A stretch of 30,841 nucleotides of DNA from contig JBBFKZ010000017.1 of the NCBI GenBank assembly GCA_037481775.1, forward strand, positions 1 through 30,841, written 5' to 3'. Each line of letters opens with the position of its first letter. Positions within the stretch are counted from its first letter, which is position 1. The notes under the pieces were generated by a model. It saw only the letters and a program-made list of their open reading frames with translations. It was not told the DNA's origin and did no database searches. A program made the translations under genes and the position numbers. Positions 1-30,841 of the stretch are shown in pieces. The DNA comes from Candidatus Bathyarchaeia archaeon. GTDB lineage: Archaea; Thermoproteota; Bathyarchaeia; Bathyarchaeales; Bathycorpusculaceae.

Positions 1-98
1 CTATTCCCGAATTTATAGCGGCTGTTGCAGGCGGCGTGTGGGCTGCAGTTTTCGGCTTCAAGATGCTAAGATTATTTTCACATACAAAATTTTCATAA
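1..98 (+). CDS. Partial (3' end) membrane protein, possibly DUF998-like
   Basis: Frame 3 is open from the window edge: IPEFIAAVAGGVWAAVFGFKMLRLFSHTKFS, TAA at 96-98. Hydrophobic helix followed by a basic tail; converges on the radical SAM gene. Not in the ORF track. Confidence 0.5.
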   Translation, partial: IPEFIAAVAGGVWAAVFGFKMLRLFSHTKFS

Positions 99-137
99 TG
101 CAAATCGCAGCGTTCGTGAAAAATTCCGTTTTATGCG

Positions 138-1142
138 TCACTTCGAAACACTTCGAAAAACTGCGTCAGCATAGATTTGGGCGCAACAGTAAGAGGAAAA
201 GCTTAGCGCATAACCCTGCGCTTCAACGTATTTAACGGCTTCTTCGCTTGGAAACGCTACAGCATCAACCCCCGCCTTCAACGCCAGAACATCAGTTTCA
301 GCACGATGCCGCCCTTTCGGCCGCATACACCCCAACACCAGCGGCGTCTCAGGAAACATTAACCGCGCCATAGCCGTGACTTTAGCCACGTCCAAGGGCG
401 TTGGCGGTTTAGTCGCTGCCATTGCGGTTCCACGTATGGGCATGAAAGCAATAATGACTATGGCGGAGGGCTTCACTGAACCAAGCAGTTTCAGCGCGTC
501 ATATTCACCTTTCAATTGTCCATTCTGAAGGCCAACGACAATATGAGGAACAAAATTTAAGCCCGCTTCCTGCAACGCGTCAAGCGAGCAAGCGTAGTCT
601 CTAACCGTCTGATTCAAGTTGCATACTTCGCGTATAGTCTCATCCGAGCCGATAATATCTATTAGCGCGGCGTCAACACCCGCGGCTTTAAGCGCTACGG
701 CAGCAGCTGCGTCAATTATGCCTGTGTGAACAAAAACCGTTAAACCTAACTTGCGCTTGATCCGCCCGATGACGGGAATAAACGGCGATAGCGGCACAGA
801 TCCGTCTGGGCGACAGCCTCCGCTGATGAGACAGCCGACAACACCGTTTCGTTTAAGTTTTACAGCAAACTCAAAAAGTTTTTCTGGCGTAACTGCTGGC
901 TGCATGGTTTGCAGTATTTTGCCGCCGCAGTGCTTACAGTTAAGCGCACACGCTGTACCAGTAACAGACACTGTAGGAAATTGAGTGGGGAGCGAGCAGT
1001 AGTATTGTGTCTTGTAATGCATGAAGCTTGGCGCATAAAAACGCACAGTTTTGGATGCTGAAACAAGTGTGCCGCTGTCTAGTAAGCGCAGAAGATCTTG
1101 TGGGCTTGCCTGCCAAACCATGTCTGGAGAAAGTGGCGCCAT
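138..1142 (-). CDS. lipS1: Radical SAM protein, archaeal lipoyl synthase LipS1 type (biotin synthase-related)
   Basis: CxxxCxxC (CALNCKHC), ISGG, C-terminal GCMR and CC (SYCCAQ) motifs characteristic of Thermococcus-type LipS1. Confidence 0.75.
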   Translation of the reverse strand: MAPLSPDMVWQASPQDLLRLLDSGTLVSASKTVRFYAPSFMHYKTQYYCSLPTQFPTVSVTGTACALNCKHCGGKILQTMQPAVTPEKLFEFAVKLKRNGVVGCLISGGCRPDGSVPLSPFIPVIGRIKRKLGLTVFVHTGIIDAAAAVALKAAGVDAALIDIIGSDETIREVCNLNQTVRDYACSLDALQEAGLNFVPHIVVGLQNGQLKGEYDALKLLGSVKPSAIVIIAFMPIRGTAMAATKPPTPLDVAKVTAMARLMFPETPLVLGCMRPKGRHRAETDVLALKAGVDAVAFPSEEAVKYVEAQGYALSFSSYCCAQIYADAVFRSVSK

Positions 1143-1178
1143 GATTTTTCGCTATAAAGAAAAACCTTTGCGACGTAC

Positions 1179-1532
1179 TTAATATTTTTCGTTTCGATCT
1201 GCACGCTTTGGCAACTCTTCATTAAATTCCGAAAGCGCCGGCAACATTTTTAGGGCTTCATTTACATCTCCAACCGCGGTTTGCAACTTCTCCAGCCGTT
1301 TCGTAATAGCAAGCGTCTTGTAAATAGCCAAACCACGACGCGTCAAAGCATAACACATCTTCGTTTTGTAATGCTTTTCTTCTACCATTCCACATTTCAG
1401 CAGGAAATCAAGCCGCTGGCGAAGAGCAACGCAGTCCATGTTGCAGACGTAAGCGATGGCGTCAACCGTCAAATGCTTCTCAGCTAATGCGGCTAATATA
1501 GCCTCGTAGAGTTCAAGTTTTGACTTGCGCAT
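1179..1532 (-). CDS. Winged helix-turn-helix transcriptional regulator (archaeal RRSKLE type)
   Basis: MRKSKLELYEAIL...IAYVCNMD...LDFLLKCGMVEE...YALTRRG wHTH pattern. ATG at 1532 preferred over the track start at 1595. Confidence 0.75.
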   Translation of the reverse strand: MRKSKLELYEAILAALAEKHLTVDAIAYVCNMDCVALRQRLDFLLKCGMVEEKHYKTKMCYALTRRGLAIYKTLAITKRLEKLQTAVGDVNEALKMLPALSEFNEELPKRADRNEKY

Positions 1533-1969
1533 GCCTGCACGCTCTGCATCTTCAATGAAAAGCCCTTTTTTAAATAAAGAATTTGTGAAGCCCAAATCTT
1601 AAACCAAAAACACACATAAAACTAAGAATCAACAGTTACTGCAGCAGCTAAAGTACAATCCAAGGCAATTCACCCCATTTCATCCAACCCCCTTCTTCAA
1701 CCACGCATGCCAGAACTCGTAAAACACAGCAAACTCCCACGCAAGTCCATAAACGCTCAACGCAAAACGCCATCACCAACAAACTAAACACAAACAAAAC
1801 GATAAACACCAACTTGGAACATCTCGGTACCGTCATATTTGGCGGCTATTAGCGATTCATTGCAGAAACCTATAGAGGGGCTATTCGCCATTGGTGCTTG
1901 CCGCACCCAAGAAACATTTTTCAAGAAGACAAGAGAGTCCATTTAAAGATAATAAAAGGCGCCACTTTA

Positions 1970-2527
1970 TTAGAATGTATGTTCGCACCTTTTCAGAATG
2001 CAATTACCCTTTTTTAGCAAGGTATTCTCAACTATATCTGCCAGTTTCTCAGGGTTTTTCAGTCCATCGGCATAAGGCACTTCGGAACCTAAGCTTTCTG
2101 TGCTATAAACTCCGCTGAAAGCCAGTATAGGCTTAAATAAGTTGAAAGCGTTTTCTGCTTCTTCCCTAGATTTCACCACCACAATTTTTGGTATGTCCCT
2201 CTTCGCTGCGACAAGCCTTTTAAAGCCTTCAATGAATACGACATCACTGTTTTTGCATTTCTTCAGCAATGCTGATAGAGGCATACTTGCGATAGTAGCT
2301 TTTTCTATGGTGGTGATCTCGTTTGCTGCCGCGCTGATTATGGTCTTTGCGCCCGCCTTTGCATAACGCCACGTGTCTTTGCCCGGCGTGTCAATGGTGA
2401 AATCTGGCTCGGGGACATGCTTAATGGCTGCAACCGCGTAGCCTCTTTGCGTGAGTTCCCGTATTAGGTTTTCTATGGTGGTTGTTTTTCCTGATTTTTT
2501 TGTTCCAACCACAGCTATGACTTGCAT
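1970..2527 (-). CDS. mobB: Molybdopterin-guanine dinucleotide biosynthesis protein B
   Basis: Walker A GTKKSGKTT, AIKH, DTPGKDTWRY, VFIEGFK motifs. Confidence 0.92.
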   Translation of the reverse strand: MQVIAVVGTKKSGKTTTIENLIRELTQRGYAVAAIKHVPEPDFTIDTPGKDTWRYAKAGAKTIISAAANEITTIEKATIASMPLSALLKKCKNSDVVFIEGFKRLVAAKRDIPKIVVVKSREEAENAFNLFKPILAFSGVYSTESLGSEVPYADGLKNPEKLADIVENTLLKKGNCILKRCEHTF

Positions 2528-2537
2528 GATCTTTGCC

Positions 2538-3020
2538 TCAAGTTGTCATTTCTTCTTTAAAGATTGTTTCCAAGTTTTTCTTGCTTATACCTAGTTCTGC
2601 AGCCAAGTTTTTAACCAGCTTAACGTATGTTCTGAATAGACTTTGCAGTATCTCAGCCTTTTCTTTTTCCGACAACTCCTTCTCCTCAGCCAACAACAAC
2701 GCAAACCATTTGCCTAAGTCTGTAAGCTGATAAGCCTTAACCCAGATGACACGACTCTCTGTCTCATTCTTCTCCATCAGTTCGATTAGAACCCCAAGTG
2801 TAGTTAGAGTTTTTAGGTTTTCGATAATCGTTTTATTAGAGTAGTTTAACTGCTTCACGAGATCTTTCTGGTAAATACGCTTGGCTATTCCTTGCTTCAA
2901 CGAAAAACGCAGGATATCAACGCCAGCCTTGGAACCGAATATGGCACTTAAAATCCTGTCCTTCTGCTCAGCGGGAAGAAATACTACATAAGGATGTAAT
3001 TTTACACTCAACACCAACAC
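2538..3020 (-). CDS. Winged-helix DNA-binding protein
   Basis: YQKDLVKQLNYSNKTIIENLKTLTTLGVL HTH and YQLTDLGKW wing; ends 10 bp before mobB. Exact start uncertain. Confidence 0.7.
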   Translation of the reverse strand: MLVLSVKLHPYVVFLPAEQKDRILSAIFGSKAGVDILRFSLKQGIAKRIYQKDLVKQLNYSNKTIIENLKTLTTLGVLIELMEKNETESRVIWVKAYQLTDLGKWFALLLAEEKELSEKEKAEILQSLFRTYVKLVKNLAAELGISKKNLETIFKEEMTT

Positions 3021-3197
3021 CTTCTACACGCCATTGTAACCTTAAGAATTTAAGATTTTTGCTTCAACACTTGACCATCAGCATATGCACCAGCTCGTTA
3101 TTTTGCGCTGCACGCAGTCCATAGGCCCTTTAGATAAAAGAAGAGAAAAGACAGAAACTTTTAGTCAGGACTCAGAACATTGAAAATGCTGACAGCG

Positions 3198-3602
3198 CTA
3201 TTTCTCAAGCGCTTCCTTTATTTTGCTTAAACAGTCTGAAAAATCGACGGGCTTATCGAATTTGATTCCTCGTTTTGAAACACTCAGAATAACATCATAG
3301 CCTTTGCTGGATAATGCTCTTTCCAAGATTTTGAATGTATTGCCTTTCCACAGCTTGCATGTACAGAACAAGATCGCCTTTTTGCCTCTGGTTTTAGGCA
3401 AATGCTCTACAAAATCAGCGGCCACCTTAGCGGGTCTAAAACCTTCGACCGGCGTGCCCAAAATCAGCAAGTCGAAGTCCTCAACAACATCTGGGTTAGA
3501 AGAGGTTATGGCGAAAGCAGGCGCATTTATCGCCGCGGCTATGGCTTCCGCCATGCGCTTAGTATTTCCCGTTCTTGAAAAGTACAATACACAAGGCTTC
3601 AT
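3198..3602 (-). CDS. Flavodoxin-family protein
   Basis: YFSRTGNTKRMAEAIA FMN phosphate loop, DLLILGTPV, KKAILFCT. Confidence 0.88.
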   Translation of the reverse strand: MKPCVLYFSRTGNTKRMAEAIAAAINAPAFAITSSNPDVVEDFDLLILGTPVEGFRPAKVAADFVEHLPKTRGKKAILFCTCKLWKGNTFKILERALSSKGYDVILSVSKRGIKFDKPVDFSDCLSKIKEALEK

Positions 3603-3660
3603 AATCTTAAAGTACGCGGCTTTAGCCTAATATAACCTTCGCTAAATGGAATGCTAAAGG

Positions 3661-4584
3661 CTAAAATTTATAAATCCATCTCAAAAGTTTATGTGCGCTC
3701 TCGATTTCCTCGGAAAGCGGCAGTTGCAGGTAAGCGCCGTGAGTGTTAAAGTATGGCGCTCCTTTTCTAGAGAACAACGTTAAAATCTTGCCATCATGGT
3801 TGAGCTTAAAACCTTCTTGACACGGCTCATGGCCCCTTATCAGAACCTTAACACCCAGCATATCCAGAACCTTGTCGGTGACGTCTTTGCCGAATAGTCG
3901 GCCCGCGCCTCTGGGTGAATACAGCGCCCCGTTAACCTCGTCAACAGGATCGCTCCACAATAATTCTTCAAGATAAGTCTGTTCAGGATGCAGTTTATGC
4001 GCAAGAGCCAAATCTTGAATGCCTCGGATGTTTGAGGGCAAGCCGCCGTGAACCATCAAGTACCGCTCTTCTACAAGCAATGCATTGTAGAGATAACTGA
4101 ACAACTCTTGAACCTTTGAATACACAGCGCGCCAGTTTTCCTTGAATCTGAGCTGAAACTGAAGAGGCAGGTCATGCGGCGAAGCCAGCAAATCACTTGG
4201 TCCCTCATGGTTCCCACGCAAAAGCACAACTTGCTTCGGAAAGGCAAGCTTAAGCCGTAAAACAGTGTAGTAGACCTCTGCTGAACAGGCGCCTCTGTCG
4301 CCATAATCACCTAGGAAAACTACGAAGGCATCGTTATGCTTCGCCAATTTCTCAGCGAAGCCACTGCTTTCAAGGATAAGACGAAGGCTTTCTATGTCTC
4401 CGTGCAAATCACCAATTACCAACGCTTCACCTGAAGGCTTAAGCGTAAGCAAGCGCTCCGAAGCAGTTAAGTGCCCAAATCTGCCGCTTTCATCACGTAG
4501 CAGCAATATAGCGGCATCCACAATTTTAAGAAAATCGCTGCTCTGGGCAGTCATTGACTTCTTGATTATTAACTCGAGATTCAT
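3661..4584 (-). CDS. PPP-family serine/threonine protein phosphatase
   Basis: GDLHG, GDYGDRG, LRGNHE, HGG, LLWSDP, SPRGAG, IRGHE, TLFS motifs of PP1/PP2A-like enzymes. Start ATG 4584 (track 4602). Confidence 0.92.
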   Translation of the reverse strand: MNLELIIKKSMTAQSSDFLKIVDAAILLLRDESGRFGHLTASERLLTLKPSGEALVIGDLHGDIESLRLILESSGFAEKLAKHNDAFVVFLGDYGDRGACSAEVYYTVLRLKLAFPKQVVLLRGNHEGPSDLLASPHDLPLQFQLRFKENWRAVYSKVQELFSYLYNALLVEERYLMVHGGLPSNIRGIQDLALAHKLHPEQTYLEELLWSDPVDEVNGALYSPRGAGRLFGKDVTDKVLDMLGVKVLIRGHEPCQEGFKLNHDGKILTLFSRKGAPYFNTHGAYLQLPLSEEIESAHKLLRWIYKF

Positions 4585-4603
4585 GCCAAAAGTACACTTC
4601 ACA

Positions 4604-5884
4604 CTACAAAATTTGGATTTTTACACCCAAAGAACCGTAAACATTCTTTTCGATTGCCCGTTTCAGATTGTCGATTTTTTCCAGCGTCTCCCGGTAAGCA
4701 CGCTCTTTGATGGCTTCATGAGCCTCAACACTCATTTTTCTAGCTTTAAACTGATTAGCCTGCTCTTGATACTCAGCAAGAGTAGCTTTTATCTCTTCCA
4801 TCTTTGCTGAATTCAGAATTTGCCTTTCCCGCGTAGCCATCTCTATGCAGCGCTGTTGCAAAGCCCACAAAGAATCATGAAGTATTTCATTTATGGTCTG
4901 CTCTGCCTTTTTCGCCTTGTCGGGTTTTAGTTTAAGCTTACCCTCGCTTATTAGGCGAGCCAATTTCTGCAAAATCTGCTTTAGCAGTGGGTAACCATCT
5001 TTCTCAATTGTCAGAGCCTCGAAGGGCTTTTCCAAATAGTGATTAAGTATATTCAGCTCCTCAAGCGTTAAACCGGCGCCGCCGCCTTGTGTAGCCATTG
5101 CTTGCATTTTTTTGAAGGGTTTCTGCAGATGCCGCAACGCCTGCTTTGTTTCATTATTCAAGGCGCCTATTTCTGTCTCCACGAGAAAAAGCTGGTCGAT
5201 TGGACCCTTGCTTTTCAAATCGGCAATTTTTTGTTCCAGTTCAGCGATTTCTTTCTCTAAAGGCAAGCGCTCGTTCACAACGCTTGTTCGTTCCGCTTCA
5301 ATCTCCACTAACTGCCTTTCAAGATTACGCAGTTCATCAATTAGCTGGAATGTGTCCTCCAAAGTTTTGGTTTTAACGTAATCTTTTGATAGAAAATCGT
5401 TTAAGGCGGCTAATGCGATTTTTGCTTTTTCATAAACTGTTAAGAATTTTCTTCTATCCATAATAAAGAAGGGCGAAAGACGCGGAAACCAGTTTCTAAT
5501 ATCGATGTCTATTACAAGAAATACTTTCTGAGCTTCTTGAGCAAACCTGTTCAAGCTGTCATAAGAGACCTGTTCGGGAACACTAACTTTCCTGAGGCGT
5601 TCCAAAAAAAGGCGAGCCAACTTGTTTAAGGCCCTGGCACGGTTGTAAACGCGCATATTTCTTTTTTCAATTTCTTTTGCGCTGTTGTCAAAAAGCATTT
5701 TGCTTGCATCTGCAACGCTTTGGACCGCCTCGCGCACATCGTCTCGCAACTTCTGTGCTTGCGCATGCACCGGCGTTAGAATAGAGCTAGTTTGATCTGT
5801 AAGCCAACTTTTGATTTCAGCGGAAGAAAACTTTAGGGCGTCAGGCAATATTTTCACTCCAAGATTATTATTAGCGAGGCGCAT
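4604..5884 (-). CDS. Hypothetical long coiled-coil protein
   Basis: 426 aa, rich in L/E/K/Q with heptad patterns (LEKEIAELEQKIADLK); no catalytic motif seen; directly upstream of the phosphatase. Confidence 0.75.
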   Translation of the reverse strand: MRLANNNLGVKILPDALKFSSAEIKSWLTDQTSSILTPVHAQAQKLRDDVREAVQSVADASKMLFDNSAKEIEKRNMRVYNRARALNKLARLFLERLRKVSVPEQVSYDSLNRFAQEAQKVFLVIDIDIRNWFPRLSPFFIMDRRKFLTVYEKAKIALAALNDFLSKDYVKTKTLEDTFQLIDELRNLERQLVEIEAERTSVVNERLPLEKEIAELEQKIADLKSKGPIDQLFLVETEIGALNNETKQALRHLQKPFKKMQAMATQGGGAGLTLEELNILNHYLEKPFEALTIEKDGYPLLKQILQKLARLISEGKLKLKPDKAKKAEQTINEILHDSLWALQQRCIEMATRERQILNSAKMEEIKATLAEYQEQANQFKARKMSVEAHEAIKERAYRETLEKIDNLKRAIEKNVYGSLGVKIQIL

Positions 5885-5967
5885 TTATCAGTTTTTGGCA
5901 AAAAATTTCACTCTTTTTTGAGTAGCTACGCTTAAATAATTATAATGACAACTAAGGCTGACCAAAA

Positions 5968-6549
5968 ATGAACACAAAAACATTAGCCACAACAATAATA
6001 TTCGCTGCCCTCACAGTAGCGCTTAATCCAAGCATCTCAGGAATAGGCGTTCCAGCGCCATACGCGCCATTCCTCATATACGGCTTATGGGAAATTCCCA
6101 TAGTCACAGCATTCCTAATAGTCAACCCCACAGCAGCGATCTTAATTGCGCTTCTAAACTCCGCCGTCTTGTTCGCGTTTTTCCCCGGAGCTCTTCCAAC
6201 AGGCCCCCTCTACAACCTCATAGCAGTATTCTCTACGCTACTAGGACTCTACATAGCTCAAAAAGTCATAAAACACAAAAGCACAGAGCAACAAAAAGCA
6301 CTTAAAATCGTTGCGGCATCAACAATCCTTGGCATCATTCTACGAACATCGCTTATGACAGCAGTGAACTATATCACACTGCGTCAACCGTACCCGTTCG
6401 GTTTTGAATTAGAAGAAATGGCGGTGCTTGCGTTCCTTCCCTCAGGCGCCCTATTCAACTGTACAGTAGCGCTCTACACTATTCCAATAGGAGAATTCAT
6501 AGCCAACGTTGTCAAATCGCGGTTGAAACTGGAAAAATTAGAAACCTAA
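5968..6549 (+). CDS. ECF transporter S-component-like membrane protein (substrate unknown)
   Basis: 193 aa, about 6 TM helices, N-terminal TKTLATTIIFAALTVAL, PFLIYGLWEIP and FNCTVA patterns typical of archaeal S components. Confidence 0.7.
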   Translation: MNTKTLATTIIFAALTVALNPSISGIGVPAPYAPFLIYGLWEIPIVTAFLIVNPTAAILIALLNSAVLFAFFPGALPTGPLYNLIAVFSTLLGLYIAQKVIKHKSTEQQKALKIVAASTILGIILRTSLMTAVNYITLRQPYPFGFELEEMAVLAFLPSGALFNCTVALYTIPIGEFIANVVKSRLKLEKLET

Positions 6550-7503
6550 AGACTGCAGCAACACATCAGGATCAAGTTTTCCAGCTTTGAAAACTCTGCC
6601 AGTTTTCGCATTATTTACAATCAATGTTGCCGGCGCGAAGAGGTTGTGATCTATCTTGTAGAAGTCGCGGTCTGCTTCACGGAAAATCTGCAGAAAAGGC
6701 TTGCCATAATCCTTTGACGTCCCAGAAGGCGCTTGCTCAACAATCTTTTTCAACGCAGCCTCATCCTCGTAGTCAACGGTGCAGTACACCGTGCCGCCAT
6801 AAAGTATAGCGTCATTAGTCCTTGCCATCGCCACCTCAAAATCAGGGCAAACCGGCGGAATAGGCGCGTAACCGCATGCATAACGAATAAATTTCGGGCT
6901 TAAACCAAGCGTCCTCAGCTTATGAATGCCAACCTCAACTATTCGCCCTGTAACTTGAACTAGACCAGCGATGCTTGCAGTAGGCGCCACAACCACGAGC
7001 AAGTTCTCCACCTTAACATTGCAGGCGCCAGCCACCTTCTCGATGAGCATATCCGACGGCAGAATATTACTCTCAAGCGTTAACACTGCCTTGTCAGATA
7101 AATCCTTGTAACCTATTTCCTCATAAATCTCTTTAGGCTTCAGCGCCAAAGCCCGCGCCGGCCCTGAACCTATCGCTATAGAGCCATCGCTTTCTTTTAT
7201 GCGCCATCCAGCAAACTGCGAACCTAACGCGGCAACAGCGGGACTGTCCGTGCAAACGGTTATAGAGGGAAGCGACATGGCGCCGTAACTTTTGAACTCT
7301 ATATTTGCCCTTCCACAGCCACCCATGCAAAGTTCGGTGAGAATAAGCCCTGCTTGGAACCCGCCAGAAGTATGCACACCAGCGTCTATGACGGTGGCGC
7401 CTGCACTTGACTTTGAAACTTTAACACCATAAAAATCCGGATTGCTTAGCAAGTGCTCGGCTAGTTTCCATGCCATGCAATTTACGCTTAAAGCGCTATT
7501 CAT
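6538..7503 (-). CDS. mch: Methenyltetrahydromethanopterin cyclohydrolase
   Basis: LGSQFAGW, GSGPARAL, APTASIAGLVQV, RTNDAILYGG, DFYKIDHNLFAP motifs. Confidence 0.96.
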   Translation of the reverse strand: MNSALSVNCMAWKLAEHLLSNPDFYGVKVSKSSAGATVIDAGVHTSGGFQAGLILTELCMGGCGRANIEFKSYGAMSLPSITVCTDSPAVAALGSQFAGWRIKESDGSIAIGSGPARALALKPKEIYEEIGYKDLSDKAVLTLESNILPSDMLIEKVAGACNVKVENLLVVVAPTASIAGLVQVTGRIVEVGIHKLRTLGLSPKFIRYACGYAPIPPVCPDFEVAMARTNDAILYGGTVYCTVDYEDEAALKKIVEQAPSGTSKDYGKPFLQIFREADRDFYKIDHNLFAPATLIVNNAKTGRVFKAGKLDPDVLLQSLGF

Positions 7504-7515
7504 AGGCTTAAGCCT

Positions 7516-8328
7516 CTAAAGAAACCTTTCGTAGTGACTTAAGTGCGGATTAGCCGTTTTGGAGACAAAGAGCTTGCCTCTGCCGTCTTCTGCCAGATCG
7601 CCGAGAAACACGTAGAACGGCCCGTTAACGGATTCAGAATCATCCACCTTCACTTTCGGCTTTATACTGTCAATTGTGAAGGTAGGCATGACTTCTTCAA
7701 GATAACCGCCAACCACGATTTTGCCGCCGGTCATGCATGCACCTACACGGGTGCCACATTCTTTTTGAACATAAATTGTACCTTCGACCATACGGAAGCC
7801 TAGGAATTGCTTGACGCTACCACGGATTTTGATGACGCCGCCACGCATGTAAACTCCCGAGTCACTGCCCACATTGCCATCAACAATTATTGTGCCACCG
7901 CGCATGCCAGCACTGCTGCCTCGGTACGGTGAAGCTAAATAATCGCCTGCGTTACCGTGGATCTCAATTAATCCGCCTTTCATTTCGGATCCAGCCCATC
8001 CACCTGCGTTGCCGTTCACGGTGATTTTGCCTCCGGACATTTTTTCTCCCAAGTGCATGCCTATGTTGCCGTTGATGACGATTTCACCATCTTTCATGGC
8101 TTTGCCTACAAAACGCACTTCGCTTGCGTCACCGTTAATAACTATATCAGGCGTTTCCGTGCTGCTCTCTTCTATCTTAAATAGGTCGCCAAGTGTTTTT
8201 TGCTTGTTGCCTTCCCAAACTTCCAGTTTAGCAATTTCAGCCCGCGACTTGCCTTTGAACACATCAGGGCTTATGCATTCAGCTATAACTGGAAACTGGA
8301 ACTTTTTGAGGGGAGATAGCACTATCAT
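7516..8328 (-). CDS. fwdC: Formylmethanofuran dehydrogenase subunit C
   Basis: Beta-helix GxxMxGGxIxVxGN repeats, AECISPDVF, YRGSSAGMRGG. ATG at 8328 lies just after the fwdA stop (track start 8361). Confidence 0.95.
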   Translation of the reverse strand: MIVLSPLKKFQFPVIAECISPDVFKGKSRAEIAKLEVWEGNKQKTLGDLFKIEESSTETPDIVINGDASEVRFVGKAMKDGEIVINGNIGMHLGEKMSGGKITVNGNAGGWAGSEMKGGLIEIHGNAGDYLASPYRGSSAGMRGGTIIVDGNVGSDSGVYMRGGVIKIRGSVKQFLGFRMVEGTIYVQKECGTRVGACMTGGKIVVGGYLEEVMPTFTIDSIKPKVKVDDSESVNGPFYVFLGDLAEDGRGKLFVSKTANPHLSHYERFL

Positions 8329-8330
8329 CT

Positions 8331-10025
8331 TTAAACATCCGCCTTTATTGTTAATGGGCATGAAACTTTAACGTAATGGTCATACACAGGATAATTGTCG
8401 TACTCAACTGTCCAGTACTCCTTGAATCGACGTTTCATTTCCTCATCCACCTTAACCTGCTCGGCTGTTTTCACGTCAAGCCACATCGTCTTGCCATCCA
8501 CATGCCGCAGTATCTCGCCATCCTTAACCACGATTTCACCGTCTTTGATAGTATATGCCGCGTTACCAAAAGCACGACGAACCGCCTTATACTTCTTGGA
8601 TATGTCAATTTTCTCGGGGTTAATATCATAGATAGCGATGTCCGCATCGGCGCCAACGCCCAAATGACCCTTATTCTTCAAACCTAAAGCTTTAGCCTGT
8701 CCGGCACGGGTAACGATTGCGATGTCATAAAGCGTAAACTCACGCTTTATCGAAGGCAGCAAACTAAGCTTCTGGGCTTTCTTGTGGCATTTCTTCAACG
8801 TTGCCATCCGCGCTTTTTTACTTATCAACCAAGCAATTATCTTCGGATAAGCAAAGAAAGGCCCACCGTTCGGGTGATCCGTGGTCAGAAACATTTTCCA
8901 AGGATCCTTAACCAGCAACGCCAGCTCCAACGCTATTGACCACTGGGTGGCGTTCACGGCGTTGTTGCGTTTATAGTGGAAGGGAATTATGCCGCCGCTT
9001 GTTTCCGTTTCTACATCGCTGTTAACCCACTTGTGTCCACTTAACTCGTAAAGCGTAAACTCGAAGGGCCCATCAGCCGTCATGGTAGTTGTATCAGTAA
9101 ATATAACCTGTCCCATGTCAAAGGTCAAGTGATTATGAGCGTTAATATATTTGGCTATTTCCTCAGCACCCGAGCGCATTGTGCCCCAATCATCGCCCGC
9201 GAAACTACTGAACTGCAGATGAGTAATGTGCGCCACGGGCTTATCATCTGTAGCTACGCTTTCCAACGCGCGCATAGTATCCAGCGTTGTCACGTAATTT
9301 CCAGGCAGCCCTAAATTGTTAGTGTGAAGATGAATTGTATGCGGCAAATTCAGCATTTTATTAACTTTAGCCAAACCACACATTATATCGCGTGGCGTAA
9401 TTCCAAAGTAGGGAACTTGATCGTCTATTGTGCGCACGTTTCTTCCGAAACCCCAAGATTCTAAGCCGCCGGGATTAACGATTTTTATGGCGTAACCCTT
9501 GGTTGCGGCAATCATCCATGCCACGTATCGTGCACACTCGGTTAAATCGCCTTCACGCAAATACTCAAGCACAAACCACCAGTCGCCTAGAAGAGGATAA
9601 GTTGCCTTGTCCAGCATCGGCGTATCGTTCAATTCCTCATGCGTATGCTTAGCCTCTAACGGCGGCATCGATGGATTCATTATCGTTGTATAGCCCATTT
9701 TCGAGTAGCGATAACCCGTCACGAAAGTAGAGGGCACAGAGTAGCCGACACCTGAACGTGTTACCGCAGTTTTCCGCACAATATCTTTAACGTGATCTTC
9801 TGGCCGCATGAGCCTGCCAGTATTCACTTCCGCACCAGCAATATGCGTGTGGATATCCACGCCGCCAGGCATAATTGTCAAGCCCGCGGCGTCGATTACC
9901 TTGGCCTTCCGTTCGTTCACTGACTCAACTATCTTGCCGTTTTTGACGGCGATGTCCATTTTTTCGCCATTAATTCCGTTTATGGGGTCAAAGACGAAAC
10001 CGTTTTTGATTAACAGTTCAGTCAT
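8331..10025 (-). CDS. fwdA: Formylmethanofuran dehydrogenase subunit A (amidohydrolase)
   Basis: DIHTHIAG, KIVNPGG, HLHTNNLG, TTDHPNGGPF, GHLGVGADADIAIY. Confidence 0.97.
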   Translation of the reverse strand: MTELLIKNGFVFDPINGINGEKMDIAVKNGKIVESVNERKAKVIDAAGLTIMPGGVDIHTHIAGAEVNTGRLMRPEDHVKDIVRKTAVTRSGVGYSVPSTFVTGYRYSKMGYTTIMNPSMPPLEAKHTHEELNDTPMLDKATYPLLGDWWFVLEYLREGDLTECARYVAWMIAATKGYAIKIVNPGGLESWGFGRNVRTIDDQVPYFGITPRDIMCGLAKVNKMLNLPHTIHLHTNNLGLPGNYVTTLDTMRALESVATDDKPVAHITHLQFSSFAGDDWGTMRSGAEEIAKYINAHNHLTFDMGQVIFTDTTTMTADGPFEFTLYELSGHKWVNSDVETETSGGIIPFHYKRNNAVNATQWSIALELALLVKDPWKMFLTTDHPNGGPFFAYPKIIAWLISKKARMATLKKCHKKAQKLSLLPSIKREFTLYDIAIVTRAGQAKALGLKNKGHLGVGADADIAIYDINPEKIDISKKYKAVRRAFGNAAYTIKDGEIVVKDGEILRHVDGKTMWLDVKTAEQVKVDEEMKRRFKEYWTVEYDNYPVYDHYVKVSCPLTIKADV

Positions 10026-10027
10026 CT

Positions 10028-11500
10028 CTAAGCAGCCTCCAACTTGCTCATTTTCTTGGCTTTGATAGCACGTACCTCTTCAAGGATGCGCCTCAATATT
10101 TCCTCATCAGAAAGTATGCCTGCTGGTGGCTTTACCACCTTCTTAAGCGGCAAAGGCACATGATCCATGCGGTAAGCAGTGCCTTCTGATTCTATACCAA
10201 CAAAGGCGGATGGAATCACCACGTCGCCAAGCATAGCGGTAGCGTTCATGTGTGGATCTATTACGATGAGTGGTGTTTTAGTCATGTGCTCCACAGCACG
10301 TTTTGGGAAAGTAGCTCCAGGATCCGCAGCTATGACAAGGGTAGCGTCGGATTCTCCGCGCAGAAGTATATCTATACAAGTGGTTTCTCCTGGATTGTAT
10401 CGCGGATAGCCTAGCGAAAAGTCTACGCCATATGGATAGCCACTTTGCCAAGTAAACACGACGTTGGCCCCTGTGACGTTGAAGTGGCCTCTCATGGGCA
10501 TGATAACGAATTTTGTGCGCTTGTTCAGGTCGCGAATTAAGGATATGGCGACATCTATGTTTCGGAATTTTCCAGCGCTTTGTGTTAATCCCATGCCGAA
10601 GAAGATTACGCCGAAGTTGCAGTTCACCATGGCGTCGGCCACTTCCTCCAAGTACTCCACAGGAACCCCGCCAACCTTGTCGACGTCGAGCTCTTGATCG
10701 CGAATTAGCGCTCTTATTGCTTGCATTACCTCGTAATCCTTGTTAGGTTCGACTTGAAGGAAGTAATCAGCCATCTCAGCAGTCATAGACTTCCGAACAT
10801 CGACAACTATCAATTTGCGGCCTTCTTTCATCAAAGTTGGCGGTGGTGCATTAACAAGTTCATGTTGGCGCATCGGCAGTGCTTTAGGTCGCTTTACGAC
10901 GCCTCTTCTTACGGCACTTTCAATTTTCTTCTTTCCGGCAGAAGCCTTGACCTTCTGTATATAACCTTTCCAGTCGCTTTCCTCAAATCGCCCTTCTGTA
11001 AAAGCAGTATATCTCTCAAGATGGCGCGGATGCGCACTCCACGGGTCGCATCCCCAGTAAATGATTAAATCTGCACGGTGACGAATCTGCCCAAGCGTAC
11101 ATGTTGGAATACCAACCTCTTGCACGCTCAATATGGAGGGACCATGGCAAACAACAGCCGTGTTATCTAATACGCCACCGATTTCTTCGGCTAATTCCAC
11201 ACCTACGCGCTGTGCTTCACAGCTTGTGGAGCTCCAGCCGTACAAGATGGGGTAGTTAGCATTGGCGAGAATTTCAGCGGCTTTATGTATGGCCTCATCC
11301 AAAGATACCGGAACGAGTTTGCCATCTTTGCGAATCAATGGGGTTTTAATCCGATGTTCACCTTTGTAGCCCAAGAATTTGGATTCACAGAGGGCACATC
11401 CGTTTTTAACCTTTACAACCTCATTATTCTCAATTGTTAACTCTATATCATCGCATAAGCTGCCGCAAATGGGACAGGTAACCGATTTAACCACAACCAT
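10028..11500 (-). CDS. fwdB: Formylmethanofuran dehydrogenase subunit B (Mo/W-bis-PGD, Cys ligand)
   Basis: CPICGSLCDD Fe-S motif, DNTAVVCHGPS (TGC codon at 11149-11147), MRGHFNVTG, GTAYRMD. Start ATG 11500 (track 11509). Confidence 0.96.
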   Translation of the reverse strand: MVVVKSVTCPICGSLCDDIELTIENNEVVKVKNGCALCESKFLGYKGEHRIKTPLIRKDGKLVPVSLDEAIHKAAEILANANYPILYGWSSTSCEAQRVGVELAEEIGGVLDNTAVVCHGPSILSVQEVGIPTCTLGQIRHRADLIIYWGCDPWSAHPRHLERYTAFTEGRFEESDWKGYIQKVKASAGKKKIESAVRRGVVKRPKALPMRQHELVNAPPPTLMKEGRKLIVVDVRKSMTAEMADYFLQVEPNKDYEVMQAIRALIRDQELDVDKVGGVPVEYLEEVADAMVNCNFGVIFFGMGLTQSAGKFRNIDVAISLIRDLNKRTKFVIMPMRGHFNVTGANVVFTWQSGYPYGVDFSLGYPRYNPGETTCIDILLRGESDATLVIAADPGATFPKRAVEHMTKTPLIVIDPHMNATAMLGDVVIPSAFVGIESEGTAYRMDHVPLPLKKVVKPPAGILSDEEILRRILEEVRAIKAKKMSKLEAA

Positions 11501-11505
11501 AAGTC

Positions 11506-11907
11506 TCACTTTCCATACAGATTTCTAAGGAGTTCTTCCATACTTAAGACAGGCTTATCTGGGGCAGGCTCTACTTCTGCGGGGGTACCCTTAAACGACG
11601 GCATGCCGATGCTTGTTGTTGAATCATCGACTATAGCGTTTGCCCATGGACCATAGGGAATGTAAATTATACCAGGCATCGAGCCACGAGGATGCTTTAC
11701 TGCTCTGAGAACTATGGAACCATGCGGTGTCGTAACCAACACGTTAGTGTTATTTTTGATGCCAAGCTTCTTCATGTCTTCCTCGTCCATGTAAACCGTT
11801 GAACATGCCTCAAAGTATTCTTGCGAACTTTTCCCCTGCTCTTTCCCAACACCCTGCTCAATTGTTCTTCCCGTAAGCAAGGTCACGCGCAACTTTTGCT
11901 GAACCAT
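11506..11907 (-). CDS. fwdD: Formylmethanofuran dehydrogenase subunit D
   Basis: LLTGRTIEQG, IYIPYGPWAN, GMPSFKG. ATG at 11907 preferred over the track start at 11970. Confidence 0.94.
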   Translation of the reverse strand: MVQQKLRVTLLTGRTIEQGVGKEQGKSSQEYFEACSTVYMDEEDMKKLGIKNNTNVLVTTPHGSIVLRAVKHPRGSMPGIIYIPYGPWANAIVDDSTTSIGMPSFKGTPAEVEPAPDKPVLSMEELLRNLYGK

Positions 11908-12043
11908 GAAACCGACCTTACCAATAGAATTCAAATGCTTATATTTAAGATTAAGTTCAAAAGTTTCCAAATTTTATCACCAAAGAAAAGGAGTTATTAA
12001 GCATCAAGATAACACTCTAAAGCGTTACAGCTACTTTCGCAGC

Positions 12044-12367
12044 TCAGAAGTCGTCAGGTAACTTCACGTAAATTTTTCCATCTTGAATTTTGCATTCATA
12101 GGTAATTAGCTTTATTTGCTTAGCTTTTTGATACTCACCGGTGCGGACGTCAAAGCTCCAGCCATGACAGGGGCAGGTTACGATGTAGTCTTTCAGTGTT
12201 CCGTTGGCAAGAGAACAGCCCATGTGTGGGCAACGATTCGAAACTCCGTAGACTTGGTCACCATACCGTGCCAGCAGAATGTTTCTGCCCGCGACATTAA
12301 CAAGTTTCATTGAACCAGCTTTCAGTTCAGCTTCACTTATGGCGGGAACGAAATCGCCTTCATGCAT
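12044..12367 (-). CDS. Rieske-type [2Fe-2S] ferredoxin
   Basis: CPHMG and CPCHGWSFDVRTG Rieske ligand motifs; 107 aa, soluble. Confidence 0.92.
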   Translation of the reverse strand: MHEGDFVPAISEAELKAGSMKLVNVAGRNILLARYGDQVYGVSNRCPHMGCSLANGTLKDYIVTCPCHGWSFDVRTGEYQKAKQIKLITYECKIQDGKIYVKLPDDF

Positions 12368-12405
12368 ATTTTTAGTCTCCTATTATAAAAAAAGGAGTTA
12401 GCCAA

Positions 12406-13077
12406 CTATTTTGTTGGCAACTCTTTCTTGCATAAGAACCAATCTATATATTCGTAGCCTTCATGCGCACGCTGTTCAGCTGCATCAGTAGTTGTAGGCG
12501 GTGGAACTATAACTTTATCACCGGGCCGCCAGTTAGCGGGCATGGCAACCTTGTACTTGTCTGCTGTTTGAAGTGCGTCTACAATGCGCAGTATCTCATC
12601 CATGTTTCTGCCTACGTTCAGCGGATAGTACACGATAGCTCTCAGCGTCATTTCTGGATCGATAAAGAATACACAACGTATTGCAGTTGTGGTGCTTTCT
12701 CCTGGATGAATCATTCCGTATAGTGTAGCTACTTTCATGTCTAAATCGGCAATTATTGGAAAAGTGATGTCTACGCCCAGTTTTTCTTTTATCCTGCGTA
12801 CCCAAGCTATGTGGGAATATACACTGTCGATACTTAAGCCTATTAACTCCACATTTCGTTTCTTTAATTCATCGTTTATTTTGGCGAATGCAACAAACTC
12901 GGTGGTGCATACTGGCGTAAAGTCGGCTGGATGCGAAAAAAGTATTACCCATTTGCCTTTGAAGTCGGAAAGTTTTATTTTGCCCTTCGTTGTTACTGCC
13001 TCAAAGTCTGGGGCTGGCTCGCCTATTCGTGGCATAACATTTTTTGGTTCACATTTTTCTTCCATATTCCACACCAT
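12406..13077 (-). CDS. Peroxiredoxin (Prx6/archaeal type)
   Basis: [33 protein letters not shown]-terminal DWFLC. Confidence 0.95.
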
Positions 13078-13182
13078 TTAACACTTATTTAGGAACAAAA
13101 TACTTATTAATAGTCGTATTATATTTACTTATCGGAAGAAAAAATTACAAAAAAGCATAAAAAAGTGCGGAATTGGTAAAAA

Positions 13183-13620
13183 ATGGTGTTAATTCCAGAC
13201 GAAATCGACATGAAAATACTGCAGATGCTAGAAAAAGACGGGCGAAGTTCATTTAATGAAATAGCAAAGAAGCTCAAGTTAAGCGAGTCAGCAATAAGAA
13301 AAAGAGTAATAGCATTACAGAGCCGGGGTGTGATCAAAAAATTCACTATCCAAGTAGACCCCACGAAGCTGGGGCTGCACAGCGTTGCCATTGTAGGTGT
13401 AGATGTAGAACCGACAAAACTGCTTGAGGTCGCTCAGAAACTTTGCGAGATAAGCGAGATCAGAAGTGTAGCCACATCCACCGGAGATCACATGATAATG
13501 ACAGAAATATGGACAAAGGATGGGCGAGAACTCACGAAGTTGCTATCTGAAAAAATCGGCGCCATAGAAGGCGTCAAAAAAATCTGCCCCGCAATTATAC
13601 TTGAAAAATTCAAAGAATAG
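13183..13620 (+). CDS. Lrp/AsnC-family transcriptional regulator (LrpA-like)
   Basis: IDMKILQMLEKDGRSSFNEIAKKLKLSESAIRKRV HTH, STGDHMI RAM domain, KICPAIILE. Confidence 0.92.
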   Translation: MVLIPDEIDMKILQMLEKDGRSSFNEIAKKLKLSESAIRKRVIALQSRGVIKKFTIQVDPTKLGLHSVAIVGVDVEPTKLLEVAQKLCEISEIRSVATSTGDHMIMTEIWTKDGRELTKLLSEKIGAIEGVKKICPAIILEKFKE

Positions 13621-13705
13621 CTGAAAACGCAAAGTCAATAGCTCAATTCGGTTGCGGCGGTCATTTGAACTTCACAATATAGGCACACTACGCATATGTA
13701 CGTAG

Positions 13706-14650
13706 TCAGGGCCGGTAGCCGCCAAGAGTGCACAAAGCTAAAGCTGCAGCAGTTAAGTCGGCGGTGGTTCCTGGATTGTAAAGGCTATCTGAGTTTCGGA
13801 GTTTTTTATCAAACGTCACAATGCTTTGGCGCCCGTCTTCTGTTTCTACGCCACCCAACTCGAGGATTTTCCGGGCATCATCGGATATTTCGCGGGCTTT
13901 TTCGATGCCGACTTTGCGGGCAATAAACGTGTCAGGTCGTTCAGAGAGAACTTTCAGGAAAGTGTGAATGATAGCAGTGTTTAGACACTTAATTTTCAGT
14001 TGTTGCATAAGATAAGGGTAAGCAAGATCGAATGTTATTGTGTAGTTGTTAACCCACTCATAACAAATGTCATCATAACCAGCGGCAATTTGAAAAACCT
14101 TAAAAAGTGAAACTTGCTCCTTAAGCAGACGTGCCTTTGAAGCTGGATCACGGACATCAAAATCCGGCGCTTCATTTAGCCCGCTTGGTTTGGCGATCTC
14201 AATGGCTTCATAGAGAAAAACCGCATCCTGCGGAGTAGTGGATTCCACAACACGCTTAAGGTTTCGCCTTAGCGTCACAAAATCGAACCTATCTTTGTCC
14301 ATGGGTGTTATGCCAGCGGCCACAGCCAAGGGCACGAACAGCATAATCGTCCCAATCAAGGTGTTACCGCCCTTTTGCCATGCCGCAACGTCCGCAGCAC
14401 AAGTTCGTATAAGCTCACCAACACCTGCATTCTCAATTTTAAGTTGGTTGCAGGCTATCGCGATGCCGCGGCTTGCTGCTTCTTCAAAAGCGTCGCGGGC
14501 AGCAACGGCAGAAGCAAGAAAATGCTCCACGCGTGTGCCTTCAAAACCGACAATGAAGTTCACGTTTCCCGGTTTGTCAGCGCTTACTTCAAGCAGTATA
14601 GCCAGTTCTAAGCATTTTGCGATGTGTTTGGCTTTTTCGGTGCATTGCAT
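13706..14650 (-). CDS. citG: CitG/MdcB-family triphosphoribosyl transferase (archaeal CitG-like)
   Basis: LEVSADKPGNV, GGNTLIGTIML, PDTFIARK, NPGTTADLTAA motifs of the CitG family. Confidence 0.88.
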   Translation of the reverse strand: MQCTEKAKHIAKCLELAILLEVSADKPGNVNFIVGFEGTRVEHFLASAVAARDAFEEAASRGIAIACNQLKIENAGVGELIRTCAADVAAWQKGGNTLIGTIMLFVPLAVAAGITPMDKDRFDFVTLRRNLKRVVESTTPQDAVFLYEAIEIAKPSGLNEAPDFDVRDPASKARLLKEQVSLFKVFQIAAGYDDICYEWVNNYTITFDLAYPYLMQQLKIKCLNTAIIHTFLKVLSERPDTFIARKVGIEKAREISDDARKILELGGVETEDGRQSIVTFDKKLRNSDSLYNPGTTADLTAAALALCTLGGYRP

Positions 14651-14749
14651 GATGGAAAATGGTTTAGAGAAGGTTTATTAACGTTATGTAAAAAACTACA
14701 CACTATTGAAGCTACTGACATAATGAGCTGCTGTTGAAGGAACAGAAGA
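14651..14749. promoter_or_regulatory. Putative bidirectional promoter between the citG-like gene and nucleotidyltransferase 1
   Basis: 99-bp divergent gap with the AT-rich core TTTATTAACGTTATGTAAAAAA, which is TATA-like on both strands. Confidence 0.45.
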
Positions 14750-15766
14750 ATGCAAGCGCGAGAAGGTGAGCTGATCCGAACAGAAAATGGCGTAATTTTC
14801 GATGTAAAAGGCTTAATGCATCCGCCCAGTCGCATCATAGCGTTTCCACGGTTTATTCCTTCTCAGCAAGGCACACGACGAGACTCCAAAAGAGCGTATG
14901 GCAAAATCTACAGTTTCAGTGACCGATTCAAATTTCTTGAGCAAAACATGCCAGAGCTAATAGTGCATGATCCAGTTTTTGACGAAACCCTATGCGAAGT
15001 GCCCCACCACATGGTTGAAAGGCACTATGATCCAGTTGGAAAGCTTGGATTACTACGTACATCCAAGAAGCTGAATACGCTGGAACAGAAAGTGGTGCAG
15101 CTAGCAGAAGAGCTAAAAGAAGCAGCCGGCATTCCTTGGAGCGCCATAGGTATTTCGGGCTCCGTGCTTGTCGAGTTAGCCACTGAGAAGTCGGACGTTG
15201 ATCCAGTGATTTATGGCGCAGAAAACTGTCGTAGAGCGTACGAGGCATTAGAAACCTTGTTGAAGGATGAAGCGTCAGGGTTCAAACCTTACAGTCATGA
15301 GGATCTGAAAGCCTTGTTCGATTTTCGTTCGAAGGACACCATCATGAGCTTCGAAGACTTTTGTCGGGTCGAACGGCGAAAGGCGTTCCAAGGCATTTAC
15401 GCTGGCACTGAGTACTTTATACGCTTCGTGAAGGACTGGAGTGACAATATTGGACAGTACGGCGATGTTCACTACAAGAACGTTGGTTACGCGAAAATCT
15501 CAGCCACGATTGCTGATGATGCTGAAGCGCTTTTCACACCATGCACTTACCAAGTTGAAGATGTCGCAGTTGTTGAAGGCTCAAAATTGGAGCCAATAAG
15601 GGAAGTTTCCTCTTTTAGAGGCAGGTTTTGCAAGCAAGCAAAAAAAGGCGAGAAAGTTACTGTGCAAGGAAAAGTGGAGCGGGTAATTGAAAGGCAGACA
15701 GGCCACGTTTATTATCGCATTATCATTGGAAATAATCCTTCGGATTACATGATACTCGCGCGTTAA
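14750..15766 (+). CDS. Pol-beta-fold nucleotidyltransferase with C-terminal OB-like domain (COG1665-like), paralog 1
   Basis: GISGSVL-x6-SDVDPVIYG NTase signature; N-terminal REGELIRTENGVIFDVKGLMHP; C-terminal SFRGRF..A..GE.V.V.GKVE. Confidence 0.8.
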   Translation: MQAREGELIRTENGVIFDVKGLMHPPSRIIAFPRFIPSQQGTRRDSKRAYGKIYSFSDRFKFLEQNMPELIVHDPVFDETLCEVPHHMVERHYDPVGKLGLLRTSKKLNTLEQKVVQLAEELKEAAGIPWSAIGISGSVLVELATEKSDVDPVIYGAENCRRAYEALETLLKDEASGFKPYSHEDLKALFDFRSKDTIMSFEDFCRVERRKAFQGIYAGTEYFIRFVKDWSDNIGQYGDVHYKNVGYAKISATIADDAEALFTPCTYQVEDVAVVEGSKLEPIREVSSFRGRFCKQAKKGEKVTVQGKVERVIERQTGHVYYRIIIGNNPSDYMILAR

Positions 15767-16836
15767 TGCAGCGCCTTTAAGACTTGCTCATAGTAACGCG
15801 GGCAATAAGTTAAGGTAATCTGGTGAAAACTATGTTTAGGTGATTGAACCTCCTCAAGGTTACCTTCGACAATAATGGTTTCATCTTTTTGGACTTGCTG
15901 ACGAAACTCTTCCATGTAAGAGAAAACGCGCACAACTTCCGCGGCTTCACTAGGTCCATTCAAGACTTCAAGCACTTGCACACCATAAATTGATGGAATA
16001 AAAGGTGCCTCATCATCGGCGGTGACGCGCGCCTTAAGTTTTGCCCAGCCCTTCCGTATAATACGCGTTTGCGAGTCATATTCAGACTCGATTTCACTCC
16101 AAGCTTTAACGGGCTCAAACTCGGCCTTAATTATTCTGCCGCTTTGCGCTCGGTCATCGTATAAGCCGTAAATCATCTTGCGCCGCTGGTGCCAAACAAA
16201 GTCTTTCACATCAAAATTTTTGAAGAGCCAACGTTTACCCCTCATCGCGTCTTCGGACTCAAATTCGTTGCTTAAACTCGAGTGGTCACTGGCATACAGC
16301 TCCGCAAGCGTCTGCCGCATCTTGGCGTTTTCCGCCTTGCCATATACAACGAAGTCTATGTCTGAGTACCGTGGGTGATAGAATCCATGCAGCAGAGAAC
16401 CGAAAACGCCGAAGTTCTGCACTTGCAAACTTGAATGCTCCAACACAATGTTTAGGACAGCTCGCATTGCACGTAATAACTCGTCTTCCGGTTCAACAGC
16501 GAGTAAATACGCCAATCGCTCACCGGGTCTTCGGGCTTCCATTATGGCGTTTTCAGGCACCCCCACAAGCTTCAGTCCCAACATCTCGTGGAAAATCAGG
16601 TAATGCGGATAATTTTTAGCTACAAATTTCATGCCCTCATCATTGTAGAATTTGTAGAAAAGCTGGTTGCTTCCTGTTCTCGGTGCTCTCGGGTCGGCTG
16701 AACTAAAAATCTGGGCGGAGGCGTATTCAGCGTCGCATATGTACGCGTTAGGCGGATGGCTGTAGCCGAAGACGCGGAAGATTAAGCCTTCACGTGTGAG
16801 TATGCCGTCGCGGTCTCTGAGGCTTAAGCTGGCCAA
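15763..16836 (-). CDS. Pol-beta-fold nucleotidyltransferase (COG1665-like), paralog 2
   Basis: [24 protein letters not shown]; N-terminal [22 protein letters not shown]; C-terminal FIPSIY and VEGNLEEV; TTG start. Confidence 0.8.
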
Positions 16837-17849
16837 ATGTACTCTTCCTCTGAAGTAGCGGTGCCCACTACAACTTGATAGTAGACAGCGCCTGTCTTAA
16901 TGACTTCAACGCGCTCCAGTGTGCCGGCAACTTTGATTTGGCTGCCTTGGCGGGCAACGTTTCGGTAACAACCTATGTTGGAAACTACAAGTTCAGGAAC
17001 GCGGTCGGGCGGCAACTCCGATTGAGCGTCTAATGGCTTGTAGTTGGCGATTTTATAGATAGCTGGACGAAACATAGCTTCTGTGTCATCGCTTACGATG
17101 CACTGAAACTTTACTGGAGCAATTGACGAAAATCGCGCCATACCGTAGAACGTGTTAATCTCCTTTGGCTGCCGTGTGGCGTTATACATGAAGATTTTGC
17201 CTTTGTAGCGTCCTTGAAATTTCCGCGCCGCCTCCAAGCGGTTGCTAACAATGTAACTTAGCTTGCCGGCTTCAACAAGCCGCGCTATTGTAGCTTCAAC
17301 TTTACGGAAGTTCTCCGAACCGTAAACGACAAAGTCTATGTCCGACTCAGCCGCGTGCATGTCTAGGGCTATAGAGCCGTGTATGCCAAAATCCTCTAAG
17401 CCGACGCCGGACTCGGCTGAAAGCAGATCTATGAGCTCGAGCGCCAGTTTTTGCAGGTTATCAGGCGCCTTTGCTTGACGGAGTATTTTGAGGCGTTCTC
17501 TGGGAACAAAAACTTGTTCAATACGGTTCAGTGGTGCAGTGATTAACTCTTTATTGCGCAGGTAACAGTAGTAAAGGTAGTCTGGGAAGTTTTTTCGGAA
17601 CACTGAGATAAATGTCTTATAATTCTTGGCTGTGTAAAGCTTCTCTGCTCGGAAAAGCTGCCTGCTGCCATACTTCCAAGTGCGCTCCAGCATTTCAACA
17701 TCGAAGAGAGATTTGAATTCGGCGGGAATGTATTTGAGGAATGCGAAAACTCGGTTTTGCGGGTGCTCATACCCGAAGGTGTTGAAGATGAAACCGTCTT
17801 TGGTTACGAAAGTGTCTCCGTCAGCTGGAACCCAGTTAGCTGTTGCCGT
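16824..17849 (-). CDS. Pol-beta-fold nucleotidyltransferase (COG1665-like), paralog 3; probable ACG start
   Basis: [23 protein letters not shown]. The frame stays open upstream of the track ATG (17693) to a TGA at 17858-17856 and encodes [22 protein letters not shown], homologous to the paralog N-termini. GGTGA lies 6 nt before ACG 17849. Confidence 0.78.
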
Positions 17850-17947
17850 TTTAAGTCACCGCGGAAAACAATAACTTTGATGCCTAAAAATCTATTGCAG
17901 CAAGCAGCATCACTGGATTTGGATAAGGCATTCAAGTATTTGCAAAG

Positions 17948-18409
17948 TTAGGGAGTGTCTGATTCAGTTTGGTTTCTGTTTTTGAGTTTTCTATTAAGCG
18001 AAATCCCCTCGAAAAGAAAGAGAAACATGGCAACTGCTGTAATTACAGCTAAATAAACAAAACTTGGGTCTGGAACAAAATCGAGCATGAAAAAGCCGAC
18101 TAGTAAAATTGCAACTTCAGCGCCAAATGCACCCATAAAAAAGAAGGAGTAAAACAGCAGTCTGGGCACGAGGGTTCTGCCAACCCACACGTAGCCGTTG
18201 ACGCCTGTTTTTTCTTTAAGTAAATAGTCTCCGTAAGGGTTTCTTTCGATTAAGCCGAGATCTTCGAGTTTTTGCAGATGTCTATGCGCCACACTTGGAC
18301 TGCTAAGGTTTGCACCGCGCATAACAGCCCTTGTGCCAACTGGCTTATTAGCGTGAGCAATATAGGCGTAGACGGCTAAAGTGTTGCCTTCAAGCTCTTC
18401 GCTTGTCAC
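17948..18409 (-). CDS. Membrane-anchored wHTH regulator (N-terminal HTH plus two C-terminal TM helices)
   Basis: VGTRAVMRGANLSSPSVAHRHLQKLEDLGLIE HTH followed by two hydrophobic segments. Confidence 0.75.
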   Translation of the reverse strand: MTSEELEGNTLAVYAYIAHANKPVGTRAVMRGANLSSPSVAHRHLQKLEDLGLIERNPYGDYLLKEKTGVNGYVWVGRTLVPRLLFYSFFFMGAFGAEVAILLVGFFMLDFVPDPSFVYLAVITAVAMFLFLFEGISLNRKLKNRNQTESDTP

Positions 18410-18420
18410 ACATGTTACAC

Positions 18421-19182
18421 CTAAGGCTTTTGCTCCGGGATTATAGGGCTTGTTGGAACTTGAGGTAAGCTTTGAGGTAATGTACCGTAAACATATTGGT
18501 CACCGCTCTTAGTCAACTCTACATGTTGAATAACTTCGCTGCTTGCAAGTGTCACTGTGGTGGTGTTGCCGTCGAATGTGACGTATCCGAGTCTGCGTAC
18601 ATCAATGTAGATTGTTTGGGCATTTTGAATGTTTAAGATTTTCTCAGGTAACGTGGTGTTTCCGAAGGAACTGCTCGATGAGCCGCCGCCAAAGCCACAT
18701 AAGCCTAAGCCATCAGCTAAACAGTCAGCCAGAGTTCCGTTGAATTTGGTTATAAACGTGCCGCCGCCGCTTGTGGTCGTGTTAAACCAGCCTGGACGTG
18801 CAAAGTAGAACGATTTGGTCGGATCAATGTCTTCTTTGAAGTTGGCACCAAAGGAAAATGTAATATTTTCAATCGGTCCTTTGTCTGAATAGACTTGCAG
18901 TTGATAGTATTCTACTCTAGCGTTATCAAGAATATTTATTGCGTCAGGATTAACAGAATAGTTGAGTAGTACTAAATGTGCTGAACTGTAAGATACCATA
19001 TCATAAATGGATTCACTAGTTGCATTCCAGGAAGCGTAAACCACATTACAGTTAAACCAAGGTATATCATCAGTTGCTTGAGCCTTAGCTTGAGACATAA
19101 AGAACGCTAAAGGCATAATTGAAGCTGTTCCGATTGTTATTGCGAGAATGCTGAATGCGAATAATTTTTTCTCTATTTTCAT
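18421..19182 (-). CDS. Secreted or membrane-anchored hypothetical protein
   Basis: MKIEKKLFAFSILAITIGTASIMPLAFFMSQAKA signal/anchor; body rich in S/T/N/G with several N-x-S/T sequons; Pro-rich tail. ATG 19182 preferred over the track start at 19272. Confidence 0.75.
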   Translation of the reverse strand: MKIEKKLFAFSILAITIGTASIMPLAFFMSQAKAQATDDIPWFNCNVVYASWNATSESIYDMVSYSSAHLVLLNYSVNPDAINILDNARVEYYQLQVYSDKGPIENITFSFGANFKEDIDPTKSFYFARPGWFNTTTSGGGTFITKFNGTLADCLADGLGLCGFGGGSSSSSFGNTTLPEKILNIQNAQTIYIDVRRLGYVTFDGNTTTVTLASSEVIQHVELTKSGDQYVYGTLPQSLPQVPTSPIIPEQKP

Positions 19183-19224
19183 TTGGTTTTTCACCAATTT
19201 TCTAAGCAACAAAGCATCTAATAA

Positions 19225-19261
19225 TTCTCCCTGAAGAACAAAAGTGTTCTCCAAAAGAACA
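19225..19261. promoter_or_regulatory. Candidate operator: repeated TTCTCC-N3/4-AGAACA with central palindrome AGAACA-AAAG-TGTTCT
   Basis: TTCTCCctgaAGAACAaaagtgTTCTCCaaaAGAACA, 43-79 bp upstream of ATG 19182. Confidence 0.4.
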
Positions 19262-19410
19262 GACATGCTCAATTTGTTTCATCTTAGAAAAGCCAATGTG
19301 AAGTTTTCTCGAAAAGCGGGCATGGCAACAGTAACCGTTTTTCTCACGGAAACTTTAAGAGCAAAAGGCCATCTGCATCTCCATAGCAAACACTCAAGGA
19401 AAGGTTCACA

Positions 19411-20289
19411 GTGAAAATCGGAATTGCAACCAGAAACATGGAAGCGTGGAGTAGCACGCAGCTTAGAGAAGCGCTGACTAAACGAGGCATCTCGTACGAG
19501 TGCTTCACTTTTCCGAAACTCGTCGCGCAGCTTGGACAAAAACCCTACTTCAAAGTCAATAACCTAAACTTGCTAGAAGATTTAGATGCCCTTATCATTC
19601 GCCCAATTGGCCGCGGCTCCCTGGAAGAAATAGTTTTCCGAATGGACATGCTCTACAAACTTGAACGCCATGGCTTTCTAGTAATAAACCCTGCAGAGGC
19701 CATAGAGCACTGCGTTGACAAATACGACATACTCGCCATTCTTGAAGATAATGGCGTACCCGTGCCGCGCACAGTGGTGACAGAAAGCGTAAATGAAGCC
19801 TTAAAAGCCTTTAAAGAGTTGGGCGGCGATGTTGTGGTTAAGCCGCTTTTCGGCTCCAGAGGTATAGGCGCAACACGCGTAGTAGACGCAGAAGTTGCAA
19901 ACACCGTCTTCAAAGCCATAACCTTTTCTCATGGCGTTATCTACATCCAAGAATTCGTGCCTCATGGAACATCAGACATCCGCGCATTCATTGTAGGCGG
20001 CCGTGTGATAGCAGCAATGCGCCGCGTAGCAGACAACTGGAAGACAAACTACAGTCAAGGTGCAAGACCGGTGCCCATAACTCTTGATTCAGCCCTTGAA
20101 GAGATAGCGGTTAAAGCGGCTAATGCGATAGGCTGCAAAATTGCAGGCGTCGACATACTTGAAGGCCCAGATGGACCAAAAATCTGTGACGTGAACAGTC
20201 AGCCAGGCTGGAAGGGGCTGCAGATGGTTACGAAAGTTAACATAGCCGACGAAATCGTCAACTACGTTTTGTCTGAATTAAAAAAGTAA
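19411..20289 (+). CDS. RimK-family ATP-grasp alpha-L-glutamate ligase (MptN/CofF/Orf5-like)
   Basis: VDKY, GVPVPRT, VVKPLFGSRGIG, IQEFV, DIRAFIVG, WKTNYSQG, GVDILE, VNSQPGW. Confidence 0.88.
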   Translation: MKIGIATRNMEAWSSTQLREALTKRGISYECFTFPKLVAQLGQKPYFKVNNLNLLEDLDALIIRPIGRGSLEEIVFRMDMLYKLERHGFLVINPAEAIEHCVDKYDILAILEDNGVPVPRTVVTESVNEALKAFKELGGDVVVKPLFGSRGIGATRVVDAEVANTVFKAITFSHGVIYIQEFVPHGTSDIRAFIVGGRVIAAMRRVADNWKTNYSQGARPVPITLDSALEEIAVKAANAIGCKIAGVDILEGPDGPKICDVNSQPGWKGLQMVTKVNIADEIVNYVLSELKK

Positions 20290-20291
20290 GA

Positions 20292-21086
20292 GTGGAAATA
20301 ATGCGCAGGCTGGAAATAACAAAATACGACCTCGCGACAAGGACCTCCAAAAAAATGGTGGATTACGTGGCAGAAGAGAAGCCATTGCACATATTTGTAA
20401 ACACTACTTACTGGGCAACAATACTCTGCTCACCATTAAATCTTAAGGAGATGGCAGTAGGGCACCTATTATCAGAGGGAATTCTAAAATCAACTGAAGA
20501 AATTAGGGAAGTAGAATTAAAAGAAAAAGAGGGAACATGCCACGTAAAACTGCAACCTGCAATAAACCTTGAGGAACGCTTAAGCCTCTCGAGACTTCAC
20601 CAACGCGTAGTAACCTCTGCATGCGGCGGGCAATCAATATATCAGTACCAACGAAAACCAGCAAAGGTAACCTCAAGCTTGACAGTGAAAGCTGACGTAC
20701 TCTTCAACGCCGTCAACCAGCTAAACTTTAAAGCGGAAGTTTTTAGACAAACCGGAGGCGTGCATGCGGCAGCCCTCTATACCGCCGACGGAGCCCTTGT
20801 GGCTATGGCTGAAGACGTCGGCAGACATAACGCGGTTGATAAGGTAATCGGTATGGCGGCGCTCAAGCAAACTTGCTTCAGCGAATGCTTTTTAGCATCT
20901 ACAGGGAGACTATCAGGCGACATAGTGTTCAAAGCCGCAAAGGTTGGTTTACCGATTGTGGCGTCCTTGGGCGCTGCGCTGGACTCCGGCGTCGACATGG
21001 CAGAAGCCGCAAACTTGACGTTAATCGGGTTTGTCCGCGGAAAACGTATGAACATTTACACTTTCGCGGAGAGAATTCTCTCGTAA
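20292..21086 (+). CDS. fdhD: FdhD-family sulfurtransferase for Mo/W-bis-PGD cofactor
   Basis: VAEEKPL, AVGHLLSEG, TGGVHAAA, EDVGRHNAVDKVIG, TGRLSGDIVFKA, LIGFVRG. Confidence 0.93.
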   Translation: MEIMRRLEITKYDLATRTSKKMVDYVAEEKPLHIFVNTTYWATILCSPLNLKEMAVGHLLSEGILKSTEEIREVELKEKEGTCHVKLQPAINLEERLSLSRLHQRVVTSACGGQSIYQYQRKPAKVTSSLTVKADVLFNAVNQLNFKAEVFRQTGGVHAAALYTADGALVAMAEDVGRHNAVDKVIGMAALKQTCFSECFLASTGRLSGDIVFKAAKVGLPIVASLGAALDSGVDMAEAANLTLIGFVRGKRMNIYTFAERILS

Positions 21087-22066
21087 GGATCAACGGCAAC
21101 TTGTGGAAAAGGCGTTGCCTTACCATTTCTTACGAGAAGGCGATTTTTGCTTTTAGTGAAAACACCTAAAAAACTCGCAAATAAACCGTTTTCACGTAAA
21201 ACTTTTTCCACAAGCTCTTTAGCTTGAGCATCCACAGCCGCTATAACTAGGCCAGTTGAAGACATCGACAAAACCTGCTCATCTGAAAGCTGAAAAGTAT
21301 CTTGCAACTTTCGCACTTCCGGGCTTATTGGAATTTTTTCGAAAACCACATTAAAACCTAAGTCTGAGGCAAGGGCTATCTCATTGAGCGCAGCCACTAA
21401 GCCGCCTTCGGTGGCATCATGCATGGCATGAACAAAGCCTGTCTTAGCAAGCTGTAAAACTTCCCTCACGCAACTCTGCATGCGCATAAGCCCAGAAAGT
21501 TTTTCAGCTTGCGCGGCGCCAAATAACCTCTGCGCCAAAGCCTTATGCGTCAACGAAAAGTTGGCGAGAATTTCTAAGCCAATTTGCTTAGTGCATAAAA
21601 TTAGGTCTTCGGCTTTAGCATTTGCTGGCGTAATTAACTGATGTTTCTCCACGGGGCCATATGCGGTGCAGACGCCTACTAATTCTGATAAGCCAGCATA
21701 CATGCCAGTATGCCCAGTTACGATGGCAATTCCTAATTCATCAGCAGCACTGCACACTTGCTCCATAGCCACTTGAAGAACCTGCGGCTCGGCAGATGAC
21801 GGCGCAAGCAGGTTAATTGTACAGAATTCTGGCTTCGCCCCGAAAAGCGCCACGTCGGAAGCTGCATAATTGATTAGTAGCCAACCGAACCATTCTCTGG
21901 GAACGCCGATGCATGGGTCGGTGGAAACAACCATGTATTTATCGCCTAGTAGGTGCACGCCTGAATCGAAGCCTGGAAAAGGCGGCACGATCACTCGAGG
22001 GTCTCTTTTTATGCAGCTTAAAAGTTTTTGAAGCTCATCTAGCCCAAGTTTGCCCATGGACTTCAT
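21056..22066 (-). CDS. AIR synthase-related (PurM/HypE/ThiL-fold) protein
   Basis: GFDSGV, VVSTDP, AASDVALFGAKP, IVTGHT, AMHDATEGGL. ATGA overlap with the upstream ATPase gene. Confidence 0.85.
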   Translation of the reverse strand: MKSMGKLGLDELQKLLSCIKRDPRVIVPPFPGFDSGVHLLGDKYMVVSTDPCIGVPREWFGWLLINYAASDVALFGAKPEFCTINLLAPSSAEPQVLQVAMEQVCSAADELGIAIVTGHTGMYAGLSELVGVCTAYGPVEKHQLITPANAKAEDLILCTKQIGLEILANFSLTHKALAQRLFGAAQAEKLSGLMRMQSCVREVLQLAKTGFVHAMHDATEGGLVAALNEIALASDLGFNVVFEKIPISPEVRKLQDTFQLSDEQVLSMSSTGLVIAAVDAQAKELVEKVLRENGLFASFLGVFTKSKNRLLVRNGKATPFPQVAVDPYERILSAKV

Positions 22067-22785
22067 GAACCTTTAGTTTTCTCTAGCATCTCTATGCCTC
22101 TGTGGGTTATTTTGAAGGGAATCCAACCTAACGGGTGCTCGCAGCCCTCCATTTTGACGATGCGCATTTCGCGTTGAAGGGTTTCTTCGTTAAAGCGGAA
22201 AAAGAATATGTTGTGCGCTTTATTCAAGTCGAGGTCGGTGGCTCGCTGCGTTGCGAGGTCTTTTTGTGTCGCGGCAGTCATTATATCAATGTTGACAATG
22301 TTATCATAATGAGACCAGTTTATTGTCCAGTCCTCGAGAAGCTCAGCATATTTCAAGTCGTAAAGGGAGAAAAGTTGTTCGCTGAAGTCTCCTGCAGCAA
22401 ATCGCGTCACTTGATTAGCAGAGATTAGGAATTTGTCGATACGCTTCATCTCCTCAAAATCGTCAAGACTGAAGTATGTTACGCGCGGATCTTTCGGAAA
22501 AGTACTGAAATGTGGAAAAGCTTGAATAGCAATGAATTTGCCCTCGTCGATGTATGGTCCAATGTTCCATCCAAAGGATTTGAAATACGCTATCAACCGT
22601 GGAAAAGGTTTGTCCATGACATCGTAAGCTACGGTTTCGCCTTGCTGAAGCCCTTGCCAAAGGAACTGCATGGCGAAAACGGTCTTTCCTGTTCCTGGCG
22701 GTCCGTAAAGAATGTTGCGAGAGCCTGATTCTATTCCGCCACCGATTAGTTCATCAAGCCCCTTTATTCCAGTTTTAAGCTTCAT
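22063..22785 (-). CDS. KaiC/RAD55-like RecA-superfamily ATPase, single domain, degenerate catalytic motifs
   Basis: KTGIKGLDELIGGG, Walker A GPPGTGKT, C-terminal RIVKMEG.EH...IPFKITHRGI. Confidence 0.85.
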   Translation of the reverse strand: MKLKTGIKGLDELIGGGIESGSRNILYGPPGTGKTVFAMQFLWQGLQQGETVAYDVMDKPFPRLIAYFKSFGWNIGPYIDEGKFIAIQAFPHFSTFPKDPRVTYFSLDDFEEMKRIDKFLISANQVTRFAAGDFSEQLFSLYDLKYAELLEDWTINWSHYDNIVNIDIMTAATQKDLATQRATDLDLNKAHNIFFFRFNEETLQREMRIVKMEGCEHPLGWIPFKITHRGIEMLEKTKGS

Positions 22786-22801
22786 TCTTTATTTCTCCAT
22801 T

Positions 22802-23350
22802 TTAAAGGTAAATGCTCAACGCTTTGCTCTTCTGCAGAAGGTAGACGATTATGCCGCTGACAACAAGTTCGGGAACAAGGTAGCTTCCATTATACACTGC
22901 AGAGTACACGTATGGATTCAGCTCTGGAGCATACAATGGCGCCCAATAGACCACGCCAGCCACGAAATGCATTATAAAACGGCCTATGATGCCGGCGGCA
23001 GCGCCAAGTACAGGCTGCTTTTTAGTCCAACCAGCAACGCCTAGGATGCCGAAAGCTAGCGGGTAGTCCAGCAGCATCTGCACTGGATTAAGGAAATAGG
23101 GTTGGATAGCAAATTGTATTAAGCCGTATACTGCGCCTGCAAACAAGCCTACTTTTGGTCCCCGCCTAAGTGCAAGCCAAATGATCGGCACCATCGAGCC
23201 GGCAGTTATCGAGCCGCCTTGGGGCAAAGTATAGACTATTATGAAACTCAACGCGGTTGCCAACGCTACAAATATGGCGATTTCAGCCAATACCTTAGCT
23301 GCAACTTTATGTTCATTTATAGAAGTAGATTCACTTTTGTTCGCATTCAT
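22802..23350 (-). CDS. thiT: Thiamine ECF transporter S component ThiT
   Basis: LAEIAIFVALA, LPQGGSIT, RRGPKVG, PVQMLLDY, HFVAGVVYW, YSAVYNGSY. ATG 23350 follows the riboswitch; the track start at 23389 falls inside the aptamer. Confidence 0.93.
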   Translation of the reverse strand: MNANKSESTSINEHKVAAKVLAEIAIFVALATALSFIIVYTLPQGGSITAGSMVPIIWLALRRGPKVGLFAGAVYGLIQFAIQPYFLNPVQMLLDYPLAFGILGVAGWTKKQPVLGAAAGIIGRFIMHFVAGVVYWAPLYAPELNPYVYSAVYNGSYLVPELVVSGIIVYLLQKSKALSIYL

Positions 23351-23351
23351 G

Positions 23352-23449
23352 TTTTTTCCCTCCGCCAGTATTATCTGGTTCAGGTTCAAAGGGTCGACAG
23401 CGATTCAGCCGTCCTCTCAGCCGGGTCACAGCCCAGCTCCCCTAAACCT
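23352..23449 (-). promoter_or_regulatory. TPP riboswitch (THI element)
   Basis: Minus strand reads GTTTAGGGGAGCTGGGCTGTGACCCGGCTGAGAGGACGGCTGAATCGCTGTCGACCCTTTGAACCTGAACCAGATAATACTGGCGGAGGGAAAAAA. Conserved GGGG..GC, CTGAGA, ACCC, ACCTGA, TAAT and GCG.AGGGA elements with pairing stems, directly upstream of thiT. Confidence 0.95.
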
Positions 23450-23522
23450 TGCTTGGGGATAATGTTATTTAGTTGTATTTTAATTTTCCTAAAGTCTATA
23501 ATGCAATGGAGAAAATCGGGAG

Positions 23523-25985
23523 ATGCAACCTCTGCCTAAAGAATATAAGTTCACCGAGATCGAGCGGAAGTGGCAACAGAAATGGGAAGAAATGGGTATA
23601 TACCGCTTCGACTGGAACGACACAGCACGACCAGTTTTTAGTATTGACACTCCGCCACCATATCCCTCCGGTGAATTCCACATGGGCAACGTCTTGAATT
23701 GGACGTACTTTGACGCAGTAGCCAGGTACAAGCGTATGCGCGGCTACAACGTGCTTTTTCCGCAAGGCTGGGACTGTCATGGATTAAGCATCGAAGTACA
23801 AGTAGAGAAAATGAATAACATTCGAAAGCGTGATGTGCCGCCAGACCAGTTCCGCAAGTGGTGCGAGCAGCTTGTAGAGAAATATATTGCCATGATGAAA
23901 GAAGGCATTTTAAAGCTTGGCTGCAGCGTGGACTGGACTACCGAGTACCGTACAATGGATCCGGACTATTGGCGGCGCACGCAGCTCAGCTTCATACTTC
24001 TGTATAAAAAGGGGTACATTTACCAGGGAACGCATCCAGTAAACTGGTGTCCACGTTGTGAAACAGCAATAGCAGATGCAGAGGTGGACTACGAAAAAAG
24101 GCAAGGCATACTTCATTATATTCGTTTTCTACTGGAAGGCAGCAGTGAATACTTGCTTATTGCCACCACGCGACCAGAATTTATTCCCGCTTGTGTAGCT
24201 GTCGAAGTTAACCCAGAAGACCAGCGCTTCACCAAGTACATCGGTAAAAACATCGTGGTTCCACTTGTCAACCGCCCTGTTCAAGTTATCGGAGAGGAAG
24301 CTGTGGATCCCGCTTTCGGCACAGGCGTCGTTATGATTTGCACTTACGGAGACAAAGAAGACGTAAAAACGGTCATCAAACATAAGCTGCCGGTTATCAA
24401 ACTTTTAACTGAGAACGGAAGAATAAATGAGAACGGTGGCAAGTACGCAGGCTTAACTATAAACCAAGCCAGAAAAGCCATAGTTGAAGACCTCGCCGCT
24501 GCGGGATTACTAGAGAAAACTGAGCAAATTGAACAGGAAGTCGGCGTGTGCGACCGCTGCAAAACACACGTAGAAATTCTCGAGCACAAGCAGTGGTTCA
24601 TGAAAACGCGCATACTAACCGACGCCGTGGAAAAAACCGCTAACGAGGTTGTATGGTATCCGGATTATATGAAAACACGACTGATTGACTGGGCGAAGTC
24701 TCTCGACTGGGATTGGGTCATTAGCCGCCAACGCGTATTTGCCACACCAATTCCTGTTTGGTATTGCAAAAACTGTGGTGAAGTAATACTCGCAGAAGAA
24801 ACATGGGTTCCAATAGACCCAAAGCTGGAAAACCCGAAAATTGGCAAATGCCCAAAATGCGGCGGCCGCGAGTTCACTCCCGAAAGCGACGTGTTTGATA
24901 CGTGGATGGATAGTTCAATAACATGTGCTGTGCACGCTGGCTGGCCAGACCGCAAAGATTGGCGAAGATTTTTCCCTGCTGACATGCATCCGTCAGGCAT
25001 AGACATCATCAGAACATGGGCATACTACCTGATGGTTAGGCACTTGGCATTGTTCGGCGAAACACCTTACAAGAGCTGCCTCATCAATGGCATGGTTCTC
25101 GGCTCAGATGGCAGAAAAATGAGCAAGTCACTTAAGAATTATGTTGCGGCACCCGAAGTTTTAGATAAGTATGGTGCAGACGCCACCCGCCAATGGGCTG
25201 CTGGAGGCGGCGCCACAGGCTCAGACATACCTTTCCGCTGGCCCGATGTGGAATATGGAAAACGCTTTCTCGTTAAACTTTGGAACGTTTCATGCTTCGC
25301 AAACAAGCTTTTAGCAGATTACAAACCTACAGAAGCTGAAGATGTAAAGCTGGAGCTATTGGACAAGTGGATTCTAAGCAAAGCTGAAAAGCTCACGCGA
25401 AAAGTAACTGAAGCATTTGAGAAATGCCAGTTCAACATTGCACTGGAAGAAATACGCAATTTCACATGGCATGTTCTCTGCGATTGCTACATAGAAGCAG
25501 TCAAAGATAGGCTTTACAGAGGAGAAATACATGGAGAAGCCAAAAAGGTAGCGGCACAGTATACGCTTTACGAAGTGTTATACCGTATTTTGCAGTTTCT
25601 TTCTCCGATAACACCGCATTTGACAGAGGAAATATATCAAGCCATGTATGCGGATAATAAAGGCTTTAAGAGCCTACAGGTTGCACCTTGGCCTGAATTT
25701 AAGCAGGAGTGTATTGATGAGACGGCGGAAAAACATGGAGACCTAATTATAGCAGTTATAACTTCGATCCGTAGAGAAAAAGCTGAAAAGCGGATGCCTC
25801 TGAATACACAAGTTAAGAAGTTGACAATTTACGCTGGAGATAAGGCAACAGCAGAGATAATCAGAGAAGGAGAAGGGGACCTAACAGGGACATGCAAAGT
25901 CTTAAATCTTGAAATTCTTGCAGAGAAAGGCAACGGCAGAGAAATCGATCAATACCCAGAAGTTCATTTTATAGCTGAATATTAA
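23523..25985 (+). CDS. valS: Valine--tRNA ligase (archaeal type)
   Basis: DTPPPYPSGEFHMGN (HIGH-like), WVISRQR, KMSKS, C-terminal anticodon-binding region. Confidence 0.96.
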   Translation: MQPLPKEYKFTEIERKWQQKWEEMGIYRFDWNDTARPVFSIDTPPPYPSGEFHMGNVLNWTYFDAVARYKRMRGYNVLFPQGWDCHGLSIEVQVEKMNNIRKRDVPPDQFRKWCEQLVEKYIAMMKEGILKLGCSVDWTTEYRTMDPDYWRRTQLSFILLYKKGYIYQGTHPVNWCPRCETAIADAEVDYEKRQGILHYIRFLLEGSSEYLLIATTRPEFIPACVAVEVNPEDQRFTKYIGKNIVVPLVNRPVQVIGEEAVDPAFGTGVVMICTYGDKEDVKTVIKHKLPVIKLLTENGRINENGGKYAGLTINQARKAIVEDLAAAGLLEKTEQIEQEVGVCDRCKTHVEILEHKQWFMKTRILTDAVEKTANEVVWYPDYMKTRLIDWAKSLDWDWVISRQRVFATPIPVWYCKNCGEVILAEETWVPIDPKLENPKIGKCPKCGGREFTPESDVFDTWMDSSITCAVHAGWPDRKDWRRFFPADMHPSGIDIIRTWAYYLMVRHLALFGETPYKSCLINGMVLGSDGRKMSKSLKNYVAAPEVLDKYGADATRQWAAGGGATGSDIPFRWPDVEYGKRFLVKLWNVSCFANKLLADYKPTEAEDVKLELLDKWILSKAEKLTRKVTEAFEKCQFNIALEEIRNFTWHVLCDCYIEAVKDRLYRGEIHGEAKKVAAQYTLYEVLYRILQFLSPITPHLTEEIYQAMYADNKGFKSLQVAPWPEFKQECIDETAEKHGDLIIAVITSIRREKAEKRMPLNTQVKKLTIYAGDKATAEIIREGEGDLTGTCKVLNLEILAEKGNGREIDQYPEVHFIAEY

Positions 25986-25994
25986 AGGTGAAAC

Positions 25995-26750
25995 ATGTTG
26001 AAAAATACAGAAAATGCAAGAAAAGTCGGGATAATAGGCTGTGGCGCCATCGGCACACTTATCGCTGAGGCATTCGAGCGAAGGCTAGTTACATGCGACA
26101 AACTAATTCTATATGACCAAGATGAAAAGAAGGCGGAGAAACTGAAAAATTCCATACATTTTCCTGTCATTCTGGTTTCAAGTCTTGAGGAAATGCTTGA
26201 ACTTAGACCGAAGGTTATCGTGGAAGCAGCGTCACAGCAAGCTGCCCGAGAATACTTAGAACGGATAGTAACCGCAGACATCGATTTAATCGTTATGAGC
26301 AGCGGCGCTCTCTTAGACTTAAACTTACAGAAAAACAAGATTCATGTGCCCTCAGGAGCCATAGGTGGATTGGACGCGCTTTCCAGCGCTGCATTAGCGG
26401 GGATAGATAAGGTGGTTTTAACTTCGCGAAAAAATCCCAGAGCATTAGAGATGAGCAATAAGGAACCGGAAATCGTGTATGAAGGCAAAGCTGAAGAGGC
26501 AGCACGGCTTTATCCTCGGGAAATGAACGTTGCTGCTACTTTGGCCTTAACCGTTAAACCTGCAGAGGTATGGGTGCAAGTGGTTTCCGATCCTACTGTG
26601 CAGCGTAATACGCATGAAATAAGAGTGAAATGGCGGTTTGGCGAAATGTTCTTGAGGTTTGCGAATGACCCTCATCCAGATAACCCGCGAACCAGCGCAC
26701 TTGCCGCATGGTCTGCGATAAAGCTACTAAAAAAACTCATAGAAAAATAA
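25995..26750 (+). CDS. nadX: L-aspartate dehydrogenase-like protein
   Basis: GCGAIG Rossmann motif, EAAS, SGAIGGLD, NVAA, NTHEI, NPRTSALAA. Confidence 0.85.
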   Translation: MLKNTENARKVGIIGCGAIGTLIAEAFERRLVTCDKLILYDQDEKKAEKLKNSIHFPVILVSSLEEMLELRPKVIVEAASQQAAREYLERIVTADIDLIVMSSGALLDLNLQKNKIHVPSGAIGGLDALSSAALAGIDKVVLTSRKNPRALEMSNKEPEIVYEGKAEEAARLYPREMNVAATLALTVKPAEVWVQVVSDPTVQRNTHEIRVKWRFGEMFLRFANDPHPDNPRTSALAAWSAIKLLKKLIEK

Positions 26751-26896
26751 CTGGTTCTTTTATTTTATGAAGTTAAACTAAAAACAGCAACTTGACACTG
26801 GCAAAGATAGCAATACAATTACTCGCTTCAAATAAAGTCCTAAAAGGTAAAATAAAAATGCTGCATCGTAGGGCAAAAAATTCAGATATACAGCGA

Positions 26897-27589
26897 CTAT
26901 TCAAGGATAATGCGTGCATCCACTGTTTTCGCGCCTTTCTCATAAACCAGTATAGGATTCAAATCTAACTCTTTTATTTCAGGATGATCCATGACAAGTT
27001 TTGAAGTATTCAACAGAATATTTATCACGGCATTGATGTCGGCTGGCGGCGTATTTCGATAGCCCTCCAATAGCGGGTATGCCTTAACTTTTGTCACCAT
27101 TTCTTGTGCATCGGCTCTTGTGATGGGTGCAACCTTAAAAGTTACATCTTTTAAGAGTTCAACGAAAATTCCTCCCAAGCCGAACATCAAAGTCTGTCCA
27201 AACTGTGGATCTTTAATCGCGCCTACTATAACTTCTGTTGATGGCGGCGCCATTTCTTGAACTAAGACGCCGGCGATCCGGGCCGTCGAATTGTATCTTT
27301 TAGCATTATCCAATATTTTACTGTAAGCACTTCTAACGGCATCAGCGTTTTTCAAGTTAAGCATAACACCGCCAGCATCGGATTTATGGATAATTTCAGG
27401 AGAAACAATCTTCAAAACCACCGGAAACCCAATTTGCTCCGCAAATTGAACTGCTTCCGTCTCACTTTCCGCAAGTTTAAACGTGGTAACTGGAATAGCG
27501 TATTCCATACAGATTGTTTTTGATTCATGTTCCAATAGCACTTTTCTGCCTTCCCGGCGAGCTTGGGAGAGAATCAAAGTTGTGTCCAA
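26897..27589 (-). CDS. acdB: Acetate--CoA ligase (ADP-forming) beta subunit
   Basis: GFPVVLKIVSPEIIHKSDAGGV, DPQFGQTLMFGLGGIFVE, ELDLNP, VDAR. TTG 27589 with GGGGT upstream preferred over the track start at 27631. Confidence 0.9.
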   Translation of the reverse strand: MDTTLILSQARREGRKVLLEHESKTICMEYAIPVTTFKLAESETEAVQFAEQIGFPVVLKIVSPEIIHKSDAGGVMLNLKNADAVRSAYSKILDNAKRYNSTARIAGVLVQEMAPPSTEVIVGAIKDPQFGQTLMFGLGGIFVELLKDVTFKVAPITRADAQEMVTKVKAYPLLEGYRNTPPADINAVINILLNTSKLVMDHPEIKELDLNPILVYEKGAKTVDARIILE

Positions 27590-27668
27590 GGTTATAACCC
27601 CTACAATTTGTACATGTAAAACAAACAACATGGGTTTAAATTAGTTTTGGGTTAATAAAAGACAAAGC

Positions 27669-28628
27669 TTATAATCTAAGTTGTTGCAATGCACGCAATC
27701 GTTTAATTATGTTTGGGTGCGTCGAGAAAGCTTCAATCAACTTATCCGCGAAAGTCAGCTTCTTTGAAAGAATCTGCTGAACTAATTGCTGATCACTTTG
27801 AATCTCCATTGCAGATAACGCAACAGCATCCGCGTTCACCCGATCAGGATCAGCAATGAACAGCGCCTTGAAAGCGCTATTGCTTTGCGTTGCCTTTTGA
27901 CCGCGACTGGCCCGCCTTGTTGAATTGACTATCTTTGCTAGTCCAGTAGAGAGTTTCTGTGCACCGTTGTCTACGACAGAAACGCTGTGCCTATCCGCGT
28001 AGTATTCGCGGAGCCTACTTAAGTATAGAATCAACAAGTTCAGTATCCATGAAAAGGCTACAAATGCTATGCCGATTAAGGCGCTGCTACCTTCTTCTCT
28101 GCGCCCGCGGTATATTCCAGAAAGCATAAGCGAATAGCCAATATAGTAGAAAAGCGCTGGCAAGAAAGAAACCATCATCATAACTTGCACATCTTTGTGC
28201 TTCAGATGCCCAAGCTCATGCCCTATAACTGCCTCAACTTCAGCCTCATCTAGTGATTGCAAAAGCCCTTCGGTTACTGCGACACGATTGCCCGTGAGAG
28301 GAGATCCGTATGCAAAGGCGTTTGGAATTGGAATTTGTGCTATCATAAGTTTTGGCTTGGAGATTTTACTTTTTTGACTGAGGGTCTCAACTATCCGATG
28401 TAGTTGCGGGTTTTCATTTTCTGGAATTTCACGCACCCTGTATATAGCACCGATAAGATAGGGTGATATTAACCATTGAAGAATGTTAAAAGTTACAACA
28501 AGAAGACCTAGCGTTAATAAGTCGAATACTCCGACCAAACTCATAATTACTGCTAATACTAATGTGGACAAGCCAAAAATTATGGCTAATGTGCCGACCA
28601 TGGAAATCCGAAGTTTCCACAAATTCAT
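27669..28628 (-). CDS. htpX: HtpX-family (M48) membrane zinc metalloprotease
   Basis: PNAFAYG, HELGH zinc motif, SRLREYYAD, STHP; TM helices. Confidence 0.93.
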   Translation of the reverse strand: MNLWKLRISMVGTLAIIFGLSTLVLAVIMSLVGVFDLLTLGLLVVTFNILQWLISPYLIGAIYRVREIPENENPQLHRIVETLSQKSKISKPKLMIAQIPIPNAFAYGSPLTGNRVAVTEGLLQSLDEAEVEAVIGHELGHLKHKDVQVMMMVSFLPALFYYIGYSLMLSGIYRGRREEGSSALIGIAFVAFSWILNLLILYLSRLREYYADRHSVSVVDNGAQKLSTGLAKIVNSTRRASRGQKATQSNSAFKALFIADPDRVNADAVALSAMEIQSDQQLVQQILSKKLTFADKLIEAFSTHPNIIKRLRALQQLRL

Positions 28629-28811
28629 GGTTTCCTTCACAACATTCTAGTGAAGAAAGGCAACTTATATTTTTTATGCGAAATAAATGTTCTTCTGCTA
28701 CTTCAGCCAACTTACCGAGTAAAATACGGGGATTTTAGTGGCAATTCATTTCTATCCGCTTAAATACTGATTTCAATAATATTTTAGCTAAATACTGGAG
28801 AACTAAATCCA

Positions 28812-29501
28812 TTGTCCAACAAACGTGAATGGCAACATATCTACACGCTTATTAAACTAGCGGAGATGGGCGCTCACAGGCGAATCACAAAAACGTCAAC
28901 CGAATATTTGGCTGAGAAGCTGGAGATTTCCCAGCAGACATCATCTCGTTACTTGATAGAGCTTGAGCGCAAAGGTTGGATCCAGAGAACAGTAACTCCT
29001 GAAGGTAGCCTAATAAAAATCACCGATGAAGGCGCAAGAGAGCTACAAAAGCTATACGTTAACTTGAGATTTTTGCTAGAAGCAACTTACCCGCCCTCCA
29101 TTACCCTTGAAGGAACAGTCTTCACAGGTTTAGGTGAAGGCGCCTATTATATTCTAAAAGAGCCTTATAGACGGCAATTCATTGAAAAACTTGGATTTGA
29201 TCCCTACCCTGGCACACTCAACCTTAAGCTTACAACCGACTATGACCTTAAGGCGCGTGCAGAACTTGAAGCATACCCCGCTGTTGAAATTCAAGGATTC
29301 AAAAACGAAGATAGAACATTTGGGCTGGTTAAATGCTATCCCGCCAAAATAGATAACAAAGTCAAAGGTGCTTTGGTCTTTGCATTGCGCAGTCACTATG
29401 ACAAGTCGGTTTTAGAAGTAATTTCTCCAGTATACCTTAGAAAGCAACTTAACCTCAAGGACGGACATAAAGTGAAAGTAGAAATTTTCACTCTTCCATA
29501 G
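28812..29501 (+). CDS. ribK: CTP-dependent riboflavin kinase with N-terminal wHTH (RbkR-type)
   Basis: LAEKLEISQQTSSRYLIELE HTH; GLGEGAYY, PYPGTLN, LEVISPVYLR kinase motifs. Confidence 0.93.
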   Translation: MSNKREWQHIYTLIKLAEMGAHRRITKTSTEYLAEKLEISQQTSSRYLIELERKGWIQRTVTPEGSLIKITDEGARELQKLYVNLRFLLEATYPPSITLEGTVFTGLGEGAYYILKEPYRRQFIEKLGFDPYPGTLNLKLTTDYDLKARAELEAYPAVEIQGFKNEDRTFGLVKCYPAKIDNKVKGALVFALRSHYDKSVLEVISPVYLRKQLNLKDGHKVKVEIFTLP

Positions 29502-29503
29502 CA

Positions 29504-30115
29504 CTAAGAAGCAAGTAAATAAGAGTAGCTAATTGTATACTGCGATTCTGGTTTGCGTCTTAGTGCCAATAAATAGCCTAACAGCAAGCCGGTAATCAAG
29601 CCGCCTATATGCGCGTAGTTGTTAACACCAGGGCCTGAACTTAGAAACAACAGAAAAAACGCGTATATCAACGCACCAATTATGGATTGGCTGAAACTGC
29701 GTCTTGCGTAAATTGTAGCTGCCCCAAACATCGCAAAGATAGCTCCTGAAGCCCCCACCGAAGGAACATCAAGTGGCAAAAGCAGCAATGACAGCAAATT
29801 CCCCGTTAAACCGCCTAAGAAGTATATCAGCAAGTATTCTGGTAACGAGAACATTTCTTCGCTTCTCAATCCGAAAATTAAGAGAAAGAGCATGTTACCT
29901 GCAAGATGCGCTATATTCGCATGGACAAACATAGAAGTAAGAAGGCGGTAGTACTGTGCTTCATAAAGGACCAGAACATTTATTTGACCATACTCCAAAA
30001 TCATTCGACCACTGGTATTTAGAAAATCTCCGCCAACAAATGATGTGTAAACGTAAAAAGCTACATTCAGTGCAATAAGAATATACGTGGGCTTAAGCAT
30101 TTGGCCATTGCTCAT
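29504..30115 (-). CDS. Rhomboid-family intramembrane serine protease
   Basis: YRLLTSMFVH, HLAGNM, GASG catalytic Ser, AHIGG catalytic His. ATG 30115 preferred. Confidence 0.92.
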   Translation of the reverse strand: MSNGQMLKPTYILIALNVAFYVYTSFVGGDFLNTSGRMILEYGQINVLVLYEAQYYRLLTSMFVHANIAHLAGNMLFLLIFGLRSEEMFSLPEYLLIYFLGGLTGNLLSLLLLPLDVPSVGASGAIFAMFGAATIYARRSFSQSIIGALIYAFFLLFLSSGPGVNNYAHIGGLITGLLLGYLLALRRKPESQYTISYSYLLAS

Positions 30116-30122
30116 GTGCTTC

Positions 30123-30584
30123 TCATCTTGCAAAGTTCTCAATAATTCTCTGTCTTATCTTCGATGAACTATCTAAGGCATCTTCGCCAAATTTGCCGAT
30201 TTTAACGACTTGTACGTTTAATTTATGTTTATCCACATATTCTTGAACGCGCTTCTCTATATCTGACTGATCGTACCCTAAAGCAATCACATCTGGCTTG
30301 ATTCGCTTAATGACATTCGCTATGTCAAATTCCTCAAAACCAAGCACCGCCGCATTAACCACTTTTAAAGACTCAACCAAAGCACGCCGCTGGTTTTCTG
30401 GCATTATGGGTTTTCTTCCTTTGCTTTTTTCCACTGTACTATCCCTTGCGATTATAACTATAAGTTCTGCGTCTTTGCCGCCAGCTTTCTTGGCTTCCTC
30501 CAAAAACCGAACATGCCCCAAATGTAACAGGTCAAACACGCCTGAGGCTAGAACGATTTTTTTCTTTCCGTGTTTGTCGGCCAT
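30123..30584 (-). CDS. ribL: Archaeal FAD synthase (cytidylyltransferase family)
   Basis: GVFDLLHLGH, IIARD, PDVIALGYDQ, SSSKIR; close to ribK. ATG 30584 preferred. Confidence 0.85.
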   Translation of the reverse strand: MADKHGKKKIVLASGVFDLLHLGHVRFLEEAKKAGGKDAELIVIIARDSTVEKSKGRKPIMPENQRRALVESLKVVNAAVLGFEEFDIANVIKRIKPDVIALGYDQSDIEKRVQEYVDKHKLNVQVVKIGKFGEDALDSSSKIRQRIIENFAR

Positions 30585-30835
30585 TCGAACATCACGATAC
30601 CCATAAGCCTTAGCGCATCTAATAATCCTTCGCAATATGCAATCGATGTCAGGCTTATTTCAAGTTTTTTCTGAGACTTATAATACTTAGCATCTTCCAA
30701 ATAAGCACGGATATACCCCAAAATATTGTTAATGCTTTCCTCAGTTACGCTTGTTGAACCTTTTATAAGACGCAGATTCTCCAGAACTTTTTCTGCGGAA
30801 GCTATATACTTTGAAGTTAGCTCTTCCAAACTCAT
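30548..30835 (-). CDS. DUF357-family protein
   Basis: AYLEDAKYY...SIAYCEGLLDALR motif; overlaps the ribL start. Confidence 0.8.
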   Translation of the reverse strand: MSLEELTSKYIASAEKVLENLRLIKGSTSVTEESINNILGYIRAYLEDAKYYKSQKKLEISLTSIAYCEGLLDALRLMGIVMFEWPTNTERKKSF

Positions 30836-30841
30836 CAGGCA

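Follow-up and report, generated by a model that had tools for sequence, protein, structure and literature searches.

The phosphorylation of salvaged thiamine in archaea that have neither TPK nor ThiK is a gap in knowledge, and the locus described here raises the question of whether a PurM-fold protein could fill it. The window, that is, the whole stretch of DNA that was analysed, comprises 30,841 nucleotides of a Bathyarchaeia MAG that is 96.7% complete. On its minus strand, from 23453 down to 21056, a TPP riboswitch, thiT, a KaiC-like gene and a gene for a PurM-fold 'AIR synthase-related' protein follow one another, and the first-pass annotation had read these elements as a thiamine salvage or sensing module. 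In the literature outside subscription journals, we found no link between an AIR-synthase-like protein and thiT or thiamine salvage.

The thiT ORF runs from its ATG at 23350 to its stop at 22802 (22802..23350, minus strand; 182 aa). The stop is followed by a 16-nt gap, AATGGAGAAATAAAGA, which contains GGAG, and then by the ATG of the KaiC-like ORF (22063..22785, minus strand; 240 aa), whose TGA forms an ATGA overlap with the start codon of the PurM-fold gene (21056..22066, minus strand; 336 aa). The order claimed by the first-pass annotation, with its 16-bp gap, GGAG and ATGA overlap, is thus present in full on one strand, and the riboswitch that it placed ahead of thiT is confirmed by a covariance-model match to RF00059 at 23453..23339. 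The layout is more than chance, since the same order recurs in 72 of 80 related loci. The riboswitch-led genes would be read as a single transcript; sequencing-run records listed 20 DNA holders but none for RNA. Scans for bacterial-type promoters (5 versus 3.4±1.8 in shuffled sequence, with a bacterial consensus that is inapplicable to archaeal promoters) and for bacterial-type terminators (3 versus 2.9±1.8) both stayed at the shuffle level.

The aptamer (23339..23453, minus strand) scores 67.1 bits against a gathering score of 54.3 (E 2.5e-11) and matches the model over its full length (positions 1-105), which places it in the Rfam family; the genome has no second RF00059 match. Its 3' end abuts the thiT ATG and includes a Shine-Dalgarno-like run, GGAGGG, at 23364-23359, while part of GGAGGGA is paired in the minimum-free-energy fold (z -2.6). 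From this arrangement the riboswitch looks translational and seated on thiT; its control over the genes 3' of thiT is an assumption. A TATA-like A/T-rich stretch, AAAATTAAAATACA (23474..23487, minus strand), precedes the 5' end of the riboswitch by about 27 nt and is possibly an archaeal promoter, because this is the usual spacing of an archaeal TATA element.

The protein encoded directly behind the aptamer scores 151 bits against the Pfam family Thia_YuaJ (PF09515) and 131.3 bits against TIGR02357, above the cut-off of 108.45, and is thus assigned to ThiT, the thiamine-specific ECF S component, at the equivalog level. A longer form starting from a TTG at 23389 was rejected, as this codon is inside the aptamer and the homologues align from the ATG form. 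Two CbiQ/EcfT genes are encoded away from the locus (149.9 and 123.8 bits), and judged by them an ECF energising module appears to be at hand for ThiT.

The remainder of the genome defines what the imported vitamin would meet. ThiC, Thi4, ThiD, ThiE, ThiN, TPK and ThiK were not found in the 96.7%-complete genome, and the ThiK (TIGR02721) and TPK (TIGR01378) models gave no match in it. On the other hand, a true ThiL is encoded apart from the locus (270 bits versus a cut-off of 184). We infer from this gene content that the organism is thiamine-auxotrophic and B1-dependent. A ThiL kept without a TMP synthase would serve a purpose only where imported thiamine is turned into TMP; by this reasoning a thiamine-phosphorylating enzyme is needed, and none of the known families in the genome appears to supply it. 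One property of the transporter counts against a thiamine kinase: ThiT is also able to bind TMP and TPP, so that direct import of TMP is possible. The first-pass annotation had also allowed for a thiamine-precursor kinase, but a kinase of HMP or HET would make no sense in this genome, as neither ThiE nor ThiN, which would join the two precursors, was found.

The candidate for the missing step is the PurM-fold protein. It matches PF00586 with 46.4 bits (gathering score 24) and PF02769 with 71.4 bits (gathering score 23.1), and its predicted structure (pLDDT 96.6) finds only members of the PurM superfamily as best fold matches, with HypE, ThiL and SelD as the nearest solved structures. Both domains and the modelled fold therefore assign it to this superfamily. 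The earlier point that ThiL shares the fold was correct, as ThiL structures match the predicted model with TM scores of 0.66-0.77. Across 63 diverse relatives, D34, D50, D71, H119, E165, D217, G221 and G222 are invariant, and the positions that typically make up the metal and ATP sites in PurM-fold enzymes are among them. The N-terminal G5-K6 is near-invariant, and the alignment of the SelD model begins at residue 6.

None of the named members of the superfamily accounts for the protein. The ThiL identity was rejected (TIGR01379, 83.7 bits versus a cut-off of 184.15), and the protein falls in a separate clade from the ThiL of the genome. The SelD identity failed as well (TIGR00476, 82.7 bits versus 125): the N-terminus, MKSMGKLGL, has a Lys with no Cys before it, whereas the N-terminal glycine-rich loop of SelD presumably carries Cys or Sec. 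PurM itself was ruled out by HMM cut-offs, motifs and the tree, in which the protein groups with its paralogues in a single clade (SH-aLRT 98), separate from the ThiL and HypE of the genome. The names HypE or HupF are common among the database records of the family, and Protein Atlas offers only the generic 'HypE family'. However, the protein reaches 75 bits against TIGR02124, far below the cut-off of 251.6, its C-terminus (...RILSAKV) is without the Cys that we take to be the carrier of the cyanide precursor in HypE, and a true HypE is found elsewhere in the genome (365 bits). By these sequence criteria, the HypE label is a misannotation.

The first-pass annotation had proposed looking for the family beside thiT and TPP switches in other genomes, and the linkage proved to be recurrent. 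At 72 of the 80 related loci, a TPP element and thiT stand directly upstream of the PurM-fold gene, on the same strand; of the remaining eight, six are broken by a contig end, giving 72 of 74 informative loci. All 72 thiT-bearing loci have the TPP element ahead of thiT, and RF00059 was found in 48 of the 50 genomes with related loci (over the cut-off in 46). At two loci (L079 and L084), the ortholog instead follows a different S-component-like membrane protein, with no riboswitch. Nearly every close orthologue in the genome records carries the label Bathyarchaeia. The thiT-linked branch is that of the Bathyarchaeia, and Hodarchaeota and Promethearchaeota provide its sister sequences; a metagenome scan with a Promethearchaeota query gave best loci of 43-45% identity, mostly Bathyarchaeia-type orthologues or distant paralogues.

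Since the close orthologues come from one class, and the flanks (an aaRS, orf251, an MptN-like gene and FdhD) are conserved too, part of the linkage could be inheritance. In its extreme form, this explanation would make the whole linkage inherited synteny, the downstream genes being functionally unrelated and having their own expression signals. Several observations make that very improbable. One-strand gaps of 4-40 nt or overlaps are retained among loci at 58-82% identity, and FdhD and similar flanking genes are present at some loci and absent from others, with thiT and the PurM-fold gene remaining paired throughout. Furthermore, three paralogous subfamilies occur independently in TPP-riboswitch operons, the KaiC-like gene is found nowhere else in 50 genomes, and the pair of thiT and the PurM-fold gene is gained or lost jointly, opposite to the TMP synthases.

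This last pattern emerged from a sample of 151 Bathyarchaeia genomes, in which an ortholog was called at >420 bits. The ortholog is present in 35 of them, all of which have thiT (adjacent in 34). In our own cross-tabulation, a TMP synthase (ThiN or ThiE) occurs in 1 of the 35 ortholog-bearing genomes versus 83 of the 116 others, and the contrast persists within four families (f1, f2, f5 and f20). A single genus (g19) shows it too: thiT and the ortholog occur without a synthase in three of its genomes, and a fourth has ThiE and neither thiT nor the ortholog. TPK was detected in 1 of the 151 genomes, and ThiL in 137, including 31 of the 35 with the ortholog. The ortholog is missing from 21 of the 55 sampled genomes that have thiT without ThiN, and the PurM-fold ortholog is thus not the sole solution. 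In at least three of the 21, a different PurM-fold gene lies next to thiT, and an APH-family kinase is encoded nearby in one.

Given the tight thiT/TPP linkage and the gap that no known family fills, a salvage operon in which the PurM-fold protein converts thiamine to TMP, followed by ThiL, appears to be the best reading, and we hold it to be slightly better than an even bet. The thiamine-kinase proposal of the first-pass annotation accordingly gains from the repeated linkage and the pathway gap, as the best reading by inference from sequence. The chemistry counts against it: known PurM-fold enzymes phosphorylate a carbonyl or amide oxygen, phosphate or selenide, and an alcohol would be a new kind of acceptor in this fold.

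Alternatively, the protein could act at another step, as a second TMP kinase on imported TMP, or as a direct TPP-forming, pyrophosphokinase-like enzyme with ATP cleavage of the SelD type. ThiL is its best NCBIfam match (83.7 bits), the conversion of phosphate to diphosphate is established for the fold, and the linkage and phyletic data fit such an enzyme equally well. The near-invariant G5-K6, at which the SelD alignment starts, points the same way, as SelD relies on an N-terminal Lys and splits ATP to give AMP. Nevertheless, a second TMP kinase would be redundant beside the full-scoring ThiL of this genome and of 31 of the 35 ortholog-bearing ones, while direct formation of TPP would render ThiL dispensable. 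The protein is also outside the ThiL clade and far under its cut-off. We consider an action at another step unlikely.

The wider clade offers further clues to the function of the thiT-linked proteins. Two more paralogous subclades are found in RF00059-controlled operons: a type II subfamily lies directly 3' of thiT (L097 and L112), and another is fused or adjacent to ThiN (L093, L104 and L106). No ThiD was found in any of the 11 genomes in which the fusion is the only ThiN, and ThiD was found in all four control genomes, so the ThiN-fused paralogue may do the job of a precursor kinase in those genomes. In the genome under study (L002), at all four informative metagenome loci and at 12 of the 19 paralogue loci sampled, a fourth subfamily is found paired with an ECF S component of a non-thiamine kind, the PF07155 type. 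A riboflavin kinase role for this paralogue is less likely, as the genome has two CTP-dependent riboflavin kinase genes.

The PF07155 pairing, together with the two orthologs behind a different S-component-like protein without a riboswitch, suggests that the common denominator of the clade could be the S component, not thiamine. The PurM-fold protein would then be an ATP-using accessory that gates or energises ThiT, or an enzyme with a non-thiamine substrate, acting on another micronutrient or repairing a damaged thiamine derivative. However, the two EcfT genes indicate that an energising module is already available, and the residues expected at the metal and ATP sites of a PurM-fold enzyme do not vary. 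The opposite distribution of TMP synthases and the ThiN fusions in genomes where no ThiD was found likewise point to chemistry on thiamine moieties and away from a generic role in transport, and overall we find this alternative quite improbable.

A more general version of the kinase proposal would cover the entire archaeal 'AIR synthase-related / HypE-like' clade, as a hitherto unrecognised family of PurM-fold kinases of vitamin moieties working with ECF S components. The thiT-linked branch would be the missing archaeal thiamine kinase, the ThiN-fused branch would take the place of ThiD, giving a PurM::ThiN counterpart to ThiDN, the PF07155-paired branch would trap another micronutrient, and the degenerate KaiC-like protein would serve as a nucleotide-sensing adaptor between transporter and kinase. 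Taken jointly, these assignments are speculative, and we put them forward as a possibility that is more doubtful than not.

The KaiC-like protein matches PF06745 with 112.5 bits (gathering score 26.6) and keeps the Walker A motif GPPGTGKT, and thus belongs to the KaiC family, while falling under every cut-off of the NCBIfam KaiC models. The catalytic glutamate pair of KaiC CI, which we take to be E77/E78 after the strand following Walker A, aligns to Met57-Asp58. Of the 26 relatives in the family alignment, two have Asn at the position of Asp58 and four have Arg in place of the Walker A Lys. Because the catalytic glutamates are missing and the Walker A Lys is not always retained, the protein is probably no active ATPase, and its sequence does not have what an active ATPase or autokinase would require.

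The gene occurs at 30 of the 80 related loci. The 14 of 50 genomes that carry it have a single copy, solely between thiT and the PurM-fold gene, and no copy outside the operon was found across the 50 genomes. Of the proposed linkage of this family to thiamine genes, its exclusive position beside thiT stood up, but the association is confined to just 30 of 80 loci. Similarly, the suggestion of a partner or regulator is favoured by its exclusiveness to the operon, whereas a required partner can be dismissed, since the gene is absent from 50 of the 80 loci. The idea of a sensing module found no support beyond the riboswitch. The KaiC-like protein is probably a dispensable, lineage-specific accessory that binds nucleotide without hydrolysing it.

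Under the preferred reading of a salvage operon with a thiamine kinase, the riboswitch would leave the thiT ribosome-binding site free when TPP is low, and ThiT with the shared ECF module would import thiamine. The PurM-fold enzyme would use ATP to convert it to TMP, and the separately encoded ThiL would convert TMP to TPP. The PurM-fold protein would thereby trap the vitamin in the cell as a non-orthologous stand-in for ThiK or TPK, with the KaiC-like protein as a dispensable operon accessory, probably binding nucleotide without hydrolysis. The gap in archaeal thiamine phosphorylation is narrowed to one conserved, riboswitch-linked candidate gene. If the proposal is correct, alcohol phosphorylation would be a new chemistry for the PurM superfamily, and a widespread misannotation as 'HypE / hydrogenase maturation factor' would be corrected. 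B1 auxotrophy and cross-feeding could be better predicted for the Bathyarchaeia and Asgard archaea that live in sediments and hot springs, and a first functional handle would be gained on the KaiC-like orphan and on the PurM-fold genes that are more widely paired with an ECF S component.

Among known systems, HypE is the closest solved relative of the PurM-fold protein by profile (E 1e-17) and by fold (2z1e and 3vys; TM 0.74-0.83), from which it differs in the missing C-terminal cysteine (...ILSAKV) and in its score (75 versus 251.6 bits). The archaeal single-domain KaiC-like proteins (ArlH/FlaH, PH0284 and SSO2452) and KaiC CI have the same RecA/KaiC fold and Walker A as the KaiC-like protein, whose best matches are KaiC CI (E 1.7e-25) and PH0284; unlike KaiC CI, it has Met-Asp in place of the catalytic Glu-Glu. 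In the ThiN-fused paralogue, the PurM-fold domain is N-terminal to ThiN, the position of ThiD in ThiDN. In contrast, this subfamily is a separate, long-branched clade, and the protein of the window stands alone in a genome without ThiN.

ThiL shares with the candidate its fold (TM 0.66-0.77), both Pfam domains, the pathway and the expected ATP-dependent phosphorylation, but acts on the phosphate of TMP, whereas the proposed substrate here is the alcohol of thiamine. E. coli ThiK, with its APH fold, and TPK/Thi80 perform the role proposed here, phosphorylation of salvaged thiamine, as in a ThiK-then-ThiL scheme; their folds are unrelated, and the PurM-fold protein would replace them non-orthologously. 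In PnuT-TPK and other metabolic-trapping pairs, the gene of a vitamin transporter is often found together with that of the kinase that traps the vitamin (PMC5749112). The same transporter-kinase co-location would apply to the pair described here, which is also often under a TPP riboswitch, but with an active ECF S component instead of a Pnu facilitator as the transporter, and with a PurM-fold protein as the putative kinase.

The operon lies on the minus strand and opens with a TPP riboswitch (RF00059, 23453..23339), which matches the full-length model at 67.1 bits against a gathering score of 54.3. It is followed by thiT, which encodes a 182-aa ThiT from an ATG at 23350 (PF09515, 151 bits; TIGR02357, 131.3 bits against a cut-off of 108.45), a KaiC-family ORF of 240 aa (22785..22063; PF06745, 112.5 bits), and a PurM-fold ORF of 336 aa (22066..21056) with both AIR-synthase-related domains. 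The 3′ end of the aptamer carries GGAGGG, 8 nt before the thiT ATG; an alternative, longer start, TTG at 23389, falls within the aptamer, and the relatives align with the ATG form. The KaiC-like ORF begins after a 16-nt gap (AATGGAGAAATAAAGA), and its TGA shares bases with the ATG of the PurM-fold ORF in an ATGA overlap. Coordinates and family matches thus agree throughout with the layout described in the first-pass annotation. An A/T-rich, TATA-like stretch some 27 nt before the aptamer is a putative promoter; a scan of this archaeal region for bacterial-type promoters and terminators gave background levels.

On the downstream side, the PurM-fold gene and fdhD (20292-21086, plus strand; TIGR00129, 219 bits) converge, their 3′ ends sharing 31 nt (21056-21086), which leaves no space for a terminator between them. 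A RimK-type ATP-grasp ligase gene (19411-20289, plus strand), whose product best matches MptN (tetrahydromethanopterin:alpha-L-glutamate ligase) at 284 bits, under the cut-off of 350, is kept beside the operon in most related loci. On the upstream side, only 70 nt separate the riboswitch's 5′ end from the start of a divergent gene for a class I aminoacyl-tRNA synthetase (820 aa, 23523-25985, plus strand), and both units are read outward from one very short intergenic stretch.

The PurM-fold protein falls below the curated cut-offs of ThiL (83.7 bits against 184), SelD (82.7 against 125), HypE (75 against 252) and PurM (41 against 236). A C-terminal Cys marks HypE, and an N-terminal Cys or Sec marks SelD; the PurM-fold protein has none of these. 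HypE is its nearest solved sequence (E 1e-17), and many database records label the family as HypE or as a hydrogenase maturation factor, a name that does not hold; the true HypE of this genome scores 365 bits. A structure model built on 63 relatives (pLDDT 96.6) matched HypE with TM 0.74–0.83 and ThiL with 0.66–0.77, with SelD about equal. In the alignment of the 63 sequences, D34, D50, D71, H119, E165, D217, G221 and G222 are invariant, which fits a working ATP site. The 26 sequences named AIR synthase-related formed one clade (SH-aLRT 98), separate from the ThiL and HypE of the same genome, in a quick tree to be read cautiously, as both outgroups are long-branched. Close relatives of all three operon proteins carry Bathyarchaeia labels; beyond this class, relatives of the PurM-fold protein were found in Hodarchaeota (406 bits), Promethearchaeota and Hermodarchaeota (305), Asgardarchaeia (260) and Thermococcus (218). 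Its structural neighbours in the Protein Atlas include Thermodesulfobacteriota clusters with AIRS domains fused to a HAD-family hydrolase domain.

The association with thiamine genes expected by the first-pass annotation was borne out for the PurM-fold family. Among the best 80 of 165 loci, scanned with one genome per species, thiT lies immediately upstream on the same strand in 72. In six others the contig ends before the thiT position (L018, L027, L037, L051, L052 and L066), with a thiT fragment retained in L052, and only L079 and L084 carry the ortholog without thiT. A profile of the window's aptamer detected an element directly adjoining the start of thiT in 72/72 thiT loci and in 0/8 of the others. 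Infernal found RF00059 in 48 of the 50 genomes of these loci (46 above the cut-off), as a single match in 46 of the 48; the two genomes lacking it are exactly those of L079 and L084. There, the ortholog is preceded by a multi-span protein of 194–196 aa (25% identity to a PF07155-type ECF S component, E 3e-5) and faces a TPP-dependent 2-oxoacid:ferredoxin oxidoreductase. A PIN/MazE-type toxin-antitoxin pair is inserted immediately 5′ of the riboswitch and thiT in two loci (L025:2994-3863 and L039:4290-5158); a weaker, additional copy of the TPP element borders the pair, which looks as though the riboswitch had been copied during the insertion.

In the genome containing the window (96.7% complete), TPK, ThiC, Thi4, ThiE, ThiD, ThiK and ThiN were not detected, Thi4, ThiE and ThiD giving only weak partial matches far under the cut-offs. 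ThiL is full-scoring (270 bits against 184), two EcfT genes are present, and the window's TPP riboswitch is the only one. This inventory indicates that the organism lacks de novo TMP synthesis and imports thiamine via ThiT. It keeps a TMP kinase, but is without a known enzyme for converting thiamine to TMP or TPP.

The missing phosphorylation step is a class-wide question, since in a sample of 151 Bathyarchaeia genomes, each at least 85% complete, TPK was found in one, ThiL in 137 (E≤1e-45) and thiT in 85. The family profile separated the orthologues (421–624 bits, 35 genomes) from the paralogues (139–199 bits). All 35 ortholog genomes have thiT, right beside the ortholog on the same contig in all except G035, and 31 have ThiL. 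ThiN occurs in 81 and ThiE in four of the 151 genomes. When the presence tables were cross-tabulated genome by genome, a TMP synthase was found in 1/35 ortholog genomes (G050) versus 83/116 of the others, a contrast given without a statistic because kin genomes are not independent. Among the thiT genomes, the ortholog is present in 34/55 without ThiN versus 1/30 with it. The pattern is also seen within families. In family f1, G008 and G066 with ThiN and G060 with ThiE all lack thiT and the ortholog; in genus g19 of family f5, three genomes have both, while G123 has ThiE and neither. G041 in family f2 and G067 in family f20 likewise contrast with the remaining members. On the other hand, 21 genomes have thiT but neither ThiN nor the ortholog, which speaks against the PurM-fold protein being a thiamine kinase, and in G090 (L107), an example of these, thiT lies in the same synteny but the ortholog is absent.

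We inspected the thiT neighbourhoods of 20 genomes lacking the ortholog. In L097 and L112, RF00059 and thiT are followed by a different PurM-fold gene (349–353 aa, 28–31% identity), and in L099 and L100 a 313-aa PurM-fold gene immediately precedes the riboswitch and thiT. The order in L106 is RF00059, thiT, S-component-like gene, 482-aa PurM-fold::ThiN fusion and methyltransferase; in L104 and L093, the last three genes have their own RF00059, with a second RF00059 and thiT adjoining. These PurM-fold and ThiN genes (L104:5276-6709, minus; L106:1783-3231, minus; L093:1739-3173, plus) are fusions of 477–482 aa or adjacent split genes. L094 shows the classical ThiDN-TenA arrangement by thiT, and nine other neighbourhoods had nothing thiamine-related adjoining thiT. 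In the tree, the PurM-fold genes from these neighbourhoods form two further subclades (support 95 and 100). ThiD was not found in 11/11 genomes whose sole ThiN match is PurM-linked but was detected in 4/4 controls also carrying ThiDN, suggesting that the ThiN-linked subfamily uses its PurM-fold domain in place of ThiD; PurM-fold::ThiN may be a PurM-fold analogue of ThiDN. In L103 (1964-3751, minus), two genes are divergent to the riboswitch and thiT: an APH-family phosphotransferase, which shares its fold with E. coli ThiK, and a P-loop kinase. This arrangement may be another solution to thiamine phosphorylation.

A fourth subclade includes a paralogue from the genome of the window (L002:1405-2412; 335 aa; HypE 124 bits, under the cut-off), lying directly downstream of a PF07155 S component (109.9 bits); the pair spans L002:824-2412, at about 142.9–144.5 kb of contig C3. 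It recurs in 4/4 informative metagenome loci (L170, L176, L178 and L189). Of 19 paralogue loci sampled from Bathyarchaeia, 12 have an S-component-like small membrane protein alongside (eight by BLAST) and seven have none. A riboflavin kinase role for the pair is argued against by the two CTP-dependent riboflavin kinase genes of this genome, one in the window (PF01982, 29118-29486, plus strand, 149 bits) and one on contig C9.

The KaiC-like gene is present in 30/80 loci (best 80 of 165). On the ortholog tree (31 present, 46 absent), its distribution spans both branches of the deepest split and requires at least five changes, possibly one old gain and several losses. The KaiC-like ortholog (82–95% identity) was found in 14 of 50 genomes, exactly those with the gene in the locus, always as a single copy in the operon position; the other 36 gave no match at E≤1e-20. 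It is better conserved than the adjoining genes, at a mean column identity of 80% (PurM-fold set, 72%). The protein can be aligned with the KaiC CI domain (E 1.7e-25), although Met57-Asp58 stands where KaiC has its Glu-Glu pair. Among 26 relatives, Asp58 is replaced by Asn in two and the Walker A Lys by Arg in four, and judging from its sequence the protein probably binds nucleotide without hydrolysing it. Of the ATPase partner or regulator proposed in the first-pass annotation, the tie to the operon stands, while hydrolysis is improbable and the locus counts argue against a requirement; we read it as an operon-tied accessory, dispensable for the PurM-fold enzyme.

From comparative genomics we infer the substrate, the product, co-transcription and the role of the KaiC-like protein. 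At low TPP, the aptamer would leave the SD-like run and the start codon open, allowing ThiT synthesis; in the MFE fold, GGAGGGA is partly paired, which fits translational control. The 16-nt gap and the ATGA overlap suggest that both downstream genes may be translated in a coupled manner. Thiamine would enter via ThiT with a shared ECF module, the PurM-fold enzyme would phosphorylate it to TMP, and ThiL would turn TMP into TPP. Within the portions of the literature that our search reached, no paper linked the PurM-fold family to thiT or thiamine salvage. Transporter-kinase pairs, parallel to the proposed operon, are described for the Pnu transporters in PMC5749112. The proposed succession of the PurM-fold enzyme and ThiL is the same two-step scheme as that of ThiK and then ThiL in E. 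coli.

Follow-up and report, generated by a model that had tools for sequence, protein, structure and literature searches.

On the minus strand of the window, by which is meant the whole stretch of 30,841 nucleotides analysed here, a TPP riboswitch aptamer runs directly into thiT, the gene for the S component of an ECF-type thiamine transporter. Downstream of thiT follow a KaiC/RecA-like ATPase gene and a gene of the PurM/ThiL/HypE fold (AIR synthase-related), and a ValRS gene diverges from thiT on the other side (Table 1). When the whole window was scanned with Rfam cmscan, RF00059, the TPP riboswitch, gave the sole match at gathering threshold (minus strand, 23453-23339; 67.1 bits, E 2.5e-11, against a gathering cut-off of 54.3 bits), and the match spans model positions 1-105 of 105 without truncation. 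It is also the only RF00059 match across the 1.82 Mb, 54-contig genome, where the search returned the same score. An earlier note on this DNA, made from the letters alone, had claimed a complete TPP aptamer and, judged by its sequence, that is what the element is: the core motifs CUGAGA, ACCUGA and GCG-N-AGGGA are all present, the first of them being the pyrimidine-sensing side of the aptamer. The limits proposed in that note, 23352-23449, captured the core from P1 to P1 but were one nucleotide off, the alignment placing it lower, at 23351-23448.

Table 1. Features of the thiT locus, with coordinates in the window
Feature	Coordinates	Strand	Basis or remark
P1	5' strand GGUUU 23448-23444 with 3' strand AAAAC 23355-23351	minus	model alignment
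P2	GGG 23442-23440 with CCC 23393-23391	minus	model alignment
P3	23438-23432 with 23425-23419	minus	model alignment
CUGAGA core motif	23420-23415	minus	model alignment
P3a, GACGGC/GCUGUC	23413-23408 with 23401-23396	minus	Rfam model positions 38-48
P4	CCUG 23384-23381 with GAGG 23362-23359	minus	model alignment
P5	23378-23375 with 23368-23365	minus	model alignment
Shine-Dalgarno (SD) GGAGG	23363-23359	minus	within P4 3' strand, adjoining the conserved GCG
TATA-like box TTAAAATA, presumed thiT promoter	23483-23476	minus	AT-rich 8-mer, from sequence only
thiT, ECF-type thiamine transporter S component, 182 aa	23350-22802	minus	PF09515, TIGR02357, structures
KaiC/RecA-like ATPase gene	22785-22063	minus	16 nt after thiT, own GGAG SD
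PurM/ThiL/HypE-fold (AIR synthase-related) gene	22066-21056	minus	start overlaps KaiC-like stop (ATGA)
ValRS gene	from 23523	divergent from thiT	

Of the five positions of P1 in the Rfam alignment, three are U-A pairs, one is a G-C pair and one a G.A mismatch, and its duplex energy in the window is only -1.2 kcal/mol. In P4 the CCU of the 5' strand pairs with the AGG of the SD, and the fourth, outer pair is a G.G mismatch (NC line of the Rfam alignment): the first G of GGAGG stands opposite a G, at a position that in the Rfam model is the u of the g-u pair closing P4, and that first G thus serves the SD and not the helix. The GACGGC/GCUGUC stem had earlier been described as an extra one. It is real, and it covaries in relatives, but it is the ordinary optional P3a of TPP aptamers; since it lies within the Rfam model and since Barrick and Breaker (2007, PMC2258182) give the optional P3a helix for 552 of 907 TPP aptamers, the stem is not an unusual addition.

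The last pair of P1 is at 23351 and the thiT ATG occupies 23350-23348, so that 0 nt separate P1 from the AUG and there is no room for a separate expression platform. The earlier note had put the SD inside the aptamer and seen no space for a platform, and both points stand, with GGAGG in P4 and the ATG abutting P1; the string GGCGGAGGGAAAAAAC-ATG is likewise found as it was quoted there, read on the minus strand. The spacer from GGAGG to ATG, of 8 nt, is provided by the A-rich 3' strand of P1. The open reading frame list starts thiT at a TTG, 23389; this start, being internal to the aptamer, was set aside in favour of ATG 23350, whose position is conserved in relatives. Upstream, an AT-rich TATA-like 8-mer is found 28-39 nt 5' of the P2 GGGG in 24 of 30 aligned relatives and, going by the position of the window's own box, the transcript would start at about 23450-23454, a few nucleotides before P1. 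A conserved upstream block, ATACRACTAMAYAA plus flanks, is present in 13 of the 30 aligned rows and was considered as a possible regulator site; as the ValRS gene is divergent in all six such rows that were checked (the window, L004, L007, L029, L032 and L033, via duplicate loci), a shared promoter or syntenic conservation is the simpler reading of the block.

Does the host start translation in a way that would make an occluded GGAGG matter? The 3' end of its 16S rRNA is GGAUCACCUCCU, with an anti-SD CCUCC(U) that is complementary to GGAGG. In a survey of ORFs of at least 200 aa (n=1137, the longest start being taken), with 21348 internal start-like codons as background, SD-like 4-5-mers at a spacer of 3-11 precede 373 of the long ORFs (32.8%) against 1334 of the internal codons (6.2%), an enrichment of about fivefold before host genes, and GGAGG itself precedes 67 of the former against 127 of the latter. 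Genome-wide the SD spacer peaks at 7-10 nt, with which the 8 nt of thiT agree. The 16S 3' end and the SD enrichment together argue for initiation via SD/anti-SD pairing in this host.

The identity of thiT is borne out by scores of 151.3 bits with PF09515 and 131.8 bits with TIGR02357 (equivalog cut-off 108.45), and by matches to the solved ThiT structures 4tkr and 3rlb with E values from 1e-15 to 1e-12; with thiT directly downstream, the aptamer sits in the leader of a thiamine gene. The T component that an ECF-type transporter calls for is represented in the genome by two EcfT (CbiQ/EcfT) genes. As to the host, the earlier note had taken it for an archaeon outside Thermoplasmatales and was right. 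The closest ThiT relatives are 88-91% identical, syntenic and from Bathyarchaeia records, all 19 ThiT relatives in the genome collection are from records titled Bathyarchaeota, Bathyarchaeia or MCG-6, and the genome holds an archaeal SSU rRNA (1500.6 bits). The GC content of the 16S (59.5%, against 45.5% for the genome) and the hot-spring-type isolate names among the closest records are hints of a warm habitat.

The search for thiR that the note had recommended gave no ThiN/ThiR-type (PF10120) match in this 96.7%-complete genome, and the same search was positive in five named control genomes. ThiC, TPK and ThiE were not found in the assembly, where for Thi4 there was nothing convincing, only short nucleotide-binding-motif matches, and ThiD reached only 23.8 bits in the genome search, under its cut-off; ThiL is present (270 bits). 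Since ThiC, ThiE, TPK and a convincing Thi4 are missing from the assembly and ThiT, two EcfT genes and ThiL are there, the host probably imports thiamine, and it is likely to be a thiamine auxotroph. In the genome nothing was identified that could convert thiamine to TMP or TPP ahead of ThiL, and the PurM-like gene 3' of thiT is, by its linkage, a candidate for the missing salvage enzyme.

Among the window's relatives RF00059 matches occur in 28 of 41 genomes (G000 counted) and, within the window's own family, in 21 of 24 (G000 left out); Rfam scans found the aptamer in all 20 fetched loci. It lies directly upstream of thiT in 18 of the 19 Bathyarchaeia thiT loci, the exception, L026, being without a match at threshold. 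Once six exact duplicates are removed 32 unique aptamers are left, which read CGGAGGGA in 30 cases, CGUAGGGA in one and CGAAGGGA in one. GGAGG stands at the same place in 30 of the 32, and in 27 an ATG, GTG or TTG 6-10 nt after G-N-AGG opens an ORF of at least 140 aa (L012, L019, L027, L028 and L036 are the exceptions). All 30 aligned relatives keep UGAGA unchanged, and the other core motifs are invariant or nearly so. With 27 of the 32 aptamers as input (L008 and L011 were left out as near-copies, and L027, L028 and L036 as having no start at the usual place), RNAalifold recovered P2, P3, P3a, P4 and P5, with 24 pairs of which 9 have compensatory changes; most of these fall in P3a, where 4 of the 6 pairs are changed on both sides. 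P1 was not recovered from these 27 aptamers; it is visible sequence by sequence, and weak in the window. In a wider set of 32 aptamers, drawn from class and phylum and with direct-type ones among them, 13 have G at the first SD position, 12 have U and 7 have A; GGAGG is on this showing not required for the design, and its presence in 30 of 32 in the close group may reflect shared ancestry.

The genes around the aptamer are conserved too. Among 19 loci from named records the PurM-like gene comes after thiT in all 19, the KaiC-like gene stands between them in 7, and ValRS is divergent upstream of thiT in 12; a ValRS-thiT-PurM-like-FdhD neighbourhood is kept across genera. The PurM-like gene is probably part of the riboswitch-regulated operon.

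The earlier note had thought of such riboswitches as a rarity, and for the host lineage this does not hold. In addition to the high frequency in the window's own family, TPP matches were found in 93 of 151 Bathyarchaeia genomes making up an even sample of the class (92 above cut-off), in 64 of 95 high-quality Bathyarchaeia genomes, and in up to four copies per Bathyarchaeia genome. A sample of the phylum gave matches in 30 of 151 genomes, and outside the class they occur in four families, in 8 of 13, 8 of 15, 2 of 5 and 2 of 3 genomes. The first ORF after 34 class and phylum matches encodes ThiW in 11 cases, ThiT in 7, a solute-binding protein in 5, ThiC in 3, ThiD-ThiN in 2 and a CytX-type (cytosine/purine) permease in 2, and is unassigned in 4; thiamine genes thus follow 25 of the 34 and solute-binding proteins five more. 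Two of the four unassigned ORFs are probably wrong-frame picks.

What do families without the riboswitch use? ThiR is reportedly a ThiN-domain transcription factor of archaeal thiamine genes, and archaeal TPP switches are said to be confined to Thermoplasmatales. In three riboswitch-less families of Bathyarchaeia (TPP matches in 0 of 14, 0 of 7 and 0 of 5 genomes) ThiN-domain genes are present in 12 of 14, 7 of 7 and 5 of 5, and in the window's family ThiN is found in 2 of 15. In each of four shorter ThiN proteins (302-325 aa) some 135 N-terminal residues precede the ThiN domain, an arrangement that we take to be the architecture of ThiR; HTH matches were obtained in three of the four, below Pfam cut-offs. 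Three of the four were taken from genomes without the riboswitch; the genome of the fourth has both systems. Because ThiN occurs in the riboswitch-less families, RNA and protein regulators of thiamine genes seem to alternate within Bathyarchaeia, a pattern read from a sample of related genomes with no statistic attached. The window's switch would do the same job as ThiR, namely feedback on archaeal thiamine transport or synthesis genes; unlike ThiR, a protein that acts on promoters, it is an RNA, in a genome with no ThiN-domain gene, while the ThiR-like proteins with their weak HTH matches belong to other families of Bathyarchaeia.

As P1 ends where the AUG begins, as the leader bears no sign of a terminator (no terminator-like hairpin was found for thiT, and there is no T5 run on the RNA strand from the aptamer to 22204), and as the ribosome-binding site (RBS) is the 3' strand of P4, we read the element as a switch that turns thiT translation OFF in response to TPP, by direct occlusion of the RBS at the 5' end of the thiT mRNA, and we hold this to be probable. 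With TPP plentiful, P1 and the arm made of P4 and P5 would be held locked in the folded three-way junction, in which state the CCUCC of the small ribosomal subunit could not pair with GGAGG and thiT translation would fall; with TPP scarce the weak P1 and the short P4 would open and the RBS be used. Since the host is apparently unable to make thiamine the switch would be a feedback control of vitamin import, and possibly also of the co-transcribed PurM-like gene. Translational OFF control by SD occlusion had been proposed in the earlier note and it is still the best reading, one that draws on anatomy and conservation and in which we infer TPP binding and the OFF logic, along with the transcript start and any effect on downstream genes. 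With a P1 worth so little on its own, occlusion of the spacer and AUG would depend on unmodelled tertiary and ligand energy; in 27 relatives the aptamer fold lies on average 3.5 kcal/mol above the MFE.

The same riboswitch might, instead of simply occluding its RBS, operate by a strand exchange built into it, which we consider possible but unlikely. On that account, when TPP is absent the P1 5' strand and its flank, AGGUUUAGGGG (23449-23439), would pair with CCUUUGAACCU (23392-23382), a pairing that would extend a shifted P2, remove the P4 5' strand and leave the SD single-stranded, and TPP binding would transfer the 5' strand to the A-rich spacer, so that P4 forms again. The MFE structure of the window's leader is exactly this AGGUUUAGGGG/CCUUUGAACCU fold at 37, 55 and 70 C, and it frees most of the SD region; of 27 relatives, 15 have an MFE structure with the CCU of P4 bound to the 5' flank and 19 one that lacks P4, yet only 5 leave the whole GNAGG unpaired. 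Mean SD-unpaired probability in these 27 is 0.47 in the free ensemble and 0.38 with the aptamer enforced, which is no clear separation of the two states; so slight a difference in accessibility counts against the occlusion reading and weakens the case for strand exchange as well. Over 40 direct-type leaders the pairing of the 5' flank with GAACCUGA has a mean of -4.58 kcal/mol, compared with -2.49 for shuffled flanks, and is stronger than P1 in 26 of the 40, but the median share of shuffles doing as well is 0.09, so that single cases are not significant, and direct-type leaders outside the window's order are mostly without the alternative helix (-1 to -5.6 kcal/mol). An AAGG just 5' of P1 is conserved though it has no partner in the aptamer, which would suit strand exchange; however, AAGGUUU is common to ThiC-linked long-leader switches of the same family, and the flank may therefore be inherited sequence or an initiator region. 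No compensatory change supports the alternative helix, its 3' partner being invariant aptamer core.

Control might also be exerted mainly on the RNA, a TPP-binding aptamer acting by transcription termination or by altering how stable the operon mRNA is or how it is processed, with thiT and the PurM-like gene controlled together. The constancy with which the PurM-like gene follows thiT is what such joint operon control would make sense of, and control of thiT translation only does not give it: it would not obviously reach the downstream genes, the KaiC-like one having a GGAG of its own. Moreover, some other TPP switches in Bathyarchaeia have longer leaders, of 30-140 nt, evidence that the class has platforms of other kinds. 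Set against this, neither a terminator-like hairpin nor, between the aptamer and 22204, a T5 run was found, nothing separates P1 from the AUG, and the conservation of SD and start positions in 27 of 32 relatives speaks for the ribosome as the target, so that control at the RNA level seems to us improbable here. A third possibility concerns origin. The earlier note had suggested that the riboswitch was acquired from bacteria together with thiT and, if the acquisition were recent, the cassette would be a bacterial device in an archaeal host. TPP riboswitches before thiT are usual in Bacillota, for instance in Lactococcus lactis (PMC8862789), and in the protein atlas the nearest ThiT clusters mix Bathyarchaeota with Bacillota, such mixing being in itself no sign of transfer. 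The spread of TPP matches through the class and beyond it into four more families of the phylum, the at least five thiamine gene families that they precede, the ValRS-to-FdhD neighbourhood conserved across genera and an unremarkable base composition (GC of thiT 47.5%, of the window 45.1%) make a recent joint import of riboswitch and thiT unlikely, indeed in our estimate most improbable.

Direct occlusion of the RBS, the reading preferred here, can be placed among known systems. With the THI elements of RF00059, such as the one of E. coli thiM and that in the thiT leader of Lactococcus lactis, the window's element shares the core motifs, P1-P5 with the optional P3a, and a place in the leader of a thiamine transporter gene. 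It is unlike those examples in its archaeal host, of the Bathyarchaeia, in having no separate expression platform (E. coli thiM uses a downstream anti-SD helix) and in a P1 that is unusually weak and A-rich. The closer likeness is to direct attenuation or occlusion as in SAM-II, preQ1-I and some bacterial TPP switches, given a start 0 nt after P1 and a GGAGG in P4. Direct translation attenuation is described by Barrick and Breaker (2007, PMC2258182) as having a start codon no more than 15 nt from the aptamer core and a purine-rich conserved 3' segment of the aptamer that is the RBS; it is predicted there for bacterial TPP switches, the design being commonest for TPP, preQ1 and SAM-I. In the window the start is less than 15 nt from the core and the RBS is inside the conserved aptamer. 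A design with the RBS in the aptamer is thus already known, having been predicted for bacterial TPP switches in 2007. A 2024 review from the Batey laboratory (PMC10907184) names the principle direct occlusion and files TPP switches under strand exchange.

The window's switch differs from the direct-attenuation precedents in being from Bathyarchaeia, archaeal TPP switches being listed in the 2007 paper (PMC2258182) only as euryarchaeal. McCown et al. (2017) counted 79 archaeal riboswitches in Euryarchaeota, 6 in Crenarchaeota and one apiece in Kor- and Thaumarchaeota, with none for Bathyarchaeota, and a 2021 paper has the Thermococcus fluoride switch as the only natural archaeal riboswitch determined experimentally. 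Our literature search found no direct-type TPP switch tested in an archaeon, no work on riboswitches in Bathyarchaeia or Bathyarchaeota (in a coverage without most subscription journals) and none on archaeal thiT. Elements of this kind may already carry a label from automated genome annotation.

A bolder picture can be drawn, though we hold it only tentatively and think it rather doubtful as a whole. In it the TPP riboswitch would be the main regulator of thiamine genes in Bathyarchaeia, largely alternating between families with ThiR-like proteins, and its thiT version would be a self-contained two-state device, sensor and platform in one RNA of some 100 nt, possibly at work at raised temperature; its 5' strand would pair either with the P4 5' strand, leaving the SD free, or with the A-rich spacer, locking both SD and AUG. 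Were this borne out, it would supply the first demonstration of a natural TPP switch acting on archaeal ribosomes.

The switch in the window reveals no new mechanism: its class and its compact design are known, and what is poorly documented is their routine use in Bathyarchaeia. Natural riboswitches have been regarded as sparse in archaea, and in this large uncultured class a bacterial-type switch of the textbook kind proves to be commonplace. As a very compact example, of about 100 nt with its RBS included, it might find use in archaeal genetics as a part that responds to thiamine. For the organism itself, the element marks the host as a likely thiamine auxotroph, and the linkage directs attention to the PurM-like gene as a candidate for the salvage enzyme that is missing.

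Downstream of thiT comes a gene of the PurM/ThiL/HypE fold in all 19 related Bathyarchaeia loci (L021-L039), with a KaiC/RecA-like ATPase gene separating the two in seven of these and in the window, where the intervening gene is preceded by a GGAG of its own. The PurM-like gene scores 83.7 bits with the ThiL model against a cut-off of 184, the best solved relatives of its product are HypE proteins, and a true ThiL is encoded elsewhere in G000, the genome containing the window. A search of the same genome for TPK did not find it. Since G000 has a separate true ThiL and TPK was not found, the PurM-like gene is a candidate for a missing thiamine salvage kinase.

Features of the window around and downstream of the thiT leader
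Feature	Position	Strand	Remark
PurM/ThiL/HypE-fold gene	21056-22066	-	downstream of thiT
KaiC/RecA-like P-loop ATPase gene	22063-22785	-	between thiT and PurM-like gene
Conserved block around TATA-like box (GGAAAATTAAAATACAACTAAATAACATTATCCCC)	about 23455-23493	-	alignment A1

On the other side of the riboswitch, the block around the TATA-like box is conserved in the leader alignment A1 far beyond the needs of a promoter, its core motif being present in 13 of the 30 aligned leaders. A divergent ValRS gene lies upstream of it in the window and in all five of the motif-bearing relatives checked for an upstream gene. The block could be a promoter shared by both directions or a binding site.

At the 3' end of the aptamer, one subclade (L027, L028 and L036) has ATA in the position expected for the start codon of thiT, reading ACATAAACC where its relatives read ACATGAAC; in L028 an ATG follows 18 nt downstream in the same frame. 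The ATA would be accounted for by a start that has moved or by initiation at a non-canonical codon.

Association with thiT is not the only arrangement. In two loci from the window's own family (L052, L053) the sole TPP riboswitch sits before thiC, with a leader of 84-88 nt and the AAGGUUU 5' flank retained as in the window; in L052 an ATG persists as well at the thiT-type position (offset 8), where only a short frame starts, and this could be either a relic or a small upstream ORF. Elsewhere in the phylum sample, outside Bathyarchaeia, TPP riboswitches of four coded families (f42, f44, f49, f56; L068-L074) precede genes for ThiW and ABC-type solute-binding proteins, with leaders of 35-55 nt. 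Four other Bathyarchaeia genomes (G052, G045, G130, G165) encode ThiN-domain proteins of 302-325 aa (L083-L086) with an N-terminal region of ~135 aa giving weak HTH matches, an architecture like that of ThiR; they come mostly from families where the TPP riboswitch was not found.

The 16S rRNA of G000 (G000:C10:9418-10912) has a GC content of 59.5%, compared with 45.5% for the genome, and a gap of this kind is typical for growth at raised temperature, which bears on how a P1 helix of five pairs, rich in A-U, could work.
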